From positions 9,984-73,983 of the forward strand of contig JAWOKS010000002.1 in the NCBI GenBank assembly GCA_033854115.1: a stretch of 64,000 nt of DNA, written 5' to 3'. Each line of letters begins with the position of its first letter. Position 1 is the stretch's first letter. This document shows positions 1 through 64,000 of the stretch, piece after piece. Both the position numbers and the translations under genes were made by a program. Under the pieces are notes generated by a model. That model saw only the letters and a program-made list of their open reading frames with translations. It made no database searches and was not told where the DNA came from. This DNA comes from Thermoplasmata archaeon. Its GTDB lineage: Archaea > Thermoplasmatota > Thermoplasmata > Lutacidiplasmatales > UBA184.

Positions 1-216
1 AGCGCGGAGGACGCGCTCGAGTACCTCATGGCCGGGGCGAGCGCGGTCGAGGTCGGGACGCAGGTCGCGTTCGACGGGATCAGGGTCTTCGGCGCGCTCG
101 CGGACGGCCTCGGCCGCCTGCTCGACGATCTCGGGATCCCGAGCGTCGGCGAGGCGGTCGGCCTCGCCCGCGCCTCGGCGGCCGCGGAGCCCGCCCTCGG
201 CCGTCCGAGCCGCTAA
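1..216 (+). CDS. pyrD: dihydroorotate dehydrogenase catalytic subunit, C-terminal fragment (open at window start)
   Basis: Frame 1 reads SAEDALEYLMAGASAVEVGTQVAFDG..., the conserved C-terminal end of class 1B DHODH. pyrK follows immediately. Confidence 0.7.
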   Translation, partial: SAEDALEYLMAGASAVEVGTQVAFDGIRVFGALADGLGRLLDDLGIPSVGEAVGLARASAAAEPALGRPSR

Positions 217-242
217 GAGGGGGCCGTCGCTCGCGGGGTCCC

Positions 243-1019
243 GTGCGCTCGGTCGTCCGGGTCGAAGCGGTCGTGCCCGAGACCCCCTCGACGGTCACGC
301 TCCGCTTCCCGTACGAGCCGGAGGCCGCCCCGGGCCAGTTCGTGATGCTCTGGCTCCCCGGCGACGACGAGCTGCCGATGTCGCTCTCCTACACCCGGGG
401 GCGGTCGAAGGGCGTGACCGTGAAGGCGATGGGCGAGACGAGCCGCCATGTCCTCGCGACCCGCGTGGGGACGGCGGTCGGCGTCCGGGGCCCCTACGGC
501 AACCGCTTCGACCCGAGGGTGCGCCGCCTGCTCGCGGTCGCGGGGGGATCGGGCGCAGCGGTGCTCGCCCCCGCCGTCGAGGCGGCGCGGGCGGCCGGCG
601 CGGCGGTGACGGTGGCGCTCGGCGGCACGACGGGGCGCGAGCTCCTGTTCGCCGACCGCCTCCGTGCCGCCGGGGCCGAGGTCGTCGTCGCGACCGACGA
701 CGGCTCGGTCGGGGAACGCGGGTTCGTCACGGTCCCGGCGGGCCGCCTCCTCGCCGAGCGAACGTTCGACGCCGTGTGGACCTGCGGGCCCGAGGTGATG
801 ATGGTGAAGGTCGCGGAGCTCGCGGCGCGCGCGGGGGTCCGGACGTACTGCTCGGTGGAGCGGCACATGAAATGCGCCCTCGGCATGTGCGACGCCTGCG
901 CCCTCGGACCCTTCCACGTCTGCGTGGACGGGCCGGTCTTCGAGGCCGGGGAGCTCGTCGGCCGCACCGAGTTCGGCCGCTACCATCGGGACGCCTCCGG
1001 CCGTCGCGTGCCGTGGTAA
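243..1019 (+). CDS. pyrK: dihydroorotate dehydrogenase electron-transfer subunit
   Basis: GTG start. Ferredoxin-reductase-like fold (GQFVMLWLPG, AGGSGAA) and C-terminal 2Fe-2S Cys cluster CALGMCDACALGPFHVC. Adjacent to pyrD. Confidence 0.85.
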   Translation: MRSVVRVEAVVPETPSTVTLRFPYEPEAAPGQFVMLWLPGDDELPMSLSYTRGRSKGVTVKAMGETSRHVLATRVGTAVGVRGPYGNRFDPRVRRLLAVAGGSGAAVLAPAVEAARAAGAAVTVALGGTTGRELLFADRLRAAGAEVVVATDDGSVGERGFVTVPAGRLLAERTFDAVWTCGPEVMMVKVAELAARAGVRTYCSVERHMKCALGMCDACALGPFHVCVDGPVFEAGELVGRTEFGRYHRDASGRRVPW

Positions 1020-1111
1020 GGCGGCGCGCGCCCGCCGCGACCACCCTCCGGGACCCGGGCGCCGCCCTAGTCTTTATGCTCGCGGCCCACTACGACGCGC
1101 CGTACGCGTCG

Positions 1112-2746
1112 ATGAAGGTCCTGGTCGTCAGCGGGGGAGTGATCTCAGGGCTCGGGAAGGGGATCACGACCTCGTCGCTCGGGCGGCTCTTGAAGGCCCG
1201 CGGGGTCTCCGTGACGATCGTCAAGATCGACCCGTACCTCAACGTCGACGCGGGGACGATGAACCCCTACCAGCACGGCGAGGTGTTCGTGCTGGACGAC
1301 GGCACCGAGGCCGACCTCGACCTCGGCAACTACGAGCGGTTCCTCGACCAGAACCTTTCGGGGACCCACAACCTCACGACGGGCAAGATCTACCGCTCGG
1401 TGATCGAGAAGGAGCGTCGCGGCGACTACCTCGGCAACACCGTCCAGATCATCCCCCACGTGACCGGCGAGATCAAGCGCACGATCCGCGAGGTCGCCGA
1501 GGCCGCCGGGGCCGAGGTCGTCCTGGTCGAGGTCGGCGGCACGGTCGGCGACATCGAGTCGATGCCGTTCCTCGAGGCGCTGCGCGAGCTCTCCTACGAG
1601 CTCGGCGAGGGCCGGATGGCGTTCGTCCACACGACGCTCGTCCCCGTCGTCGGGCCCGTCGGCGAGGCGAAGACGAAGCCGACTCAGCACTCGGTCCGCG
1701 AGCTGCGCGCGATCGGCATCCGGCCGAACCTCATCATCGCGCGGGGCCCCGCCCCGCTCACCCCGGACATCAAGGCGAAGATCTCGCTCTTCTGCGACGT
1801 CGCGCCCGAGGCCGTGATCTCGGTGCCCGACCAGTCGACCATCTACGAGGTCCCGCTCGTCCTCGAGGCCCAGGGCGTCGGTCCGCTCCTCGCGCGCCTC
1901 CTGCGCCTTCCCGAGCGCGAGCCGGACTACGCCGCGTGGAAGAAGTTCCTCGCGACCTACCGCGCGGCCGAGCGGTCGGTCGAGATCGCGGTCGTCGGCA
2001 AGTACACCGAGCTGCGCGACGCCTACCTCTCGCACTCCGAGGCGTTCCACCACGTCCAGGGCCACCTCGGGGTCGACATCCGCCTCCAGTGGTACGACTC
2101 CGAGGACCTGCCGAAGAACCCGGCGCTCGTCGCCCGCCTCGAGAGGTCGGACGGCGTCCTCGTCCCCGGCGGGTTCGGGAGCCGCGGCGTCGAGGGGAAG
2201 ATCCGCGCGATCGAGATCGCCCGCCGGTTCGAGGTCCCGTACCTCGGGGTCTGCTACGGCTTCCAGATGGCGGCGGTCGAGTTCGCCCGCAACGTCCTCG
2301 GCCTCGCGCCCGCGACGTCCACGGAGATCGACCCGGCGACCCCGGAGCCCGTCGTCTGCCTCCTCGAGGAGCAGCGGTCCCAGGCCGACCTCGGCGGGAC
2401 GATGCGGCTCGGCGCACAACGGGTCGTGCTGCGCCCGGAGTCGCGCCTCGCGAAGCTCTACGGGCGCACCGAGATCTGGGAACGCCACCGGCACCGCTAC
2501 GAGATCAACCCGAAGTACGCCGGCCCGTTCGCCGCGCACGGCCTCGCCGTGACCGGCTCGGCCGTCGACGGCCGGATCGAGGCGCTCGAGCTCACGGGCC
2601 ACCCGTTCTTCGTCGGGGTGCAGTACCATCCGGAGTTCCTCTCGCGTCCGGAGTCCCCCCACCCTCTCTACCTCGGGCTGGTGCGGGCCGCGGTCGCCCA
2701 CCAGGAGGTCGCTCGCCGTGCCGCTCCCGCGCCGACTGTCGCGTGA
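1112..2746 (+). CDS. pyrG: CTP synthase
   Basis: MKVLVVSGGVISGLGKGITTSSLG N-terminus, GATase motifs GVCYGFQ and HRHRYE, 544 aa. The 776-1111 part of the track ORF overlaps pyrK and is not conserved. Confidence 0.95.
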   Translation: MKVLVVSGGVISGLGKGITTSSLGRLLKARGVSVTIVKIDPYLNVDAGTMNPYQHGEVFVLDDGTEADLDLGNYERFLDQNLSGTHNLTTGKIYRSVIEKERRGDYLGNTVQIIPHVTGEIKRTIREVAEAAGAEVVLVEVGGTVGDIESMPFLEALRELSYELGEGRMAFVHTTLVPVVGPVGEAKTKPTQHSVRELRAIGIRPNLIIARGPAPLTPDIKAKISLFCDVAPEAVISVPDQSTIYEVPLVLEAQGVGPLLARLLRLPEREPDYAAWKKFLATYRAAERSVEIAVVGKYTELRDAYLSHSEAFHHVQGHLGVDIRLQWYDSEDLPKNPALVARLERSDGVLVPGGFGSRGVEGKIRAIEIARRFEVPYLGVCYGFQMAAVEFARNVLGLAPATSTEIDPATPEPVVCLLEEQRSQADLGGTMRLGAQRVVLRPESRLAKLYGRTEIWERHRHRYEINPKYAGPFAAHGLAVTGSAVDGRIEALELTGHPFFVGVQYHPEFLSRPESPHPLYLGLVRAAVAHQEVARRAAPAPTVA

Positions 2747-4028
2747 GCTCGCCGCGCGGGACGGCGAGGTCGTCCGGATCGCGGGTCACCTCGAGGACTA
2801 CCGGGCGCTCGGCGGGGTCGCCTTCGCGCTCGTGCGCGACCGCTCCGGAACGACGCAGGTCACCCTCAAGAAGGGCACGACCGCCCCGGAGCTCTTCGCG
2901 AGCCTCGAGGGGCTCGCCCGAGAGTCGGTCGTCGAGGTCGAGGGAACCGTCCAGGTCTCGTCCCGCTCCCGCCGCGGCGTCGAGGTCCTCGCCCAGAAGC
3001 TCACCGTGATCTCGCCGGCCGAGGTCCCGCTCCCTCTCGGCGTCGTCGACCGGGTCCCCGCGGAGCTCGGGACCCGGCTCGACCATCGCGTCCTCGACCT
3101 GAGGAAGCCCGCCGTCCGGGCGATCTTCGAGCTCCGGGCGGAGCTCCTCGCCGCGTTCCGCACCGCGTTCGTGCGGCGCGGGTTCCTCGAGGTCGAGACC
3201 CCGAAGCTCCTGCGCCAGGGGGCGGAGGGCGGGGCCACGCTGTTCTCGGTCGACTACTTCGGCGCCCCCGCGTTCCTCGCGCAGAGCCCGCAGCTCTACA
3301 AGCAGATGCTCATCGGCGCGGGCTTCGAGCGGGTCTTCGAGATCGCCCCCGCGTTCCGCGCCGAGCCGTCCGACACCGTCCGCCACATCACCGAGTTCAC
3401 GAGCCTCGACGCCGAGGTCGGCTACCTCGAGAGCGCCGAGGCGCTCCGCGGGCTCCTCGAGGAGATCGTCGTCGACACCGTCACGGGGACGCGGGAGGCG
3501 CTCGCGCGGGCCAGCAACCCCCTCGCGGACGGGATCCCCGAGCTCGTCGTCCCGTTCCCGCGGGTGCCGTTCTCCACCGCCGAGGGCTGGCTCGGCCAGG
3601 CGGGCCGGGGCCAGGACTTCGGGACCGAGGAGGAGAAGGCGATCGGGGAGCGGGTCCAGCGCGAGCTCGGGGCCCCGTTCTACTTCCTCACCGACTACCC
3701 GACCTCGGTGAAGGCCCAGACGTTCTACGCCGCCCGGAAGGACGACGACCCGGCGACGACCATGTACTTCGACCTCGGCTACCGCGGGCTCGAGATCGCG
3801 AGCGGGGGCCCGCGCGAGCACCGGGCCGACCGCCTGCTCCAGAACCTCCGCGCCGCCGGGCTCGCCCCGGAGCGGTTCTCCGGCTACCTCGAGGCGTTCC
3901 GGTTCGGGATCCCCCCGCACGGCGGCTGGGGGCTCGGCATCGACCGCCTGGTCCAGGCGCTCGCCGGGCTCGCTAATATACGCGAGAGCCGCCTCTTCCC
4001 GCGCGACCGGTACCGCCTCGAACCGTGA
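2718..4028 (+). CDS. aspS: aspartyl-tRNA synthetase (archaeal type)
   Basis: GTG start. OB-fold N-terminus (VRIAGHLEDYRALGGVAFALVRDRSGTTQV), class II motifs FRAEPS and GGWGLGIDRLV. Overlaps the pyrG end by 29 nt. Confidence 0.95.
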   Translation: MPLPRRLSRELAARDGEVVRIAGHLEDYRALGGVAFALVRDRSGTTQVTLKKGTTAPELFASLEGLARESVVEVEGTVQVSSRSRRGVEVLAQKLTVISPAEVPLPLGVVDRVPAELGTRLDHRVLDLRKPAVRAIFELRAELLAAFRTAFVRRGFLEVETPKLLRQGAEGGATLFSVDYFGAPAFLAQSPQLYKQMLIGAGFERVFEIAPAFRAEPSDTVRHITEFTSLDAEVGYLESAEALRGLLEEIVVDTVTGTREALARASNPLADGIPELVVPFPRVPFSTAEGWLGQAGRGQDFGTEEEKAIGERVQRELGAPFYFLTDYPTSVKAQTFYAARKDDDPATTMYFDLGYRGLEIASGGPREHRADRLLQNLRAAGLAPERFSGYLEAFRFGIPPHGGWGLGIDRLVQALAGLANIRESRLFPRDRYRLEP

Positions 4029-4044
4029 GGAGCGTGAAGCATCG

Positions 4045-6141
4045 ATGGTCGTCGCGCGGACCACCCTCGCGCCCCAGGCCGAGCTCCAGGTCAAGTGGGC
4101 CGCCGTGCTCGAAGAGGCGGGCCTGAGGCCCCGCATCCTTCAGATCTTCGACCGATACCCCGAGGAGCGCTCGCTCGAGGTGCCGTTCGCGGTCGTCGAC
4201 GCGGTCGACACGTCGCTCGCCGACGCGGTCCTCGAGCGGCCCGAGGAGGTGCTCGACGCCGGGATCCGGGCGATGCGGGAGCTGCTCCCGGTCGCCGGAC
4301 CGGACGCGGGCGGCCTCCGCCTGCGCCTGGTCGGCCTCCCGTCGACCGCGACGCGGCTCGTCCGCGCGGTGCGGGAGAGCGACCTCAACCGCCTCATCGC
4401 GATCGACGGCATCGTCCGCCGGGTCACCGAGGTCCGGCCCCAGATCCGCGACGCCGTCTTCGAGTGCGTCGCCTGCCGCACGAAGTTCCACGAACCGCAG
4501 GACGAGGCGTCGCTCGTCTTCCGCGAGCCGCTCGAGTGCCCGAGCTGCGAGAAGACGCAGGGGCGGACCCGCTTTCGCTTCGTCCCCGAGGAGTCGACGT
4601 TCGTCGACGCGCAGCGGATCGAGATCCAGGAGCGGCCCGAGACGCTGAAGCACGGGGCCCACCCCCAGGGGCTCTCCGTCCTCCTCGTCGAGGACCTCGC
4701 GGGGAAGGTCCTCCCCGGCAACCGGATCATCCTCAACGGGGTCGTGAAGAGCTTCCAGCGGGCGACCGCCGGCCGGGGCGGGGTCGTCCGCAACACGACG
4801 TTCGACGTGATGGTCCTCGCGAACTCGTTCGAGTCGAAGAGCCTCGAGTACACCGAGCTCGAGATCCGCCCGGAGGACGTCGTGCTCATCGAGAAGTTCC
4901 GCGACGACCCGACGGTCGTCGACAAGATCGTCCTCTCCTTGGCCCCGACGATCAAGGGGATGGAGGAGGAGAAGGAGGCGATCGCCCTCCAGCTGTTCGG
5001 CGGCGTCCCGAAGGTCCACCCGGACGGGGTCCGGGTCCGCGGGGACATCCACGTCCTCCTGGTCGGCGACCCGGGCGTCGCGAAGAGCCAGCTCCTCCGC
5101 TACATCTCCCAGGTCGCGCCCCGCGGGATCTACGCGAGCGGCAAGGGGACGACCGCCGCCGGCCTCACGGCGGCCGCGGTGAAGGACGACTTCGCGGGCG
5201 GACGCTGGGTCCTCGAGGCGGGGATGCTCGTCCTCGCGGACGGGGGGATGGCGGTGATCGACGAGCTCGACAAGATGTCGCCCGAGGACCGCTCGGCGAT
5301 GCACGAGGCGCTCGAGCAGCAGACGGTCTCGATCGCGAAGGCGGGGATCACCTCGACGCTCAACGCTCGCTGCCCGGTCCTCGCGGCGGCGAACCCGAAG
5401 CTCGGCCGATTCACCAACGACCGCTCGATCGCCGAGCAGATCGACCTCCCGCCGACGCTTCTCTCCCGGTTCGACGTGATCTTCTCGATCCGCGACCAGC
5501 CGAACCAGGACCGCGACCGGAGCCTCGCGAGCCGCATCCTCGCCTCGCACCGCGACGTCGGGAGCCCCCGGGGGGCCGTTCCCGCCGAGGCGCTCCCGCC
5601 GTTCTCCCCCGACCTCCTCAAGAAGTACGTCGCCCACGCGCGCACGGTGCGTCCCCGGCTCTCGGACGAGGCGCTCTCGGTCCTCGAGGACTTCTACGTC
5701 CGCGTGCGCCGCCAGGGGGAGGAGCCGGACGCCCCCGTCCCCATCACCGCGCGCCAGCTCGAAGCGCTCGTCCGCCTGAGCGAGGCGGCGGCGCGGGCCC
5801 GCCTCAGCGAGACCGTGCGCCCGGAGGACGCCCAGCGGGCGATCCGCATCGTGGAGTCGTACCTTCGGCGCGTCGCGATGACCCCGGAGGGGCGGATCGA
5901 CATCGACATCACCCAGACCGGGGTGAGCCACAGCCAGCGGGAGCAGTTCGAGATCGCCCGCGCGACGATGCACGAGCTCCAGGGCGGGCCGGGCGGGCTC
6001 TTCGGCATGAGCGAGTACCTCGCGGCGATGGACCAGCGCGGCATCCCCGCAGGCCGGGCGGAGGCGATCCTGCAGACGCTCCGCAACCAGGGTGAGGTCA
6101 TCGAGCCGAGGACCGACCGCTTCCAGCTGACCCGCTTCTAG
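4045..6141 (+). CDS. mcm: MCM replicative helicase
   Basis: Zn finger CVAC...CPSC, Walker A GDPGVAKSQ, Walker B IDELDKM, arginine finger SRFDVIF. At 698 aa there is no room for an intein. Confidence 0.95.
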   Translation: MVVARTTLAPQAELQVKWAAVLEEAGLRPRILQIFDRYPEERSLEVPFAVVDAVDTSLADAVLERPEEVLDAGIRAMRELLPVAGPDAGGLRLRLVGLPSTATRLVRAVRESDLNRLIAIDGIVRRVTEVRPQIRDAVFECVACRTKFHEPQDEASLVFREPLECPSCEKTQGRTRFRFVPEESTFVDAQRIEIQERPETLKHGAHPQGLSVLLVEDLAGKVLPGNRIILNGVVKSFQRATAGRGGVVRNTTFDVMVLANSFESKSLEYTELEIRPEDVVLIEKFRDDPTVVDKIVLSLAPTIKGMEEEKEAIALQLFGGVPKVHPDGVRVRGDIHVLLVGDPGVAKSQLLRYISQVAPRGIYASGKGTTAAGLTAAAVKDDFAGGRWVLEAGMLVLADGGMAVIDELDKMSPEDRSAMHEALEQQTVSIAKAGITSTLNARCPVLAAANPKLGRFTNDRSIAEQIDLPPTLLSRFDVIFSIRDQPNQDRDRSLASRILASHRDVGSPRGAVPAEALPPFSPDLLKKYVAHARTVRPRLSDEALSVLEDFYVRVRRQGEEPDAPVPITARQLEALVRLSEAAARARLSETVRPEDAQRAIRIVESYLRRVAMTPEGRIDIDITQTGVSHSQREQFEIARATMHELQGGPGGLFGMSEYLAAMDQRGIPAGRAEAILQTLRNQGEVIEPRTDRFQLTRF

Positions 6142-6185
6142 GGGCGGAGAACGATCCCCTCGGAACCGCTCGCCGGTCCGACCGA

Positions 6186-6193
6186 CATATATC
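6186..6193 (+). promoter_or_regulatory. TATA-like box upstream of DUF424 gene
   Basis: CATATATC in an otherwise GC-rich spacer, about 40 nt before GTG 6231. Confidence 0.4.
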
Positions 6194-6230
6194 CGACCCC
6201 GAACCTCGGTGGGGCCGGAGGGCCGGGCGC

Positions 6231-6542
6231 GTGAGCGGGTTCGTCATGCGGATCCACCGGGTCCGCGCGGAGATCGTCGTCGCCGCGTGCGACGCGGAGC
6301 TCCTCGGGCGCGAGCTCGAGGTGGGCGAGCACGGCCGCACGGTCACGGTCTCGAGCCACTTCTACGGGGAGCGCCCCGTCACCGACGAGGAGCTGCTCTG
6401 GGCGCTCGAGCGCGCCACCGTCGCGAACCTCCTCGGCGAGCGGGTCCTGAAGCTCGCGTGCGAGCACGGCCACGTGCGCGCGGAGGCGACCTCCCGGCTC
6501 GGCGGGATCCCGCATGCCGAGATCTTCGCCATGACCGGTTGA
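6231..6542 (+). CDS. DUF424 family protein
   Basis: Pattern AACDAELLGRE...VSSHFYGERPVTDEE...GGIPHAEIF matches the archaeal DUF424 family. The start may instead be the internal Met at 6246. Confidence 0.75.
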   Translation: MSGFVMRIHRVRAEIVVAACDAELLGRELEVGEHGRTVTVSSHFYGERPVTDEELLWALERATVANLLGERVLKLACEHGHVRAEATSRLGGIPHAEIFAMTG

Positions 6543-6554
6543 GCCCGGACCCCG

Positions 6555-7343
6555 ATGTCGTCCGACGAGTTCTGCGTCGTCTGCGGCCGCACCGGCCGGC
6601 CGCTCACGGACGGCGTCTGCGCGGAATGCGCCGCCGCGCGGAGGGCCCTCGTCCGGGTCCCCGAGCAGGTCGAGCTCGTCCTCTGCCCGCAGTGCGGGGC
6701 CCGCCGCACCGGCAACCGCTGGGAGCGCTCGGGCGCCTCCTCGGTCCTCACGGGCGAGGACCTCGGCCCGTTCCTCGAGGTCGACCCCGAGGTCGGGGTC
6801 CGCGAGGTCCGCTGGGAGGAGCACGGCGGGACGCCGTCGCTCCGCGAGCTCGTCGGCCACGCTCGGGTCCGCTTCCGCGGGCTCGAACGGGAGGTCGAGC
6901 TCCCGCTCCGGGCGCGCGTGCTCGGCCGCACCTGCCCGACCTGCGGCCGTCGGAGCGGACGGTACTACACCGCGATCGTCCAGCTCCGCGGCGCGGAGGG
7001 GACGCGCTCGAAGCATCCGCGCGAGCTCCGCGAACGCCTGGATGCGGTCTGGGAGGAGCTCTGGAAGGAGGCGCGGCCCGACTGGCGCAAGGCCGTCGCC
7101 TGGCGGGAGGAGCTCCCCGAGGGCTGGGACGTCTACTTCTCCGAGACCCTGGCGGCGCGGTCGGTCGCGCGCCTCGCGAAGCAGCGGTACGGGATCCGCA
7201 TCGTCGAATCGGCGAGCCTCTTCGGCCGAAAGAACGGCCAGGAGGTCTACCGGGTGACGTTCTGCCTTCGATTCCCCGAGGCGTCCGCCGGGGGTGCGGC
7301 CCGCCCGTCGAGGCGTCGGCCGGACCGACCCGTCGAACGATAG
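6555..7343 (+). CDS. NMD3 family (ribosomal large-subunit biogenesis/export factor homolog)
   Basis: Cys pairs CVVCG...CAEC, CPQCG and CPTCG, followed by the YYTAIVQLRG signature of the NMD3 N-terminal domain. Confidence 0.75.
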   Translation: MSSDEFCVVCGRTGRPLTDGVCAECAAARRALVRVPEQVELVLCPQCGARRTGNRWERSGASSVLTGEDLGPFLEVDPEVGVREVRWEEHGGTPSLRELVGHARVRFRGLEREVELPLRARVLGRTCPTCGRRSGRYYTAIVQLRGAEGTRSKHPRELRERLDAVWEELWKEARPDWRKAVAWREELPEGWDVYFSETLAARSVARLAKQRYGIRIVESASLFGRKNGQEVYRVTFCLRFPEASAGGAARPSRRRPDRPVER

Positions 7344-7396
7344 CCTTAAGAAACGACCCCGCCGTCGAGTCGCCGGGAGCGGGCGAGGTCCGGCGC

Positions 7397-7777
7397 ATGA
7401 TGAAGAAAAGCGGCATCCTCCGGCGGCACCACGGAAACGAGACGTTGGAAGAGGGGTCGTTCCTCGACCTCGGCGCGATGCAGTTCGAGGACGAGGCCGC
7501 GGGCCTCGCGGGCGCGCACGGCAACGTCCGCCTCGCGGAGCTCCTCCGCTTCGAGGACCTGCATACCGTCTCGAAGCTCGCCTACCAGGGCGACATCGTC
7601 CTGGTCGACTACACCTCGATCGCGAACGACCAGATCGCCATGAAGCGGCTGAGCGTCGACCTCAAGAACGTTGCGAAGGATACGGGTGGGGATGTCGCCG
7701 GCATCGCGAAGAACCTCCTCGCGATCACTCCGGCCGGGATCCGCATCGACCGGCAGAAGCTCCGCCCCTCGTTCTGA
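7397..7777 (+). CDS. sepF: SepF-like cell division protein (DUF552)
   Basis: ATG-ATG start inside the longer track ORF. GDIVLVDYTSIANDQIAMKRLSVDLKNVAKDTGGDVAGI...ITPAGIRI matches the SepF core. Confidence 0.7.
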   Translation: MMKKSGILRRHHGNETLEEGSFLDLGAMQFEDEAAGLAGAHGNVRLAELLRFEDLHTVSKLAYQGDIVLVDYTSIANDQIAMKRLSVDLKNVAKDTGGDVAGIAKNLLAITPAGIRIDRQKLRPSF

Positions 7778-7790
7778 GCCCCCCCCGGGC

Positions 7791-9323
7791 GTGCGGGTCG
7801 CGCTGGACCGGCGCGACCCGCTCGAGGTCCGTCCCGACGTCGTCGTGACCGGGCTGTTCGAGCGCGGCGAGGGGGAGGCCCCGGTCCCCGAGCTGCTCCG
7901 CGCGGACGACGTGGCGACCGCGGGCGCGCTCCGCGCCGCTTGGATCCGCCACGAGCTCAAGGGGAAGCGGAAGGAACTGACGATCATCCACCGGCCGGGC
8001 GACGGGGGTCGCCTCGCCTACGCCGGGCTCGGGCCGCGGGGCTCGTTCTCCGCGGAAGTGGTCCGCCGGGCCGCGGCCGAGGTCGTGAAGGCCCTCCGCG
8101 GCCGCGGGGTGAAGACGGTCGCGTTTCGGCTCGCCTCGTTCGTGGCCGGCCCGGTCGGGGGGGCGGCGGCGGTGCGCGCGCTCGCCGACGGGGCGACGCT
8201 CGGCGGCTACGAGTTCGTCCGCTACAAGGAGTCGCGCGACCCGGGCGTCGAGCAGGTGACGATCGGCCTCGGACCGAGCTTCGCCCGGGACGAGCCGACG
8301 CTCGCCGCGGCGCTCTCCGAGGAGATGACGATCCTCGGCGTGACGCTCTGGACGCGCGAGATCGCGAACCTGCCCGCGGACACGGCGAGCCCCGCGTTCC
8401 TCGCGACGCAGGCCGAGGGCCTCGGGCGCGAGCTCGGCCTCCAGGTGACGGTGTTCGATGAGCGGCAGCTGGCCGAGATGGGCTGTGGGGGCCTCCTCGC
8501 CGTCGGCGGCGGGTCGGCCCATCCCCCGCGGATGGTCGTCCTCGACTACCCCGGCCAGGGCCGGCCCCCGAAGACGGTCGCGCTCGTCGGGAAGGGGATC
8601 ACGTTCGATTCCGGCGGGATCTCGATCAAGGCCGCGCCCCAGATGGCGAACATGAAGTTCGACAAGTCCGGCGCGGTCGCGGTCCTCGGGGCGGTGCGCG
8701 CCGCCGCGCTCCTCAAGGTGCGTCCGCGCGTGGTCGGCGTCCTCTGCTGCGCGGAGAACGTGCCGAGCGGGACGTCCTACCGCCCGGGCGACGTCGTCCG
8801 GACGTTCAGCGGCCGGACGATCGAGGTCCTGAACACGGACGCGGAGGGGCGGGTGGTCCTCGCGGACGGGCTCGGCTACGTCACGAAGACCGTGAAGCCG
8901 GACGTCGTGATCGACCTCGCGACCCTCACCGGCGCCGAAGTGGTCGCGCTCGGCGACGACACCGCGGGGCTCATCTCCACGGACGAGCCGCTCGCGCGGG
9001 CGCTCCTCGCGGCGAGCGCGGTGACGGGCGAGCCGGTCTGGCGGATGCCGCTCACCGACTACCACCGCGAGCTCGTGAAGAGCGACGTCGGCGACGTCCG
9101 CAACTCGACCGAGATCACGGTCGCGGGGATGCTGACCGCGGCCGCGTTCCTCGAGAAGTTTGTCGACGGGCGGGCGTGGGCCCACCTGGACATCGCCGGC
9201 CCGGCCTACACGACGCTCACCACCCGCAAGTACCAGCCGGCGTACCAGAACTTCGGCGCGACCGCCTTCGGTGTGCGCCTGCTCGCCCGCTACCTCCTCG
9301 ACAGCGGCTCCTCGGGGAGCTAG
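7791..9323 (+). CDS. pepA: leucyl aminopeptidase (M17 family)
   Basis: GTG start just after the sepF stop. Motifs VGKGITFDSGGISIK and NTDAEGR. Confidence 0.9.
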   Translation: MRVALDRRDPLEVRPDVVVTGLFERGEGEAPVPELLRADDVATAGALRAAWIRHELKGKRKELTIIHRPGDGGRLAYAGLGPRGSFSAEVVRRAAAEVVKALRGRGVKTVAFRLASFVAGPVGGAAAVRALADGATLGGYEFVRYKESRDPGVEQVTIGLGPSFARDEPTLAAALSEEMTILGVTLWTREIANLPADTASPAFLATQAEGLGRELGLQVTVFDERQLAEMGCGGLLAVGGGSAHPPRMVVLDYPGQGRPPKTVALVGKGITFDSGGISIKAAPQMANMKFDKSGAVAVLGAVRAAALLKVRPRVVGVLCCAENVPSGTSYRPGDVVRTFSGRTIEVLNTDAEGRVVLADGLGYVTKTVKPDVVIDLATLTGAEVVALGDDTAGLISTDEPLARALLAASAVTGEPVWRMPLTDYHRELVKSDVGDVRNSTEITVAGMLTAAAFLEKFVDGRAWAHLDIAGPAYTTLTTRKYQPAYQNFGATAFGVRLLARYLLDSGSSGS

Positions 9324-9353
9324 GCCAGCGCCGCGCGCGTCCGGGCGGGCGGC

Positions 9354-10823
9354 CTACGCCGCGATGACCTGGACGCTCTCGCCGCCGTGGCGGCTCGCGC
9401 GCGGGCGGACCTCGCAGAAGAGCGGCGTGTGGTAGCCGCCGCCGGTCACGAGCGCGACCCCCACGGGGAGCGACTGGATCATCTGGGTCATCCCCTCGGT
9501 GAGCCCCTCGATCGACTGCGCTATCGCCTTGAGGTCGAGCGGATTCGTCACCTGCAGGATCAGCTGGGTCGTGCACTGGCTGAGCACGCTCTTGTCGATC
9601 CGGGCGGCCCGCTGGGTCACCGCGCAGAGGCCGAGGCCGAACTTCCGGCCCTCGCTCGCGATGTTCTTGAGGATCCGCGAGCAGGTGGCGGTCCCCTGTT
9701 GCGGAGCGAAGTTGTGGGCCTCCTCGAGGACGAGGAAGAGCGGCGGGATCTTCTCCTTCTTCCGGTTCTCGAAGAGGGTCGACGCGACCCGCGCGACGAC
9801 GAGCTCCTGCACGTCCGGCGCCACGCCCCGGAGGTTCACAAGGGTCGCCTCCCCGCGCTTCACGAGGTCGTTGAGGCTCGTCCCGACCGGCCCGAGGAGC
9901 TTCGTCTGCTCGACGTACTCGAGGCGCTCGCGCAACGTCTCGGCGATCGCCCCCTCGGTCATCTCTGCCGCGCGGACGAGGTCGCGGACCGAGTACTCGG
10001 GGTTCGCGACCCCGACGCGCTCGAGCAGCTGCTTGAGCGGCCCGAGGTAGGTCTTGACGCTCGTGAGCCCCATGAAGACGAGCAGGTCCCTCGGGTCGGT
10101 GTTGCGGAGCGAGAAGGTGAGAGGCTTCGCGTTCGGATTGAGCGAGACGTCCGGCGAGTACTCCTGGACCTGGCGCGCGAACCCCTGGACCTCGACCCCG
10201 AACCGGGCGGTCGCCGCGCTCTTCTCCGCGGGGGAGCGGAGCGCGCCGTACTCGCCGTGGGGATCGATGATCACGCACGTGACGTGGTGGCGCAGGAGCT
10301 CCTCGATGAGGACGCCGAGGAGGTAGCTCTTCCCGCCCCCGGTCTTCGCGAGCACGCTCACGTGCCGCTGCACGAGCTGGTTGATGTCGAGCTCGACGCG
10401 GAGGTCGTGGTTGCGGAGGAGGCCGATGTACGCCCCCGTGTTCGGCCGATGCTTCAGGCCGAGGACGTCCGCGATCAGCGCCTCGTCGGCGCGGTAGACG
10501 TGCGCGCCCGGCCGGAACGGGATCGTCGGGCACTTCACGAGCCCCTGGCCGTCGCGGTAGCCGATCGTCCTCACGATCCCGAGCAGGTTCTGGTGGATCG
10601 CGACGTTGTCGCTCCCCTCGACCTGGCCGGCCTTCTCGACGTCGAAGTCGCTCTTGCGGCGCAGGTCGTCGATCTGGCAGAGGACGTGCCCGTGGAGCTC
10701 GTCGTCCGTCGCGACGTAGTCGCCACGCTCCACGGGCCGCGTCAGAAGGACGTGGAACCGGCCGAGGCCCACGTCGCCGTAGATACGGCCCACCTCATCC
10801 ACGGCGCGATTCATCGGGGTCAC
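9354..10823 (-). CDS. herA: HerA-like (DUF87) hexameric ATPase/helicase
   Basis: HAS-barrel-like N-terminus, Walker A LAKTGGGKSY, Walker B LFLVLEEAHNF, 489 aa. The start could be an in-frame ATG or GTG 9-21 nt downstream. Confidence 0.8.
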   Translation of the reverse strand: MTPMNRAVDEVGRIYGDVGLGRFHVLLTRPVERGDYVATDDELHGHVLCQIDDLRRKSDFDVEKAGQVEGSDNVAIHQNLLGIVRTIGYRDGQGLVKCPTIPFRPGAHVYRADEALIADVLGLKHRPNTGAYIGLLRNHDLRVELDINQLVQRHVSVLAKTGGGKSYLLGVLIEELLRHHVTCVIIDPHGEYGALRSPAEKSAATARFGVEVQGFARQVQEYSPDVSLNPNAKPLTFSLRNTDPRDLLVFMGLTSVKTYLGPLKQLLERVGVANPEYSVRDLVRAAEMTEGAIAETLRERLEYVEQTKLLGPVGTSLNDLVKRGEATLVNLRGVAPDVQELVVARVASTLFENRKKEKIPPLFLVLEEAHNFAPQQGTATCSRILKNIASEGRKFGLGLCAVTQRAARIDKSVLSQCTTQLILQVTNPLDLKAIAQSIEGLTEGMTQMIQSLPVGVALVTGGGYHTPLFCEVRPRASRHGGESVQVIAA

Positions 10824-10889
10824 TGAATATTAGCATGCCGCGGGAAGGGAACGGCCGCTCCGGGCTCGGGGCTCCGCGCCGCCGGAGCC

Positions 10890-10897
10890 TTTATATC
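10890..10897 (+). promoter_or_regulatory. TATA-like box upstream of coiled-coil gene
   Basis: TTTATATC in the divergent herA/coiled-coil spacer. A GGAGGA Shine-Dalgarno-like site at 10945-10950 lies 9 nt before TTG 10959. Confidence 0.45.
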
Positions 10898-10958
10898 GAG
10901 AGGCCTTGTCGAAACTTTCCCCGCCCCGGCAGGATCCCGGTCGCGGAGGATTGGCCCT

Positions 10959-11822
10959 TTGCCCGACGCCACGGATGAACTCGAACGCCGCCGCGAGGAG
11001 TCGAACCAGCGGGCCGACTCCTTCCGCGCCGTCCGCGACCGCCTGAACGCGGAAGCGCGTACCCTCGCCGACGAGCGGTCCCGCCTCGTGGACGCGATCC
11101 GGTCGAAGAGCGCGGAGGCGCAGGAGCACCGGCGGCACCGGGACGAGCTCAACGCGGAGGTGCGGGAGGCGAAGCGGCTCCGCGAGGAGTGGAACGGCCG
11201 CTTCCAGGAGCTCGGCCTCAAGGTCCAGGAGCTCCGGCGCGCGCGCCCCCCGCGGCAGGGGGCGGTGCCCCTCTGGCGGCTCAAGAAGGAGCTCAAAGAG
11301 CTCGAGTTCCGCCACATGACGACCGCGCTCACGGGCGACCAGGAGAAGCGGCTCATCGAGGAGATGAAGCGCCTCGAGGCCGCGATCCGCGAGCAGGACG
11401 ATCAGCTCCGCCGCGACCCGGACATCGAGGCGACCCTGAAGGCGTTCACCGAGGCGCGCGACGAGTCCGAGAAGCACCACGCGGCGGTCGGGGAGCTCGC
11501 CGAGAACGCCCAGCGCGAGCACGAGGCGATGGTCGCGCTCTACGAGGAGGGCGATGAGCTCCGGCGCCAGGCGGACGACGTGCAGGTGAAGCTCGTCGAC
11601 GTGAAGACCCGGGCGGACGACGCGCACCGCCAGCACATCGCGGCGATCGAGGAGGTCCGGGACATCGAGAAGCTCCTCTACGCGGCCCGCGGGGGCCGGG
11701 CTCCCGCCGCCTGGGCGCCGACCGAGGCGCCCCGGGAGGAGGACTTCCTCGCGCGGCTCAAGAAGGGTGAGAAGGTCTCGACCGAGGATCTCCTCGAGCT
11801 CCAGAAAGGCGGGCGAGCGTAG
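10959..11822 (+). CDS. archaeal coiled-coil protein (COG1340-like)
   Basis: TTG start 9 nt after GGAGGA. Heptad-rich E/R/K/L/A sequence throughout, typical of the uncharacterised archaeal coiled-coil family. Confidence 0.65.
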   Translation: MPDATDELERRREESNQRADSFRAVRDRLNAEARTLADERSRLVDAIRSKSAEAQEHRRHRDELNAEVREAKRLREEWNGRFQELGLKVQELRRARPPRQGAVPLWRLKKELKELEFRHMTTALTGDQEKRLIEEMKRLEAAIREQDDQLRRDPDIEATLKAFTEARDESEKHHAAVGELAENAQREHEAMVALYEEGDELRRQADDVQVKLVDVKTRADDAHRQHIAAIEEVRDIEKLLYAARGGRAPAAWAPTEAPREEDFLARLKKGEKVSTEDLLELQKGGRA

Positions 11823-11833
11823 CGGCACGGTCC

Positions 11834-12625
11834 GTGACGCTCTCCTACGGGGACCGCCCGCTCGAGGCGGTCGTGTTCGACCTCGATGACGTGCTCGTCC
11901 CGTTCCAGACCCCACGGGCCTGGCAGTGGGCCTGGCGGCCGCAGGGCCCGGTCATCGCCGAGCGCCACGTGCGCACGGCGGTCCGCCGCGCGCTCCGCGC
12001 CTGGGACCGGCGGCGCTGGCAGGGGCTTACGGGGCGCGCCCCGCCGGCCGACCTCGCGGCCCTCAAGGAGCACCTCGCGGCGACGCTCCGAGGGGTCGCC
12101 GGTCACGCGGTCGCCCCGGACGAATCGGAGGCGGTCGTCCGGCGGTTCCTCCGCCCGTCGGGGGAGGTCGAGCGCTTTCCGGACGCCGCGCCCGCGCTCG
12201 CGCGGCTCGAGGGGCTCGGCGTGAAGGTCGCGGTCGTGACCCCGCTTCCCGACGAGAGCGCCCGCTGGCTCCTGAAGCGCGCGGGCCTGCCCGAGAGCGC
12301 GCTCGCCCTCGCGGGCGACCCGCCGGGCCCGGTCGTGCCGGACCGCGCGGCGTTCCGCCTCGTCCTCGAGCGCCTCCGCGTCCCCGCGTCGCGCGCAGGT
12401 TTCGTGGGGGACCTCTACTGGAGCGACGTGCACGCGGCCCACCGGGTCGGCCTCGCCTCCGTTCTCCTCGACCGGACGGACGCCTGGCCGAAGGTCCAGG
12501 CCGGACGGCTCACCACCCTCGACGCGCTCGAGGCGACGCTCGCCTCCAACGAGGTGGGCGCGGCCCCCGAGGGCGCGGCCGCCGAGACGCCCCCAGGCCC
12601 GCCCGCGTCCGGCGACCCTTTATAG
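11834..12625 (+). CDS. HAD-superfamily hydrolase
   Basis: Motif I VVFDLDDVLVPF, motif IV-like GFVGDLYWSDVHAA, Rossmannoid spacing. Confidence 0.7.
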   Translation: MTLSYGDRPLEAVVFDLDDVLVPFQTPRAWQWAWRPQGPVIAERHVRTAVRRALRAWDRRRWQGLTGRAPPADLAALKEHLAATLRGVAGHAVAPDESEAVVRRFLRPSGEVERFPDAAPALARLEGLGVKVAVVTPLPDESARWLLKRAGLPESALALAGDPPGPVVPDRAAFRLVLERLRVPASRAGFVGDLYWSDVHAAHRVGLASVLLDRTDAWPKVQAGRLTTLDALEATLASNEVGAAPEGAAAETPPGPPASGDPL

Positions 12626-12626
12626 G
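12618..12626 (+). promoter_or_regulatory. TATA-like box upstream of V4R gene
   Basis: CTTTATAGG, embedded in the palindrome GACCCTTTATAGGGTC, about 30 nt before ATG 12654. Confidence 0.45.
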
Positions 12627-12653
12627 GTCGTCCACGGTGGCGCCGCGACAGCG

Positions 12654-13061
12654 ATGGCGTTCCGGTTCGTCAAGCTCGACCAGACCGAGCTCCGTCAGAT
12701 CAAGGACCTCTACGAGGGGGTCATGTCGCACGCCTGCCACGGTCTCTTCTTCAAGGAAGGTTCGGTGATCGGCGGCAGCATGGCCGAGGAGGCGCTCAAG
12801 GACCGCGCCCACTATTTCGAGCGGGCCGCGAAGCTCCTCCAGGAGCGCGGGTGGGTCGAGGAGATCCAGTTCACGGATCAAGAGGCGATCGCGCGCGGCT
12901 CCATCGAGGTCGCGCCGAGCGAGATCGCGACCTGCCACCGACTGCGCGGCATCCTTCGGGAGCTCTACGAACGCTTTAAGGGGACGCGCGTCAAATGCAC
13001 TGAAGAGGCATGCGCCAGCACCGGGGAGCGCGAATGCCACTTCCGGGTCGAGGCGTTGTAG
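12654..13061 (+). CDS. V4R (4-vinyl reductase-like) domain protein
   Basis: 135 aa. The C-terminus CTEEACASTGERECHFRVEA resembles the V4R Cys-rich end. High GC at codon position 3. Confidence 0.6.
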   Translation: MAFRFVKLDQTELRQIKDLYEGVMSHACHGLFFKEGSVIGGSMAEEALKDRAHYFERAAKLLQERGWVEEIQFTDQEAIARGSIEVAPSEIATCHRLRGILRELYERFKGTRVKCTEEACASTGERECHFRVEAL

Positions 13062-13071
13062 CGAGGGCGGG

Positions 13072-13431
13072 ATGATGGCTACCGGGAACGTCGGCGCGGT
13101 GATCAAGGAGCTGAAGACCAGGATCTCGGGCATCGCGACGGCGCTGGTCTCCCGGGACGGCCTCGTCCTCTACGCGGACGTCCCCGCGGGGGTCTACACC
13201 GAGACGTTCGCGATCATGTGCGCGACGATCCTCGGCGCGGCCGCGACGGCCAACACCGAGCTGAACCGGTCCCCACCGGACCGGATCGTGGTCGAGGGCA
13301 CCGACTCCCGGACGATCATCGTCGGGAGCGGCAAGAAGGCGCTCCTCGTCGCCGTCGTCGACCAATCGGCGGACGTCGACCACGTCGTCGACGAGGCGAC
13401 GAAGGTCGCCGAGATGCTCAAGACGAGCTGA
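13072..13431 (+). CDS. Roadblock/LC7 (MglB-like) domain protein
   Basis: 119 aa. GIATALVSRDGLVLYADVP...IVVEGTDSRTIIV...ALLVAVVD is the Robl/LC7 pattern. Confidence 0.75.
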   Translation: MMATGNVGAVIKELKTRISGIATALVSRDGLVLYADVPAGVYTETFAIMCATILGAAATANTELNRSPPDRIVVEGTDSRTIIVGSGKKALLVAVVDQSADVDHVVDEATKVAEMLKTS

Positions 13432-13445
13432 GACGAGCCGCGCCG

Positions 13446-14300
13446 TCAGGCGCCCCCGGGCGGTCCCGCCGGGACTTCGCGCTGGTCCGATGTGATCCTC
13501 TTCGGTCCCCCGGTCGCGACCCGCATCGCATAGCCCCCGAGCGCGGCGACCAGCCTCGCCCACGCGATCGCCCCCTTCTGGCCAGCGAGGAGCCGGCGCA
13601 CGCGGTAGCGCACCCAGAGACGGCCGTGCTTCTCGGTCAGCTGCTTACGGCCGTAACCGTTCCAGAACGCCTGGTAGAGGAACCGGACGAAGTTCCCGCG
13701 CATGTGGTGGTAGACGATCGCACCGTCGTCGTAGTGGATCGACGCGCCGTCCTGGACGGCCCGGAGGTTGAGGTCGATGTCCTCCGCCGTGATGAACCGC
13801 GTGTCGAAGCCGCCGAGCCGCTCGAACAGGGCCCGGGGGTAGCCGAGGTTGCACGACGGGTAGGTGACGTCGTAGCCGCTCTGGTAGAGCTCGACCCGGC
13901 CGAGCTCCCCATACTTCGGCTTCCCCACGGTCAGGGTCCTTCCCGCGACCACGGTCGAGGGCCCGAGGGCGGCCCGGAGACGGCCGAGCCAGGTGGGGTC
14001 GGCGTAGCAGTCGCCGTCGATGAACGCGATGAGCTCGCCCCGCGCCTCCCGGACCCCAAGGTTCCGGCCCCCGCCCCGGGAGCATGGGCGGCGTACGATG
14101 CGGAGAAGGTCCGGGTGCCGGGCGCGGAACTCCTCCGCGATCGCGACCGTGCGGTCGCGGCTCTCCGCGTCGACGAGGACGATCTCGAACGGGGATTCCT
14201 GGACCGCGAGGCTCTCGAGCAACTGCCCGAGATGCCGTTCCTCGTTGCGTACGGTGACGACGACCGAGACGAAGGGGCGCCCTACGGGCTCACTTCCCAA
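13446..14300 (-). CDS. glycosyltransferase family 2
   Basis: VSVVVTVRNEERHL, AFIDGDC (DxD) and a later FITAEDIDLNLR segment, typical of the GT-A fold. Confidence 0.85.
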   Translation of the reverse strand: MGSEPVGRPFVSVVVTVRNEERHLGQLLESLAVQESPFEIVLVDAESRDRTVAIAEEFRARHPDLLRIVRRPCSRGGGRNLGVREARGELIAFIDGDCYADPTWLGRLRAALGPSTVVAGRTLTVGKPKYGELGRVELYQSGYDVTYPSCNLGYPRALFERLGGFDTRFITAEDIDLNLRAVQDGASIHYDDGAIVYHHMRGNFVRFLYQAFWNGYGRKQLTEKHGRLWVRYRVRRLLAGQKGAIAWARLVAALGGYAMRVATGGPKRITSDQREVPAGPPGGA

Positions 14301-14532
14301 TGTCCATCACGACGACGTCCTTGACCGCACGCATGCTCTTGAAGGGGAGCACGAGGCGGCCCGATGCGTCGCTCTGGAACAGGCGCTGCTCGACGTCCTC
14401 GCTCGGGGTGACGAGGACGTGGGCGATCCCGCCGGTCAGGGTCTCCACCACGAAGTTGTCGATCATCCCGAGGATCTGGCCGTCGTTGGTCATCACGGTC
14501 TTGCCGCGAAGCTCGGTCAGGAACTTGCGCAT
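14290..14532 (-). CDS. PRC-barrel domain protein
   Basis: Internal ATG of the track ORF. LRGKTVMTNDGQILGMIDNFVVETLTGGIAHVLV is PRC-barrel-like. TATA-like ATTAAATA lies about 30 nt upstream on this strand. Confidence 0.65.
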   Translation of the reverse strand: MRKFLTELRGKTVMTNDGQILGMIDNFVVETLTGGIAHVLVTPSEDVEQRLFQSDASGRLVLPFKSMRAVKDVVVMDIGK

Positions 14533-14701
14533 CGCCAGGGCCTCGAGGCGCCATGGGCGAAGCGGCGTATTTAATCGTTCGCGGGAACAGGAACCGTCCC
14601 CGGGGGTCTCCGCCCGGTCGTGGTCCCCCGGGGGGCCGGGACCCGCCGGCGCGTCCCGGGTGGGCCGCAGCTCGCCGCAGGCCCTTCCTTGTTCGGCAAC
14701 G

Positions 14702-14709
14702 CTTATATC
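14702..14709 (+). promoter_or_regulatory. TATA-like box upstream of rpl18e operon
   Basis: CTTATATC about 30 nt before ATG 14738. Confidence 0.5.
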
Positions 14710-14737
14710 GCGCACCCGGGTCGAGCGACCCTCTTCC

Positions 14738-15103
14738 ATGGCGAGCCACCGGCGCAAGGAGAACCCGGAGCTCTCCCGTCTGATCGCGGAGCTCCACCAC
14801 GCGGCGAAGGCCCACGACGCCCCGTTCTGGGACGCCGTCGCCCGTCGCCTCGCCCGGCCGCGTCACCAGGTCGTCCCCCTCAACACGGGCCAGCTCGAGC
14901 GGCTCGCCTCCGCCGGCGAGACGGTCGTGGTCCCCGGCAAGCTCCTCGCGGACGGACGTCTCGCGAAGAAGCTCACCGTCGGCGCGTTCTCCTTCTCGGA
15001 GGAGGCGCGCGCGAAGGTCCACGCCGCGGGCGGAGCGGCGGTCCCCCTGCGCGAGCTCCTCAAGAGCCATCCGAACGGCACGGGGGTGCGGCTCCTTGCC
15101 TGA
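14738..15103 (+). CDS. rpl18e: 50S ribosomal protein L18e
   Basis: MASHRRKENPELSRLIAEL...FWDAVARRL...VVVPGKLLADG. First gene of the rpl18e-rpl13-rps9-rpoN cluster. Confidence 0.9.
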   Translation: MASHRRKENPELSRLIAELHHAAKAHDAPFWDAVARRLARPRHQVVPLNTGQLERLASAGETVVVPGKLLADGRLAKKLTVGAFSFSEEARAKVHAAGGAAVPLRELLKSHPNGTGVRLLA

Positions 15104-15545
15104 AGCGGCCCCCTCCTCGGCCCCGGCGCCCACTGTCGTCGACGCGAGCGGGCTCGTCCTCGGCCGCGCGGCGAGCCGGATCGCGAAGCGCCTCCTTGAG
15201 GGAGAGTCGATCGTCGTGGTCAATGCCGAGCAGGCGGTCGTGACGGGTTCGACGGCGACCGTCGTCGGCTACTACGTGGCGGCCCGGGCCCGCGGCTCGG
15301 TCCGCTCGGGGCCGCACTTCCCGCGCTATCCGGACCGGATCTTTCGCCGGACGGTCCGCGGCATGCTCCCGCACCTCAAGACGCGGGGGAAGACCGCGTT
15401 CGCCCGTCTCGAGGTCCACATCGGCGTTCCCGAGGAGCTCGAGCCCCTCCCGCGCGTGACGATCGAGGAGGCGAAGGCCCGCCCGGCCCTCCGCCCGCCG
15501 ATGACGCTCGCCGAGATCACCCGGCGGCTGGGGGCCCACGTATGA
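15096..15545 (+). CDS. rpl13: 50S ribosomal protein L13 (uL13)
   Basis: VVDASGLVLGRAASRIAKRLLEGESIVVVNAEQAVVTG. Overlaps both neighbours. Confidence 0.95.
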   Translation: MPEAAPSSAPAPTVVDASGLVLGRAASRIAKRLLEGESIVVVNAEQAVVTGSTATVVGYYVAARARGSVRSGPHFPRYPDRIFRRTVRGMLPHLKTRGKTAFARLEVHIGVPEELEPLPRVTIEEAKARPALRPPMTLAEITRRLGAHV

Positions 15546-15949
15546 AGGCCCCGGTCGTCGTCCTCGCGACGGGCAAGCGCAAGGCGGCGATCGCGCGGGC
15601 GACGGTGCGTAAGGGCCAGGGTCTGCTCCGCTACAACGGCGTCCCGCTCGAGCTCGTCGAGCCCGAGCTCGTCCGCCAGAAGATCCAGGAGCCGCTCCTC
15701 ATGGTCGGCGACCGCGTGAAGGCCGTCAACATCTCGGTCGACACTCGCGGCGGCGGCCTCGTCGGACAGGCGAGCGCGGCGCGTACCGCCGTCGCCCGGG
15801 GGCTGGTCGCTTGGCTGAAGGACGACACGCTCCGCACCACGTTCAAGCACTACGACCGCACGCTCCTCGTGAACGACCCGCGGAGGAAGCTCCCGAAGCG
15901 TCCGGGGGGCCGCGGGGCGCGCGCCCGACGCCAGAAGTCGTACCGTTAG
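15542..15949 (+). CDS. rps9: 30S ribosomal protein S9 (uS9)
   Basis: ATGKRKAAIARATVRKGQG...GGGLVGQASAARTAVARGL...KSYR. Confidence 0.95.
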   Translation: MKAPVVVLATGKRKAAIARATVRKGQGLLRYNGVPLELVEPELVRQKIQEPLLMVGDRVKAVNISVDTRGGGLVGQASAARTAVARGLVAWLKDDTLRTTFKHYDRTLLVNDPRRKLPKRPGGRGARARRQKSYR

Positions 15950-15962
15950 GAGGGATCGACCG

Positions 15963-16160
15963 ATGACGATGATGGTGCCCGTTCGGTGCTTCACCTGCGG
16001 GGCGGTGATCGGCCAGTACTGGGACGAGTACCGCGAACGGACGATGCGCGGCGAGCCGGCCGGCCAGGTCTTCCAGGCGCTCGGCCTCGAACGCTACTGC
16101 TGCCGGCGAATGCTGCTCACGCACGTCGACCTCCTCGACGAGGTCGGACCGTACGGTTAG
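15963..16160 (+). CDS. rpoN: DNA-directed RNA polymerase subunit N (Rpo10)
   Basis: VRCFTCGAVIG...YCCRRMLLTHVDL, 65 aa. Confidence 0.95.
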   Translation: MTMMVPVRCFTCGAVIGQYWDEYRERTMRGEPAGQVFQALGLERYCCRRMLLTHVDLLDEVGPYG

Positions 16161-16292
16161 GCGCCCGGGCTCGTCCGGCGCGAGGCTTCGCGTGCGCCCG
16201 CGAGACCACGGAGGCGTTCGGTCCCGGCCTCGCGGAGGACCCTCAGGAAAGCAGGGAAGAGGTTCGACGGGAAGGGGTTCCGCGGTCCCGTC

Positions 16293-19200
16293 CTAGGACT
16301 CGTCGTCCTCGTCGCGCCGCGCGCCCCGCTCGAGGCCGCTGCGGCTCGAGGGCGTGCCCTTCGGGGCGGGGGGACGCCGCGAACGGCGTCGGAAGTACCA
16401 GACGAGACCGAGGATGACCGCCACGACGCCGACGCCGATGCCGACGTACTCGAGCAGTTGGGTCGTTGGGTTCGGGTGCACGGTGATCGGCACCGACGCG
16501 ACGTTCGTGGAGCCGTTACCGATCTGGTTGGTCGCGTACGCCGCCGCGTAGAGCACGAACGAGCCCGACGTCGACGGGTTCCAGGTGATCTGGGCCCGGA
16601 CCGTCAGCCCCTGCTTCAGGGTCGGGATCTTGCCGGTCGCGAGGACCGTCGAGTTGACGGTCGCGTTGCTCGTGTTGTTCGAGTAGCCGTAGAAGACCAC
16701 GCTCCCCGGCGTGCCCCCGATGTAGGTCTTGCTCCCGGTGCCGCTCGGCGACATCAGGTAGAAGGCGACCGTGAGGTTCTTCGCGACGGCGCGCGCGCCG
16801 CCCCCGACGTTGACGTTCACCCAGAAGGTGTAGGTCGTCCCGGCGTTCAGCGACGTCTCCCCGGTGAGGTTCGTCGCGGAGAGGGTCGGTCGCAGGGTCG
16901 TGTTGTAGGCGACCTGCAGGGAGACGGTCGTGCTCGCGTTGACGCCGTTCTTGTCGACCACGTTGAGGCGGATCGTGTACGGCCCCGTCTGCGGTGCGAG
17001 CTTCACGACCGGGTTCGGGATCGCGGTCGTGTTCTGGTAGGCGATCGGCGTGAACGAGCTGTTGCCCTTGTTCGTCACGTTCCAGGTGTACTTCACGACC
17101 GAGCCGTTCCCGTAGTCGGACGAGGAGCTCCCGTTGAGGCGGACCCTCGCGAAGTGGTTCGCTCCCTCCACGATGTTCCCGCCCGTGATCGTCTTCCCCG
17201 TGGCCGCGGAGACGAGCGTAATCGACGGCACCGGCGCCTCGGTGTCCTTCACGAGGATCGTGAGGACGGTCGAGTTCGAGGTCCCGACGCCGGTCCAGAC
17301 GGTGAGCGTGAGGTTGTAGATCCAGCCCCAGCCCGTCGCCGACACCGCGTCGCCGCCGAGCTTCACGGTCGCGAAGTTGACGTAGAGCCCGTGGCCGGGC
17401 GCGGTCTTGCTCGTGCCGCCCTTCAAGCCGAACGGCACGGACCAGTTCGAATCGAACTTCGCCCCCTTCGCGACCGAGTAGTTGGCGGTCGCCTTGTAGT
17501 TCTTCGCGGTGAGGGTGAACGACGCGATCGACTTCACGTTCGGCGAGGTCACGGTGCTCGCGCCGGCGTTGAACTGGAGGGTGTACGCCCAGTTGACCAC
17601 CACGTAGTTCCAGCCGCCCGTGGTGACGAACTTCTGGGCGGTCGTGGCGTTCGAGCTGATCTTCGCGACCGGGTCCGAGCTGACGACCCAGACGTAGAAG
17701 TTCGTGGTGCTGGTGCGACCGCCGGACGAGGTCACGGTGAGCGTCCCCGCGTACGGGTTCGCGCCGCTCGTCGCGGGGTAGCTGTACGCCGTGGTCGGGG
17801 TCGAGACCGTCACGTTGTGCCCGTTGCCGAAGTCCCACGTGAACGACGTGCCGTTGGTGCCGACGGGGTACTTCGAGTTCGCGGCGCTGAACGTCGCGTT
17901 CTGGTTCGGTCCGAGGACGACCGTGTACCCCCCGCGCGTCTTGTTGAGGATGTTCCCGCTCGAGAAGGCGAAGTTGGACGAGGTGACGTTCACGATCGCG
18001 GTGATGTCGGCCGCGCGGACCGCCGTGAAGCGCGCGGTCGCCGACGAGGTCGAGCTCGGCTTCGAGACGAGCGTGAACGACGTCCATGTCCCGTTCGGGC
18101 CGCTACCGACGAGCGAGGTACGGGACGGGGCGGTCGTCCCCGCGCTGAGCACATAGCCGGTCGGAAGGTCGATCTTGTAGTCGTAGACGAGCGAGCTCAC
18201 GGTCGGGTGCGCGAACCGGAACGAGATCGTGTAGGACGAGGCGTTCTTCGGGATCGACCCGCCGAGCGCGTACGTCGTCGCCCAGCCGTAGGAGAGGTTC
18301 GCCGAGCTCGTGAGGCCGCAGTAGCCCGAGCAGGTCGAGCTCCAGGACGAAAGGCCCTGGGCGGCCGTCGGCGCGGTGAAGCCGGTGTTGTTGATCGTCG
18401 TCTGCGCCTGGACGGCCGGGAAGAACGGACCGCTCGCGTTGATCCACGCGCGCACCGCGCTGAGGTCGCTCGCGGGGAACGTGAGCGAGCGGTTGAAGTC
18501 CAGCCCGAGCTGCGCCCAGAGCTGCCCGACCGTGGCGTTCGGAAGGGCGGCGACGACCGAGTCGTTGCCGAGCTCGGCGGAGGTCGTCACGCCGAGCGAG
18601 CCGTTGCCCGTCGCGACGTTGACCCCGGTGAAGTCGAGCGTCGTCGCGATCGAGCCGAGGTTGGCCGAAGTCGCGGGAGTGAGGGCGACCAGTCGGGTGT
18701 ACGGCGTGGGGGTCGAGACCGTATGCTCGAACCAGCCTGTCCGGAACCCGTTCGCGGAGAGCACGACCGAGAACGTCTGGTTCCCGGAGGTGAAGTTGAA
18801 GTCCGCGGGGTACGACGGGAAGGCGAAGTAGCCGCCGGTCGCCGTCGGAGAGGTGTAGAGGTAGTGGTTCGTCGGGTCGAAGAGGGTCGCGTTGCCCGGG
18901 ACCGTGACGTAGCTACCGGTGGTGCTCGAGTAGATGCGGCCGCTGATCGCGTAGCTGCGGAGGATCGGGTCGAACGGCAGCGGGGTGCGCGTGTTGATCA
19001 CGAGGCCGGTCGTGTTCGTGTAGAGGCCGGAGCCCGAGACGTGCGTCGCCTGGGCGACCCACGAGCCGAACGGCACCTTGAGCGAGTAGCCGCCCGAGGC
19101 ATCGGTCGTGTTGTTGACGAGGACGAGCCCTGCGTAGCTCGGGGCGAGGAGCCGGACGCCCGCCCCCTCGACCGGGTTCCCCTGCTGGGTCACCGTCCCC

Positions 19201-19733
19201 TTGAGGGTCGCGTTGTACGGCAGGATCGAGACGTTCGTCACGATCGTGCTGTACGCCGAGTTCGTGAGCTCGGTCGTGTTGAAGTAGCGGTACGTGGGGT
19301 TCTGCTGGACGGGGAGGACCGCGCACGGCTTGCAGCCGAGCACGGTGACGCCCGCCGCGGGGGGAACGTAGACCGCCCAGTAGCCGGGGGCGAGCACCCC
19401 GCCCGTCCCGCTCGACGTGAACGAGAACTGACCCGAGCTGCCCTGGACCGTGGTCGTGAAGACCTGGCCGGTCGCCCGCGAGACGAGATCGACCGTCACG
19501 CCGGCGGGGACCGGGGGCGCGAGCGGCCCCCCCGGCTGGTCCACGAAGCCGGACAAGGTGTAGGTCGTCGTCGTGGCGGACGCAGTGCCGAAGATCGCGG
19601 CGAACGTGCTCGCCAGCACGAGGGTGACGAGCATCCAAGCGGCCGCGCGGTACGGTGGGCGGTGCAACGGTTTCACTTCTCCCGTTCGGTTTCCCCTCGG
19701 TAGAGGGGGGTCGCGCGCCGAACTTAGCCCCAT
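16293..19733 (-). CDS. large cell-surface (S-layer-like) glycoprotein with PKD-like domains and a C-terminal membrane anchor
   Basis: N-terminal signal/TM (AAAWMLVTLVLASTFAAIFGTASA), roughly 45 N-x-S/T sequons, WDFGNG PKD motif, C-terminal TM (VGIGVGVVAVILGLVWYF) with a charged tail. The true start may be GTG 19676 or ATG 19634, because a TATA-like CTATATGT abuts the 19733 ATG. Confidence 0.8.
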   Translation of the reverse strand: MGLSSARDPPLPRGNRTGEVKPLHRPPYRAAAWMLVTLVLASTFAAIFGTASATTTTYTLSGFVDQPGGPLAPPVPAGVTVDLVSRATGQVFTTTVQGSSGQFSFTSSGTGGVLAPGYWAVYVPPAAGVTVLGCKPCAVLPVQQNPTYRYFNTTELTNSAYSTIVTNVSILPYNATLKGTVTQQGNPVEGAGVRLLAPSYAGLVLVNNTTDASGGYSLKVPFGSWVAQATHVSGSGLYTNTTGLVINTRTPLPFDPILRSYAISGRIYSSTTGSYVTVPGNATLFDPTNHYLYTSPTATGGYFAFPSYPADFNFTSGNQTFSVVLSANGFRTGWFEHTVSTPTPYTRLVALTPATSANLGSIATTLDFTGVNVATGNGSLGVTTSAELGNDSVVAALPNATVGQLWAQLGLDFNRSLTFPASDLSAVRAWINASGPFFPAVQAQTTINNTGFTAPTAAQGLSSWSSTCSGYCGLTSSANLSYGWATTYALGGSIPKNASSYTISFRFAHPTVSSLVYDYKIDLPTGYVLSAGTTAPSRTSLVGSGPNGTWTSFTLVSKPSSTSSATARFTAVRAADITAIVNVTSSNFAFSSGNILNKTRGGYTVVLGPNQNATFSAANSKYPVGTNGTSFTWDFGNGHNVTVSTPTTAYSYPATSGANPYAGTLTVTSSGGRTSTTNFYVWVVSSDPVAKISSNATTAQKFVTTGGWNYVVVNWAYTLQFNAGASTVTSPNVKSIASFTLTAKNYKATANYSVAKGAKFDSNWSVPFGLKGGTSKTAPGHGLYVNFATVKLGGDAVSATGWGWIYNLTLTVWTGVGTSNSTVLTILVKDTEAPVPSITLVSAATGKTITGGNIVEGANHFARVRLNGSSSSDYGNGSVVKYTWNVTNKGNSSFTPIAYQNTTAIPNPVVKLAPQTGPYTIRLNVVDKNGVNASTTVSLQVAYNTTLRPTLSATNLTGETSLNAGTTYTFWVNVNVGGGARAVAKNLTVAFYLMSPSGTGSKTYIGGTPGSVVFYGYSNNTSNATVNSTVLATGKIPTLKQGLTVRAQITWNPSTSGSFVLYAAAYATNQIGNGSTNVASVPITVHPNPTTQLLEYVGIGVGVVAVILGLVWYFRRRSRRPPAPKGTPSSRSGLERGARRDEDDES

Positions 19734-19786
19734 TACATATAGCTTGCTTTGCCGCGTCTCGAGGGCGGGCTCCGCTCGAGGGAGCG

Positions 19787-22012
19787 CTAGCGGTAGATCG
19801 CCTGGACCGGCTCCTCGCGCCGGCGGCCGGACCGCTCCCGCGCGAGATGCTTCTCGAACTCCTCGTAGAACCGGAGCGCCTCCGGGTCGCAGGACGCTCG
19901 GACCTGCTTGAGCGCCGCGTCGAAGTGCGCCTGCGTCACCTTGGTCGCCTTGAGGTTCTCGCGGATCGCCGTGAGCCCGGCCTCCCGACAGAGGGCCGCG
20001 AGGTCGCTCCCGACGTACCCCTCGGTCCGCGCGGCGAGCTGGGCGAGATCAACGTCGTCGGCGAGCGGCATCCGCGAGGTGTGGACGGTCAGGATCTCGA
20101 GCCGGCCGGCGGCGTCCGGCGGCTCGACGTAGAGCAGGCGATCGAACCGCCCCGTCCGGAGGAGGGCCTCGTCCACGATGTCCGGGCGGTTGGTCGCCGC
20201 GAGGACGAGCACCCGCTCGAGGGTCTCGAGGCCGTCGATCGACGTGAGGAGCTGGTTGACGATCCGCTCGGTGACCCCGCTCGATGTCTGGAGCCCGCGC
20301 CGCGGGGCGATCGAGTCGATCTCGTCGATGAAGACGATCGAGGGCGAGGCCTGGCGGGCCTTCTTGAAGATCATCCGGATCGCCTTCTCGCTCTCCCCGA
20401 CCCACTTGCTCATCACCTCGGGGCCCTTCACCGAGATGAAGTTCGCCTGGCTCTCGGTCGCGACCGCCTTCGCGAGCAGGGTCTTCCCGACGCCGGGCGG
20501 ACCGTAGAGAAGGATCCCCCGCGGCGGGTCGATCCCGACGTGGCGGTAGACCTGCGGGTTCTTGAACGGGAGCTCGACCGACTCCTCGAGGATCTTGCGG
20601 ACCCGCTCGACCCCGCCGACCTCCTCCCACCGGGTCGTGGGCACCTCGACCGCGACGTCCCGGAGGCTCGACGGCTCGATCTGCTTCAGCGCCTCGCGGA
20701 AGTCGTTCTCGGTGACCTTCATCCGCTCGAGGAGCGAGATCGGGATCGGGTGATCGAAGTCGATCTCCGGCAGGTAGCGGCGGAGCGCGCGCATCGCCGC
20801 CTCGCGGGCGAGCGACGAGAGGTCGGCCCCGACGAAACCGTGGCACTGCGCCGCGAGCTCCTTCAGGATCCGATCCCGCTCCCGGTCGCTCCCTTCGATC
20901 GGCATGCCGCGGGTGTGGATCTGGAGGATCTCGAGCCGACCGTCCTGGGTCGGCACGCCGATCTCGATCTCGCGGTCGAACCGACCGGGCCGCCGCAACG
21001 CGGGGTCGATCGCCTCCTCGCGGTTCGTCGCCGCGATGACGATCACGTTCCCCCGGCCGGAGAGGCCGTCCATGAGCGTGAGGAGCTGGGCGACGACCCG
21101 CCGCTCGACCTCGCCGACGACCTCGTCGCGCCGCGGGGCGATCGAGTCGAGCTCGTCGATGAAGATCACGCTCGGGGCGTTCTTCTCCGCCTCCTCGAAC
21201 TTCTCCCGGAGCTCCTTCTCGCTCTCGCCGTAGTACTTCGAGATGATCTCGGGACCCTGGATCCCGATGAAGTGCGCCCCGGCCTCGTTCGCGACCGCCT
21301 TCGCGATGAGGGTCTTGCCGGTTCCGGGGGGCCCGTAGAGGAGCACCCCCTTCGGCGGCGTGATCGCGAGCCGGTCGAAGAGCTCGGGGTGCTTCAGCGG
21401 GAGCTCGATCATCTCCCGGACGCGGCCGAGCTTCTCCTGGAGCCCCCCGATGTCCTCGTAGGAGACGCGAGGCGCGGCGACCTCGGCCTCGCTCACGGTG
21501 TCCTCGCGGATCGTGATCAGCGAGGACGGCGCGACCTGGACGATTCCCTTCGGCTGGGTCGCGACGACCATGAACGGGAGCGATCCGCCCATGAGGAAGA
21601 CCCCCGGGATCACGAAGACGTCGCCGCGCACGAACGGGCGGCGTTGCAGCGCCTTCGACACGAAGCTCTCGAGGCCCGGGCCGAGGTCCATCCGTGCGGA
21701 ACCGGCGTAGATCGGCGCGATCGTGATCGCGTCGGCGTTCGGACAGTCGACGCGCTGGACCGTCACGCGGTCGCCGATGCTGACCCCCGCGTTGCGTCGG
21801 ACGACCGCCTCGATGCGGACGAGGGCCTTCCCTTCGTCCTCGGGTTGCGCCCGGCTCACGATCGCGGGGGTCGCCTTGCGGCCGCGGACCTCGACGACGT
21901 CCCCGAGCCCGACCTTGAGGCGCTGGCGGGTCTGGGCGTCGAGGCGCGCCGTACCGAGCCCGATGTCCTGCTGGAACGCCTCGGCGACGCGCAGGGTGAC
22001 GGCCTCGCCCAT
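19787..22012 (-). CDS. cdc48: Cdc48/VCP-like AAA+ ATPase (VAT)
   Basis: Double-psi-barrel N domain, two Walker A motifs (GPPGTGKTLIAKAVANE and GPPGVGKTLLAKAVATE). Ends in ...AIYR. Confidence 0.95.
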   Translation of the reverse strand: MGEAVTLRVAEAFQQDIGLGTARLDAQTRQRLKVGLGDVVEVRGRKATPAIVSRAQPEDEGKALVRIEAVVRRNAGVSIGDRVTVQRVDCPNADAITIAPIYAGSARMDLGPGLESFVSKALQRRPFVRGDVFVIPGVFLMGGSLPFMVVATQPKGIVQVAPSSLITIREDTVSEAEVAAPRVSYEDIGGLQEKLGRVREMIELPLKHPELFDRLAITPPKGVLLYGPPGTGKTLIAKAVANEAGAHFIGIQGPEIISKYYGESEKELREKFEEAEKNAPSVIFIDELDSIAPRRDEVVGEVERRVVAQLLTLMDGLSGRGNVIVIAATNREEAIDPALRRPGRFDREIEIGVPTQDGRLEILQIHTRGMPIEGSDRERDRILKELAAQCHGFVGADLSSLAREAAMRALRRYLPEIDFDHPIPISLLERMKVTENDFREALKQIEPSSLRDVAVEVPTTRWEEVGGVERVRKILEESVELPFKNPQVYRHVGIDPPRGILLYGPPGVGKTLLAKAVATESQANFISVKGPEVMSKWVGESEKAIRMIFKKARQASPSIVFIDEIDSIAPRRGLQTSSGVTERIVNQLLTSIDGLETLERVLVLAATNRPDIVDEALLRTGRFDRLLYVEPPDAAGRLEILTVHTSRMPLADDVDLAQLAARTEGYVGSDLAALCREAGLTAIRENLKATKVTQAHFDAALKQVRASCDPEALRFYEEFEKHLARERSGRRREEPVQAIYR

Positions 22013-22122
22013 CGTCCCGACGTTGGACCGGGAGTCGCCTCAAATAGGTTTTCGGTTGGACAGCAACGAACCGCGCCGCCCCCGGACCGCGGCGCCGTTC
22101 GGGTCCCTCCGCGCGGCGGACG

Positions 22123-22953
22123 CTACGGCCCGTCGAGCGTCGCCTGCCGGTCGGTCACTCCTGCGAGGGCGAGGCGCGGGGCCGGCGCGCCGAGCACCTC
22201 GGCGAGCTCCCGGGCGGACGCCGGGGCGAAGCCCATGAAGTGGTTGTTCGAGTAGGCGAAGACGACGTCCGCCGAGCGGCCCTCGTCCTCGAAGCGGGCC
22301 CGCATCTCCTCGAACGCGGGGCGTCCCGCGCGCTGGACGCGGTCGAACCGCGCGAGCGCGCGGTCCCCGACGAACCGCGCGTAGAGGAAGTCGCCCGTGA
22401 CCCACGGCGGCGGGGCCGTCGTCGGAAGCACCGACCAGACGAGGGCGGCCCCGTGCCGCTCGAGGAGCCCGCGCGTCTCAGGGGTCCACCACGACGCGTG
22501 GCGGAGCTCGACCGCGCACCGGACCCCGGCGGGCCGCAGGGCGAGGAGCCGCTCGAGGTGGGGGCTTCCGCGGTCGCGGCGGAACGAGGCGGGGAACTGC
22601 AGGACGATCGCCCCGAGCTTGCCCGCCTCCCGCATCGGCGCGAGGCGGACCCCGAACGACGCGAGGGCGTCCTCGGCCGCGGCGCCCGGGGGCGCGTGCG
22701 TCGCCTCGCGCGGGACCTTGAGGCAGAACCGGAACCCGGGCGGGGTGGTCTCGGTCCACCGGCGCACGAGGAACGCGGAAGGGGCGCGGTAGAAGCTCGA
22801 GTCGACCTCGACGGTGCGGAAGACGCGGGCGTACCTCTCGAGGAACTCCTTGGGGGGGGTCCCGCGCGGATAGAACGGCCCGACCCAGTCGTCGTACGCC
22901 CAGCCGGAGCACCCCAGCCAGTACCGCGACGGGGTCCCCTCGTTCGCTGCCAC
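22123..22953 (-). CDS. DUF72 (YecE/UPF0759) family protein
   Basis: YWLGCSGWAYDDWVGPFYP...TVEVDSSFYR is the family signature. Confidence 0.85.
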   Translation of the reverse strand: MAANEGTPSRYWLGCSGWAYDDWVGPFYPRGTPPKEFLERYARVFRTVEVDSSFYRAPSAFLVRRWTETTPPGFRFCLKVPREATHAPPGAAAEDALASFGVRLAPMREAGKLGAIVLQFPASFRRDRGSPHLERLLALRPAGVRCAVELRHASWWTPETRGLLERHGAALVWSVLPTTAPPPWVTGDFLYARFVGDRALARFDRVQRAGRPAFEEMRARFEDEGRSADVVFAYSNNHFMGFAPASARELAEVLGAPAPRLALAGVTDRQATLDGP

Positions 22954-23023
22954 GCGCGTCCCGGCCCGGGGTCCCGGCCCCGGGACCGCCTCCCTAGGAA
23001 CGGAAGGAGGATATCTCGGGCGC

Positions 23024-23947
23024 GTGCAGCGCTCGACGATGGTCGGTCCGTCGCCCCCGGTCCTGCGCCGGCTCCTCGAGGCGGCCGGCTACCGCCTCCG
23101 CGAGGCCGCCGGGGCGATCGTCGCGACGCGAGCCGCCGACCACCGCGCGGTGGTGCTCGCCCGGTCGGGCCGGTCCCCCTCCGAGGTCGAGCGACTGTTC
23201 CCCGCGGACGCGGTCCACCGCACGGTCGTCTACGACGACGAGCCGGGCGACGCGGGCCGTTCGGTCGCGGCCGAGCGCGGGATCGAGGTCCTGGACCCGT
23301 CGACGCTCGGCCCGGCCCTGGGTGAGCTGCTCCTTCCGTCCGCGCTCATCCCCGGCGGGTCGACCCTCGAGGACTCGGACGCCGACGCCCTCGAGAGCCC
23401 GTTCCCGCTCGTCGGGCCCGAGGCCCGCACGGTGCGGCCCCGGATCGGACGCGACGAGGCGCAGACGCTCGCCGGCCTCGACGCCGCACGGTACACCCTC
23501 CGTCTCGTCCCGTTCTTCGTCGCCGCGTACCGGGTGCGGATCGTCGCCCCGGACGGAGGCCCCGGCCCGGTCCACCGTCGCCTGATCGCGGTCAACGCGA
23601 CCTCGCGCCGCGCCGAGGTCTGGGAAGAAGGGGAGCGCGAGCTCGTCGCCGAGGTCTCCGGACCGGCCCAGCGGCTCACCCCCCAGCTGAACGAGGCGGG
23701 GGCCGCCCCGATCGCGGTCGACGCGATCCGGCGCCACCACACCGTCCGGGTCGACCACACCGAGCAGCACGACGGGGCGCTGGTCATCGAGAGCCGGCGG
23801 GTCCCCCCGGCGGCCGAGGACGTCCGGCTCGGCCCGTTCGCGCTCATCTACGTGCCGTTCTGGTACGCGGAGGGGAGCGAGGGCCGCGTCGTCCTCGATG
23901 CGGTGAGCGGTCGCGAGGGGTCCGCGGTCGAGACCCGCCCCGCGTAG
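23024..23947 (+). CDS. hypothetical protein
   Basis: 307-aa ORF with high GC at codon position 3 and non-degenerate composition. I recognise no family. The C-terminal half holds two similar beta-rich segments. Confidence 0.5.
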   Translation: MQRSTMVGPSPPVLRRLLEAAGYRLREAAGAIVATRAADHRAVVLARSGRSPSEVERLFPADAVHRTVVYDDEPGDAGRSVAAERGIEVLDPSTLGPALGELLLPSALIPGGSTLEDSDADALESPFPLVGPEARTVRPRIGRDEAQTLAGLDAARYTLRLVPFFVAAYRVRIVAPDGGPGPVHRRLIAVNATSRRAEVWEEGERELVAEVSGPAQRLTPQLNEAGAAPIAVDAIRRHHTVRVDHTEQHDGALVIESRRVPPAAEDVRLGPFALIYVPFWYAEGSEGRVVLDAVSGREGSAVETRPA

Positions 23948-24003
23948 CCGTTCGACCCCCCTCCGCAGCCCGGAGTCAAATACGCCCCGCCGGTCGAAGC
24001 CGC

Positions 24004-24615
24004 GTGATCCTCGACCAGTTCCGCATCGGCCCGTACCTCAACTTCACCTACCTCGTCCTCGACCGGGAGGGAGGGACCGGGTTCGTCATCGACCCGTCCT
24101 ACGGGATCGACGCCGTCCTCCACGCGATCGACGGGCGTGCGGTGAAGGTGCGGTACGTGCTCAACACCCACAGCCACCCGGACCACATCGCGGGCAACGG
24201 CGAGGTCGTCGAGCGGACCGGCGCGAAGGTCGTCGCCCACCGGGCGGTGCCGTTCCACCCCGACGTGGCGGTCGACGAGGGCGACATTGTCGAGGCGGGC
24301 GATCTCCGCGTGAAGGTCCTCCACACCCCGGGCCACACGAAGGACAGCGTTCTCTACCTCTTCGAGGGCCACGTCGCGACCGGCGACACGCTCTTCGTCG
24401 GAGAGTGCGGCCGCACCGACCTTCCCGGGGGCGACCCCGCCGAGATGTACGATTCGCTCCTCCGCCGCATCGTCCAGCTCGACGATGCGCTCGTCGTCCT
24501 CCCCGGGCACGATTACGGGGTCACGCCGACCTCCACGATCGGTCGCGAGAAGCGGGAGAACCCCACGCTCCAGCCGCGGACGAAGGAGGAGTTCCTGCGG
24601 TTCCTCGCGGAGTGA
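24004..24615 (+). CDS. MBL-fold metallo-hydrolase (glyoxalase II-like)
   Basis: NTHSHPDHIAGN (HxHxDH), HTPGHT, and GDTLFVGECGRTDLPGG. Confidence 0.85.
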   Translation: MILDQFRIGPYLNFTYLVLDREGGTGFVIDPSYGIDAVLHAIDGRAVKVRYVLNTHSHPDHIAGNGEVVERTGAKVVAHRAVPFHPDVAVDEGDIVEAGDLRVKVLHTPGHTKDSVLYLFEGHVATGDTLFVGECGRTDLPGGDPAEMYDSLLRRIVQLDDALVVLPGHDYGVTPTSTIGREKRENPTLQPRTKEEFLRFLAE

Positions 24616-24620
24616 GCGGG

Positions 24621-25151
24621 ATGAGCCCCCTCCCCCCGCCCGAGGAACGCAACCTTTGGGCCGTCGGCGCCCGACGGGCCGCCCCGGGAGAGCCGTCGAT
24701 CGCCGAGCTGGTCGCGACCCTCCGAGGTCTCGGGGGCGAGCGCGCCGAGCTCGTCGCGCTGCTCGATGCCGACGCGGTCGCCGGCGAGCGCCATCTCCTT
24801 TCGGCCTGGGCCCATCTCGGCCGGTACCGGGCGCGCGGGCTCACCCGTCTGCGCGACCGGGCGGCCGAGTTCCTCCTCTATGTCGCCGGCGACGACCAGC
24901 TCCCCCGGGCCCTCGCGAAGGCGGGGATCGGAGAACGGACCGAGCGGTTCGTGCTGGTCGCCGAGCGTCCGTGGGCGCCGGCCGAGCTCCTCGAGCGCTT
25001 CCGCCTCGTCCCGGACCCCGAGGCGTACCCCCGGCCGGTCACGGAGGAGCTGCTCGAGCGGCTTGGGATCACCGCCGCCGAGCGCTCGGGCGTGCCCGCG
25101 AGCTCCTGGGAGGGGCTCGTGCTCGAGCGCGTCGCGCTCCTCGATCTCTAG
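24621..25151 (+). CDS. cgi121: KEOPS complex subunit Cgi121
   Basis: ATG inside the track ORF. LDADAVAGERHLLSAWAH...EFLLYVAGDDQLPRALAKAGI...LVLERVALLDL parallels the M. jannaschii Cgi121 layout. Confidence 0.7.
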   Translation: MSPLPPPEERNLWAVGARRAAPGEPSIAELVATLRGLGGERAELVALLDADAVAGERHLLSAWAHLGRYRARGLTRLRDRAAEFLLYVAGDDQLPRALAKAGIGERTERFVLVAERPWAPAELLERFRLVPDPEAYPRPVTEELLERLGITAAERSGVPASSWEGLVLERVALLDL

Positions 25152-25224
25152 CCCGCTTCCGCGAACGGCTCGACGCCAAAGGCTTTCCCCCGGAAGCGGG
25201 TCGCCCGCCGTTCGCGGGGTCCGT

Positions 25225-25327
25225 GCAGGTGTAATCTAGTGGTAGGATGTCAGCCCTCCAAGCTGACTACCCGGGTTCGAAACGACGGGCCCGAGCGGCG
25301 CCCGTCGCGGGGCTCCCGGCACCTGCA
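25225..25327 (+). tRNA. tRNA-Gly(UCC) with a 32-nt BHB intron in the T-loop (59/60)
   Basis: Acceptor GCAGGTG/CACCTGC with A73, D-arm ATCT-AGTGGTA-GGAT, anticodon arm TCAGC-CCTCCAA-GCTGA, T-stem CCGGG/CCCGG. The spliced T-loop is TTCGAAT. No CCA is encoded. Confidence 0.75.
25282..25313 (+). other. tRNA-Gly intron (bulge-helix-bulge, position 59/60)
   Basis: CCGGG-TTCG-[AA|A]-CGACGGGC...GCCCGTCG-CGGG-[GC|T]-CCCGG. Two 3-nt bulges flank a 4-bp helix, with cuts after the second bulge nucleotide. Confidence 0.65.
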
Positions 25328-25884
25328 TCCGGCCCTGCGGACCCCCGGCCGGGAGGATGGGGCCGGTACGGCGCCGGTTCCGGAGCGCGCTGCGCGTGCT
25401 TCTCACCCTTCACGTGGACCGTGACACCGATCCCGCCCGAACGTGCTCAGCGATGTCCCGCCGAGGCGGAGCGAACTCCATCGGTTTCGTGCCCGGTCTC
25501 CTCGTCCTTCTCGGGGGGTGTGGTCGCGTCCCGCCTCAGGGTCCGCGCGAACGGGTCGGCGGCCTGGGCGGTGGGCGCGGTGGGTAGGGCGCGGGTGGAT
25601 CTCGCCGCCGGGGACCTCGGGTTCCTCTTCCGATCACCTCGCGCCCGAGGCGCTTCGGGGGCGGGCCGCCGGCCGACTGGCGCCTTGCGCCGGATCGTGG
25701 GGAGGATCCTGGCCCGGGCCCCGCTCGGGGGCTTGGTCGTGAGCACCCTCGGCGGGATCCGTCCGGTCGTGACCAGGTCCGTCCTGCCGTCCGAGAGCCT
25801 CGACCTCGAACCGTTCGGACGAGGGAGAGGGCTCTTCCACCGCGGCCCGCTCTGAGCGCGTGCGGGCAGGGCCTCGGTCGGAGG

Positions 25885-25892
25885 GTTTAATC
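25885..25892 (+). promoter_or_regulatory. TATA-like box upstream of tRNA-Ser
   Basis: GTTTAATC about 27-34 nt before the tRNA 5' end at 25919. Confidence 0.5.
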
Positions 25893-25918
25893 GTCCCGCG
25901 CAGGCTCCAGCCCCTCGC

Positions 25919-26002
25919 GCTGAGGTAGCCTAGTCCGGCAAGGCGCCAGCCTTGAAAGCTGGTGGCGGCGACGCCACGGGAGTTCAAATCTCCCCCTCAG
26001 CG
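25919..26002 (+). tRNA. tRNA-Ser(UGA), uninterrupted, long variable arm
   Basis: Acceptor GCTGAGG/CCTCAGC with G73, D-arm GCCT-AGTCCGGCA-AGGC, anticodon loop CTTGAAA, 15-nt variable arm, T-arm GGGAG-TTCAAAT-CTCCC. Confidence 0.95.
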
Positions 26003-26122
26003 TCGGGCCCCGCGTCGGGAGCACGGGGGTGGGGTCCCCGCACCTTCCCTGTCGTTCCGTCCGCCTCACGGGCGCCGAACGGTGTTCGGAGGGAACCGCC
26101 GTTCCGCGGCCCCCGGTGGCGC

Positions 26123-26130
26123 GTTATAAG
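26123..26130 (+). promoter_or_regulatory. TATA-like box upstream of mutS (probably a leaderless transcript)
   Basis: GTTATAAG 23-30 nt before ATG 26153. Confidence 0.5.
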
Positions 26131-26152
26131 AGGCGCCTCGTCTGCCGGGGCG

Positions 26153-28786
26153 ATGCCTGACGGGCCTGCCGCCTCAACCCCTCTCCTCGAGCAGTACGAG
26201 GGCGTCAAGGGCCGCTACCCGGGTCATCTCGTCCTCTTCCGCGTCGGCGACTTCTACGAGACGTTCGGAGAGGACGCCCGCCTGCTCGCGCGCGAGCTCG
26301 ACGTCGTGCTCACCGCGCGGGCGCCCGACGCTCGGGGCGATCGCACCCCGATGGCCGGTGTCCCGCACCATGCGGTCGAGACCTACCTCGGGCGCCTCGT
26401 GCGCAAGGGGTTCAAGGTCGCCCTCTGCGATCAGGTCGAGGACCCTCGCTCCGCGCAGGGCCTCGTCCGCCGCGAGGTGACCCGAGTCGTCACCCCGGGC
26501 ACCGTGGTCGAGGAAGGGATCCTCGGCGGGCCCGAGCACAGCTTCCTCGCGTGCGTCGCGCTCGCGGGCGGGGGGGCCGGCTCCTACGCCGCGGTCGACG
26601 TGAGCACGGGCGAGTGGCTCCGGGGACCCGCCGACGGCCCCGGCGTGGAGGGCCTCCTGTCGTGCCTTGCCGCGATGCAGCCCCGGGAGATCCTCTGGAC
26701 CGCACCGCCCGCCGACGCCGCGGCCCTCGTGCGGGAGCTCCGCCGGGAGTTCCCGCGCGCCCGGCTCGAGGAGGCCCCGGCGCCCGTGGCCGCGGCCGAG
26801 CTGCCGGCTGCGATCCGTTCCGACGAGGCCGGGCCGTCGGTCGCCGCGGAGCCGGACCGGCGCCTCGTCGCGTTCCTCCGCGCCACTCAGCCGCGCCTCC
26901 TTCCCCACGTGGCCCTCGTCGACCGCGGCTCGGGCGGGCGGCGCCTCGTGCTCGACGCGAAGACGCTGCGGCACCTCGAGATCTCGCGGCCGATGAACCC
27001 GGACGACCCGGGCGCTCCGACCCTCCTCTCCGCCTGGGACGCGACGTCGACCGCCGCCGGTCGGCGGACGCTCGCGTTCTGGCTGACGAACCCTCTCGCG
27101 GACGTCGCGCGCATCGAGGCCCGGCTCGGAGCGGTCGCCTGGCTGGTCGAGGCGCGCTCCGACCGGGTCCGCTGGCGGTCCCGCCTCCAGGGCCTCGCCG
27201 ACCTCGGTCGGATCGCGGCGCGCGCGGCGAGCCGTCGGGTCCGCCCCGACGAGCTCGTGAGCCTCCGCGCGGGGCTCCGCACGGTCCGGCTCCTCGGGGA
27301 GGAGCTCCGCGGCGGCGCCCCCGCGGGTCCTCTCGGAGAGATCGGGCAGGAGCTCGACCCCCCGCCCGAACTGATCGACGTACTCGCGGCGAGCCTGCCC
27401 GAGGCGGTCGCGCCCGGCGCCACCACGAGCGAGCTCGTGCGGTCCGGCTTCTCCGCCGAGGTCGACCGCTACCGCACCGAGGAAGAGACCGCCCTCGCGG
27501 AGCTCACGGCGCTCGAGCGACGCGAACAGGGCGCGACCGGCATCAAGACGCTCAAGGTCGGCTACAACCAGGTCTTCGGCCACTACTTCGAGGTCACCCG
27601 GCCGAACCTCGGGCGGGTCCCGCCGCACTTCCGGCGCAAGCAGACGGTCGCGCAGGCCGAGAGGTTCGTCAGCGACGAGCTCCTCGGGATCGCCGAGCGG
27701 ATCGTCGCGGCGCGGGAGGCCGCCCGCCTCGCCGCGGAGGGGGTCTGGGAGGAGCTCCTCGCGCGCATCGACCGCGAGGTCGTGCGCATCCACCGGGTCG
27801 CGCGGGCGGTCGGGGCGCTCGACGCGCTCCTCACGTTCGCGCATCTCGCCGTCGAGCGCGGCTACGTCCGCCCGACGGTCGACGCCTCGGGCGCGATCGT
27901 CGTGCGGGACGGCCGGCACCCGGTCCTCGACCGCCAGCTCGGCGAGCGGTTCGTGCCGAACGACGTGGAGCTCGACGCGGCGGGCGAGCGCCTGCTCGTC
28001 CTCACCGGCCCGAACATGTCGGGCAAGTCGACCTACATGCGCCAGGTCGGTCTCCTCGTCGTCCTCGCGCAGGCCGGCTCGTTCGTGCCGGCCCGCTTCG
28101 CGCGGATCGGGCTCGTGACGCAGCTGTTCACCCGGATGGGGTTCACCGACGAGATCGGGCGGGGGAAGTCGAGCTTCATGGTCGAGATGACCGAGGTCGC
28201 CGAGATCCTCCGCGCCGCGGACGAGCGCTCGCTTGTCCTGCTCGACGAGGTCGGCCGGGGGACGAGCACCTTCGACGGGCTCGCGCTCGCCTGGGGGACG
28301 CTGCGCCACCTTCACGATGTCGTGCGGGCTCGCACGGTCCTCGCGACGCACTACCACCAGCTCACGAGCCTCGTCGGGAGTCTCGCCGCGGCCCGGAACG
28401 GCCACTTCGCCGTCCAGGACCGCGCGGAGGGCGTCGTCTTCCTCCACCGCCTCGTCCCGGGCGCGACCGACCGCAGCTACGGGGTGCACGTCGCGAAGCT
28501 CGCCGGCGTCCCGCCTGGCGTGCTCGACGAGGCCGGCCGTCTCCTCGAGGAGCTCGAGGCCGGCCTCCCGGTCGCGCCCCCGGTCGCCCGCGGGGCCCGG
28601 GCGCGCGGCGCGCGCGGCACGCGCTACACCCAGGCCGTGCTCCTCGCGGCGCCCGGCCCGGACGCGGACCCGCTCGCGGACGAGCTGCGTCGGCTCGACG
28701 TGAACGGGCTGACGGCGGAGGAGGCCCGGGCGAAGCTCCTCGAGCTGAAGCAGAAGGCCGCCGACCGCCCGGGAGCCGCGCCGTGA
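26153..28786 (+). CDS. mutS: DNA mismatch repair protein MutS (bacterial MutS1 type)
   Basis: TPLLEQYEGVKGRYPGHLVLFRVGDFYETF mismatch-binding N-terminus, Walker A GPNMSGKST, DEVGRGTSTFDG. Confidence 0.95.
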   Translation: MPDGPAASTPLLEQYEGVKGRYPGHLVLFRVGDFYETFGEDARLLARELDVVLTARAPDARGDRTPMAGVPHHAVETYLGRLVRKGFKVALCDQVEDPRSAQGLVRREVTRVVTPGTVVEEGILGGPEHSFLACVALAGGGAGSYAAVDVSTGEWLRGPADGPGVEGLLSCLAAMQPREILWTAPPADAAALVRELRREFPRARLEEAPAPVAAAELPAAIRSDEAGPSVAAEPDRRLVAFLRATQPRLLPHVALVDRGSGGRRLVLDAKTLRHLEISRPMNPDDPGAPTLLSAWDATSTAAGRRTLAFWLTNPLADVARIEARLGAVAWLVEARSDRVRWRSRLQGLADLGRIAARAASRRVRPDELVSLRAGLRTVRLLGEELRGGAPAGPLGEIGQELDPPPELIDVLAASLPEAVAPGATTSELVRSGFSAEVDRYRTEEETALAELTALERREQGATGIKTLKVGYNQVFGHYFEVTRPNLGRVPPHFRRKQTVAQAERFVSDELLGIAERIVAAREAARLAAEGVWEELLARIDREVVRIHRVARAVGALDALLTFAHLAVERGYVRPTVDASGAIVVRDGRHPVLDRQLGERFVPNDVELDAAGERLLVLTGPNMSGKSTYMRQVGLLVVLAQAGSFVPARFARIGLVTQLFTRMGFTDEIGRGKSSFMVEMTEVAEILRAADERSLVLLDEVGRGTSTFDGLALAWGTLRHLHDVVRARTVLATHYHQLTSLVGSLAAARNGHFAVQDRAEGVVFLHRLVPGATDRSYGVHVAKLAGVPPGVLDEAGRLLEELEAGLPVAPPVARGARARGARGTRYTQAVLLAAPGPDADPLADELRRLDVNGLTAEEARAKLLELKQKAADRPGAAP

Positions 28787-30588
28787 CGGCCCCGGGGGGC
28801 CCCGCGAGGACGCCGATCCGCCGCCTTTCGCGCGACGTGGTCGAGAAGATCGCGGCGGGCGAGGTCGTCGAGCGTCCGGCTTCCGTCGTTAAGGAGCTTG
28901 TCGAGAACGCGATCGATGCCGGTTCGACCTCGGTCACCGTCCGCCTCGCCGAAGGCGGCCTCGGCCGGATCGAGGTCGCGGACGATGGGACGGGGATCCC
29001 GGCGGAGGAGCTCGAGCTCGCCGTCGAACGGCACGCGACGAGCAAGCTGCCGCCGACCGGCCCCGTCGAGCGGATCGGCTCGCTCGGCTTCCGGGGCGAG
29101 GCGCTGGCCGCGATCGCCGCGGTCGCGCACCTTCGTCTCGTTTCGCGTCCTCCCGGGGCGGAGGTCGGCGAAGGGATCGAGGTCGCGGCCGGGGCGACGA
29201 GGGGGCGGTTCGCCGCGCCGAGGGCGCCGGGGACCACCGTCGAGGTGCGGGACCTCTTCTACAACACGCCGGCCCGGAGGAAGTTCCTCGGATCGGCCGT
29301 GCGGGAGCAGCTCGAGGTCCTGCGCACGGCCGAGCGGATCTACCTCGCCCGCCCCACGGTCGCGCTTCGGCTCGAGACGGAGGCCGGGGAGGTCGCGAAC
29401 TACCCCGCGACCGACGACCTCGCGGAGGCGGCGGCCCGCGCGCTCGGCTCCGAGTTCCCGGACCGGTCGTTCCCCCTCCGCTGCGCCTGCCCCGGCGGGG
29501 AGATCGTGGGCGTCCTCGGCCGGCCCGAGCTCGCCTCCGCGATCTCGACCCGGCTCTTCCTCGCCGTGAACGGCCGGCCGATCGTCGCGCGGGCGCTCGC
29601 GCAGGCCGTACGGTCGGGCTTCGGCGACGCGATCCCGCGGTCCCGCTTCCCGGTCGGCGTGCTCCACCTCACGATCGACGCGGACCGCCTCGACGTCAAC
29701 GTCCATCCGACCAAGCGGGAGGTCCGGCTCGCGGCCGAGCGCGACGTGGCGGAGGCCCTTCGGCGGGGCGTGGGGGCGGCGCTCCGATCGGCGGGCCGCC
29801 CCGTTCCGCTCCCGGAGCCGTCGCGGTCCCCGGCGCCCGCCCTCGGTGGAAGCCGCCCCTCCCAACCCCCGCCCGTTCCCTCCGCGCCCGCTCCGGGGGT
29901 CGCCCGCGCGGCCGGGGGACCGGAGCCGCTCGCACGTGTCGGGACCCAGCGGACCCTCCCGGTCGCGGACGCCTCCCCGCTGGGCACCGGCTACACCCTC
30001 CCTTCGGGGTCGTCCCAGCTCGAGCTCCTCGGGCCGGTCCAGGCGCTCTACTGGGCGGCGGCGAGCGACCGCGGGCTCGTCCTCATCGACCAGCACGCGG
30101 CGAGCGAGCGATTGCTCTACGCGACGCTGCGCCGGGGCGGGGTGATCGCGCGTCAGACGCTGGTCGAGCCGATCGTCCTCGCGCTCACCGCGGCCGAGCG
30201 CGTGACGCTCGAGGCGCACGCCGAGGAGGTGCGCGCGGCGGGCTTCGAGGTCGAGCCGTTCGGACCGGGGACGCTCCGCGTCGTGGGCGTCCCGTCCTAC
30301 CGCGGCCGGACGGTGCGGGCCGACGCGGTGCGCGAGCTGCTCGGGGAGCTGGGCGACGGCGGCCGGCCCACGGTCCCGGACGGCCTCGAGGAGCGACGCG
30401 CGGCCTCGATCGCCTGCCACGCGGCGATCCGTGCGGGCGATGTCGTCGAGCGCACGACGATCGCCGAGATCCTGCGCGCGCTCGACCGCCTCCCCGAACG
30501 TCCCTCGTCCTGTCCCCACGGTCGGCCGATCATGATCCTCCTATCGCGCGCCCGGCTCGACCGGTGGTTCCTCCGCTCGGGGGCATGA
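28783..30588 (+). CDS. mutL: DNA mismatch repair protein MutL
   Basis: GTG overlaps the mutS stop (GTGA). GHKL N-terminus (IAAGEVVERPASVVKELVENAIDAG). C-terminal endonuclease motifs DQHAASERLLYA, ACHAAIRAG and CPHGRP. Confidence 0.9.
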   Translation: MTAPGGPARTPIRRLSRDVVEKIAAGEVVERPASVVKELVENAIDAGSTSVTVRLAEGGLGRIEVADDGTGIPAEELELAVERHATSKLPPTGPVERIGSLGFRGEALAAIAAVAHLRLVSRPPGAEVGEGIEVAAGATRGRFAAPRAPGTTVEVRDLFYNTPARRKFLGSAVREQLEVLRTAERIYLARPTVALRLETEAGEVANYPATDDLAEAAARALGSEFPDRSFPLRCACPGGEIVGVLGRPELASAISTRLFLAVNGRPIVARALAQAVRSGFGDAIPRSRFPVGVLHLTIDADRLDVNVHPTKREVRLAAERDVAEALRRGVGAALRSAGRPVPLPEPSRSPAPALGGSRPSQPPPVPSAPAPGVARAAGGPEPLARVGTQRTLPVADASPLGTGYTLPSGSSQLELLGPVQALYWAAASDRGLVLIDQHAASERLLYATLRRGGVIARQTLVEPIVLALTAAERVTLEAHAEEVRAAGFEVEPFGPGTLRVVGVPSYRGRTVRADAVRELLGELGDGGRPTVPDGLEERRAASIACHAAIRAGDVVERTTIAEILRALDRLPERPSSCPHGRPIMILLSRARLDRWFLRSGA

Positions 30589-31145
30589 GCAGCCCCGGGA
30601 AGCCTCCGCGGCCGCGTCCTGCCGAGCGGCAGCTGCTCGAGGCGGTCGCGCAGCATCTCGCGGAGCTCGGCTACCGCACGTACGTCGATCCGGACGGGAC
30701 CGACTACTTTGACCTCGCCGTGCGCCGCGGTGCCGAGGTCGGCCTCGTGGAGGGGAAGGTCGGACGCCCCTCGGCCGTCCTGGGCCAGGCGCTCCGCCGT
30801 CGCCCGTGGGCCGACTGGGTCGCCGTGGTGCTCCCCTCCGACCGGTCGGCCGAGCGCCTCGTCGCCCGGACCGCAGCGCGCCGCGCGTCGTTCGTGGGCG
30901 TGTTCGCCTACGAGGCGGGGCGCCTCCGAGAGGTGCGGCCCCCGGGCTCGACGCACCCCTCGGGCGAGGACGACCCGTTCGCGGCGACCCGCGCGCTCTT
31001 CCGGGGGCTCCTCGAGGGACTGGACGATGGCTCGATCCCGGCGGGGGCCCGGTGGTCGGGCGTCGGGCGCGCCGTGCTCCGGGCGAGCGGGGGACGCCGG
31101 TTCGCCGAGTGGCGGCTCGACGAGCCGCCGGGTCCGTCCGGCTAG
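30585..31145 (+). CDS. Hjc-like PD-(D/E)xK nuclease-fold protein
   Basis: ATG overlaps the mutL stop (ATGA). ERQLLEAVAQHLAELGY...YFDLAV...VGLVEGKV parallels the Hjc pattern ERELIKLLEKHGF...VDLVA...IEVK. Confidence 0.5.
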   Translation: MSSPGKPPRPRPAERQLLEAVAQHLAELGYRTYVDPDGTDYFDLAVRRGAEVGLVEGKVGRPSAVLGQALRRRPWADWVAVVLPSDRSAERLVARTAARRASFVGVFAYEAGRLREVRPPGSTHPSGEDDPFAATRALFRGLLEGLDDGSIPAGARWSGVGRAVLRASGGRRFAEWRLDEPPGPSG

Positions 31146-32278
31146 CCCCCCTCGAGGGCTCCGCTCGCCTCGAGCGCCTCGGCGACGTGCCCCGGGTCGA
31201 ACGGGGCGGCGACCGCCCGGCCCCGGTCCGCGAGCTTCCGGCGCTCCGCGGGGTCGGCGAACAGCTCGGCAAGAACGCTCGCCATCCCTCCTCCGTCGCG
31301 GGCCGGCACCCGCCGGACCGCGGCGTCCGCTCCCTCGGGGAGCGGGGCGGAGGGGGAGGCGATGACGGCCGCCCCCGACCGGAGAGCGAGCACGGGGCCG
31401 GGGTCGAACTCCCCGCCGCGTGGGAGCACGATCGCGACGTCGGCCGCGGCGAGCGCGAGCTCGAGCCCGGCGAGGTCCCCCCCCGGGGACACCGAGATCC
31501 CCCCGCCCGTGGGGGCGGTGGCGCCGCGCACGACGAGCCTCGCCCCGGTGAAGATCGGCCGCGTGCGACGGAACGCGTCGAGCACCTCGGTGACCGCACC
31601 GGGGTCGTCCGCGCCCGGGGGCGCGAGAAGGGTCGCGACCGGCACGTCCGTGGGAAGACCGAGCGCCCGCCGAGCGTCCTCCCGCGACGGCGCGGGCCCG
31701 GTGCCCCCGACAGCGGTGGGGATCGACCTCAGGCGGGTCGGCTCGACCCCGTAGCGCGAGCGGAGGGGTTCGGCGAGGCTCGGGGGGTCGCAGACGACCG
31801 CGGTCGCCTCCGCGAGCGCGGCCCGCTCGAGACGGACGACGGCCCGCCGCTCGCCCCAGAGCGCGAGCCTCGCGCGCAGTCCTCCGACCCTCCCCTCGGG
31901 GCCTCGGCCCGCGAGGTGGTCCGCGGCGAGCGAACGGACGACCGCGACCACCGCCCGGGGGCGGTGGCCGTGGCGGATCGGACCGAGACCGGACGGGTCG
32001 CGTACCACCGCGTCCGCCTCGGGCCGAAGGTGACGGCCCGCCTGGTGTGCGAGCTCGGCCTCTCCCTCCCACGAGCCGACGTGCGGGGTCAAGGGCGAGA
32101 ACGCGACCGACGGGATCGCGGGGCGCGGACCCTCGGGCCCCGAGGTGGGGTGGACGACCTGCACCGCGTGCCCGCGCGCGGCGAGCCCGACCGCGAGCGC
32201 CCAGGCGGGCGCGGCCGGGTCGTACGGGTCGTCGTGGGCGGGCCCGGCGGCGACGACATCGATCGTGCGCCGGGGCAT
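31142..32278 (-). CDS. glycosyltransferase (GT4/GT-B-like)
   Basis: N-terminal IDVVAAGPAHDDPYDPAAPAWALAVGLAARGHAVQVVHP and a GT-B C-terminal half. Confidence 0.7.
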   Translation of the reverse strand: MPRRTIDVVAAGPAHDDPYDPAAPAWALAVGLAARGHAVQVVHPTSGPEGPRPAIPSVAFSPLTPHVGSWEGEAELAHQAGRHLRPEADAVVRDPSGLGPIRHGHRPRAVVAVVRSLAADHLAGRGPEGRVGGLRARLALWGERRAVVRLERAALAEATAVVCDPPSLAEPLRSRYGVEPTRLRSIPTAVGGTGPAPSREDARRALGLPTDVPVATLLAPPGADDPGAVTEVLDAFRRTRPIFTGARLVVRGATAPTGGGISVSPGGDLAGLELALAAADVAIVLPRGGEFDPGPVLALRSGAAVIASPSAPLPEGADAAVRRVPARDGGGMASVLAELFADPAERRKLADRGRAVAAPFDPGHVAEALEASGALEGG

Positions 32279-32324
32279 CGTAGGGGCGAGCGACGTCCCG
32301 CCGAAAACAGTTCGCGGGGAGAGG

Positions 32325-33824
32325 CTACGGGGCGGGAAGGAGCGCGGAGGCGAACGAACGGTCCTGGAGGGCGGGCGGCGGGGCGACCCCCATCGCCTGG
32401 AGGATCGTCGGTCCGACGTGGAGGAGCTCCAGGGTGCCGAGCTTCGTGCCCGCCGAGACCCCGTCGCCCGCGCCGATGAAGATCCCGTCCATCCGGTGCG
32501 TTCCCGTGCCGTAGAAGAACGACGGCCGGTCGCGGATCAGGGGCTCAGGATAGGCGAAGTCCATCCTCGGCTCGGTCTCCATCGCGTCGACCCGGATGAG
32601 CAGCGCGGGCGCCCGGCGGAGGTTCTGGCCGCGGTAGACCTCCTCGGGCTGGAACACCTCGATCCTCGCCTCGGGGAACGCTTCGAGGCGCGCCCGGATC
32701 TCACGGAGGACCTCGCGCCGCCGCTCGGGCGTGAGCTCGGGGTTGAACGGGTTCAAGTAGATCCCCTCGGGGACCGGATGCGAGAAGGCGACCGTCCGCC
32801 GCCAGTCGATGCGGTCGGTCGACGCCTCGAACGAGGCGCTGTTGAGGAACCTCGCGAGGTCGCCGTGGCGGCCGCTCCGGATCGTCTCCGCGATCCGCCG
32901 GGTGAGCGGGGTGCCGAGGGGGAGGCGCTGGACGGCGAGGACGAGCCGGGAGACAGCGTTGCGCACGCTGAGCGCCTTCGGGTCGCGGAAGACGAGGAGC
33001 CGCTCGTTCGCAAGCCAGCGGTTCGTCAGGAAGTCGGACCGGATCGCCCCGTGGCCGTGGTCGCTGATCACGAGCGTGAGCGCGGGACCGCCCTGGGCGC
33101 GGAACGCGCGGTCGACGTCCTGGCAGGCGTGGTCGACCGCCCGCCAGAAATCGAGGAGGTCCCGGGGGATGTCCGCGACCGGGCGCGCGAGCTCCTCCCA
33201 GAGCTGGTGCTCGATCCGGTCGGTCTCGCGGAAAAGCGCGAAGAGGAAGTCCGGCCGGTGCCGCTCGGCGAGGGTCGCCGCCGCCCGCGCCCGGGCCCGG
33301 ACCGCCTCCGTCGCGGAGGCCACCCAGGCATCCCGCTCGGCCGCGTGGAAGACGGGGAGCTCGCCGGGGTACGGCCGCCCGAGCTCGGCCTCGACCTCGC
33401 CCCGGAGGTCCCTCGGGTACGACGCCGACCCTTCGGAGAGCATCCCCGGGAGGACGAACCCGTGGAGCGGGTAGCCCGAGAGCATCGGGAAGTTGAGGAC
33501 CCCGACCTTGACGCCGAGGCGCGAGAGCCGATCCCAGAACGCCTCGATCGGCCGGAACGACTGCACGAGCCGGGAGGCGCCGGGGGCCTCTCCCGGCTCC
33601 GCGAAGCCGAAGATCCCGAGCTCGCCCGGGTCTCGACCGGTCGCGAACGAGTACCACGCCGGGATCGTCTTCGCCGGGTAGACGCTCCGGAGCGGGGCGC
33701 GGACGCCGCGGACGACGAGCGACCGGAGGAACGGGAGCTCGCCCGCCTCCATCAGCGGGTCGAGGAGGCGGAACGTCCCGCCGTCCAGTCCGAGTACGAG
33801 GACCCTACGCAGCGGCGCGGGCAT
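32325..33824 (-). CDS. alkaline-phosphatase-superfamily protein (type I phosphodiesterase/nucleotide pyrophosphatase family)
   Basis: VLVLGLDGG, TIPAWYSFATGRDPGELGIFGF, VISDHGHG. Confidence 0.8.
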   Translation of the reverse strand: MPAPLRRVLVLGLDGGTFRLLDPLMEAGELPFLRSLVVRGVRAPLRSVYPAKTIPAWYSFATGRDPGELGIFGFAEPGEAPGASRLVQSFRPIEAFWDRLSRLGVKVGVLNFPMLSGYPLHGFVLPGMLSEGSASYPRDLRGEVEAELGRPYPGELPVFHAAERDAWVASATEAVRARARAAATLAERHRPDFLFALFRETDRIEHQLWEELARPVADIPRDLLDFWRAVDHACQDVDRAFRAQGGPALTLVISDHGHGAIRSDFLTNRWLANERLLVFRDPKALSVRNAVSRLVLAVQRLPLGTPLTRRIAETIRSGRHGDLARFLNSASFEASTDRIDWRRTVAFSHPVPEGIYLNPFNPELTPERRREVLREIRARLEAFPEARIEVFQPEEVYRGQNLRRAPALLIRVDAMETEPRMDFAYPEPLIRDRPSFFYGTGTHRMDGIFIGAGDGVSAGTKLGTLELLHVGPTILQAMGVAPPPALQDRSFASALLPAP

Positions 33825-33898
33825 CGATCACCGGGCGTGCGTCCTCGTCGCACGGGTGGGGGCGCTATAACGTGGCGCTCCGGCCCGGAAGGTCGCGG

Positions 33899-35803
33899 TC
33901 AGAGGACGCGCACCGCCTCGAGGTTGAACGGCACGCGCGACTCGACCCCGAAGCGCTTGTGGAGGCTCGAGCACAGGTCGACGGCCTTCGATTCCTCGCC
34001 GTGGTTAAGAATGATTCGTTGGGGTCGCGGGTCGAGCGAGGCGACGAAGTTCATCAGCTGGGTCCGGTCCGAGTGGCCCGAGAACCCCTCGATCGTGGCG
34101 AGCTCGAGCCGCACCGGGACCGACCCCTGGCGGGGTCCGTCCCCGAACGCCGCCTCGGAGAGCCCGCGCTGGAGGCGCCGCCCGAACGTTCCCTCCGCCT
34201 GGTAGCCGACGAAGAGGAGCCCGTTCTTCTCGTCCTGGGCCCAGGACCGGAAGTACTCCATCACCGGCCCGCCGCTCATCATTCCCGAGGTCGCGAGGAC
34301 GATGCAGGGCTCCTTCGAGTCGACGATGCCCATCCGCATCTGGCTCGAGTCGACCCGGCGGAAGACGTCGGAGAGGAACGGGTTGTCCCCCTGCTGGAAG
34401 ATCTCGGTGCGCAACTGGCTGTTGAGGAACTCCGGGTACGCCGTGTGGATCGCGGTCGCCTCGAAGATCATCCCGTCGAGGTAGACCGGGACGCGCGGGA
34501 CCTGGCCGCTGCGCATCCGCTCCTCGAGGACGAGCATCACCTCCTGCGAGCGGCCGACCGCGAAGACCGGGACGATCAGCTTCCCCCCGCGCTCGAGGAC
34601 CTTCTTCGTGAGGTGGGCGAACTCGTCCGACGCCTGCTGGCGGGTCGGCTGGACGTCGCGGTACCCGCCGTACGTCGACTCGAGGACGAGCGTCTCGAGC
34701 CGGGGGAAGCGGTTGACCGCCGGGTTGAACAGCCAGCTCCGCTCGAACTTGATGTCGCCCGAGTAGGCGAGGTTGTGGTCGCCCTCGCCGAGGTGGAAGT
34801 GGCAGATCGACGAGCCGAGGATGTGGCCCGCGTTGTGGAGCGTGAGCCGGATGTCCGGGGCGATGTCGGTCGTCTCGCCCCAGCGGAGCGGGATCGTGCG
34901 GGTCACGAGGTCGCGGACGTGGGAGGAGTCGTAGAGGCTCCTCCGCGCCTCCTGGTTGACGACCTTGATCGCGTCGAGCAGCATGAGGGTCATCAGGTCG
35001 CGCGTCGGGGCGGTGCAGTAGACCGGCCCCTTGTAGCCGTACTTGAGCAGGACCGGGACGAGCCCGCAGTGGTCGAGGTGGGCGTGGGTCACGACGACCG
35101 CGTCGAGCGAGTCGAGCGGGAGGAGCTCGGGGGCGTTGAAGAACGGCGTGCGGTCCGAGCCCGGGTCGAGGCCGCAATCGATCAGCACCTTCGAGTTCTG
35201 CGTGGTCAGGAGGTGCGCGCTCCGCCCGACCTCGCGGTAGCCCCCGAGCGCGGTCGTGCGCGCCCAGAGCTTCTCCTCGAGCGGGTCGCGGGCGATCCGG
35301 ATCCCGACCTTCTTGAGGAACGAGCGACGGTCGTCGAACGAGTTGCGGAGGTGGATGCGGACCTCCTCCACGGTCTTCGAGGGGATCGGGGGGGTGCGGA
35401 CGACCGTTGGGACCCAGCCGATCCGCCGCTTGAGGTCGTTGAGGACCGAGCCGCCCCGTCCGATCGCGGCGCCCGGGTTCGCCGCCTCGATCGTCACCTC
35501 GCCCGTCTCGGGCTCGAAGAAGAGCTGGTTGAGCTCGGCCTCGACCGGGATCACCTCTCGGATGACCTTCTCCGCCTCCTTCGGGTCGATCAGGGTCGCG
35601 GGATCCGACCGGACGAGCACGCGGCGGTGGAGGCGCTGCGCGACCTGGCGGAGATAGTCGCCCCCGGAGAGGAACGTCTCGAGCTGCTTCGTGTAGACCA
35701 CGACGTGCGGGCCCTCAAGCTCGATGTCGGTGACCTCGACGGTCTCGGGGAGGACCTCCTTGAGGACCGTCCGTGTTTGCTCTAGGAGCGAGTCGAAACT
35801 CAT
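33899..35803 (-). CDS. aCPSF1/FttA (KH plus beta-CASP metallo-beta-lactamase ribonuclease, transcription termination factor)
   Basis: Two N-terminal KH domains (GAAIGRGGS), VVTHAHLDHCG, beta-CASP C-terminus, 634 aa. Confidence 0.95.
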   Translation of the reverse strand: MSFDSLLEQTRTVLKEVLPETVEVTDIELEGPHVVVYTKQLETFLSGGDYLRQVAQRLHRRVLVRSDPATLIDPKEAEKVIREVIPVEAELNQLFFEPETGEVTIEAANPGAAIGRGGSVLNDLKRRIGWVPTVVRTPPIPSKTVEEVRIHLRNSFDDRRSFLKKVGIRIARDPLEEKLWARTTALGGYREVGRSAHLLTTQNSKVLIDCGLDPGSDRTPFFNAPELLPLDSLDAVVVTHAHLDHCGLVPVLLKYGYKGPVYCTAPTRDLMTLMLLDAIKVVNQEARRSLYDSSHVRDLVTRTIPLRWGETTDIAPDIRLTLHNAGHILGSSICHFHLGEGDHNLAYSGDIKFERSWLFNPAVNRFPRLETLVLESTYGGYRDVQPTRQQASDEFAHLTKKVLERGGKLIVPVFAVGRSQEVMLVLEERMRSGQVPRVPVYLDGMIFEATAIHTAYPEFLNSQLRTEIFQQGDNPFLSDVFRRVDSSQMRMGIVDSKEPCIVLATSGMMSGGPVMEYFRSWAQDEKNGLLFVGYQAEGTFGRRLQRGLSEAAFGDGPRQGSVPVRLELATIEGFSGHSDRTQLMNFVASLDPRPQRIILNHGEESKAVDLCSSLHKRFGVESRVPFNLEAVRVL

Positions 35804-35853
35804 CCTGCCAGGGAAGGGGTTCTCGGGAACGGGTTGGGCGGCGGCGCCGCCCG

Positions 35854-36531
35854 CTAGGGAAGGGGCGGTGGTAACGGTATCTTGAGCGCCTTCAGGCGTT
35901 TATTGATATCGTCGTCGGAAAGCTCGCGGTACTCCCGGGGCGTGATGACATGGACGAGGTAGCCGTCCCCGCTCGCGCTGTCGCGCTTCATCGCCGCGGT
36001 GAGCCCGCGGAGCGCGAGGTCGACCGCGTCGGAGGTCGAGAGGTCGCGCGAGTAGCCCTCCTCCACGATCCCGTAGGCGAACGGCGAGCCCGAGCCGACC
36101 GAGACGAAGCGGTCCTCGATGCACCCCCCCGCCGGGTCGACCGAGAAGATGTGGCCGCCCTTCGCGTCGACCCCGCCGACGATCATCCAGGCAAGGTACG
36201 GGTAGTAGCGGTTGCCGCTCAGGATGTTCGCGAGGAGCGTCGCCGCCCCCTCGGTGCTGAGGGGCGCGCTGCGGCGGAGCCGGTAGAGGGAGACCTCGGC
36301 CTTCAGGTAGCGGGCGAGGACCTGCGCGTCGCCGACGTAGCCCGCGATCGTCATCCCGACGTTCTGGTCGATCTTGAACAGCTTCTGGGCGCTCTTGTTC
36401 GAGATCATGTTGCCCGCGGTGACGCGGCGCTCGGTCGCGAGCGTGACCCCGTCCTTCGCGACGATCCCGATCGTGGTCGTGCCGGTCAGGTAGCGGTTCT
36501 CAGGAACGGAAGCGGGCGCACCGGACATCAT
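35854..36531 (-). CDS. psmB: proteasome subunit beta
   Basis: Propeptide ending LTG followed by TTTIGIVAKDGVTLATERR (catalytic Thr). Confidence 0.95.
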   Translation of the reverse strand: MMSGAPASVPENRYLTGTTTIGIVAKDGVTLATERRVTAGNMISNKSAQKLFKIDQNVGMTIAGYVGDAQVLARYLKAEVSLYRLRRSAPLSTEGAATLLANILSGNRYYPYLAWMIVGGVDAKGGHIFSVDPAGGCIEDRFVSVGSGSPFAYGIVEEGYSRDLSTSDAVDLALRGLTAAMKRDSASGDGYLVHVITPREYRELSDDDINKRLKALKIPLPPPLP

Positions 36532-36680
36532 CGGACCTACGGTCGTAGCCCCTACGACGCCGGGGGCGACATGGGGTCGCTATATAACGGCGCCCGGAGC
36601 GATTACGTCTCGGCCACCGAGGAACCCCCCTCGGTCGGGGCGACCCCCGCGCGCGGTCCCGAACCGGGCCGTCTCACCCG

Positions 36681-36687
36681 TTATAGG
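36681..36687 (+). promoter_or_regulatory. TATA-like box upstream of sdhA (probably a leaderless transcript)
   Basis: TTATAGG about 25-30 nt before ATG 36711. A second box, GCTATATAACG (36579-36589), faces psmB. Confidence 0.5.
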
Positions 36688-36710
36688 GCCCCAGCGTTCC
36701 CCGGGGGCGT

Positions 36711-38393
36711 ATGCTTCGCCACGATGTCGTGGTGGTGGGCGCGGGGCTCGCCGGCCAGCGCGCCGCCCTCGCGGCGGTCGAGGCCGGTCGGGACGTCGCG
36801 CTCCTCACGAAGCTCCATCCGCTCCGCTCCCACTCGGGGGCGGCGCAGGGTGGGATCAACGCCGCCGTGGGCGCCGAGGACTCGGTCGACACCCATGTCT
36901 TCGACACGGTGAAGGGCTCCGACTACCTCGGCGACCAGGACGCCATCGAGTTCTTCTGCCGCGAGGCCGGCCCGACGGTCGTCGAGATGGAGCACTTCGG
37001 GACGATCTTCAGCCGGTCGGACGACGGCTCGCTCGCGCGCCGGCCGTTCGGCGGCGCGCACTTCCCCCGGACGATCTACGCGGCCGACCGGACCGGGCTC
37101 GCGCTCCTCCAGGCGCTGTGGGAGCAGCTCTGGAACGAGCGGTTCACCCTCTACGACGAGTGGGACCTCGTGAACCTCGTCGTCCGCGAGGGCCGCGTGC
37201 ACGGGCTCACCGCGTTCGCGCGGCGCCCCGGGGAGTTCCAGGAGATCGCCGCGAAGGCGGTCGTCCTCGCGACGGGGCCGGCGGGCCGCATCTACGCCCG
37301 CACGACGAACGCCCACAGCTGCACCGGGGACGGGCTCGCGGTCGCGTACGACGCGGGCGCCCACCTGAAGGACATGGAGTTCGTCCAGTTCCACCCGACC
37401 GCGCTCATGGAGTCGGGGATCCTCATCACGGAGGGGGCCCGCGGCGAGGGCGGGATCCTCAAGAACGCGAAGGGGGAGAGGTTCATGGTCCGCTACGCTC
37501 CGAACGTCCAGGAGCTCGCCTCCCGCGACGTCGTCTCGCGGGCGATCGTCACCGAGGTCGCCGAGGGCCGGGGGTTCTCGGGCCCGTACGGCGGCTACGT
37601 CCACCTCGAGCTGATGCACCTCGGCAAGGAGAAGATCGAGTCCCGTCTGCAGGAGATCTGCGACTTCTCCCGCCGGTTCGCCGGGATCGACCCGGTGACC
37701 GAGCCGATCCCGGTCTACCCCGCCCAGCACTACATGATGGGCGGGATCGGGACCAACGTGCGCGGGGAGACGAACCTCCCCGGGCTCTTCGCGGCGGGCG
37801 AGGCGGCGTGCGTCTCGATCCACGGGGCGAACCGCCTCGGCGGGAACTCGCTCCTCGAGACGCTCGTCTTCGGTAAGCAGGCCGGCCTCGCGGCCGCCGC
37901 CTACGCCGTCCAGGCGCCGGCCCCCGAGATGCACGCGAGCGACCTCGACACGGCGACCGAGCCGTTCCGGCGCTGGTCGTCGAGGACCGAGGGGGAGGAC
38001 CCCGCGACCCTGCGGACGGAGATGCAGACGACGATGGAGCGGTGCGCCGGGATCTATCGGAACGAGGCGGGCCTCCTCGAGGGGGTCCGCGCGATCCGGG
38101 GCCTGAAGGCGAGGTTCGAGCGGATCCGCGTCGCCGACCGCTCCCCGGTGTTCAACCTCAACTTCCTCGACGCGCTCGAGACCGGCCACATGCTCGAGCT
38201 CGCCGAGACGATCCTCGTGGGGGCGCTCGCGCGCACCGAGAGCCGCGGGGCGCACTCCCGCACGGACTATCCGAAGCGGGACGACGCCCGCTGGATGCGG
38301 CACACGCTCGCGCGGAAGGGCGCGGACGGCCCCACGCTCGACTACGCGCCCGTCGGCTTCACGCACTACGAACCGACCGAGAGGGTCTACTGA
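36711..38393 (+). CDS. sdhA: succinate dehydrogenase/fumarate reductase flavoprotein subunit
   Basis: VVVVGAGLAGQRAAL FAD site, RSHSGAAQGGI, FHPTAL, GARGEGG. Confidence 0.9.
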   Translation: MLRHDVVVVGAGLAGQRAALAAVEAGRDVALLTKLHPLRSHSGAAQGGINAAVGAEDSVDTHVFDTVKGSDYLGDQDAIEFFCREAGPTVVEMEHFGTIFSRSDDGSLARRPFGGAHFPRTIYAADRTGLALLQALWEQLWNERFTLYDEWDLVNLVVREGRVHGLTAFARRPGEFQEIAAKAVVLATGPAGRIYARTTNAHSCTGDGLAVAYDAGAHLKDMEFVQFHPTALMESGILITEGARGEGGILKNAKGERFMVRYAPNVQELASRDVVSRAIVTEVAEGRGFSGPYGGYVHLELMHLGKEKIESRLQEICDFSRRFAGIDPVTEPIPVYPAQHYMMGGIGTNVRGETNLPGLFAAGEAACVSIHGANRLGGNSLLETLVFGKQAGLAAAAYAVQAPAPEMHASDLDTATEPFRRWSSRTEGEDPATLRTEMQTTMERCAGIYRNEAGLLEGVRAIRGLKARFERIRVADRSPVFNLNFLDALETGHMLELAETILVGALARTESRGAHSRTDYPKRDDARWMRHTLARKGADGPTLDYAPVGFTHYEPTERVY

Positions 38394-39361
38394 TGGCCGA
38401 GCCGACGATCTCGGTCCCGCTCGAGGTCTACCGCTTCCAGCCCGGGGTCGATGCGGCCCCGACGTACCGCCGGTACGTGCTCGACCTCACGCCCCACACG
38501 CCGGTCCTCACCGCGCTCCTCCGGATCCGCAACGAGATCGACCCCGCGCTCACGGTGCGCTACAGCTGCCGCAGCGCGATCTGCGGGTCGTGCGCGATGC
38601 GGATCAACTCGAAGACCCGCCTCGCCTGCGAGACCCAGGTCGGCCCCGAGGTCGCCCGGCACGGCCGCATCGTGGTCGAGCCGATGGCGAACCAACCGGT
38701 CATCCGCGACCTCGTCGTCGACCAGGCGCCGTTCTGGCAGCGGTACCAGGAGATCGAGCCGCACCTCCGGATCGACCCGAGGAAGCCGATGCCCGAGGGG
38801 GTCCCGACCAAGATGTCCCCCGCGGAGGTCGATCGGTTCCGCGAGACGCCCCGCTGCATCGCCTGCGCGGCGTGCTACTCGGCCTGCCCGGCCGTCACCG
38901 AGGATGCGGCGTTCCCCGGGCCGATGGCGCTCGCGAAGCTCTACCGGTACGTCGTGGACCCCCGGGACGGGGCGCGGCAGGACCGCCTCGTCCGGATCCA
39001 GGCGGACGGCCTCTGGCTCTGCCTGCGCTGCCACCTCTGCACCGAGTCGTGCCCGAAGGACGTGCGCCCCTCGGAGCGGATCCGCGACCTCAAGGAGATG
39101 GCGATCGCGGCCCAGGGCGCGACCGAGCTCGGCTCGCGCCACGCGGCCGGCTTCAAGGACAACATCCGCGACCGGGGGCTCTTGAGCGAGCTCAAGCTCG
39201 TCCGCCAGACCTACGGGCTCTGGGGCGTGCTGCCCCAGCTGCCGCACGGCCTGCGCATCTGGCGGAAGAAGCCCGAGGTCGCCCGGCGACCGAAGGCGAT
39301 CGAGGGCCACGAGGAGCTCGAGAAGCTCTACGAGGCCCTGGACGAGGGGGGCCGGCGATGA
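38393..39361 (+). CDS. sdhB: succinate dehydrogenase/fumarate reductase iron-sulfur subunit (with C-terminal extension)
   Basis: TGATG overlap with sdhA. CRSAICGSCAMRINSKTRLAC (2Fe-2S), CIACAACYSACP, CLRCHLCTESCP. Confidence 0.85.
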   Translation: MAEPTISVPLEVYRFQPGVDAAPTYRRYVLDLTPHTPVLTALLRIRNEIDPALTVRYSCRSAICGSCAMRINSKTRLACETQVGPEVARHGRIVVEPMANQPVIRDLVVDQAPFWQRYQEIEPHLRIDPRKPMPEGVPTKMSPAEVDRFRETPRCIACAACYSACPAVTEDAAFPGPMALAKLYRYVVDPRDGARQDRLVRIQADGLWLCLRCHLCTESCPKDVRPSERIRDLKEMAIAAQGATELGSRHAAGFKDNIRDRGLLSELKLVRQTYGLWGVLPQLPHGLRIWRKKPEVARRPKAIEGHEELEKLYEALDEGGRR

Positions 39362-40242
39362 GGCTCGCCTACTACCCGGGGTGCGTCGCCCAAGCGTCGG
39401 GCAAGGAGCTCGACCTCGCGACCCGCTGGGTCTGCAAGGCCGTCGGGATCGAGCTCGTCGAGTTCCCGAAGTTCTCCTGCTGCGGCTCGGGGTTCGTCGA
39501 CGAGGCGAACGAGGCGCTCAACGTCGCGATCAACGCGCGGAACCTCGCGATCGCCGAGGCGGCGGGGCTCGACGTGCTCACGATCTGCTCGACGTGCCAG
39601 GGGATGCTCACGCTCGCGAACCTCCGCCTGAAGGACCCCGCGGTCCGCGCGAAGGTCGACCCCGCGCTCGCCTCGATCGGGCTCCGCTACCAGGGGTCGG
39701 TCAAGGTCACCCACCTCCTGCGGGTCCTCGTCGAGCAGGTCGGCCTCGACGCGCTGCGCGCGAAGGTCCGCCGGCCCCTCGCGGGCCTCAAGGTCGGGGC
39801 GTTCTACGGCTGCCACCTCCTCCGTCCGGCGGACGAGATGGGCGTGGCCTCGGGGGAGGAGCCGCACGACTTCGAGGACCTCCTCGCCGTGCTCGGCGTC
39901 GAGCCCGTGCTCTACCGGGGCCGCGTGATGTGCTGCGGCTTCCCGATCCAGTTCGTGAAGGCGGAGACGGCGGGGCGGATCGCGGCCCGCCAGATCCTCG
40001 ACGCGAAGGACCACGGCGCGGACGCGATGGCGACCCCCTGCCCGCTCTGTCACATCTCGCTCGACACCTACCAGGCCCCGGCCGCGAAGGCCGCCGGCCG
40101 CCCGCTCGGGATGCCGGTCTTCCACCTGCCGCAGCTCGTGGCGCTCGCCCTCGGGGCGGCCCCCGAGGAGCTCGGACTCGGCCGCCACATGATCGACCCC
40201 CGACCGGTCCTCGCCAAGGTCGCGGCCCCCCGTTCGGGCTAG
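39358..40242 (+). CDS. CCG-domain subunit (HdrB/SdhE-like) of a non-classical SDH/fumarate reductase
   Basis: ATGA overlap with sdhB. YYPGC...FSCCGSG and FYGCH...VMCCGFP form two CCG domains. Confidence 0.8.
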   Translation: MRLAYYPGCVAQASGKELDLATRWVCKAVGIELVEFPKFSCCGSGFVDEANEALNVAINARNLAIAEAAGLDVLTICSTCQGMLTLANLRLKDPAVRAKVDPALASIGLRYQGSVKVTHLLRVLVEQVGLDALRAKVRRPLAGLKVGAFYGCHLLRPADEMGVASGEEPHDFEDLLAVLGVEPVLYRGRVMCCGFPIQFVKAETAGRIAARQILDAKDHGADAMATPCPLCHISLDTYQAPAAKAAGRPLGMPVFHLPQLVALALGAAPEELGLGRHMIDPRPVLAKVAAPRSG

Positions 40243-40396
40243 CGGGCGCGGAGGGGACCCCCTGGCGAACCTCCGGGACCGGCCGACCCCGGGCGCCCCC
40301 CGACGTCCAATCCGGGGCGGTGGGAACCGGGGTCCGGGCTGGATCCCCGGCCGGCGGTCGTTCGAGCTGCTGCTCGCGCTCTTCGGCGTCTTCGCC

Positions 40397-40591
40397 GTGG
40401 GCGCGGTGCTCGTGAAGCGTATCCCCGCCCCCTTCGCGCAGGAGCTCGGGCCCCCGCTGTTGTTCGGGGGGCTGGCCGGAGCCCTCGTGGTCGCGCTCGC
40501 CCTCCATCTCGATCGGTGGCTCGCCCCCCGACCGGACCGCCCCGACGCCGACCTCGCGGTCGACGGCGAGACGCGGCGCGACGCGGAGTGA
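40397..40591 (+). CDS. possible small membrane protein (speculative)
   Basis: 64-aa track ORF with the hydrophobic segment LLFGGLAGALVVALALHL. The frame stays open and hydrophobic upstream (FELLLALFGVFA) but has no start codon there. Confidence 0.25.
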   Translation: MGAVLVKRIPAPFAQELGPPLLFGGLAGALVVALALHLDRWLAPRPDRPDADLAVDGETRRDAE

Positions 40592-40624
40592 GCGCGCCCT
40601 CCCGCGCGTCGCGCCCGGGCGGGC

Positions 40625-41827
40625 TCAGGGGCCCGTGCGTCCCGCGTCGTTCGAGAGCGGGGGCCGGGCCGGTTTCCAGGTGGCACGGATCAGGAACGGA
40701 GTGAGGAACGAGGTGACGAGCGCGATCGCCCCGACGGTGGGGAGGACGAAAGCCCCCGTCGCCCCGACGTCCGTCCCGCCCTTCGCCACGACGAGCGACA
40801 GCTCGCCGCGCGGTCCGGCGATCGCGATGGCGGTGCGTTCGGCGGTCGCCGGGCCGATCCGCTGGCTCCGCGCGACGAGGTAGGTGACGAGGAACTTCAC
40901 GCCGAGGGAGACCGCGACGAGGGCGCCGACCAGGAGGACGTAGGGGCGGAGGAGCTCGAGGTCCATGAGCGCCCCGATCGCGATGAAGAAGATCGCGCCG
41001 AACAGCTCCTTGAGCGGCGTCACCATCTCGCGCGCGGGTCCCTGGTTCTTCGACTCCGCGACCAGGACGCCGGCGAGGAACGCCCCCGTCGCGACCGAGA
41101 TCCCGACCAGGCTCGAGAGGATCGAGAGCCCGAAGGTGAGGCCGAGGATCGTGAGCAGGAGGAGGTCCCGACGACCCCACTTCGCGACGGTGTCGATGAG
41201 CGGGGGGACGATCCTCGAGCCGATCACGAGGGTGCCCGCGATGAGGCCGACGACGAGGGAGATCGACACGCCGATCCCGATGAGCGAGAGGCCGCCGGTC
41301 GAGGCGACGCTCTGGAGGATGCCGAGGAGCGAGACCGCGACGACGTCCTCGACCACCGTGATCCCGAGGACGAGGCCCGCGGCCTGCTCGCGGAGGACCC
41401 CCATCTCCTCGAGCACGGTCGCCAGGATCACCGTGCTCGTCACGGAGACCGCGAGCCCGAGGAACAGGCTGTCGAACTCGGAGAGGCCGAACGCGATCCC
41501 GACCAGGTAGCCCGCGGCGAACGTCACGAGCGCCTCGCACAGCGCGATGATGAGCGCGAGCCGGCCGATCGAGCGGAGGCGGGCGACGGGGTACTCCATC
41601 CCGAGCGCCATCAGGAGGAAGACGATGCCGATCTGCGCGAGGAGCTCGAGCGTCTCGGGATGGAGCACGAAGCTGAACGGCGGGGTGTACGGTCCGAGGA
41701 TGATCCCGACGAGGATGTACCCGACGAGCGGGCGCTGGCCGAGCCGCTCGAAGAGGATGGCCATCAGCGCGGCCGCGATCAGGACGACCGCGAGGTCTTG
41801 GATCACCGCGACCGCTTCGATCGCCAT
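40625..41827 (-). CDS. cation:proton antiporter (CPA2/Kef-type Na+/H+ exchanger family)
   Basis: About 12 hydrophobic segments. N-terminus LAVVLIAAALMAILFERLGQRPLVGYILVGIILGP is typical of this family. Confidence 0.85.
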   Translation of the reverse strand: MAIEAVAVIQDLAVVLIAAALMAILFERLGQRPLVGYILVGIILGPYTPPFSFVLHPETLELLAQIGIVFLLMALGMEYPVARLRSIGRLALIIALCEALVTFAAGYLVGIAFGLSEFDSLFLGLAVSVTSTVILATVLEEMGVLREQAAGLVLGITVVEDVVAVSLLGILQSVASTGGLSLIGIGVSISLVVGLIAGTLVIGSRIVPPLIDTVAKWGRRDLLLLTILGLTFGLSILSSLVGISVATGAFLAGVLVAESKNQGPAREMVTPLKELFGAIFFIAIGALMDLELLRPYVLLVGALVAVSLGVKFLVTYLVARSQRIGPATAERTAIAIAGPRGELSLVVAKGGTDVGATGAFVLPTVGAIALVTSFLTPFLIRATWKPARPPLSNDAGRTGP

Positions 41828-42030
41828 GCGCCGTCCCTCCTACACGGGAGCCCGATAGATGAAAACCCATGGGTCGGAGAGCACCCCGGGGCACGGTACC
41901 GGAGGGTGGCGCCCGGGCCGGGTCGCACCCGGCTCCTCCATCGCGTCGAGCCCGACCCCCGCCCCGCGCGGCTTCCTCTGGGCGGACGGTTTGATAAGAC
42001 CGAACGTCGAGCGTTCCTTCCAGGAACCCC

Positions 42031-42336
42031 ATGGCGCCCCGAGCCCGAGCCTCCCGGACGGTCCCCCAGCTCGATTCCGGCATCATGACCGCCCTCGGCG
42101 ACCTGACGGTCTCGGGGGGTATGGCCCTCGGCCGGGACGCGCTGACCGGCTCGCTCCGGGAGCGGAGGCACGGGGCGAGCCGACGCGAGGGCGAGCGGCG
42201 TGGCGGCTCCGTGCCGGCCGACCGTCTCCACTGGGCGTCGGAGGGACTGGACGTTCCCTTCCGCGACCGCCTCCGGGAGGAGCTCGCCGAAGCGATGGCC
42301 CAGTTCCCCCGACGGCGAGCCGGCCGGGAGCCTTAG
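42031..42336 (+). CDS. hypothetical protein (weak)
   Basis: 101-aa ORF with high GC at codon position 3. TTTGATAAG box about 33 nt upstream. No recognisable family. Confidence 0.3.
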   Translation: MAPRARASRTVPQLDSGIMTALGDLTVSGGMALGRDALTGSLRERRHGASRREGERRGGSVPADRLHWASEGLDVPFRDRLREELAEAMAQFPRRRAGREP

Positions 42337-42405
42337 GCGGCGGGCTCTGCGGCCTCGGGTCCGAGGTCCCGGATCCGGGGACCCGAGGACCACCGGGGGG
42401 CAGGA

Positions 42406-42672
42406 TCAGGACGAGCCGGCTTCCCCGTCGGCAGCCTTCAGCTCTCGGGCGCCGTCGCCCTGGGTCACGAACAGGTGGAGCCGGTCGCACGTGCGCCGGA
42501 AGTGCGCGTCCCCGTCGCGCCCGAACTCGCGCACGAGCTCGGCGGTGAGCTCCTCGTCCGACCGATCCCGGGCGATCGAGGGACTGAACATGCAGCCGAA
42601 GACGACGAACCGGCGTCCTTCGAGGTCGAACCGGTCGGTCTCGGCCGAGCCGCAGAACGGGCAGCGCAGCAC
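42406..42672 (-). CDS. small zinc-ribbon-like protein
   Basis: MLRCPFCGS at the N-terminus plus further Cys residues. 88 aa with balanced composition. Confidence 0.5.
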   Translation of the reverse strand: MLRCPFCGSAETDRFDLEGRRFVVFGCMFSPSIARDRSDEELTAELVREFGRDGDAHFRRTCDRLHLFVTQGDGARELKAADGEAGSS

Positions 42673-42715
42673 GGACCCGTGAGCCCGGTCCGCGGCAAAG
42701 CGTTGGCGGCGCGCG

Positions 42716-42937
42716 TCAGTCGATGTAGCCGAGCGAGCGGAGCCGCTCTTTGAGGGCCCGCTCGTCCTCCTCGCTGAACCCGGGGCCGCCCGGCTCCTCG
42801 AGCAGCCGGCCGAGGACGAAGCCGACGAACGCGTCGATCGAATCGAACGCCGAGCCCTTGAGCCGCTCCTCGAGCCGCCGGGCGATCTCCTCCGGGATCT
42901 TCACCGTCCGGCCGGTCCCCGCGGGCGGCTGCTTCAT
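42716..42937 (-). CDS. ribbon-helix-helix (CopG/Arc-like) protein
   Basis: TVKIPEEIARRLEERL looks like an RHH strand-helix. The acidic linker and C-terminal KERLRSLGYID tail are seen in small archaeal regulators. Confidence 0.6.
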   Translation of the reverse strand: MKQPPAGTGRTVKIPEEIARRLEERLKGSAFDSIDAFVGFVLGRLLEEPGGPGFSEEDERALKERLRSLGYID

Positions 42938-42984
42938 GGCGTCGCGCTAGGGGACGGCCGGGACTAGATAGCCCTTCGCGGGGC

Positions 42985-43932
42985 TCACTCCCACTCGATC
43001 GTCGCGGGAGGCTTGTCCGTGACGTCGTAGAGGACGCGGACGACCTCGCCCGCCAGCTCGCGGGTGATCCGCCGCGCGATCCGCGCGAGGAGGGCCGGCG
43101 GGACGGCCATCGCGGTCGCGGTCATCGCGTCCACCGACTCCACGATCCGCACGCTCACCGCGTCGCCGTGGACGCGGTTGTCCCCGGTGACGCCGACCGT
43201 CTTCTCCTCGAGAAGGACCGCGAAGTACTGCCACGGCCGGGCGATCTCGTGCGCGGCGAACGCCCGTTCGACCTCCTCCTCCACGACCGCGTTCGCCACG
43301 CGGGCCCGGCGGACCCGCTCGCGATCGATCGGGCCGACGATCCGGACCGCGAGCCCCGGCCCGGGGAACGGCTGGCGCTCCGCCTCCGGGACCCCGAGCT
43401 CGCGGGCGACCGCCCGGACCTCGTCCTTGTAGAGGTCCCGGAGCGGCTCGACCAGGACGAGGCGGCTCTTCCGCGGGATGCCGCCGACGTTGTGGTGCGT
43501 CTTGATCGTGTCGCGCAGGGCCCCGCCGCTCTCGATCCAGTCGGGAGCGATCGTCCCCTGGACGAGCCGGTCGGTCCCGAACGACCTCGCCTCCTCCTCG
43601 AAGACCCGGATGAACTCCGCGCCGATGCGGCGGCGCTTGCGCTCGGGGTCGTGGACCCCCTTCAGCGCGGCGAGGAACCGCTCGCTCGCCTCGACGGTGC
43701 GGTGCTCGAGCCCGGCGGCCCGGAGCAGCGCGGCGACCCTCCCGACCTCGCCCTCGCGGACGAGCCCCGTGTCGACGAAGACCGCCCGCGCCCGCTCTCC
43801 GAGCGCCCGCTGGGCGAGCAGCGCCGCGGTCGTCGAGTCGATCCCGCCCGAGGCGGCGACGATCGCGTTCCCCGGGACCTCGGAGCGCAGGCGCTCGATC
43901 ACCTCGGCGACGAACGCCTTCGGGTCGTTCAC
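42985..43932 (-). CDS. guaA: GMP synthase subunit B (ATP pyrophosphatase)
   Basis: GTG start. P-loop VAASGGIDSTTAA. Universal C-terminus KPPATIEWE. Confidence 0.95.
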   Translation of the reverse strand: MNDPKAFVAEVIERLRSEVPGNAIVAASGGIDSTTAALLAQRALGERARAVFVDTGLVREGEVGRVAALLRAAGLEHRTVEASERFLAALKGVHDPERKRRRIGAEFIRVFEEEARSFGTDRLVQGTIAPDWIESGGALRDTIKTHHNVGGIPRKSRLVLVEPLRDLYKDEVRAVARELGVPEAERQPFPGPGLAVRIVGPIDRERVRRARVANAVVEEEVERAFAAHEIARPWQYFAVLLEEKTVGVTGDNRVHGDAVSVRIVESVDAMTATAMAVPPALLARIARRITRELAGEVVRVLYDVTDKPPATIEWE

Positions 43933-44387
43933 GTGCTCGCCCCTGGCGCGGGCGGCTCCTCCCGCCATCGGGCACGGTAGCGTTCGAGGCGCGGGACGAG
44001 CTCCGGGTGGCCCGCGGCGAGGATCTCGACGGCGAGGAGCGCTGCGTTCTCCGTTGCGTCGAGCCCCACCGAGGCGACCGGGATGCCGGGCGGCATCTGG
44101 ACCACGGAGAGCAGGCTGTCGAGCCCGAGACCGCGGTGGAGGGGCACCCCGATCACCGGCTTCAGGGTCCGGGCCGCGACGACCCCGGGGAGGGCCGCAG
44201 AGAGCCCGGCCATCGCGATGAAGACGTCCGTCGCCGGGTCTCGAACGAGGCGCTCGACCTTCTCCGGGGTGCGATGGGCGCTCGCGACGTGGACGTCGCA
44301 CGGCACCTCGAACTCGGCGAGCCGGCTCCGGACCTTCTCGGCCAGCTCGAGGTCCGACTTGCTGCCCACGAGGACCGTCACCTTCAC
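43929..44387 (-). CDS. purE: N5-carboxyaminoimidazole ribonucleotide mutase / AIR carboxylase
   Basis: GTG start. VTVLVGSKSDLELAEK, VASAHRTPE, AGLSAALPGVVAA. 4-nt overlap with guaA. Confidence 0.9.
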   Translation of the reverse strand: MKVTVLVGSKSDLELAEKVRSRLAEFEVPCDVHVASAHRTPEKVERLVRDPATDVFIAMAGLSAALPGVVAARTLKPVIGVPLHRGLGLDSLLSVVQMPPGIPVASVGLDATENAALLAVEILAAGHPELVPRLERYRARWREEPPAPGAST

Positions 44388-44483
44388 GGACGGCCCGAGG
44401 CCGACCGCGCCTTGAGCCTTTGCCGCGTTCCGCCCGTCGCGGCCCGCGGACGGGGGGCCGGACGTCGCGGGTCCCGGCGCGAA

Positions 44484-45479
44484 ATGCTGAAATGGCCGCG
44501 GCGGCGCTCGAGGCGCGTGACGGTCTCCCCTCACCTGATCGCCTGGCTCCTCAAGGGCGGGGAGCCGAGCGTCCGTCGAAGGGTCTACCGCGAGCTGCTC
44601 GGTCGGAAGGAGACCGATCCGCGCGTCCTAGGGGCGACGCGCCGGATCGGCCGGGTCGGCTGGGCGGCCCGCATCCTCGACGAACAGTTGGACGAGGGCC
44701 AGTGGGTCACGCCCCGGACCGACCCCGAGTCCCTCTACCGGCCGAAGTACATCGCGACGAACTGGCGGCTGATCGTCCTCGCCGAGCTCGGCGTCTCGGG
44801 CGAGCTCGCGAAGGTGCGGAAGGCGGTCGACCTCTATCTTCGGGTCTACGGCCGCGGGCCGCGGCCCGACCTCGGAGGACGAAGGGGGGAGGCCTGCTTC
44901 ACGGGGAACGCCGTGCGCCTCCTCGTCTCGCTCGGGCGGGGGGACGACCCGCGGGTCCGCCGCGCGATCCAGTGGCTCCTCGATCACCAGAAGGCGGACG
45001 GCGGCTGGCACTGCTTCCGGTCCCGGACCGGCACGCTCGACGCGTGGGAGCCGCTCGCTGCGTTCGCCGTCCTCCCGCCCTCGCGGCGATCGCCCGAGGT
45101 CGAGCGCGCGATCGAGCGCGGAGCGGAGTTCTACCTCGCCCGCGGGCTCACCAAGGAGGGCCGGGGCACCTACGCTCCGTGGTTCCGCCTCCACTACCCC
45201 ACCCACTACTACTACGACCTCCTGGTCGGGCTCGGCCTCCTGGTCCACCTCGGCTACCAGGACGACCGCCGCCTCCGGCCCGCGCTCGACCGCCTCGAGG
45301 CGAAGCGGAACGCGGACGGGACCTGGAACCTCGACGCGCTGCACCCGGACTCGGAGGACCCGAACTACCCGATCCGCCGCGCGCCGTTCTACCCGTTCGC
45401 GCTCGAGGTCCCGGGCCAGCCGAGCCGCTGGATCACCCTGAACGCGCTCGAGGTCCTCCGCGCCTGCGGGCGGGTGTAG
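44484..45479 (+). CDS. prenyltransferase/squalene-oxidase-repeat-like protein
   Basis: Repeated Q/D-x-DG-x-W motifs (DEGQW, ADGGWHCF, ADGTWNL), typical of alpha-alpha toroid terpenoid-cyclase-like folds. Confidence 0.55.
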   Translation: MLKWPRRRSRRVTVSPHLIAWLLKGGEPSVRRRVYRELLGRKETDPRVLGATRRIGRVGWAARILDEQLDEGQWVTPRTDPESLYRPKYIATNWRLIVLAELGVSGELAKVRKAVDLYLRVYGRGPRPDLGGRRGEACFTGNAVRLLVSLGRGDDPRVRRAIQWLLDHQKADGGWHCFRSRTGTLDAWEPLAAFAVLPPSRRSPEVERAIERGAEFYLARGLTKEGRGTYAPWFRLHYPTHYYYDLLVGLGLLVHLGYQDDRRLRPALDRLEAKRNADGTWNLDALHPDSEDPNYPIRRAPFYPFALEVPGQPSRWITLNALEVLRACGRV

Positions 45480-45489
45480 GCGGACCCTC

Positions 45490-46143
45490 ATGGGGCTGCG
45501 GCTCCACCACGACGGTCGCTTCCGCCGCTGGCTGGGCGCGCGCTTCGGCCGGGACGAGGCGTTCGGCGACCGCCTCTGGCGCCGGTGCCTGCACGGCGTC
45601 GGCGCCGCGATCCTCCTCTACTACGCCGTACCCGACGGCTTCTTCCTGGTCGTGCCGAAGGCGGTGGTCCTCCTCGCGGCGCTCGCCGTCCTCGGGGTCC
45701 TCGAGCTCCTCCGGTTCACCATCGGCCTCGAGCTCCCGACGATCCGCGCCTACGAGGCCCGCCGACCGGCGAGCTACCTGTTCTACGCGGTCGCGCTCGT
45801 CGTCACGGTCCTCCTCTTCCCGAGGCCGGTCGCGGCCGCCGCCGTCCTCGGGACCGCGCTCGTCGACCCCTTGGTCGGCGAGCTGAGATCCGAGGCCCGC
45901 TGGGCCCGCCTCGAGACGGCCCTCCCCTTCGCGGTCTACACCGTGCTCGCGACGCTCGCGCTCGTCGTGGGGGGCGCCTGGCCGGTCCCGTGGGCCGTCG
46001 CGCTCGCCCTCGGGGCCGCGGCGATCGCGCTCGCCGTCGAGCGGCGGAAGCACCCGTGGCTCGACGACGACCTCACGATGACGCTCGCCCCGGCCCTCTT
46101 CCTCTACGGGCTCGGCGTCGTCGCGCTCGGGCTCGCGGGGTAG
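45490..46143 (+). CDS. integral membrane protein, function unknown
   Basis: 217 aa with about 6 hydrophobic helices. No confident family assignment. Confidence 0.6.
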   Translation: MGLRLHHDGRFRRWLGARFGRDEAFGDRLWRRCLHGVGAAILLYYAVPDGFFLVVPKAVVLLAALAVLGVLELLRFTIGLELPTIRAYEARRPASYLFYAVALVVTVLLFPRPVAAAAVLGTALVDPLVGELRSEARWARLETALPFAVYTVLATLALVVGGAWPVPWAVALALGAAAIALAVERRKHPWLDDDLTMTLAPALFLYGLGVVALGLAG

Positions 46144-46147
46144 GGTC

Positions 46148-47707
46148 CTAGACGACCGGGGTCAGGACGGCGTGCGGGGCCCCCTTCTGGGGGTCCGGGC
46201 TGATCGCGTAGATCGTCGTCCGCGGCCGGATCCCGTAGATGCACGGCGCGTTGTCGATGTTGACGATCCGGAAGTACGTGTCCATCATGTTGAGGATCTC
46301 GCTCGAGACGAGGAGCCCGGGCTTGAGGAGCCCGATCCCAAGGTTCCCGACGTGCTTCGTGCGGGAGACCCCGGAGAAGTACATCCGGATCGCGACCTGG
46401 TCGCCCATCAGGCTCTCGAACGTGTCGAACGCCATGTACTCGATGAACGGGCGCCGGTCGGGGCCTGCGGCCGCCTTCTCGGCGGTCACCATCGCCCGCA
46501 TCGCCTCGTCGCGGCCGAACCGGGCCATGGGGAGGATGTACGGTTCCTCGGTCTCGGCGACCGTGTAGTCCGGGATGCGCACGCGCGTGTCGAAGTGGCT
46601 CGGCGGGACGTACCGCACGAGCGCCTCGCGGAGCTTCTCCGGCGACTCCCCCGCGGCGAGGACCGCGATCATCCCCCGGCCCTGGCCGAGGAAGTTGAGG
46701 AACGTCGGCGTGAACAGCATGTAGTAGTCGTCGACGCCGACGTTCACGTCGACCTCGAAGGCGTTGAAGCTCCCGCGGCGGAGCCCGCCGCCGAGGAGCG
46801 CGTCGAAGTCCGGGATCCCGGTCGAGTAGAAGCGCTCCGGGTCCGGCAGCGGCGTCCAGCTCGCGCTCGAGCCCTTACCGTTGAACGGGCTCTCGAACCC
46901 GAGGGCTTCGAAGCGGCCGCCGTTGAGCGTCACCGCGTAGCGGGCGCGCCCGATGTTGGTCGCGCGGAGCTTCTCGAGGCGGAGATGGCGGACGCGTCGC
47001 TCGTCGAGCTCCTCGCGCTGGATCGAGATGAGGCCGTCGACGAGGTACTCGATCCCGCCGGCCTCGGGCTTCTCGAGGATCATCACGACGTCCGTGCTGG
47101 ACGCCTCCACGAGGTCCTTCTGGAGGGCCATCACGAACTCTTCCATCTCGAGACCGTACTTGTGGGTCACCCCCTCGAGGGAGTCGATGACGAGGAGCGA
47201 CTTCTCCGGAAGCGCCCGCTCGATGCGGTTGTAGACGTTCTCGACCTCGGGCATCGGGCTGCGCTTCAGGAGCGCGCCGAGGTGCGTGCGGTCGACCCGC
47301 GTCGGCGGCCCGTGCTCCTGGCCGAAGCTGCCGAGGACGTCGCGGCCGGCCTTGATCTTCCGCGCCTCGCTCTCGGGGATCTCGGGGCGGCCGCCCTTCG
47401 CCTCGGCCTGGACGGTGTCGAGGAACAGCTTCGCCGAGTCGAGGATCCGCGAGCGCATCTCGCTCGTCTTGAGCCACGGGAACTGGCGCCAGAGCGACTC
47501 GTCCCCGACCCGCGTGGAGAGGTAGAACGAGCGGCTCGGCTGGCCGACGCGCTCGAGCAGCTCGAGCCCGAAGGTGGTCTTGCCGGTGCCCGCGCCGCCC
47601 TTGATGATCAGCGACCGGCCACCCTTTCCGCTCAGGAACGAGACCACTTCGGGAGGGACCCCTCCCACTGCCTGCCCGTTGTTCGCGCTCATGGTGCTTC
47701 GGGGCAC
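46148..47707 (-). CDS. KaiC/GvpD-like RecA-superfamily ATPase
   Basis: VVSFLSGKGGRSLIIKGGAGTGKTTFGLELLE resembles the GvpD/KaiC-like P-loop N-terminus. 519 aa, apparently two domains. Confidence 0.75.
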   Translation of the reverse strand: MPRSTMSANNGQAVGGVPPEVVSFLSGKGGRSLIIKGGAGTGKTTFGLELLERVGQPSRSFYLSTRVGDESLWRQFPWLKTSEMRSRILDSAKLFLDTVQAEAKGGRPEIPESEARKIKAGRDVLGSFGQEHGPPTRVDRTHLGALLKRSPMPEVENVYNRIERALPEKSLLVIDSLEGVTHKYGLEMEEFVMALQKDLVEASSTDVVMILEKPEAGGIEYLVDGLISIQREELDERRVRHLRLEKLRATNIGRARYAVTLNGGRFEALGFESPFNGKGSSASWTPLPDPERFYSTGIPDFDALLGGGLRRGSFNAFEVDVNVGVDDYYMLFTPTFLNFLGQGRGMIAVLAAGESPEKLREALVRYVPPSHFDTRVRIPDYTVAETEEPYILPMARFGRDEAMRAMVTAEKAAAGPDRRPFIEYMAFDTFESLMGDQVAIRMYFSGVSRTKHVGNLGIGLLKPGLLVSSEILNMMDTYFRIVNIDNAPCIYGIRPRTTIYAISPDPQKGAPHAVLTPVV

Positions 47708-47819
47708 CGCGGTCGGCGCGAGGGTCCCGACGCCCGTCGTACCATCCAGCGTCCCGGCTCGAAATGGGGGAGTTCGCCTAGAAAAGGGTTGTCCTCGGGA
47801 CGCGGACCCCCGGAGGGCG

Positions 47820-50384
47820 CTAGGACTGGGCCGCCGACCGGGCGGCGGCGCGCGCGGCCCCGAGCGCGGCCGCGAGCGGCGCGCCGGGCTCGCCGACGGC
47901 GGTCGCCGCCGACATGTTGCCGCCTCCCTTGCCCCCGAACGCGCCCTTCGCCGCCTCCACCAGGCGCGCGGCCGAGATCCCGGGGGCGGTCGAGCCGACG
48001 AAGAGCGTGCCTTTGCCGTCCCGCTCCCCGGCGAGGACGACGACCCGGCCCTCGACCTTGGAGAGCAGCCGCGAGAGCTCGGTGAGCCCCGCCCGGTCGA
48101 GATCGACCTGCGCCGCGACGATCGTGGTCGCGCCGACGGTCTCGGTGCGCGCGGGGTCCGCGAGGAGCTCGCTCGCCACGCTCCCGAGGTCGCTCTTCTG
48201 GCGCGCCCGGGCGCTCCGTCGCGCCTCCTCGACCTCGCCGAGGAGCCGGTCGATCCCGTCGGGGAGCCGGTCGACCGCGACGCCGAGGCGCTGCGCCGCC
48301 TCCTTGAGGATCGCCTCGTGCTCCTCCCGGACCTCGAGCGCCCGCTCGCCGCTCGCGAAGGAGAGCCGCACGATGCCGTCCTGGATGCGCTCGACGTCGA
48401 GGAGCGCGATCGCGCCGACCTCGCTCGTGTGGGTGCAGTGGGTCCCCCCGCAGGCCTCGACGTCGAACCCCTCGACCTCGACGATGCGGAGGTCCTTCCC
48501 CGGGACCGCGCCGCCCTGGTAGAGGGTGAACCCGAACCTCCGCTCCGCCTCGGTGCGCGTCTCGAAGTAGCTGCGGACCGGCCGGTCCTCCCGGACGACC
48601 GCGTTGACCCGGCGGTCGACCTTCCGGAGCTCGTCCGGGGTGAGCGCCTTGTAGTGCGTGATGTCGATCCGTGCGACCTCGGGCGCCTTGTGGGCCCCGG
48701 CCTGCCAGACGTGGGGGCCGAGGACCTCCCGGAGCGCGCCGTTCAGGAGGTGGGTCGCGGTGTGGTGCTGCATCAGCTGCGTCCGGCGGACCGGGTCGAT
48801 CTTCCCCCGGACCCGCTCGCCGACGTGGAGCGGGGCCGGCCGCTCGAGCCGGTGGAGGACGTAGGGACCGCGGCGGCCGACGTCGACGACCTCGAGGTCG
48901 CCGAGGTGGCCCCGGTCCGCCACCTGGCCCCCTCCCGTCGGGTAGAAGTACGTCCGGTCGAGGACGACGTGCGGTCCGTCCACGTGGACGACGTGGGCGT
49001 CGAACGAGACGGTGTACGGGTCGAGGTAGTAGAGGACTTCGGTCGGGGGTACGGTCGCCGGCACCTCGGGGAACCCCTCGCTCGCGTCGACGTAGTCGGT
49101 GGTCGGTTGCTCGGACTCGTGGTGGGCCGCGACCTGCGCGTAGAAGTCGTCCGGGATCGGGGGCGGGTTCGCGAGCTCCGCGACCGCGACGTCGGGCGGG
49201 ACCCCGAGGGAGTCGTACCAGCGCAGGAGGTCGTCCCCCGAGACCCGCCCGCCTTCCGCGTGGACCTTCGCCTCGTGGCGCCGGATCGTCTGGCGGGCCC
49301 GCTCGATCGCCTCGCGGTAGCGCTCGGTCTCGGCCTCCACGACGCGCTCGAGGTCGTCGCGATGCTCGCCGATCTCGGGGAAGTCGCGGGCGAGCTCCCG
49401 GCCAGTCCGCTCGAGGACCGCGGGGAGGGTCGGCGGGTCCGTCCCCTTCGCGAGGACCTGGAGCGCGCGGCGGATCAGGAGGCGGGCGAAGTAGCCCTCC
49501 TTGCTGTTCGACGGGACGACCCCGTCCGTGAGGAGGAAGTTGAGCGCGCGGGCGTGGTCGACGAGGATCGCCGCCTCGCGCGGGCCGAACGACCGGCGGA
49601 GCTCGTCGTAGGCGGAGCCGAACGCCGCCTCGTAGACCGTCTTCGTCCCCTGGCTCGCCCACGTGAGGCGCTCGAGCCCGTAGCCGGTGTCGACGACCGT
49701 GAGCGGCATCGGGCGGGTCGAGGCACCGTCCCGGACGTACTCCATGAAGACGAGGGTCGCGACCTCGAGCCCGGAGACGCTCACGCTGAGCGACGGGCCG
49801 AGGTTCCCCCCGCCCTCCCAGACCTCCTCCTTGTAGGTGAACGCTCCCGGCTCCGCCCCGAGCTCCTCGGTCATGAACCGGTGGCACAGCTCGACCGTGC
49901 GCTCCTTGAAGTAGACCTCGTGGTCGGGCCGGTTGAACGCGTGGTGCGCGAGCATCTCGAACAGCGTCAGGTGCCGGCCGCTGCGGCCGACCTCTTCGAG
50001 GTCGATGAACCGGAGCGACGGCTGCGAGATCGTGAGGGGGTTCGCGGGCGGCGGGATCGCCCCGCCCGTCACCCACGGCTGGAAGTCGTAGATCGACGCC
50101 TGGGTGAAGAAGACGTCGTTGCGCCACCGCGCGACCGTGGGATAGCGCCGGAGGCGCTGGTGGCCGCGGCGTTCGAAGTAGCCGAGGAACGCCTCGCGCA
50201 TCTCGCGGAGCTGGTGGGGACGGCGGAACACCGGGTGGCCGACGAAGCCGTAGGTCCGGCACGGGGCCTCCTGGCAGCGGTCGTGCTCCCCGAGGGTCCA
50301 GAACGCGGAGCCGCAGACGACGCACGTCCGGCGGTGAAAGCCGCCCTGGTGGAAGAACGCGAGGTCGTACTCCGCGGGGTCCAT
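47820..50384 (-). CDS. alaS: alanyl-tRNA synthetase (archaeal type)
   Basis: Zn-binding N-terminus CVVCGSAFW...C, catalytic core, editing-domain HHTATHLL and CGGTHC motifs. Confidence 0.95.
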   Translation of the reverse strand: MDPAEYDLAFFHQGGFHRRTCVVCGSAFWTLGEHDRCQEAPCRTYGFVGHPVFRRPHQLREMREAFLGYFERRGHQRLRRYPTVARWRNDVFFTQASIYDFQPWVTGGAIPPPANPLTISQPSLRFIDLEEVGRSGRHLTLFEMLAHHAFNRPDHEVYFKERTVELCHRFMTEELGAEPGAFTYKEEVWEGGGNLGPSLSVSVSGLEVATLVFMEYVRDGASTRPMPLTVVDTGYGLERLTWASQGTKTVYEAAFGSAYDELRRSFGPREAAILVDHARALNFLLTDGVVPSNSKEGYFARLLIRRALQVLAKGTDPPTLPAVLERTGRELARDFPEIGEHRDDLERVVEAETERYREAIERARQTIRRHEAKVHAEGGRVSGDDLLRWYDSLGVPPDVAVAELANPPPIPDDFYAQVAAHHESEQPTTDYVDASEGFPEVPATVPPTEVLYYLDPYTVSFDAHVVHVDGPHVVLDRTYFYPTGGGQVADRGHLGDLEVVDVGRRGPYVLHRLERPAPLHVGERVRGKIDPVRRTQLMQHHTATHLLNGALREVLGPHVWQAGAHKAPEVARIDITHYKALTPDELRKVDRRVNAVVREDRPVRSYFETRTEAERRFGFTLYQGGAVPGKDLRIVEVEGFDVEACGGTHCTHTSEVGAIALLDVERIQDGIVRLSFASGERALEVREEHEAILKEAAQRLGVAVDRLPDGIDRLLGEVEEARRSARARQKSDLGSVASELLADPARTETVGATTIVAAQVDLDRAGLTELSRLLSKVEGRVVVLAGERDGKGTLFVGSTAPGISAARLVEAAKGAFGGKGGGNMSAATAVGEPGAPLAAALGAARAAARSAAQS

Positions 50385-50454
50385 CGGGGCACGGCTACTC
50401 CCGTACCGTCTTAAGCTCCCGTCGCGGCTGACGGCCGGGAGGAGGCCGGCCGGC

Positions 50455-51699
50455 GTGCAGGACGGTCGCTCCGCGGCGTCGCCGGGCGGGGGAGGGCCGG
50501 GCGCCGTCGCCGTCCCGGCAGGCCGGACCCGCGCGACCGCGACGCTGATCGCGCTCCGGTTCGGCTACGCCTACAACTGGTTCGACATCGGGCCCGCGCT
50601 CCCGAGGATCGGGTCGACGTTCGCGGTCGGCCCGGACCAGTGGGGCCTCCTCGTCGCGGTCTTCCTCGTCGGCGCGGGCGTCCTCCAGGTCCCCGCGGGG
50701 CTCCTCGCGCGGCGCCACGGCGCCCGCTCGGTGGCGCTCGCCGGCGCCGCCCTCCTCGGCGCCGCGGCGCTCGCGGGAGCTTTCGCCCCGTCGTTCGCGC
50801 TCCTCCTCGCGAGCCGCCTCGTCGCGGGCGCGGGAGCGGGCCTCTTCTTCGCCCCCGCGATCGGGCTCGTCGGGGCCTACTTCGGTCCCGGGGAGCGGGG
50901 GGTCCCCGTCGGAACCTTCTCCTCGGCGTTCAGCGCGGGGGCGGCGGGAGGGGTCGTCGGGTCCGCGTTCCTCGTCCCCCTCCTCGACTGGCGGGCGAGC
51001 CTTGCGCTCGGCGCAGGCGCGCTCCTCGCCCTCACGCTGGTCGGCCAGCTCCTGGTCCCCCCCGCCCCGGGTGGGGCGACGGGCCCCACGCCGGCGCCCG
51101 TTCGTCGCAGCTCCGCCTGGAGGGGCCGGGCGGTCCTCGCCATCGGGCTCGGCTTCGTCGGGTTCGAGGGCGCGAACTTCGCGACCGGCCAGTTCGTCGT
51201 CCCGTTCGCCGAGATCGCGCGCGGCTGGCCGGTCTGGATCGCGGGCGTCGTCGGGGCCGCGTTCGTCCTGCCGAGCGTCGTCGGGGGGCCGGTCGGCGGG
51301 GTCGTCGCGGAGCGGCACCGCAATCACCGGACCCAGTTCGTCGTCGTGACCGCGCTCGGGGCTGGGGCCCTCACCGCGCTTCCCCTCGCCGGGGTCGCGG
51401 CCGCGGTGGCGATAGGTTCCGCGTTCTCGTTCGCCTACGGGTTCGTCTACGCGGTGATGTACGTCCTGCCCCACTACTGGAAGGAGCTGCCCGCCGAGGA
51501 GATCCCGCTCGCGATCGGGCTCTTCAACGGGATCCAGCTCGGCGGCGGGGCGTCGGTGGCGCTCGTCTTCGGGGTCCTCGTCGGGAGCTGGTCGTACGCC
51601 GCGGCGTGGGAGTTCGCCGCGCTCGTCCAGGTCGCGGCCCTCGTCGCGCTCGTCGCGCTCCCCGCGACCGCCGGGGGTCGTCCTCGGGCCGGGGGGTAG
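50455..51699 (+). CDS. MFS transporter
   Basis: About 12 TM segments, 414 aa. Loop motif LLARRHGAR between TM2 and TM3. Confidence 0.8.
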   Translation: MQDGRSAASPGGGGPGAVAVPAGRTRATATLIALRFGYAYNWFDIGPALPRIGSTFAVGPDQWGLLVAVFLVGAGVLQVPAGLLARRHGARSVALAGAALLGAAALAGAFAPSFALLLASRLVAGAGAGLFFAPAIGLVGAYFGPGERGVPVGTFSSAFSAGAAGGVVGSAFLVPLLDWRASLALGAGALLALTLVGQLLVPPAPGGATGPTPAPVRRSSAWRGRAVLAIGLGFVGFEGANFATGQFVVPFAEIARGWPVWIAGVVGAAFVLPSVVGGPVGGVVAERHRNHRTQFVVVTALGAGALTALPLAGVAAAVAIGSAFSFAYGFVYAVMYVLPHYWKELPAEEIPLAIGLFNGIQLGGGASVALVFGVLVGSWSYAAAWEFAALVQVAALVALVALPATAGGRPRAGG

Positions 51700-52372
51700 G
51701 CCGGCCGTCCCGGCGCGCCCGTCCGGTGGCGCAGAGGTCCGCGATCGGGCAGATCTCGCAGCGGGGCCCGATCGGGCGGCAGAGGTTCTGGCCGTGCTGG
51801 ACGAGGATCGGGTTGAGCGGGATCCAGTAGCGGTCCGCGACGAGCTGCCGGAGCCGCTCCTCGGTCTCCTCGGGGGTCCGGGTCCGCACGACCCCGAGGC
51901 GGTTCGCGATCCGGTGAACGTGGGTGTCGACCGGGATCGCGGGGATGCCGTAGCCGAAGACGAGGACGCAGTTCGCCGTCTTCGGTCCGACCCCGGGGAG
52001 CGCCGTGAGGAGCTCGAACGACGGGGGCACGTCGCCCGCGTGCCGCTCGAGAAGCGCCCGGGCGCACGCCCGGATCACCCGGCTCTTCGTCCGGTAGAAG
52101 CCGACCGGCCGGATGAGGCGCGCGAGCTCGGTAGGACGGGCCTGCGCGAGGCTCCGCGGGTCCGGGTAGCGCGCGAAGAGCCGGGCGGTCGCGACGTCCG
52201 TCGCCTCGTCCCGGGTGCGCTGGGAGAGGATCGTCCCCACGAGGACCTGGAACGGGTTCTCCGCGTGGTCGCGCAGGTAGGGCCGCCGCCAGTCGCCGCG
52301 GTGATAGAGGGAGCTCAGGCGGTCGAGCAGCTCCTCCCACGGGAACCTCGCGGCGGCGCGGCTCGCGGTCAC
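51524..52372 (-). CDS. nth: endonuclease III (DNA glycosylase/AP lyase) with Arg/Pro-rich C-terminal tail
   Basis: GTGA overlap with the folC stop. HhH LPGVGPKTANCVL, VDTHVHR, 4Fe-4S CRPIGPRCEICPIADLC. Confidence 0.9.
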   Translation of the reverse strand: MTASRAAARFPWEELLDRLSSLYHRGDWRRPYLRDHAENPFQVLVGTILSQRTRDEATDVATARLFARYPDPRSLAQARPTELARLIRPVGFYRTKSRVIRACARALLERHAGDVPPSFELLTALPGVGPKTANCVLVFGYGIPAIPVDTHVHRIANRLGVVRTRTPEETEERLRQLVADRYWIPLNPILVQHGQNLCRPIGPRCEICPIADLCATGRARRDGRPTPRPEDDPRRSRGARRARRGPRPGRARRTPTPRRTTSSRRGPRRRAPPTPRRRAGSR

Positions 52373-53778
52373 GGGGTCTCCGGCCGCTCGTGGCCCGGGT
52401 CGCTCAGGTCGGGCTCGTCCGACGCCGACGGCCCGCGGAGGAGCTCGCCGACGAGGTAGTCGCTCCCGATCACGAGCGTGAGCCCGTCCGGGCCGGTCGC
52501 GGCGCGCGCGAGCCGGACGCCGTCCGCCGCGCTCGGGGCGAGGACGATCCTCGGGAACCGGCCGCTCGCGGCCGCGCGGATCTCCGCGATCGGCATCCCC
52601 CGTTCGGAGCGGACGGGGACGACGACGAGGCTCGTCGCGAGCGGAGCGAGGGCGTCGAGGATCCGCGGGACGTCCTTGCCGCGGAGGCATCCGAAGACGA
52701 TCGCGCTCGAGGTCGGGTCGGCGAGCGGGGCGATCTCGGCGAGGCTCGCCGCGACCGCGCGCGCGCTCCCCGGGGTGTGGGCGACATCGTAGAACAGCTC
52801 AGGCGAGCGCGCGACCCGCTCGAGCCGGCCCGGGATCCGGACCCGGTCGAGCGCGCGGCGCACCGCCTCCGGCTCGAGCCTCTCGCCGACGGCATCGAGG
52901 AAGCGGGCGGCCGCGGCGGTCGCGAGCGCCGCGTTGCCGACCTGAAAGCCGCCGAGCAGCGGAAGGTGGACCTTCCCGACCTCGAACCCGGGCCCGGCGA
53001 GGACGACCTCCTGGCCGTCCGCGTCGAGGTCGGTCCGTTCCGCGCGGACCTCGCGTCCGAGCCACCAGAGCGGCACGCCCTCGCGAGCGGCGGCCCTTGC
53101 GATCGGCGCGGCCGCCTCGGGGGGGACGTCGCCGACGACGCCGCGCATGCCGCGGTGGAGGATCCCGGCCTTCTCGGTCGCGATCGCCTCCAGCGTCGAG
53201 CCGAGGAGGTCCGTGTGCTCGAGCTCGACGGTTGTGACCACGCCGACCCGGCTCGCGAGCACGTTCGTCGCGTCGAGACGCCCGCCGATCCCGACCTCGA
53301 CGACCGCGGCCCACGCTCCGCTCCGCGCGAACCAGTCGAACGCGAGGGCGGTCGTGATCTCGAAGAACGTGGGTTCGCGCCCGATCGCCCCCTCCGCGCG
53401 GAGGCGCTCCGCGGCCCCTTCGACCCGTGCGAGCCCGTCGGCGACCTCCTCGGGACGGATCTCGCGGCCGCCGAGGCGGATCCGCTCCCGGTAGCTCGCG
53501 AGGTGCGGCGACGTGAAGAGACCGGTCGGCCGGCCGTGCGCGTCGAGGATCGCCGCGGCCATGGTCGCGACGCTCCCCTTGCCCTTGCTGCCCGTGACGT
53601 GGACGCTCGGGAACGCGCGTTCGGGGTGGCCGAGCGCCTCGAACAGCGCCTGGACGACCTCAAGCCCCGGCTGGAGCCCGAAGCGTCGCCGGGCGTAGAG
53701 CGCGGCGAGCGCGGCGCGGTACCGGTCCCGGCCGGCGACGGCGGCGCGGACCGTCCCGGAGGTCGCCTTCCCCTTCAC
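52369..53778 (-). CDS. folC: folylpolyglutamate synthase/dihydrofolate synthase (Mur ligase family)
   Basis: VHVTGSKGKGS P-loop, TSPHL, two-domain Mur-ligase layout. Confidence 0.8.
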   Translation of the reverse strand: MKGKATSGTVRAAVAGRDRYRAALAALYARRRFGLQPGLEVVQALFEALGHPERAFPSVHVTGSKGKGSVATMAAAILDAHGRPTGLFTSPHLASYRERIRLGGREIRPEEVADGLARVEGAAERLRAEGAIGREPTFFEITTALAFDWFARSGAWAAVVEVGIGGRLDATNVLASRVGVVTTVELEHTDLLGSTLEAIATEKAGILHRGMRGVVGDVPPEAAAPIARAAAREGVPLWWLGREVRAERTDLDADGQEVVLAGPGFEVGKVHLPLLGGFQVGNAALATAAAARFLDAVGERLEPEAVRRALDRVRIPGRLERVARSPELFYDVAHTPGSARAVAASLAEIAPLADPTSSAIVFGCLRGKDVPRILDALAPLATSLVVVPVRSERGMPIAEIRAAASGRFPRIVLAPSAADGVRLARAATGPDGLTLVIGSDYLVGELLRGPSASDEPDLSDPGHERPETP

Positions 53779-53799
53779 GCCCCGGCCCGAACGAACCCG

Positions 53800-55518
53800 T
53801 CAGTACGTCGACCGCTCGCGGTAGGACCCGTAGACGTCCTGGAAGGCGCGGACGATCTCGCCGAGCGTCGCGCGGGCGCGCAGGGCGTCCAGGACGGCCG
53901 GCATCGTGTTCCCGTCCTCGGTCGCCGCGACCCGGCGGAGGCGGTCGAGCGCCGCGGCGTGCTTCCGCGGGTCGCGCCGGGCGCGCAGCGCGCGGAGGTG
54001 CCGGCTCTGACGCCGCCGGGCCTCCTCGGAGATGCGCAGGCGGGGCACCCGGATCGGCTCGTCGATCGTGTAGGCGTTGACCCCCACGACCTTCGCGTCG
54101 CCGGTCTCGACCGCCCGCTGGTAGCGGAACGCCGCCTCCTGGATCTCCTTCTGGAAGAACCCCCGCTCGATGCCGGCGACGACGCCCCCGAGCTGGTCGA
54201 TCCGGTCGAAGTACTTCCGGGTCTCCTCCTCCATCCGGTCCGTGAGCCACTCGACGTAGTAGCTCCCCCCGAACGGGTCGATCGTCTCCGCGAGGCCCGT
54301 CTCGTGGGCGAGGATCTGCTGGGTCCGGAGCGCGATGCGCACCGCGTCCTCGCTCGGGAGCTGGAGCGCCTCGTCGAAGGAGTTGGTGTGGAGCGACTGG
54401 GTCCCGCCCGCGACCCCGGCGAGCGCCTGGACCGTCGTGCGGACGATGTTGAGCTCGGGCTGCTGGGCGGTGCACGAGCAGCCGGCCGTCTGGGTGTGGA
54501 ACCGGAGCCACCGGGAACGCTCCTTGCGGGCGCCGAACTCCTCCCGCATCACCTGCGCCCAGACCCGCCGGGCGGCCCGGTACTTCGCGACCTCCTCGAA
54601 GAGGTCGTTGTGGGCGTTGAAGAAGAACGACAGGCGCGGCGCGAACTCGTCGACGTCGAGGCCCCGCGCGATCGCCTCCTTCACGTAGGTGCGCCCGTCG
54701 GCGAGCGTGAACGCGAGCTCCTGGACCGCGGTCGAGCCGGCCTCGCGGATGTGGTAGCCCGAGATCGACACCGGGTTCCAGCGGGGGGTCGCGCGGCTCG
54801 CGTGCTCGATCGTGTCGATGACGAGGCGGAGCGCCGGCTTCGGGGGGTAGAGGAACTCCTTCTGCGCGATGTACTCCTTCAGGATGTCGTTCTGCGTCGT
54901 GCCGCCAAGGGCCGTGAGGGGCAGGCGGTGCGCGGTCCCCGTGAGGAGGTACATCCCCCAGACGATGTTCGCGGGGGCGTTGATCGTCATGCTCGTCGTG
55001 ACGCGGTCGAGCGGGATCCCGCGGAGGAGCCGGCCCATGTCGTCGAGCGAGCTCACGTTCACGCCGCACTTCCCGACCTCACCGAGCGACTCCGGGTCGT
55101 CGGCGTCGAGTCCGTAGAGCGTCGGATCGTCGAACGCGATCGAGAGCCCGGTCTCGCCGTGGGCGAGGAGGTAGTGGAACCGACGGTTCGTGTCCTCGGG
55201 CGAACCGAACCCCGAGAACATCCGCATCGACCAGACCCGGCCCCGGTACATCGTTGGGTGGATCCCGCGGGTGTACGGCGGCTGGCCCGGGTAGCCGATC
55301 CGGCCCGCAGGGTCGGGGACGGAGCGGGGGGTGTAGAGCCGGTCGACCGGGAGCCCTCCGAGCGTCGCGAACGACGCGCGCCGTTCCGGCCCCTTCGCGA
55401 GCGCGGGGCCGAGGACCTCGTGCTCCCAGCGCCGTTGCGCCTCCTCGAGCGGGTCCCCAGCCGAAGGCGGGACGGCCCCGGGCCGGCCCTCGGGGCCGGT
55501 CGGTCGGGCGGCGGCCAT
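53800..55518 (-). CDS. methylmalonyl-CoA mutase, large (catalytic) subunit
   Basis: PPYTRGIHPTMYRGRVWSMRMFSGFGSPEDTNRRFHYLL, SIAFD, TQTAGCSCTAQQP. Confidence 0.95.
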   Translation of the reverse strand: MAAARPTGPEGRPGAVPPSAGDPLEEAQRRWEHEVLGPALAKGPERRASFATLGGLPVDRLYTPRSVPDPAGRIGYPGQPPYTRGIHPTMYRGRVWSMRMFSGFGSPEDTNRRFHYLLAHGETGLSIAFDDPTLYGLDADDPESLGEVGKCGVNVSSLDDMGRLLRGIPLDRVTTSMTINAPANIVWGMYLLTGTAHRLPLTALGGTTQNDILKEYIAQKEFLYPPKPALRLVIDTIEHASRATPRWNPVSISGYHIREAGSTAVQELAFTLADGRTYVKEAIARGLDVDEFAPRLSFFFNAHNDLFEEVAKYRAARRVWAQVMREEFGARKERSRWLRFHTQTAGCSCTAQQPELNIVRTTVQALAGVAGGTQSLHTNSFDEALQLPSEDAVRIALRTQQILAHETGLAETIDPFGGSYYVEWLTDRMEEETRKYFDRIDQLGGVVAGIERGFFQKEIQEAAFRYQRAVETGDAKVVGVNAYTIDEPIRVPRLRISEEARRRQSRHLRALRARRDPRKHAAALDRLRRVAATEDGNTMPAVLDALRARATLGEIVRAFQDVYGSYRERSTY

Positions 55519-55542
55519 CGGCGTGCGGAGGCGCTCGGGGTC

Positions 55543-56337
55543 CTATAAGGCCGCGGGCGGCGGACCCGGGACCCGGAGCCCGACCAGGTCACCGCGCCCG
55601 CGGCGCACGACGCGGGCGCCGATCGAGCGGGCGAACCTCGGGAACGCCTCGCCCGTCCACCGCGTGTTGTCGGCGAGGACGACCGCCCCGGGGAACAGTC
55701 GCGGACGGATCGTCGCGAGCTCCCAGGCGAGGTGGGTCGGGGTGTGGAGGTCGTCGTGGAGGAAGAGGCCGATCCCGTCGACCTCCCGGACGAGGTCGGG
55801 GAGATGCTCCTGGCTCGGGCCGATCCTGAGGTCCCACCGGTCCCGGAGACGGTCCGGGACGACCCAGCCGGCCTCCCGGCCGGGCGGGAGGGCGACGGGC
55901 GATTCGCCGGGTCGGAGGTCCGACCCGCGCTGGCGCGTCGGCAGGTCGATCGAGTGGAGCCGGCCCCGGCGGTTGCGACGGAGCGCGGCCAGGAAGTGGG
56001 CGCTCGAGACCCCGCTGCTGACCCCGGCCTCGACGATATGCTCGGGACGGACGAGGCGGACGATCGCGAACAGCTCGAACGGCGCCCGGATCTGGGCGTA
56101 GGAGTCCCGGCCCGAAGCGAGGTGCTGGTGGCGGATCTCCTCCTCGAGGGGCAGGAGCGCCTCGAGCTCCTCGAGGACCTCCCCGATCGCGCGCCGGTTC
56201 GCGCCCGTGAGCGCGGCGACCCACGCGAGGTCGGGGCTCGAGCGCCGGTCGCCGAGCGCGCGCTTCGCGCGCGCCACCGCCTCGCGGGCGGCCGGGGCCA
56301 TCGCGGCGAGACGCAGCGGGGTCGGACGACGCGTCAT
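55543..56337 (-). CDS. class I SAM-dependent methyltransferase
   Basis: Internal ATG of the track ORF. Motif I-like IVEAGVSSGVSS, later LFLHDDLHT. Confidence 0.6.
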   Translation of the reverse strand: MTRRPTPLRLAAMAPAAREAVARAKRALGDRRSSPDLAWVAALTGANRRAIGEVLEELEALLPLEEEIRHQHLASGRDSYAQIRAPFELFAIVRLVRPEHIVEAGVSSGVSSAHFLAALRRNRRGRLHSIDLPTRQRGSDLRPGESPVALPPGREAGWVVPDRLRDRWDLRIGPSQEHLPDLVREVDGIGLFLHDDLHTPTHLAWELATIRPRLFPGAVVLADNTRWTGEAFPRFARSIGARVVRRGRGDLVGLRVPGPPPAAL

Positions 56338-57038
56338 GCGGGACCTTCGCGAGGAGCGACGTGGGCCGGTCTCTTGAGATGAGCGCTCGAGATGTCGAGC
56401 CGGGCGGTCGCTCCGTCGACCGTCGACCGCACCCGGTCGAGCACGAGGGACGCGGTGAAGAACGGGGCGTCGACGACGAGCGTCTCGTACTCGCCCCCTT
56501 CGCCCGCGACGTTGAGCGGCCGGACCTCCCGGTCGAGACGCTCGAGCTCCTCGAGCCGCTCGAGGGTGAGCCGCTCCCCGAGCAGGTGGAAGGGGAGCGG
56601 CTCGGCGGCGAGATGCACGAAGCGGATGTCGAGGCCGGCTGCGATCTCCTCCCGCACGACCCGCCCCTGCGCCTTGCGCCAGAGCGGCGCGTAGAGCCGC
56701 CGGCCGAGCCGGTCGGCGACACGGACGAGCCGCGCCCACTGGTACGATGACGCGATCGCCCCTGTGACGACGGGCCCCCGTTCGCCCCGGAGCGCCCGCT
56801 CGAGGGCGTCGAGCTCGTCCCGCTCGCCCCCTGCGGGCACCGGCACGACGCGGTGCCGCTTCCCCCACGCCTCCGCCTGGAGCTCCACGAGGTCGAGGTT
56901 CGGGGTGTGGAACATGAGCGAGGCCCTCTCCGAGGGGCGAAGGGTGAGGAGCTCGTCGACCGGCCAGCCCTGCGTGTCGGCGAGGTACGCCGCGTAGACG
57001 GAGTCCTTGCCGCCGGAGACGAGCGCGGTGACGGTCAC
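56334..57038 (-). CDS. diphthine-ammonia ligase-like ATP-binding protein (MJ0570/DPH6 family)
   Basis: GTG start 5 nt after the purL stop. ALVSGGKDS PP-loop, and GEGGEYETLVVD. Confidence 0.8.
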   Translation of the reverse strand: MTVTALVSGGKDSVYAAYLADTQGWPVDELLTLRPSERASLMFHTPNLDLVELQAEAWGKRHRVVPVPAGGERDELDALERALRGERGPVVTGAIASSYQWARLVRVADRLGRRLYAPLWRKAQGRVVREEIAAGLDIRFVHLAAEPLPFHLLGERLTLERLEELERLDREVRPLNVAGEGGEYETLVVDAPFFTASLVLDRVRSTVDGATARLDISSAHLKRPAHVAPREGPA

Positions 57039-57043
57039 GGTCG

Positions 57044-59350
57044 CTACGGCAGGCCGAGGGCTCCGCGCCAGCGCTCGTAGAGGTCCACGAGGTCGAGCCG
57101 GGCGAGCTCGTGCTCCCCCCAGCGGAGGCGGCCGTCGGCCGCGGTCACCTCGCCCAGGCGGGCGCACGGCAGGCCCCGGAACGCCCGAGTGAACGCGGCC
57201 GTGCGGTCCTCGGGGACCTCGACGACGAGCCGGGAGCCCCCCTCGGCGACCGCCGCGAGGCCGGGTCCGTCGAGCCCGGTCGCCGCGAGGTCGGCGTCAA
57301 AGCCGAGCCGTCCCCCGAAGCCCATCTCGGCGAGGGTGACCGCGGGTCCCCCGTCGGCGACGTCGTGCGCCGCGACGACCAGCCCGCGGGCCCGCGCAGC
57401 GAGCAGCCGCTCGCCCCAGCGGCGGAGCCCGGCGGGGTTCCCGGGCGGCACGCCGAGCCCGCGGCGGTTCCGCCGGCGCGCCCAGAGCGAGCCTCCGAGC
57501 TCCGGCCGCGACCGGCCGATCAGGAAGAGGGCGCTTCCGGCCGATTTGAGGTCGCTCGTGATCGCCCGCGCGACGTCCGCGACGATCCCCGTCGCGAGCA
57601 GCACCGGCGTCGGTGGGATCTCGCGCCCGAGCCCCCCGTTGTAGAGGCTCACGTTGCCGGACGGGATGGCGAAGCCGAGTGCCCGGGCCGCGGCCGCGAG
57701 GCCGCGCGTCACCTCGCCGAGGTCGTGGAGGACCTCGGGCCGCTCCGGGGTCCCGAAGTTGAGGCAGTCGGAGAAGGCGTCCGGCCGGGCCCCGACCGCG
57801 TAGAGGTTGCGGGCGGCCTCCTCGACGACCGCGACCGCACCCCGGAACGGGTCCTCCCGGCACGCCCACGGGTGCGTGGCGGTGGTGATCGCGAGCCCCG
57901 CGCGGCCGTCCGGGGCCGGCCGGAGCACGGCCGCGTCCCCGTGGGAGGGGGAGGAGACCGACCCGTGGAGGGGTTTCAGCACGGTCCGGCCCATCACCTC
58001 GTGATCGTAGACCCGGACGACCGGCTCGCGCGAGACCGTGTCGGGGGCCAGGAGGAGCTCCTCGACGAGCGCCCCGACGTCCCGGTCGGGAACGCGCGCC
58101 GTGCGGGCGGCGGGCCTCTGCACGGCGCGCGCCTTCCGGCGGAGCTCCGCCGGCTCGATGCGGAAGCCGACCCGGAGGTGGGCGACCGGCCGTCCGTGCC
58201 AGCGCACGGTCTCGTACGGCCCCCGGACGACCTCGCCGATCTCGTTCGCCTCCACGTCCCGGCTCCGGAAGAGGGCCAGGAAGCGGCCGACCTCCGACGG
58301 GCGGACATCGAAGAGCATCCGTTCTTGGGACTCGGAGATCCAGATCTCCCACGGTCGGAGCCCGCTCTCCCGGAGCGGCACCCGGTCGAGGTCGATCGCC
58401 ATGCCGAAGCCGCCCGCACCGACCAGTTCGCCGGACGCCGTCGCGAGGCCCCCGCCGCCGAGGTCCTTCAAGCCCCGGACGAGCCCCTCGTCGAACGCCT
58501 CCAGGGAGGCCCGGATGAGCGGCTCCTTGAGGATCGGGTTCCCGAGCTGGATCGCGCCGCGGGAGGACGTCTCGCTCGCCCGCGTCAGTTCGCGGGAGGC
58601 GAAGGCGACGCCGCCGATCCCGTCGCGGCCCGTGCGTCCGCCGGCGAGGACGAGGCGGTCGCCGGCCGCTCGCGCCCGGTTCGGGAGCGGCCGCCCCCGG
58701 GGCAGGTAGCCGACGCACCCGACGTTGACGAGGGGGTTCACGACGAACGACGGGTCGAAGTAGATCCCGCCGGCGACCGTCGGGACGCCGACCCGGTTCC
58801 CGTAGTCCCGGATCCCGGCGATCACGCCGCTCGCGAGGTAACGCGGCGCCTTGACCCCCGGGGGGACGCGGGAGGCGTCCAGGTCGAGCGGGCCGAAGAA
58901 GAGGGGGTCCGCGAGCGCGATCGGGGCGGCTCCGACCGCGAGGACATCGCGGAGGATCCCTCCGATCCCGGTGGCCGCGCCGCCATACGGCTCGACCGCG
59001 GACGGATGGTTGTGGGACTCGATCCGCAGGGCGTAGGCCGCCCCGTTCGGGAACCGCATCACGCCGGCGTCCCCGGTGCCGAGGACCCTCGGGCCCGAGC
59101 GGACGGAGCGGAAGGCGCGGCGGAGGAACGGTCGAGAGCTCTTGTAGCTGCAGTGCTCGCTCCAGCTCTGGGCGAGGCCGGCGAGCTCGACGTCCGTCGG
59201 TTCCCGGCCCTCGCGGACGAAATAGGCCCGGATCCGCTCGAGCTCGCGGCGGTTGAAGCCGAGGCCCCGTCGGCCCGAGACCCGGAGAAGCTCCGCGGTC
59301 GACCGTCCCCGGAACGGGACCGATTCGACCCCGTCGGGGTGGCCGTCCAC
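57044..59350 (-). CDS. purL: phosphoribosylformylglycinamidine synthase subunit PurL
   Basis: GTG start just after the purS stop. [17 protein letters not shown], two AIRS-like repeats. Confidence 0.95.
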
Positions 59351-59354
59351 GCTC

Positions 59355-59630
59355 CTACCCCGGGGCCGACTGGAGCATGACGCGGTGGATGACCGGGTTG
59401 GCCAGCAGGCGCTCGACCGCCGCACGGGCGCGGCGTTCGGCCTCGCCCGCGTCCAGGCCTTCGAACTCGAGGTCGTAAACGCGGGCGAGCCGGACCTTCC
59501 GCACCCCCTCGACCCCCAGGAGGGCGAGGGATTTCTCGACGCTTTCCGCCTCGGCGTCCTCGATCTCGGGCTTGAGCTCGATCCGGACCTCGACCCGGAC
59601 GACGGGCGCCGCCCTGCTCGACGCGGGCAC
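59355..59630 (-). CDS. purS: phosphoribosylformylglycinamidine synthase subunit PurS
   Basis: GTG start. [29 protein letters not shown]...VYDLEFE, 91 aa. Confidence 0.85.
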
Positions 59631-59734
59631 GCCGGTCGTACGGGGCCGCGAAGATAACGGTGCCCGGACGCCCCCGCCCCGGAGCGCCTCCGGCCCTCCC
59701 GCGACCGACCGCCGCGACGCGCGCTGCCGAAAGG

Positions 59735-59742
59735 CTATATAG
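59735..59742 (+). promoter_or_regulatory. TATA-like box in purS / small-ORF divergent spacer
   Basis: CTATATAG is the only AT-rich octamer in this spacer. Confidence 0.4.
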
Positions 59743-59789
59743 TGGACCTTTGTCGCCCCGGCGGCTCGGTGGGGGGTCCCGGCCACATC

Positions 59790-59963
59790 ATGGAGGAGTT
59801 CATCTGCAGCGTCGAGTTCCTGCGCGGTCCGGCCGATCTGTTGGCTCGCGTCTCGAGCGAGGCCGGAGGCGTGCGGGAGTACCGCGGCCCGGACCCCGGT
59901 AGCGTGATCGATCAGGTCGTCAACGACCTCCAAGAGGAGTTCGAGTCGGCCCCGGCGTCGTAG
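59790..59963 (+). CDS. small hypothetical protein
   Basis: 57 aa from an internal ATG. CTATATAG box about 50 nt upstream and a G-rich stretch before the ATG. No family recognised. Confidence 0.35.
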   Translation: MEEFICSVEFLRGPADLLARVSSEAGGVREYRGPDPGSVIDQVVNDLQEEFESAPAS

Positions 59964-60022
59964 GGCGCGCAGGGTGGGGCATTCGCGGGAGCTGTACGGG
60001 GTTCCGCTCGGGAGGATCGTCG

Positions 60023-60364
60023 ATGGAGAAGCCGCCCGCTCCGAAGGCGCCGGTGAGCCGCGCCGTCGAGAGCGCGTTCACGAAGGTCTGGGGCGACGAG
60101 CACGTCGTCGCCATCATCGCGCTGAAGGTCGAGACCGCGGAAGCCGACACCGTGGCGACGGAGGTCGCCCGGTTCACCGAGGTCGAGGACGTCTTCCTCG
60201 TCACCGGCGACACCGACATCCTGCTCAAGGTCCGCTTCCCCCACTACGAGGAGTTGAAGGAGTTCGTGCTCCATCGGCTCCCGGCGGTCAAGGGGATCCG
60301 GGAGACGAAGACCCTGCTCGTCGTCACCGCCTACAAGGAGGGCGGGGAGGCGCGCGCGGCATGA
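60023..60364 (+). CDS. stand-alone Lrp/AsnC ligand-binding (RAM) domain protein
   Basis: VVAIIALKVE...VEDVFLVTGDTDILLKVRFPHYEELKEFVLHRLPAVKGIRETKTLLV. No HTH domain is present. Confidence 0.65.
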   Translation: MEKPPAPKAPVSRAVESAFTKVWGDEHVVAIIALKVETAEADTVATEVARFTEVEDVFLVTGDTDILLKVRFPHYEELKEFVLHRLPAVKGIRETKTLLVVTAYKEGGEARAA

Positions 60365-60663
60365 CCGGGCCCACGGCGACCTCGACGCACCGGCCGGCCG
60401 AGGCGACGGTGGGCGAGGGGACCGAGGTCCAGAAGGTCGTCCGGTCGCTGAGCGACCTCGCCGACGACGCGAGCGTGCCCCGCAACGTCCGGCGGGGGGC
60501 CCTCAGCGCGAAGGAGGAGCTCTCGAAGCCGAAGGTCCCGCTCGACGTGCGGATCGCGAGCGCCGTCTACGTCCTCGACGACCTCGCGAACGACCCGAAC
60601 CTCCCGACCCACGGCCGGACGGCGATCTGGTCGATCATCTCGAACCTGGAGAGCCTCCAGTGA
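60361..60663 (+). CDS. UPF0147 family protein
   Basis: ATGA overlap. DDASVPRNVRRGA...LDVRIASAVYVLDDLANDPNLPTHGRTAIWSIISNLE matches the UPF0147 pattern. Confidence 0.75.
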   Translation: MTGPTATSTHRPAEATVGEGTEVQKVVRSLSDLADDASVPRNVRRGALSAKEELSKPKVPLDVRIASAVYVLDDLANDPNLPTHGRTAIWSIISNLESLQ

Positions 60664-60744
60664 CCCCTCGTCCCGTCAGGCTGAAATACGGCGGTCCCGT
60701 AGACCGCGACCGGAGCCGGAACGGGCCCGTAGCTCAGTTCGGTC

Positions 60745-60773
60745 GGCCGACCGGAGCCCCCGGCGGCCCGGCA
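60745..60773 (+). other. tRNA-Lys intron 1 (D-loop, relaxed BHB; boundaries approximate)
   Basis: TCGG-[TC|G]-GCCG...CGGC-CCGG-[CA|C]. The central 4-bp helix is 60739-42/60768-71 and the inner helix is 60746-49/60764-67. The spliced D-loop is AGTTCGGTCCA. Confidence 0.45.
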
Positions 60774-60813
60774 CAGAGCATCTGGCTTTTAACCAGGTGG
60801 TCGGGGGTTCGAA

Positions 60814-60851
60814 CGAGCCGCTCCGCGCGGGGTGCGCGGACGCTCCGGAGC
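60814..60851 (+). other. tRNA-Lys intron 2 (T-loop 59/60, canonical hBHBh')
   Basis: GGGGG-TTCG-[AA|C]-GAGC...GCTC-CGGA-[GC|T]-CCCCC, with an internal hairpin TCCGCGC-GGGGT-GCGCGGA. Confidence 0.65.
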
Positions 60852-61227
60852 TCCCCCCGGGCCCGCGTGGCTCCCCCGAGGTCAGCATGACCCCCGTACG
60901 ACCCCCCGCCGCTCGAAGTCGCCCCGCCGTGCGGCCACGCCCGCGAAGCCGGCGCGGCCGTTCGTCGCGCACCATCTCGCTCCTCCCCACGAGATCCTCA
61001 GCCTGGAGGAATCGACGCGCCTGATCGCCGAGCTCGCGACGCCCGTGGAGCGCCTGCCGAGGATCTTCGAGACCGACCCGGGGCTTCAGACCGACCCGAA
61101 GTACCCGGCCCTCAAGGAGTCCGGCGAGAAGCTCGCGGGCCGGCTCGTGCGGATCCGGCGCACGAGCGCGACGGCAGGCGAAGCGGTCGCCTACCGTGTG
61201 ATCTCCCGGCCGAGCGGGGAGGACTGA
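60832..61227 (+). CDS. rpoH: DNA-directed RNA polymerase subunit H (Rpo5); start codon unresolved
   Basis: Conserved core HHLAPPHEILSLEES...LPRIFETDPG...RLVRIRRTSATAGEAVAYRV. The only in-frame start upstream of the core is GTG 60832, which lies inside the tRNA-Lys gene. Confidence 0.7.
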   Translation: MRGRSGAPPGPAWLPRGQHDPRTTPRRSKSPRRAATPAKPARPFVAHHLAPPHEILSLEESTRLIAELATPVERLPRIFETDPGLQTDPKYPALKESGEKLAGRLVRIRRTSATAGEAVAYRVISRPSGED

Positions 61228-61234
61228 GCGAACG

Positions 61235-64000
61235 ATGCGCGAGATCGTGGATGCGTTCTTCCGAGAGCGGTCGATCGTCAACCATCACCTGGCGAGCTTC
61301 AACGACTTCCTGCCGACGCGCGACAACCCGAACTCGCGCATGCAGCGGATCGTCGACGAGGCGCGGGTCAGCGAGGACTCGGCCGAGCGGGGCGTCATCC
61401 GCCTCGACGTCCAGAAGACGAAGAGCTCGATCGCGGTGCGGGTCGGACGCCGCCGGGACGCCCGCGGCGTGGTCCCGCCGAGCGCGGAGCCGACGATCTT
61501 CATCGGGGCGCCGTTCGTGAAGGAACCGGTCGGCTCGAAGCCGACCCTCACGCCGATGGAGGCGCGCCTCCGGAACCTCACCTACCAGGCGCCGATCTAC
61601 CTCAAGGTCACGGTCATCGAGAACGGCGTCGAGCGCGCTCCGGAGGACGTCCACATCGGCGACCTTCCGATCATGGTGAAGAGCCGCCCGTGCAACTTGA
61701 ACCGCTACAAGATCACGGAGGACGACCAGATCTGGCTCTCCGACGAGGAGTACCGGGCGAAGCTCGTCGAGTACGGCGAGGACCCGCTCGACCCCGGCGG
61801 CTACTTCATCATCGGAGGGACCGAGCGTGTGATCATCAGCCTCGAGGACCTCGCGCCGAACCGGATCTTCGCGGAGTTCAACGAGCGCTACGGCACGCCG
61901 ATCGAGAGCGCGAAGGTCTTCAGCCAGCGCGGCGGGTACCGCTCGCTCACGGTCGTCGAGAAGAAGAAGGACGGGGTGCTCCAGGTCTCCGTCCCGACGG
62001 CGAGCGGGCAGATCCCGCTCGTGATCCTCATGAAGGCCCTCGGGATGAAGAACGACGAGGAGATCTTCCAGGCAGTCCTCGGCGAGCTCCTCCCGCTGGA
62101 CGAGCCGTTCGTCCAGACGATGAAGCACCTCCTCAACGTCAACCTCGAGGAGTGCGTCTCGAAGAAGCTCTACCCGCCCGAGGGGATCCTCACAACCGAG
62201 GACGCGCTCCTCTTCCTCGAGAAGAAGTTCGCGACCGGCCAGGCGAAGGAGTACCGCCAGCGGAAGGTCGAGGGGATCCTCGACCGCTCGCTCCTCCCCC
62301 ACCTCGGCGACACCCGCGCGGACCGCCTCAAGAAGGCGCTCTACCTCGCCCGCATGGCGCGCACGGTCCTCGAGCTCCATCTCAAGGTCCGCGGCGAGGA
62401 CGACAAGGACCACTACGCGAACAAGCGCCTCAAGCTCGCGGGCGACCTCATGGAGGACCTCTTCCGGGTCGCGTTCTCGCTGCTCCTCAAGGACCTCAAG
62501 TACCAGCTCGAGCGGTCGTTCGCCCGCAAGAAGGACCTCCGCATCGCGAGCGCGATCCGGCCGGACCTCCTCACCCAGCGGCTCGTCCACGCGCTCGCGA
62601 CGGGCAACTGGGTCGGCGGCCGCGCCGGGGTGAGCCAGGTCCTCGACCGGACGAGCCACATGTCGACGATCAGCCACCTGCGCCGGGTGACGAGCCCGCT
62701 CACCCGCAGCCAGCCGCACTTCGAGGCCCGCGACCTCCATCCGACCCAGTGGGGCCGGCTCTGCCCGAACGAGACGCCCGAGGGCCAGAACTGCGGCCTC
62801 GTGAAGAACTACGCGCTCTGCGTCGACGTCTCGGAGGGGGCCGACGAGGAGGAGGTCGCGCTCATCCTCCGCGACCTCAACACCCGCGAGATCGGGCCCG
62901 AGGTGTTCCAGGAGGCGACCGCCCCGAAGGGGAAGCGGGCCGCCCGGGTCTACGTCAACGGGAACCTGGTCGGGCTCCACTCCCAGCCGCTCGACCTCGT
63001 GAAGGAGATCCGCGAGCGTCGTCGCACCGGGACCCTGAGCCCCGCGCTCGGCGACCGGACCTACGAGATCAACGCCCGCTACGACGAGGTGATGAACGAG
63101 GTCATCGTCCACTGCGACTCGGGCCGGCTCCGTCGCCCGCTCATCGTCGCGAAGGGCGGCGTGCCGCGGGTCTCCCGCTCGGACCTCGACGACCTCGCGC
63201 GCGGGACGCTCTCGTTCAGCGACCTCATCCGCCAGGGGAAGATCGAATGGGCCGACGCCGAGGAGGAGGAGGACGCGCTGATCGGCGTCGACCCGCTGCT
63301 CTTCCCGGACCGCTGCCCGAAGTGCGAGAAGGCGCTCTCGCGCTCGGACGTGCGCTGGGTGTCGATGGGCGAGAAGCGGGACCCACCGCTCGTCGCCTGC
63401 GGCCTGTGCCACGCCGAGTTCCCCGCGAAGGGCCTCGTCTCCGAACGGACGAGCCATCTCGAGATCGACCCGAACCTGATGCTCGGCGTCTGCACGGGCC
63501 TCATCCCCTACCCCGAGCACAACGCCGCGCCGCGCAACACGATGGGCTCGGGAATGGCGAAGCAGGCGCTGGGCGTGGAGTCGGTGAACTACCGGCGGCG
63601 GCCGGACACGCGGGGCCACCTCCTGCACTACCCGCAGGCGCCGATCCTCCAGACCCAGACGATGCGCTACGTCCACTTCACCGAGCGGCCCGCGGGCCAG
63701 AACTTCGTGGTCGCGATCCTCTCCTACGAGGGCTACAACATGCAGGACGCCCTCGTGATCTCGAAGGGCGCGATCGACCGGGGGCTCGGCCGCTCGTCGT
63801 TCTTCCGGACGTACCGGGGGGAGGAGCGCAAGTACCCGGGCGGCCAGGAGGACCGCTTCGAGATCCCGCGGCCGGACGTCGCGGGGGCGCGCGTCGACAC
63901 CGCCTACCGCAACCTCGGCGAGGACGGGCTCATCTTCCCCGAGCTCGAGGTCGCGGAGGGGGACGTCCTCGTCGGGAAGACGAGCCCCCCGCGGTTCCTC
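61235..64000 (+). CDS. rpoB: DNA-directed RNA polymerase subunit B (Rpo2), unsplit, N-terminal 922 aa (runs off window end)
   Basis: Absent from the track because it has no stop in the window. My translation gives MREIVDAFFRERSIVNHHLASFNDF...TPMEARLRNLTYQAP...SHLEIDP...PEHNAAPRNT...GDVLVGKTSPPRFL, in frame to position 64000. Confidence 0.95.
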   Translation, partial: MREIVDAFFRERSIVNHHLASFNDFLPTRDNPNSRMQRIVDEARVSEDSAERGVIRLDVQKTKSSIAVRVGRRRDARGVVPPSAEPTIFIGAPFVKEPVGSKPTLTPMEARLRNLTYQAPIYLKVTVIENGVERAPEDVHIGDLPIMVKSRPCNLNRYKITEDDQIWLSDEEYRAKLVEYGEDPLDPGGYFIIGGTERVIISLEDLAPNRIFAEFNERYGTPIESAKVFSQRGGYRSLTVVEKKKDGVLQVSVPTASGQIPLVILMKALGMKNDEEIFQAVLGELLPLDEPFVQTMKHLLNVNLEECVSKKLYPPEGILTTEDALLFLEKKFATGQAKEYRQRKVEGILDRSLLPHLGDTRADRLKKALYLARMARTVLELHLKVRGEDDKDHYANKRLKLAGDLMEDLFRVAFSLLLKDLKYQLERSFARKKDLRIASAIRPDLLTQRLVHALATGNWVGGRAGVSQVLDRTSHMSTISHLRRVTSPLTRSQPHFEARDLHPTQWGRLCPNETPEGQNCGLVKNYALCVDVSEGADEEEVALILRDLNTREIGPEVFQEATAPKGKRAARVYVNGNLVGLHSQPLDLVKEIRERRRTGTLSPALGDRTYEINARYDEVMNEVIVHCDSGRLRRPLIVAKGGVPRVSRSDLDDLARGTLSFSDLIRQGKIEWADAEEEEDALIGVDPLLFPDRCPKCEKALSRSDVRWVSMGEKRDPPLVACGLCHAEFPAKGLVSERTSHLEIDPNLMLGVCTGLIPYPEHNAAPRNTMGSGMAKQALGVESVNYRRRPDTRGHLLHYPQAPILQTQTMRYVHFTERPAGQNFVVAILSYEGYNMQDALVISKGAIDRGLGRSSFFRTYRGEERKYPGGQEDRFEIPRPDVAGARVDTAYRNLGEDGLIFPELEVAEGDVLVGKTSPPRFL

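What the first reader, a model, noticed from the sequence alone, without database searches (positions are those of the whole stretch)
25225..25327. tRNA-Gly(UCC) with a T-loop (59/60) BHB intron
GCAGGTG...CACCTGC-A forms a perfect acceptor stem only if 32 nt (25282-25313) are removed from the T-loop. The insert folds as CCGGG-TTCG-[AAA]-CGACGGGC...GCCCGTCG-CGGG-[GCT]-CCCGG, that is two 3-nt bulges around a 4-bp helix. Symmetric cuts regenerate the T-loop TTCGAAT. The D-arm and the discriminator base are Gly-like.
Basis: partly seen in the sequence, partly recalled or inferred. Interest (0 to 1): 0.6.

Follow-up and report, generated by a model that had tools for sequence, protein, structure and literature searches.

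The report
Glycine tRNA gene with T-loop intron
This is a real glycine tRNA gene of an uncultured soil archaeon, interrupted by a 32-base intron in its T-loop; the intron type is known, but here it is fixed across an archaeal order whose only splicing enzyme is of a type said to handle only anticodon-loop introns.

Summary
The observation and the reading both hold. Window 25225-25327 encodes tRNA-Gly(UCC), split by a 32-nt intron (25282-25313) between tRNA positions 59 and 60. The precursor forms a strict helix-bulge-helix-bulge-helix motif. Cutting after the second base of each 3-nt bulge gives a 71-nt product that ARAGORN calls tRNA-Gly(UCC). Its T-arm and 3' end match naturally intron-less orthologues, which score 62-64 bits on Rfam tRNA.

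It is not a decayed copy. It is the genome's only conventional UCC isoacceptor. An interrupted T-arm of this gene is found in 162 of 186 genomes of the order; a backwards-pattern control found none. Thirty-five orthologues keep the bulges and the 4-bp helix in frame, while the inner helix changes by compensatory substitutions at 7 of 8 pairs. The uninterrupted form occurs only in a sister family.

The genome encodes one two-unit (alpha'2-type) splicing endonuclease without the specificity-broadening loop, and an RtcB ligase. Splicing itself is inferred, because no RNA data were available.

The kind is known: 59/60 introns occur in Thermoproteales and ARMAN-2. The host, a Thermoplasmata lineage near Ca. 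Lutacidiplasmatales, and its narrow-type enzyme are unusual. The scan had already noted the same layout in this window's tRNA-Lys (e1-4823623, e1-4823625). Tallies include unpublished genomes G019, G188 and G189.

The parts
25178..25186 (+). AT-rich promoter-like box (AAAGGCTTT), 39-47 nt upstream of the mature 5' end; likely BRE/TATA element
   Evidence: In 35 orthologues the stretch -50 to -41 is 60-79% A+T, against 13-29% around it; consensus about AAAGCATTAA. Its function as a promoter is inferred.
25225..25281 (+). 5' exon of tRNA-Gly(UCC), tRNA positions 1-59: acceptor 5' strand, D-arm, anticodon arm (anticodon TCC at 25257-25259, C33 at 25256), T-stem 5' strand and T-loop bases 54-59
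   Evidence: About 97% identical among the same-length genus orthologues (30 of the 33 distinct sequences).
25276..25279 (+). Exon strand of the central 4-bp BHB helix H (TTCG, T-loop positions 54-57); pairs with 25308-25311
   Evidence: 97.7% of cells paired across 32 orthologues, with variation only U-A/U-G.
25280..25282 (+). 5' bulge (AAA); predicted cut between 25281 and 25282
   Evidence: The first two bases are AA in all 35 fetched same-genus orthologues (exon A58, A59; genus g26 has AT). The third base, the first of the intron, is A or T there and any base across the order.
25282..25313 (+). 32-nt intron
   Evidence: Its excision is required for a tRNA call. Length is 28-34 nt in genus orthologues, and the sequence is free apart from pairing.
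25283..25307 (+). Intron hairpin h2: CGACGGGC (25283-25290) paired with GCCCGTCG (25300-25307) around a 9-nt loop
   Evidence: 7 of 8 pairs show compensatory double changes; 83% of cells paired against 33-46% in slid registers.
25308..25311 (+). Intron strand of the central helix H' (CGGG)
   Evidence: It is CGAA, CGGA, CGAG or CGGG in orthologues, always complementary to TTCG.
25312..25314 (+). 3' bulge (GCT); predicted cut between 25313 and 25314
   Evidence: The third base T (exon U60) is invariant; the first two, the last bases of the intron, vary freely.
25314..25327 (+). 3' exon: U60, T-stem 3' strand, acceptor 3' strand, discriminator A73; no encoded CCA
   Evidence: Matches the 3' ends of the intron-less orthologues except one acceptor-stem position in L038/L041.

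Best explanation
Window 25225-25327 is the functional gene for tRNA-Gly(UCC) of a high-GC soil archaeon (class Thermoplasmata, near Ca. Lutacidiplasmatales). It is interrupted by a 32-nt protein-spliced (BHB) intron between tRNA positions 59 and 60.

Proposed mechanism:
1. Transcription starts downstream of a conserved AT-rich box about 40-50 nt upstream, giving a precursor with a short leader (inferred).
2. In the precursor the 5-bp T-stem is extended by a 4-bp helix between T-loop bases 54-57 (UUCG) and the intron's 3' segment (CGGG). Two 3-nt bulges on opposite strands flank this helix, and an 8-bp intron hairpin closes it. This is a strict hBHBh' motif, and its geometry copies that of the canonical 37/38 intron on the anticodon arm (shown by sequence and covariation).
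3. The genome's single two-unit (alpha'2-type) splicing endonuclease cuts after the second base of each bulge (inferred).
4. RtcB joins the 57-nt and 14-nt exons into a 71-nt tRNA with T-loop UUCGAAU (inferred).
5. CCA is added after transcription, since none is encoded (inferred).

The intron carries no conserved sequence beyond what the motif needs, so it appears to be an old, fixed structural passenger with no cargo.
For: - Splice product: excising 25282-25313 turns an uncalled locus into an ARAGORN tRNA-Gly(tcc) of 71 nt. The Rfam tRNA model breaks exactly at the T-loop of the unspliced DNA.
- Junction: intron-less orthologues in other families of the class match the predicted spliced product from the T-stem to the 3' end (one acceptor-stem base differs in L038/L041, one T-loop base in L033/L037) and score 62-64 bits on RF00005.
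- Selection on the motif: across 35 orthologues the intron stays at 59/60, the central helix H keeps all 4 pairs in 32 of 35, and the exon bases of the bulges are invariant while the intron bases vary. The inner helix has compensatory changes at 7 of 8 pairs. 95.6% of cells pair, against 33-46% in slid registers, and 0 of 500 shuffles reach the observed covariation.
- Fixation: the interrupted T-arm occurs in 162 of 186 genomes of the order, and the backwards control finds none. The uninterrupted form occurs only in family f2 (4 of 4) and never in the window's family. Genus g26, missed by the pattern, also has the intron.
- Necessity: it is the only conventional UCC isoacceptor in the genome, and GGA codons are in use.
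- Machinery: one EndA gene whose C-terminal unit keeps the catalytic Tyr, His and Lys; RtcB at 563 bits.
- Context: Lys-UUU, Asp-GUC and Arg-UCG genes of the same genome have the same 59/60 layout.
- Expression: a conserved AT-rich upstream box.
Against: - No RNA data: splicing, the exact cut sites and the mature tRNA are inferred.
- The endonuclease lacks the Crenarchaea-specific loop. The literature says only (alpha-beta)2 and epsilon2 enzymes cut non-canonical introns (PMC5829648), and A. fulgidus alpha'2 EndA hardly cleaved a BHB intron placed in a D-loop (PMC3241643).
- In this genome H has two G-U pairs, and the BHB form is 8.7 kcal/mol above the unconstrained MFE.
- C33 replaces the near-universal U33. 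This is weakened as an objection because 22 of 35 genus orthologues and the intron-less f2 genes also have C33.
- The spliced sequence could not be scored with a covariance model here.
Confidence: 0.9

Rival explanations
1. The locus is a tRNA pseudogene: a Gly-UCC gene inactivated by an insertion in the T-loop, with decoding done by another gene.
For: ARAGORN and Rfam do not call the locus at default settings. C33 is atypical. ARAGORN reports a second 'tRNA-Gly(tcc)' on contig C28.
Against: The interrupted gene is kept in 162 of 186 genomes of the order, exons are about 97% conserved, and the insert shows compensatory changes. No uninterrupted copy exists anywhere in the family. The C28 gene was found in none of the 36 genus relatives searched, has a tRNA-Ser-like class II body and lies in a low-GC island.
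Confidence: 0.02
2. The 32 nt are not removed: the mature tRNA keeps an enlarged T-region with an extra hairpin.
For: The insert forms a stable GC-rich hairpin, which appears in the unconstrained MFE fold. There are no RNA data to exclude retention.
Against: What is conserved is the exact frame of two 3-nt bulges around a 4-bp helix, which is the endonuclease recognition motif, and not just a hairpin. Family f3 has 11-14-nt versions too short to form any extra arm, yet still in BHB frame. Retention would destroy the T-loop that is otherwise invariant. Endonuclease and ligase are both present.
Confidence: 0.03
3. The BHB-like fold is a chance product of a 72% GC sequence, and the intron boundaries are not those proposed.
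For: The strict-motif scan finds about 45,000 BHB-like candidates in both the real and the reversed genome, so the motif alone is common.
Against: Only 1 poor tRNA call arises from excision in the reversed genome, against 10 in the real one. The boundary between invariant and variable bases coincides with the predicted cuts in all 35 fetched same-genus orthologues, and intron-less orthologues show the same junction.
Confidence: 0.01
4. The intron is spliced as proposed but is kept for a function, for example to break up the T-arm-to-3'-end stretch that integrases use as an attachment site, or to order T-loop modification before and after splicing.
For: It is fixed across an order with no reversion in the family. 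Four tRNA genes share the same site. An earlier, unchecked note says tRNA-Gln is a docking site for mobile cassettes in this group (e1-1259979).
Against: There is no conserved intron sequence beyond the motif, and the four introns are unrelated in sequence. Family f2 does without it. Fixation could simply reflect the lack of any mechanism for precise loss.
Confidence: 0.15

Closest known systems
[quoted passage not shown] 2008, as summarised in PMC4090602)
   Same: Same position, same hBHBh' motif, same predicted cuts after the second bulge base, and the same protein-only splicing by EndA plus ligase. As there, several tRNA genes of one genome share the site.
   Different: Those hosts have (alpha-beta)2 endonucleases with the Crenarchaea-specific loop and many relaxed motifs. 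Here the host is a Thermoplasmata lineage with one loop-less two-unit enzyme, and the motif is strict. The four introns here show no sequence similarity that would suggest recent transposition.
[quoted passage not shown]
   Same: The intron sits at the same T-loop position in an archaeon outside the Crenarchaeota.
   Different: The ARMAN-2 motif is a relaxed hBH form cut by a three-unit epsilon2 enzyme with a specific loop. Here the motif is strict, and the enzyme is two-unit and collinear with M. jannaschii EndA.
Canonical 37/38 anticodon-loop BHB intron of Euryarchaeota
   Same: The geometry is identical when the T-arm is read as an anticodon arm: a 5-bp stem, four loop bases paired to the intron, two loop bases plus one intron base in the 5' bulge, and one exon base in the 3' bulge. 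Class relatives carry this canonical form in the same Gly-UCC gene (family f6).
   Different: It sits on the other arm of the tRNA, so before splicing it disrupts the T-loop/D-loop corner and not the anticodon loop.
tRNA-Lys(UUU) of the same window (earlier scan findings e1-4823623, e1-4823625)
   Same: Same genome, same 59/60 site, same TTCGAA|intron|T frame.

Membership tests
tRNA (Rfam RF00005), isoacceptor Gly(UCC) | Cloverleaf with a 7-bp acceptor stem, D, anticodon and T arms, a 7-nt anticodon loop and T-loop UUCRANY | tested here: met
   After excision ARAGORN draws a full cloverleaf of 71 nt with T-loop TTCGAAT. The cloverleaf evaluates at -26.7 kcal/mol against an MFE of -30.4.
tRNA (Rfam RF00005), isoacceptor Gly(UCC) | Covariance-model score above the gathering threshold | tested here: inconclusive
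   The unspliced locus scores 25 bits against a cut-off of 29. The spliced sequence could not be submitted to the tool. Intron-less orthologues that differ by a few bases score 62-64 bits.
tRNA (Rfam RF00005), isoacceptor Gly(UCC) | Gly identity set of archaea and eukaryotes (A73, C2-G71, anticodon NCC) | tested here: met
   G1-C72, C2-G71, A73 and anticodon UCC, shared with the genome's Gly-GCC and Gly-CCC genes. That these are the identity elements rests on general knowledge and was not assayed.
tRNA (Rfam RF00005), isoacceptor Gly(UCC) | U at position 33 | tested here: not met
   C33 (loop CCUCCAA). The same holds in 22 of 35 genus orthologues and in the intron-less family f2 genes, so it is a tolerated lineage trait and not a sign of decay.
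Archaeal BHB (hBHBh') tRNA intron | Two 3-nt bulges on opposite strands separated by exactly 4 bp, flanked by helices | tested here: met
   The frame is kept in 32 of 35 orthologues with 4 of 4 H pairs, and with 3 of 4 in the other three.
Archaeal BHB (hBHBh') tRNA intron | Structure maintained by selection (covariation) | tested here: met
   7 of 8 h2 pairs have compensatory changes, H varies only U-A/U-G, and the slid and shuffled controls are far lower.
Archaeal BHB (hBHBh') tRNA intron | Symmetric cuts give a functional mature RNA | tested here: met
   The product equals the intron-less orthologue form.
Archaeal BHB (hBHBh') tRNA intron | Splicing endonuclease and RNA ligase encoded in the genome | tested here: met
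   EndA at G000:C14 (PF01974 twice, 95.9 and 59.1 bits; PF02778 twice) and RtcB at G000:C20 (563 bits).
Archaeal BHB (hBHBh') tRNA intron | Intron actually excised in vivo | not testable with these tools
alpha'2-type (two-unit homodimeric) EndA without a specificity loop | One polypeptide with two endonuclease units; catalytic Tyr, His and Lys in the C-terminal unit | tested here: met
   Pfam finds two N-domains and two C-domains in one ORF. The triad aligns with the AFU and MJA enzymes. No second subunit gene was found. Dimerisation was not tested.
alpha'2-type (two-unit homodimeric) EndA without a specificity loop | No Crenarchaea-specific loop or other insertion in the catalytic unit | tested here: met
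   The alignment to AFU EndA is gap-free across EKGDL (174-178), while the AFU-CSL chimera needs gaps in the query. The catalytic unit is collinear with M. jannaschii EndA apart from a 2-residue gap (loop defined in PMC3241643).

The most novel reading that the evidence does not exclude
A whole order of Thermoplasmata has kept T-loop (59/60) introns in several tRNA genes, including its only conventional tRNA-Gly(UCC) gene, across its diversification, while encoding only a loop-less two-unit splicing endonuclease. The current co-evolution model assigns enzymes of that class to canonical anticodon-loop introns only. If the enzyme does cut these sites, then one of two things follows. Either a strict BHB at 59/60 works as a second 'canonical' site open to narrow-specificity enzymes, because it copies the anticodon-arm geometry exactly. 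Or this enzyme, whose structural unit keeps a full C-terminal domain and which is closest to the fused Methanopyrus form, has a so far unrecognised way of accepting non-anticodon sites.
Probability: 0.6. Interest if true: 0.5.

Novelty: new member of a known kind. Interest (0 to 1): 0.42.

Why it matters
- Annotation: ARAGORN and Rfam at default settings miss this gene. Genomes of this abundant soil and peat lineage therefore appear to lack the only conventional tRNA that reads GGA, and also Lys-UUU, Asp-GUC and Arg-UCG. That can distort completeness and codon-capacity estimates.
- Biology: reviews state that Euryarchaeota with alpha4 or alpha'2 endonucleases carry only single, canonical-position BHB introns (PMC4090602), and that only (alpha-beta)2 and epsilon2 enzymes cut non-canonical ones (PMC5829648). 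This order is a natural counter-example with more than 160 species-level genomes. Its strict motifs and compensatory evolution make the link between enzyme type and intron position directly testable with one recombinant enzyme and one minihelix.
- Evolution: it dates an intron at one site. It is present in two of the three families of the order, shrunk to 11-14 nt in one of them, and absent from the third.

Tried and rejected
- ARAGORN with its intron option (-i) gave 94 mostly spurious calls with introns of hundreds to thousands of bases, and still missed this gene. I did not use it.
- Unconstrained folding does not recover the BHB, because the thermodynamic model penalises the bulges and the two G-U pairs. 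I treated this as a caveat, not a refutation, since the covariation supports the BHB.
- The first genome-contig scan, with the upstream ORF (window 24405-25151), found no relatives. The second, with the RpoB-like ORF, gave named relatives.
- My first blastn-short pass missed the distant orthologues L037-L045. They were recovered with the excise-and-rescan pipeline.
- The first order-wide pattern (RAA) missed genus g26, whose T-loop reads GAT.
- I considered the contig C28 'tRNA-Gly(tcc)' as the true Gly-UCC gene and rejected it.
- I looked for similarity among the four 59/60 introns as a sign of transposition and found none beyond the motif.
- I looked for intron cargo such as a C/D-box RNA. 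At 28-34 nt, with only pairing conserved, there is no room for one.
- Literature searches for tRNA introns in Thermoplasmatota or Lutacidiplasmatales found nothing specific.

Full report
**What is in the sequence.**
- The acceptor halves GCAGGTG and CACCTGC, followed by the discriminator A, enclose a normal D-arm and an anticodon arm with loop CCUCCAA (anticodon UCC).
- The T-stem CCGGG/CCCGG has a loop enlarged by 32 nt.
- With default settings neither ARAGORN nor Rfam calls a gene here; both see only the tRNA-Ser 590 nt downstream.
- A permissive Rfam scan matches the tRNA model over positions 8-63 at 25 bits, just under the 29-bit cut-off, and the alignment fails exactly at the T-loop.
- Removing 25282-25313 gives a 71-nt sequence that ARAGORN calls tRNA-Gly(tcc), with a full cloverleaf and T-loop TTCGAAT.

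**The motif.**
- T-loop bases 54-57 (TTCG, 25276-25279) pair with the intron's CGGG (25308-25311).
- This 4-bp helix is flanked by the bulges AAA (25280-25282) and GCT (25312-25314) on opposite strands.
- The T-stem lies outside it and an 8-bp intron hairpin inside it (25283-25290 with 25300-25307).
- This is a strict hBHBh' motif. Cutting after the second base of each bulge gives the exons 25225-25281 and 25314-25327.
- The layout is the exact counterpart on the T-arm of a canonical 37/38 intron on the anticodon arm.
- In this genome the central helix has two G-U pairs. The BHB form evaluates at -42.7 kcal/mol, against -51.4 for the unconstrained optimum. That is a caveat for this one sequence.

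**Is it more than chance?**
- I scanned the whole 1.75-Mb, 72% GC genome for strict BHB candidates, excised each and rescanned with ARAGORN.
- The motif alone is common: about 45,000 candidates in both the real and the reversed genome.
- Excision created junction-spanning tRNA times in the real genome and once, a poor 95-nt call, in the reversed one.
- The real hits include this gene and the window's tRNA-Lys(UUU), which has the same junction.

**Comparative evidence.**
- All 36 same-genus genomes sampled match the locus across the intron.
- In the 35 orthologues I extracted, the insert is always at 59/60 and is 28-34 nt long. The central helix keeps 4 of 4 pairs in 32 of them. The bulges are AAA/AAT and NNT.
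- The invariant bases are exactly the predicted exon bases (A58, A59, U60). The variable ones are the predicted intron bases.
- On a MAFFT alignment whose gaps fall only in the hairpin loop and one D-loop column, 95.6% of cells pair in the full precursor structure, against 33-46% when partners are slid.
- Seven of the 8 inner-helix pairs show compensatory double changes. The central helix varies only between U-A and U-G. No shuffle out of 500 reaches the observed covariation.
- Exons are about 97% identical, while the intron sequence has changed extensively.

**The junction is independently confirmed.**
- Other families of the class have uninterrupted tRNA-Gly(UCC) genes.
- From the T-stem to the 3' end they match the predicted spliced product. 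L038 and L041 differ only at one acceptor-stem position, and L033 and L037 at one T-loop base.
- They score 62-64 bits on the Rfam tRNA model.
- I could not submit the spliced sequence itself to a covariance model, so this is a proxy.

**Distribution.**
- Across 186 genomes of the order, the interrupted T-arm pattern occurs in 162: this genome, 159 of the other 179 in its family, and 2 of 2 in family f3. The backwards control gives no hits.
- The uninterrupted pattern occurs only in family f2 (4 of 4) and in no genome of the window's family.
- Genus g26 matched neither pattern because its T-loop reads TTCGAT|intron|T. All three g26 genomes examined carry the intron.
- Family f3 has mini-introns of 11-14 nt at the same site, and one of its genomes adds a 14-nt canonical intron.
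- Two relatives in family f6 of the class have only a 37/38 intron in this gene.
- The tallies include unpublished genomes: G019, and G019, G188 and G189. Without them the counts are 35 of 35 and 159 of 183. No alignment or sequence argument here uses them.

**Not a decayed copy.**
- The genome's conventional Gly set is GCC, CCC and this UCC gene. GGA codons are rare but used.
- ARAGORN's second 'tRNA-Gly(tcc)', on contig C28, is a 90-nt class II molecule. Its D-arm and anticodon stem nearly match a tRNA-Ser(UGA) of a distant relative.
- It was found in none of the 36 genus relatives searched and scores only 31 bits on tRNA-Sec. It lies in a 63% GC island at a contig end.

**C33.** This genome has C at position 33 only in this gene, in tRNA-Glu(UUC) and in the C28 gene. 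Among genus orthologues of Gly-UCC, 22 have C33 and 13 have U33, and the intron-less f2 genes also have C33. It is a tolerated lineage trait, not evidence of decay.

**Machinery.**
- One gene (G000:C14) encodes two endonuclease units in one polypeptide, and no second subunit gene was found.
- The C-terminal unit keeps the catalytic Tyr, His and Lys. It aligns without gaps to A. fulgidus EndA across the site (EKGDL) where the Crenarchaea-specific loop would sit. It is collinear with M. jannaschii EndA (loop defined in PMC3241643).
- It is therefore an alpha'2-type enzyme with no known specificity loop. Its best solved relative is the fused Methanopyrus enzyme 5x89.
- Relatives with and without the Gly intron have the same architecture.
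- RtcB is present.
- A conserved AT-rich box 41-50 nt upstream (39-47 nt in this window) fits an archaeal promoter.

**Organism.** The RpoB-like protein at the window's end is 94% identical to that of soil and peat 'Thermoplasmata archaeon' MAGs, and 87-89% identical to Ca. Lutacidiplasmatales and acid-soil MAGs. The paper describing that order used tRNAscan-SE and does not mention introns (PMC9287336).

**Comparison with what is known.**
- Position 59/60 is a listed non-canonical site (PMC4090602). It is known from Thermoproteales and from ARMAN-2 tRNA-Cys (PMC5829648). The kind is therefore known.
- What differs is the setting. Reviews state that Euryarchaeota with alpha4 or alpha'2 enzymes have only canonical-position introns (PMC4090602), and that only (alpha-beta)2 and epsilon2 enzymes cut non-canonical ones (PMC5829648). 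AFU EndA hardly cut a D-loop BHB (PMC3241643).
- Here at least four tRNA genes (Gly-UCC, Lys-UUU, Asp-GUC, Arg-UCG) have strict 59/60 introns, and tRNA-Met has a D-arm intron.
- The four T-loop introns are unrelated in sequence.
- I found no paper describing this for Thermoplasmatota in the library searched.

**Verdict.**
- This is a real, functional, intron-bearing tRNA-Gly(UCC) gene (confidence 0.9), with splicing inferred and not observed.
- It is a new member of a known kind.
- Interest is moderate, because of the order-wide fixation and the mismatch with the enzyme-type rule.
- The scan had already noted the same layout in this window's tRNA-Lys (e1-4823623) and the shared 59/60 site (e1-4823625).

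Noticed in passing
G000 contig C28:1704-1793 (+) (locus L133:205-294): A 90-nt class II tRNA-like gene. It has a perfect acceptor stem (GGGAGGG/CCCTCCC), A73, a perfect T-arm, a short variable arm, and the anticodon loop CCUCCAA (UCC, C33). Its D-arm and anticodon stem nearly match a tRNA-Ser(UGA) of a distant Thermoplasmata genome (L135). It was found in none of the 36 genus relatives searched, lies in a 63% GC island at a contig end, and has an AT-rich box upstream. It could be a Ser-type body carrying a Gly anticodon (a mistranslating or recoding tRNA) or a decaying mobile-element tRNA.
   Followed up: partly
window 25256 (tRNA position 33); orthologues L001-L030, L033-L036, L048-L052: C33 replaces the near-universal U33. 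Among 35 genus orthologues, 22 have C33 and 13 have U33, and the intron-less family f2 genes also have C33. In this genome only tRNA-Glu(UUC) (contig C25) and the C28 gene share the trait.
   Followed up: partly
G000 C49:~8657-8728 (-), C18:~39940-40040 (-), window 60814-60851: tRNA-Asp(GUC) (31-nt intron), tRNA-Arg(UCG) (26-nt intron) and tRNA-Lys(UUU) (38-nt intron) all have the same TTCGAA|intron|T layout at 59/60. The four introns are unrelated in sequence.
   Followed up: partly
G000 C65:~25476-25579 (+): A tRNA-Met(CAU) gene appears to carry a 35-37-nt BHB intron in the D-arm (after nucleotide 13 or 14). The exact frame is not resolved.
   Followed up: no
G000 C66:2616-2695 (-), C30:7094-7169 (+), C24:11714-11773 (+): The tRNA-Arg(UCU), tRNA-Glu(CUC) and tRNA-Ser(GCU) loci score low on the tRNA model and read TTCAAA followed by non-T-stem sequence. 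This suggests further T-loop introns with relaxed motifs that my strict scan did not resolve.
   Followed up: no
window 25178-25186 and the same offset in 35 orthologues: A conserved AT-rich box (consensus about AAAGCATTAA) lies 41-50 nt upstream of the mature 5' end, in otherwise 75-85% GC flanks.
   Followed up: partly
G038:C19:58475-58575 (L039), G040:C1:73879-73912: Family f3 genomes (low GC) have mini-introns of 14 and 11 nt at 59/60 in tRNA-Gly(UCC). G038 also has a 14-nt canonical 37/38 intron in the same gene.
   Followed up: partly
G000 C14:28041-29054 (-) (L031:1474-2553): The structural N-terminal unit of the endonuclease has a full-length match to the catalytic-domain family (59 bits) and keeps the aligned His and Lys but apparently not the Tyr. 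Thermoplasma acidophilum EndA (2ohc) aligns only over the last 85 residues, while the fused Methanopyrus enzyme aligns end to end. The maximal ORF has about 130 extra N-terminal residues whose status is unknown.
   Followed up: partly
G127 (C66 and C92), G163 (C24 and C26): Two genus members each hold two interrupted Gly-UCC genes with different introns. These are either true duplicates or mixed strains in the bins.
   Followed up: no
G000 C7:54-127 and C35:68196-68268; C38 and C43; C11 and C60: There are duplicate calls for Val-GAC, Lys-CUU and Ala-CGC, some at contig ends. They may be real paralogues or strain heterogeneity in the assembly.
   Followed up: no

Follow-up and report, generated by a model that had tools for sequence, protein, structure and literature searches.

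A probable tRNA-Lys(UUU) gene with two non-canonical introns ahead of rpoH-rpoB in an uncultured Thermoplasmata archaeon

The segment from 60723 to 60865 of the window, by which we mean the whole 64,000-nucleotide stretch of DNA analysed here, is very probably a functional tRNA-Lys(UUU) gene that would be transcribed and then freed of two protein-spliced, non-canonical introns, one in the D-loop and the other in the T-loop. The gene spans 143 nt, encodes no CCA and lies on the + strand, as do all features of this locus described below, between a UPF0147 gene and rpoH-rpoB. Two non-canonical BHB-type introns had been proposed here in an original prediction made from the letters of the window; 72 other genomes have this architecture at the corresponding position, their intron helices covary, and on this comparison it is far beyond chance. 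The host DNA is 72% G+C, and RpoB places it among uncultured Thermoplasmata related to Ca. Lutacidiplasmatales, in keeping with the Thermoplasmatota-like affinity suspected at the outset.

Exon 1 (60723..60744, or ending at 60743 in a second register discussed below) supplies the 5′ strand of the acceptor stem, U8 and A9, the 5′ strand of the D-stem and the 5′ part of the D-loop, and its columns are invariant or almost so in 27 relatives. Exon 2 (60774..60813) carries the end of the D-loop, the 3′ strand of the D-stem, the anticodon arm, the variable loop, the 5′ strand of the T-stem and T-loop nucleotides 54-59 (TTCGAA); L314 and L348, whose tRNA-Lys(UUU) genes have no introns, contain exactly the same sequence in this part. 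Exon 3 (60852..60865) consists of T-loop nucleotide 60, a T that is invariant in every copy, followed by the 3′ strands of the T-stem and acceptor stem and a discriminator G. The stems read GGGCCCG/CGGGCCC (acceptor), GCTC/GAGC (D) and GGGGG/CCCCC (T), the anticodon arm TCTGG-CTTTTAA-CCAGG and the variable loop TGGTC. The anticodon TTT (60788-60790) sits in an uninterrupted loop; as first read, all exon parts of a tRNA-Lys(UUU) are present and there is no intron at the canonical 37/38 site. The D-loop region measures 40 nt, compared with the usual 9-11 nt, and the T-loop region 45 nt, compared with the usual 7 nt.

Standard tRNA finders miss the gene because two small introns sit in unusual places. 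ARAGORN made no call at the unspliced locus, its intron option included, and ARAGORN and Rfam at the gathering score found only the tRNA-Ser at 25918-26004 in the 64-kb window, an oversight of 60723-60865 that had been foreseen. A permissive Rfam scan gave a partial tRNA match at 60729-60823, with a 34-nt D-loop insertion and a score of 20.5 bits against a threshold of 29 bits. Removal of 60745-60773 and 60814-60851 leaves a 76-nt product that is recognisable as tRNA-Lys, again as expected, since ARAGORN calls it tRNA-Lys(ttt); the 74-nt product of the second register receives the same call. The intron-less orthologue L314, which differs from the spliced window product in the D-loop alone, scores 73.5 bits on the Rfam tRNA family RF00005. 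By these measures the exons alone reconstitute a canonical cloverleaf with its conserved nucleotides. ARAGORN's intron options, when applied to the fetched loci of relatives, returned spurious giant-intron calls only.

The T-loop intron (60814..60851, 38 nt) interrupts the gene between tRNA positions 59 and 60 and has the motif TTCG-[AAC]-GAGC...GCTC-CGGA-[GCT]. Its outer helix is the T-stem itself (60803-60807 with 60853-60857), its central helix is TTCG:CGGA (60808-60811 with 60846-60849), and its inner helix begins as GAGC:GCTC (60815-60818 with 60842-60845) and continues between 60822-60828 and 60834-60840. The bulges lie at 60812-60814 (AA/C) and 60850-60852 (GC/T), where the slashes mark the predicted junctions. 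This is the strict hBHBh′ form, with two 3-nt bulges on opposite strands, a 4-bp helix between them and helices on both flanks, and together with the T-stem it is in its geometry an exact copy of a canonical 37/38 intron with its anticodon stem. Pairing in the central helix is 100% across 27 aligned sequences, U-A alternating with U-G, and compensatory changes occur in the inner helix. Among 73 copies, comprising the window and 72 related Thermoplasmata genomes, the intron is present in 70, and the central helix is paired at all four positions in 67 of these. L035, L076 and L079 have an intact TTCGAAT and no insert, precisely at the predicted 59/60 point, and the T-loop junction is therefore fixed. 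The insert had been called a textbook BHB whose removal restores TTCGAAT, and both halves of that description hold, the first by the strict motif and the second by the three naturally insert-free loci.

The D-loop intron is placed around tRNA positions 20-21 and has the motif TCGG-[TCG]-GCCG...CGGC-CCGG-[CAC]. A central helix of 4 bp, which uses G18 and G19 (60739-60742 with 60768-60771), is followed by a 3-nt bulge on the 5′ side (60743-60745) and an inner helix (60746-60754 with 60760-60767). The 3′ site falls in an internal loop (60772-60775), giving only the relaxed HBh′ form and not the strict hBHBh′ one; the relaxed bulge-helix-loop is recognised as one class of motif in archaeal tRNA introns. 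The insert occurs in 73 of 73 copies, 72 of them with the central helix fully paired (4/4), and in the 27-sequence alignment this helix is 100% paired, two of its four pairs covarying (UA/CG/UG; CG in 14 versus AU in 13). Two registers, shifted by 1 nt on each side, fit the site. In register I the intron is 60745..60773 (29 nt), the D-loop is 11 nt long and the internal loop measures 3 x 4 nt; in register II the intron is 60744-60774 (31 nt), the D-loop is 9 nt long, which is the D-loop length of the intron-less orthologues, and the internal loop measures 2 x 3 nt. The two disputed nucleotides vary as freely as intron positions. At each end the junction is thus placed only to within 1 nt, and of the original prediction the helices and the relaxed BHB-type motif stand, while for its register of 29 and 11 nt the comparative data would substitute, by a slight preference, an intron of 31 nt and a D-loop of 9 nt.

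Eighty loci were anchored on RpoB. The tRNA-Lys gene is found at the syntenic position in 72 of these, seven are cut by contig ends and one has no tRNA. Mean pairwise identity among the 27 equal-length copies is 0.944 for the exons versus 0.607 for the introns. The same alignment contains 17 pairs with changes on both sides; the observed covariation score was reached by none of 500 shuffles, the proportion of paired cells is 90% versus 38-57% in slid controls, and RNAalifold recovers both BHB helices independently. The intron helices are thus kept by compensatory substitutions, and natural intron-less alleles carry the predicted junction. About 20 relatives (e.g. L038-L047) have in addition a third, canonical intron. 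The intron layout is not peculiar to the window genome; it appears to go back to the ancestor of a large Thermoplasmata clade, Methanomassiliicoccales included. When the precursor is folded as a single sequence, the minimum is -85.2 kcal/mol, versus -74.3 kcal/mol for the cloverleaf-plus-BHB structure, and the minimum-energy fold is without the D-loop BHB; alternative folds are expected because the RNA is so rich in G+C. Because the D-loop BHB is missing from the minimum-energy fold, we relied on the comparative structure, and correct folding of the precursor in vivo is assumed.

Upstream of the gene, about 34-41 nt from the mature 5′ end, is an AT-rich, TATA-box-like motif, TGAAATAC (60682..60689). 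Most loci of the window's clade have it at a constant distance, usually in the form ..ATAGGCTGAAATACG.., and Methanomassiliicoccales have TTTAWATA-like boxes somewhat farther upstream. This motif probably serves the tRNA as promoter and, by extension, perhaps also the rpoH operon downstream, in which rpoH (60887..61227; RNA polymerase subunit H, Pfam Rpb5_C) precedes rpoB (from 61235). With the rpoH start codon 22 nt past the end of the tRNA, transcripts of the RNA polymerase operon probably begin with the tRNA as their first unit; in most relatives examined an ATG or GTG lies exactly 22 nt past the tRNA. This spacing leaves no room for a separate promoter and would also suit another role for the locus: a tRNA-like element heading the rpoH-rpoB transcript would act as a processing or regulatory module, retained less for decoding than for cleavage by EndA, RNase P and tRNase Z during mRNA maturation. 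Complementarity between 5′ leader and 3′ trailer, present in many loci, would fit such a module as well: the mean duplex energy is -17.1 kcal/mol versus -12.5 kcal/mol with shuffled trailers, and z is below -2 in 28 of 73 loci. However, the exons are those of an ordinary tRNA-Lys(UUU) and exactly match free-standing genes without introns elsewhere, and in Ca. Sysuiplasma (L042) rpoH is present but the tRNA is not. A dual role would be compatible with tRNA function, and we think it very unlikely that the locus serves chiefly in mRNA maturation.

The splicing endonuclease EndA was not encoded within the 64-kb window according to a local tblastn search with M. jannaschii EndA, a query that matches PDB 1a79 at 371 bits. 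Protein searches at first returned only Methanococcales and DPANN relatives; a two-repeat profile extended the reach to Thermoplasmata, and the EndA of the window's clade was found via a G+C-biased back-translation of VKTGFKYG. In the closest relatives it is a single 354-aa, two-repeat protein of N-C-N-C order (alpha'2, homodimer-type), with the Pfam domains tRNA_int_endo_N and tRNA_int_endo each present twice. Repeat 2, the C-terminal one, retains the catalytic Tyr, His and Lys, and neither repeat has the 10-residue insertion of the A. pernix alpha subunit, i.e. there is no crenarchaeal specificity loop (CSL). The gene occurs in the same MAGs as the tRNA-Lys loci of the closest relatives (JOPF026, which is L001/L193, and others), and on chromosome OY968769.1 it accompanies a two-intron tRNA-Lys copy (L053/L156). 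An apparent pair of EndA genes in MAG DATJOX01 was rejected, the two motif matches being the ends of one gene split across contigs. A broad-specificity heterotetrameric or epsilon2 enzyme had been expected, and here the original prediction failed: the enzyme found in the clade has no separate subunits of the (alpha-beta)2 kind, is not a three-unit protein and has no CSL/ASL insertion, although these genomes may hold a further endonuclease gene elsewhere. Nor did we see the strictly homotetrameric EndA that had been named beforehand as evidence against the gene.

With an alpha'2 enzyme unable to cut relaxed motifs, the T-loop insert might be spliced while the D-loop insert is retained or removed by some other activity. 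The D-loop motif has no closed 3′ bulge, the clade's EndA has no CSL-type insertion, and the alpha'2 EndA of A. fulgidus was found by one group to remove a comparable HBh′ intron poorly from the D-loop of an M. kandleri tRNA (PMC5829648). On the other hand, homodimeric enzymes are reported in part of the literature to cut bulge-helix-loop motifs (PMC8707768). The 4-bp helix and 3-nt bulge are kept with covariation in 73 of 73 copies, which points to selection for recognition, a retained 30-nt hairpin would break the contacts of G18/G19 with the T-loop, and the mature form of the D-loop is shown by the intron-less orthologues. We consider it highly improbable that the D-loop insert escapes EndA. 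Published views differ on whether alpha'2 EndA cuts relaxed motifs.

That the locus is a decaying tRNA pseudogene whose inserts are junk, such as remnants of integrated elements, is scarcely conceivable, for although standard finders reject it and its single-sequence minimum-energy fold is not tRNA-like, near-invariant exons (94%) beside drifting inserts (61%) are the opposite of a pseudogene pattern, compensatory changes preserve the BHB helices in 72 other species, and intron-less orthologues have identical exons. A genome scan of archaea listed intron-less tRNA-Lys(UUU) orthologues and a tRNA-Lys(CUU) paralogue; among the matches listed, which were dominated by other archaea, there was no second tRNA-Lys(UUU) from the window's clade. 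An assembly artefact and a mobile-element remnant were likewise ruled out because of exon conservation and cross-species covariation.

For a functional gene with two introns, we infer the following pathway of transcription, cleavage and ligation, in which co-transcription with rpoH and the precise ends of the D-loop intron are likewise deduced from sequence. The tRNA would be transcribed from the TATA-like box some 35-40 nt upstream, probably along with rpoH-rpoB, and the 143-nt precursor would contain both protein-spliced introns. The T-loop intron would fold with the T-stem into a strict helix-bulge-helix-bulge-helix, and the D-loop intron (29 or 31 nt) into a 3-nt bulge, a 4-bp helix with G18/G19 and an internal loop beside the D-stem. 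The EndA of the lineage, a 354-aa alpha'2 enzyme, would cut within each bulge or loop, and an RNA ligase, which in archaea generally is RtcB, would join the exons into a tRNA of 74-76 nt.

Sugahara et al. (2007/2008) and Marck & Grosjean (2003) are said to have described non-canonical BHB tRNA introns in Thermoproteales and Thaumarchaeota. As in those groups, the introns considered here are BHB-defined and predicted to be protein-spliced, lie in D- and T-loops, occur two or more to a gene and hide it from standard finders. Multiple non-canonical introns in tRNA genes of the two groups are summarised in PMC4033280 and PMC8450103. Unlike these TACK archaea with a heterotetrameric enzyme, the window host belongs to Thermoplasmata (a "cluster II" euryarchaeote) with alpha'2 EndA, and few tRNA species seem affected in its lineage. 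Its introns are ancient and position-stable, at the same two sites in 70+ species, in contrast with the recent intron proliferation described for Thermoproteales, and they do not look recently spread by transposition.

A euryarchaeal parallel is the pre-tRNA-Glu(UUC) of Methanopyrus kandleri, with a canonical intron besides a relaxed HBh′ intron at 20b/21 of the D-loop (PMC5829648). It shares with tRNA-Lys a nearly identical D-loop position, one good bulge, a 4-bp helix, an open 3′ side and a multi-intron gene; its enzyme, however, is (alpha-beta)2-like, not alpha'2, and the D-loop intron is accompanied in the window by a T-loop intron, to which about 20 relatives add one at 37/38. Closer in descent, Supplementary Table S7 of tRNAscan-SE 2.0 (PMC8450103) lists six non-canonical introns in three genomes of Methanomassiliicoccales, with one two-intron gene; these belong to the same wider clade, and such introns have thus already been registered by software and databases. 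For euryarchaeotes that table gives no gene with three introns, a number reached in about 20 of the related loci studied here; the window's lineage is outside the table, which is without tRNA identity, position, conservation or endonuclease context. In the literature we found no description of these Thermoplasmata introns beyond the counts in that supplement. Two-intron tRNA genes were previously thought rare in this archaeal group. The three-intron relatives (L038-L047 and others) share their three-site pattern with a eukaryotic nuclear gene, where the enzyme complex is different, and the resemblance is convergent.

More tentatively, and with some doubt on our part, a wider evolutionary reading may be offered. 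The D-loop intron may predate the split between Methanomassiliicoccales, Lutacidiplasmatales-like lineages from soil and the relatives of these, and may have been kept throughout, with the T-loop intron and with or without the canonical one (giving the first euryarchaeal three-intron tRNA genes), in lineages with only an alpha'2 EndA that has no specificity loop. The rule that alpha'2 enzymes cut canonical introns only would then be wrong for the enzyme family, and the introns would be under positive selection, possibly because the tRNA comes first among the units processed from the RNA polymerase operon transcript. The cultured Methanomassiliicoccales would be a testable system if the orthologous gene is confirmed there.

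A second hidden gene, for tRNA-Gly(UCC), lies at 25225-25327 and has a T-loop intron at 59/60 of the same kind as that in tRNA-Lys. This intron is conserved in 63 of 63 metagenomic homologues. Of the three tRNA genes in the 64-kb window, at least two are invisible to ARAGORN and to Rfam at the gathering score. Since tRNA-Lys(UUU) and tRNA-Gly(UCC) escape the finders, MAGs of this lineage appear to be without both genes, which distorts completeness estimates and codon-usage inference in a widespread soil and peat lineage. The 73 tRNA-Lys copies and 49 distinct tRNA-Gly introns form a large set of natural variants with two fixed non-canonical sites in alpha'2 hosts, apparently a natural experiment on whether alpha'2 EndA cuts relaxed motifs.

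On the forward strand of the window, positions 60723-60865 can be read directly as an unspliced tRNA-Lys(UUU) gene with the layout GGGCCCG-TA-GCTC-[40 nt]-GAGC-A-TCTGG-CTTTTAA-CCAGG-TGGTC-GGGGG-[45 nt]-CCCCC-CGGGCCC-G. Every stem named in the original prediction is found here, and the anticodon loop CTTTTAA is continuous, in agreement with the claim that no intron lies at 37/38. A scan of the whole window with ARAGORN and with Rfam at its gathering score did not report the locus, the sole tRNA recovered being tRNA-Ser(UGA) at 25918-26004; a permissive Rfam scan gave a partial tRNA match of 20.5 bits against a threshold of 29 bits, with a 34-nt insertion in the D-loop. ARAGORN made no call on the unspliced locus with intron options included, and called tRNA-Lys(ttt) on the 76-nt sequence left after in silico removal of 60745-60773 and 60814-60851. 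Standard gene finders do miss this gene, as had been anticipated. The observation is confirmed as it was written, and its reading as a tRNA-Lys(UUU) with two non-canonical introns is supported, with corrections to the junction register and the type of splicing endonuclease (EndA).

The window has a G+C content of approximately 72%. Upstream of the tRNA lie purL and purS, both on the reverse strand, and a UPF0147 gene ending at 60663; directly downstream on the forward strand are rpoH, recognized by its Rpb5_C domain, and rpoB, which begins at 61235. The RpoB protein shares 94% identity with its counterparts in uncultured Thermoplasmata metagenome-assembled genomes (MAGs) from soil and peat, 89% with that of a Ca. 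Lutacidiplasmatales MAG, and 61-66% with those of Methanomassiliicoccales and related lineages, which bears out the guess of a Thermoplasmatota host.

Among 80 loci of related genomes anchored on RpoB (numbered with the prefix L), 72 carry a gene starting GGGCCCGTAGCTCAG at the same site upstream of rpoH; in seven the contig ends before this site, and one, Ca. Sysuiplasma (L042), has rpoH without an upstream tRNA. With the window this gives 73 copies, all of which possess a D-loop insert (25-39 nt) and 70 of which possess a T-loop insert (28-66 nt). In L035, L076 and L079 the T-loop is an uninterrupted TTCGAAT, the exact product expected from a 59/60 junction and the loop that the proposed cut was said to restore. 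An additional canonical 37/38 intron is found in about 20 loci (L038-L041, L043, L045, L047, L055, L057, L065, L070, L072, L073 and L075-L079), giving genes with three introns (D-loop, anticodon loop and T-loop), except in L076 and L079, where the T-loop intron is absent and the number is two. The in silico splice products of these loci are again called tRNA-Lys(ttt) by ARAGORN, and in these other Thermoplasmata the gene sits some 350-550 nt upstream of rpoB. Exon columns of the 27 copies that are exactly 143 nt long have a mean pairwise identity of 0.944 and intron columns one of 0.607, as is characteristic of a functional gene whose introns drift freely. A tRNA-Lys(CUU) paralogue in a Lutacidiplasmatales-like MAG (JAKIWI010000003.1, 4253-4327; L303) is intron-less, 75 nt long and has the D-loop AGTCCGGTCA, so that in this relative the introns are specific to the UUU isoacceptor rather than common to all lysine tRNAs.

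The same 27 sequences align without gaps, and pairs were counted on this alignment for a cloverleaf with two bulge-helix-bulge (BHB) motifs. Paired cells amount to 90%, versus 38-57% when the partners are slid by 1-3 columns; both sides change in 17 pairs, and none of 500 shuffles attained the observed covariation score. The central helix of the D-loop intron (columns 17-20 with 46-49) is 100% paired, including two covarying pairs (UA 19, CG 6, UG 2; and CG 14, AU 13), as is that of the T-loop intron (columns 86-89 with 124-127) by way of U-A/U-G exchanges. Compensatory changes occur in the inner helices of both introns, and RNAalifold recovered the same two central helices without an input structure. 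In a register-based count over all 73 copies, four of four pairs form in 72/73 D-loop and 67/70 T-loop helices. The T-loop intron (60814-60851, forward strand) is the strict hBHBh' form that had been proposed, with the T-stem, TTCG:CGGA, bulges cut as AA/C and GC/T, and GAGC:GCTC; its geometry is that of a canonical intron with the T-stem in place of the anticodon stem. A weakness of the proposed structure is its single-sequence energy, -74.3 versus -85.2 kcal/mol for the minimum free energy fold, a gap of 10.9 kcal/mol, which the covariation outweighs.

At each of its ends, the D-loop intron can be placed in two ways that differ by one nucleotide. The register originally predicted (I; 60745-60773, forward strand) uses the helix TCGG:CCGG with bulges TC/G and CA/C, and leaves an extra A ahead of the D-stem and a mature D-loop of 11 nt. 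It is favoured by the invariant G20-C46 pair and by the 16-50 pair of the alternative, which forms in only 17/38 copies of the window's clade and is U.C in the window. That alternative (II; 60744-60774, 31 nt, same strand) shifts the helix one pair outward, to columns 16-19 with 47-50, so that the 3' bulge abuts the D-stem directly and the inner helix begins with G23-C46, both near-invariant; the mature D-loop becomes AGTTCGGTA, of 9 nt. Register II is favoured because, among the matches listed, tRNA-Lys(UUU) genes without introns from other Thermoplasmatota (L314, L348, L354), with exons equal to those of the window apart from the D-loop, have D-loops of exactly 9 nt and the form AGYYNGGYA; because the disputed columns 22 and 52 show free variation, all remaining exon positions being fixed; because Methanomassiliicoccales-type products then share one common D-loop, versus one differing position under register I; and because the 16-50 pair is seen in every one of the 35 loci that fall outside the window's clade. 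We lean slightly towards register II, at the expense of the 11-nt D-loop; the proposed relaxed motif itself stands, since in both registers the 3' site lies within an internal loop, making it a bulge-helix-loop (HBh').

No EndA is encoded within the 64-kb window. A search with a two-repeat EndA profile found proteins of about 350 residues annotated as Thermoplasmata tRNA-intron lyase; among the matches listed, one such gene shares a chromosome (OY968769.1; L156) with a two-intron tRNA-Lys (L053), and others occur in the MAGs of L059, L067 and L074. Using a G+C-biased DNA pattern for the motif VKTGFKYG, we located the enzyme of the window's own clade in JOPF026, the MAG of the closest RpoB relative (L001/L193), and in those of L004, L008, L009, L012, L015, L034 and L071. 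It has 354 residues, with two tRNA_int_endo_N and two tRNA_int_endo domains, and aligns over its full length with the dimeric A. fulgidus enzyme and the fused M. kandleri construct. All three catalytic residues (Tyr, His, Lys) are retained in the C-terminal repeat; its N-terminal counterpart no longer has Tyr and His. Both repeats lack the 10-residue insert that makes up the crenarchaeal specificity loop in the A. pernix alpha subunit. This architecture identifies the predicted enzyme of the lineage as alpha'2, and not as the (alpha-beta)2 or epsilon2 form that had been expected. Kaneta et al. reported that non-canonical introns are cut only by (alpha-beta)2 and epsilon2 enzymes, a D-loop HBh' intron being poorly removed by A. 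fulgidus EndA (PMC5829648), whereas the introduction of PMC8707768, citing Tocchini-Valentini and co-workers, has both homodimeric and heterotetrameric enzymes cutting the bulge-helix-loop; between these two accounts, opinion on the alpha'2 substrate range is divided. On either account, cleavage of the strict T-loop BHB is unproblematic. With the relaxed D-loop motif conserved in 73 species, these alpha'2 enzymes would be expected to process it in vivo.

A second hidden gene, tRNA-Gly(UCC), lies at 25225-25327 on the forward strand. It scores 25 bits, below the Rfam gathering score of 29, and ARAGORN called it, as tRNA-Gly(tcc), only on the spliced 71-nt product. Its 32-nt intron (25282-25313, forward strand) is a strict BHB, TTCG-[AAA]-CGACGGGC...GCCCGTCG-CGGG-[GCT], at 59/60, as in the T-loop of the tRNA-Lys. 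All of the 63 complete homologues from metagenomes contain the intron, in 49 distinct sequences, and every one of these pairs at four of four positions in the central helix.

Multi-intron tRNAs have been described mainly from Crenarchaeota, Thaumarchaeota, Nanoarchaeota, Korarchaeota and ARMAN, and among euryarchaeotes from M. kandleri and M. thermautotrophicus (PMC4033280). The tRNAscan-SE 2.0 supplement (PMC8450103, Table S7) lists six non-canonical introns and one two-intron gene in three Methanomassiliicoccales genomes, and no three-intron gene across 144 euryarchaeal genomes, unlike the Thermoplasmata loci with three-intron tRNA-Lys described above. The kind of element is well known, and databases partly register such introns in the sister order; full-text literature searches yielded no account of conserved introns in the D- or T-loop of tRNA-Lys or tRNA-Gly from Thermoplasmata. 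What is new is their occurrence in the window's lineage, where they were previously without description; the conservation across the clade, the relatives with three introns and the alpha'2 setting add modestly to this.

An AT-rich, TATA-like TGAAATAC (60682-60689, forward strand), in a region otherwise 72% G+C, lies about 35-40 nt upstream of the tRNA-Lys, at the same distance in most of the window's clade, and is a probable TATA box. The rpoH start codon follows exactly 22 nt past the discriminator base in most relatives examined (window 60866-60889), with a GGAG/GAGG ribosome-binding site in between; as this gap has no space for a separate promoter, the tRNA probably heads the rpoH-rpoB operon transcript. 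Complementarity between 5' leader and 3' trailer is seen in many of the 73 loci (window regions 60701-60722 and 60866-60887, where GGAGCC at 60711-60716 pairs with GGCTCC at 60869-60874), with helices of nearly 20 bp in some relatives (L038-L047, z ~ -3.5), and the mean duplex energy over 73 loci is -17.1 versus -12.5 kcal/mol for shuffled trailers. The duplex may serve in processing, as do the stems that flank archaeal rRNAs. Spacing, pairing and TATA-like box together suggest that the tRNA-Lys is co-transcribed with the RNA polymerase operon. The reading frame of the rpoH Rpb5_C domain in the window (that of 60868...61227) differs from the frame of the conserved ATG at 60887 and contains no ATG, GTG or TTG between the tRNA and the domain; in the closest relatives examined, ATG and domain share one frame. 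The mismatch is suggestive of a one-base indel in a C-run at approximately 60890-60906, due either to misassembly of the homopolymer or to a true frameshift.
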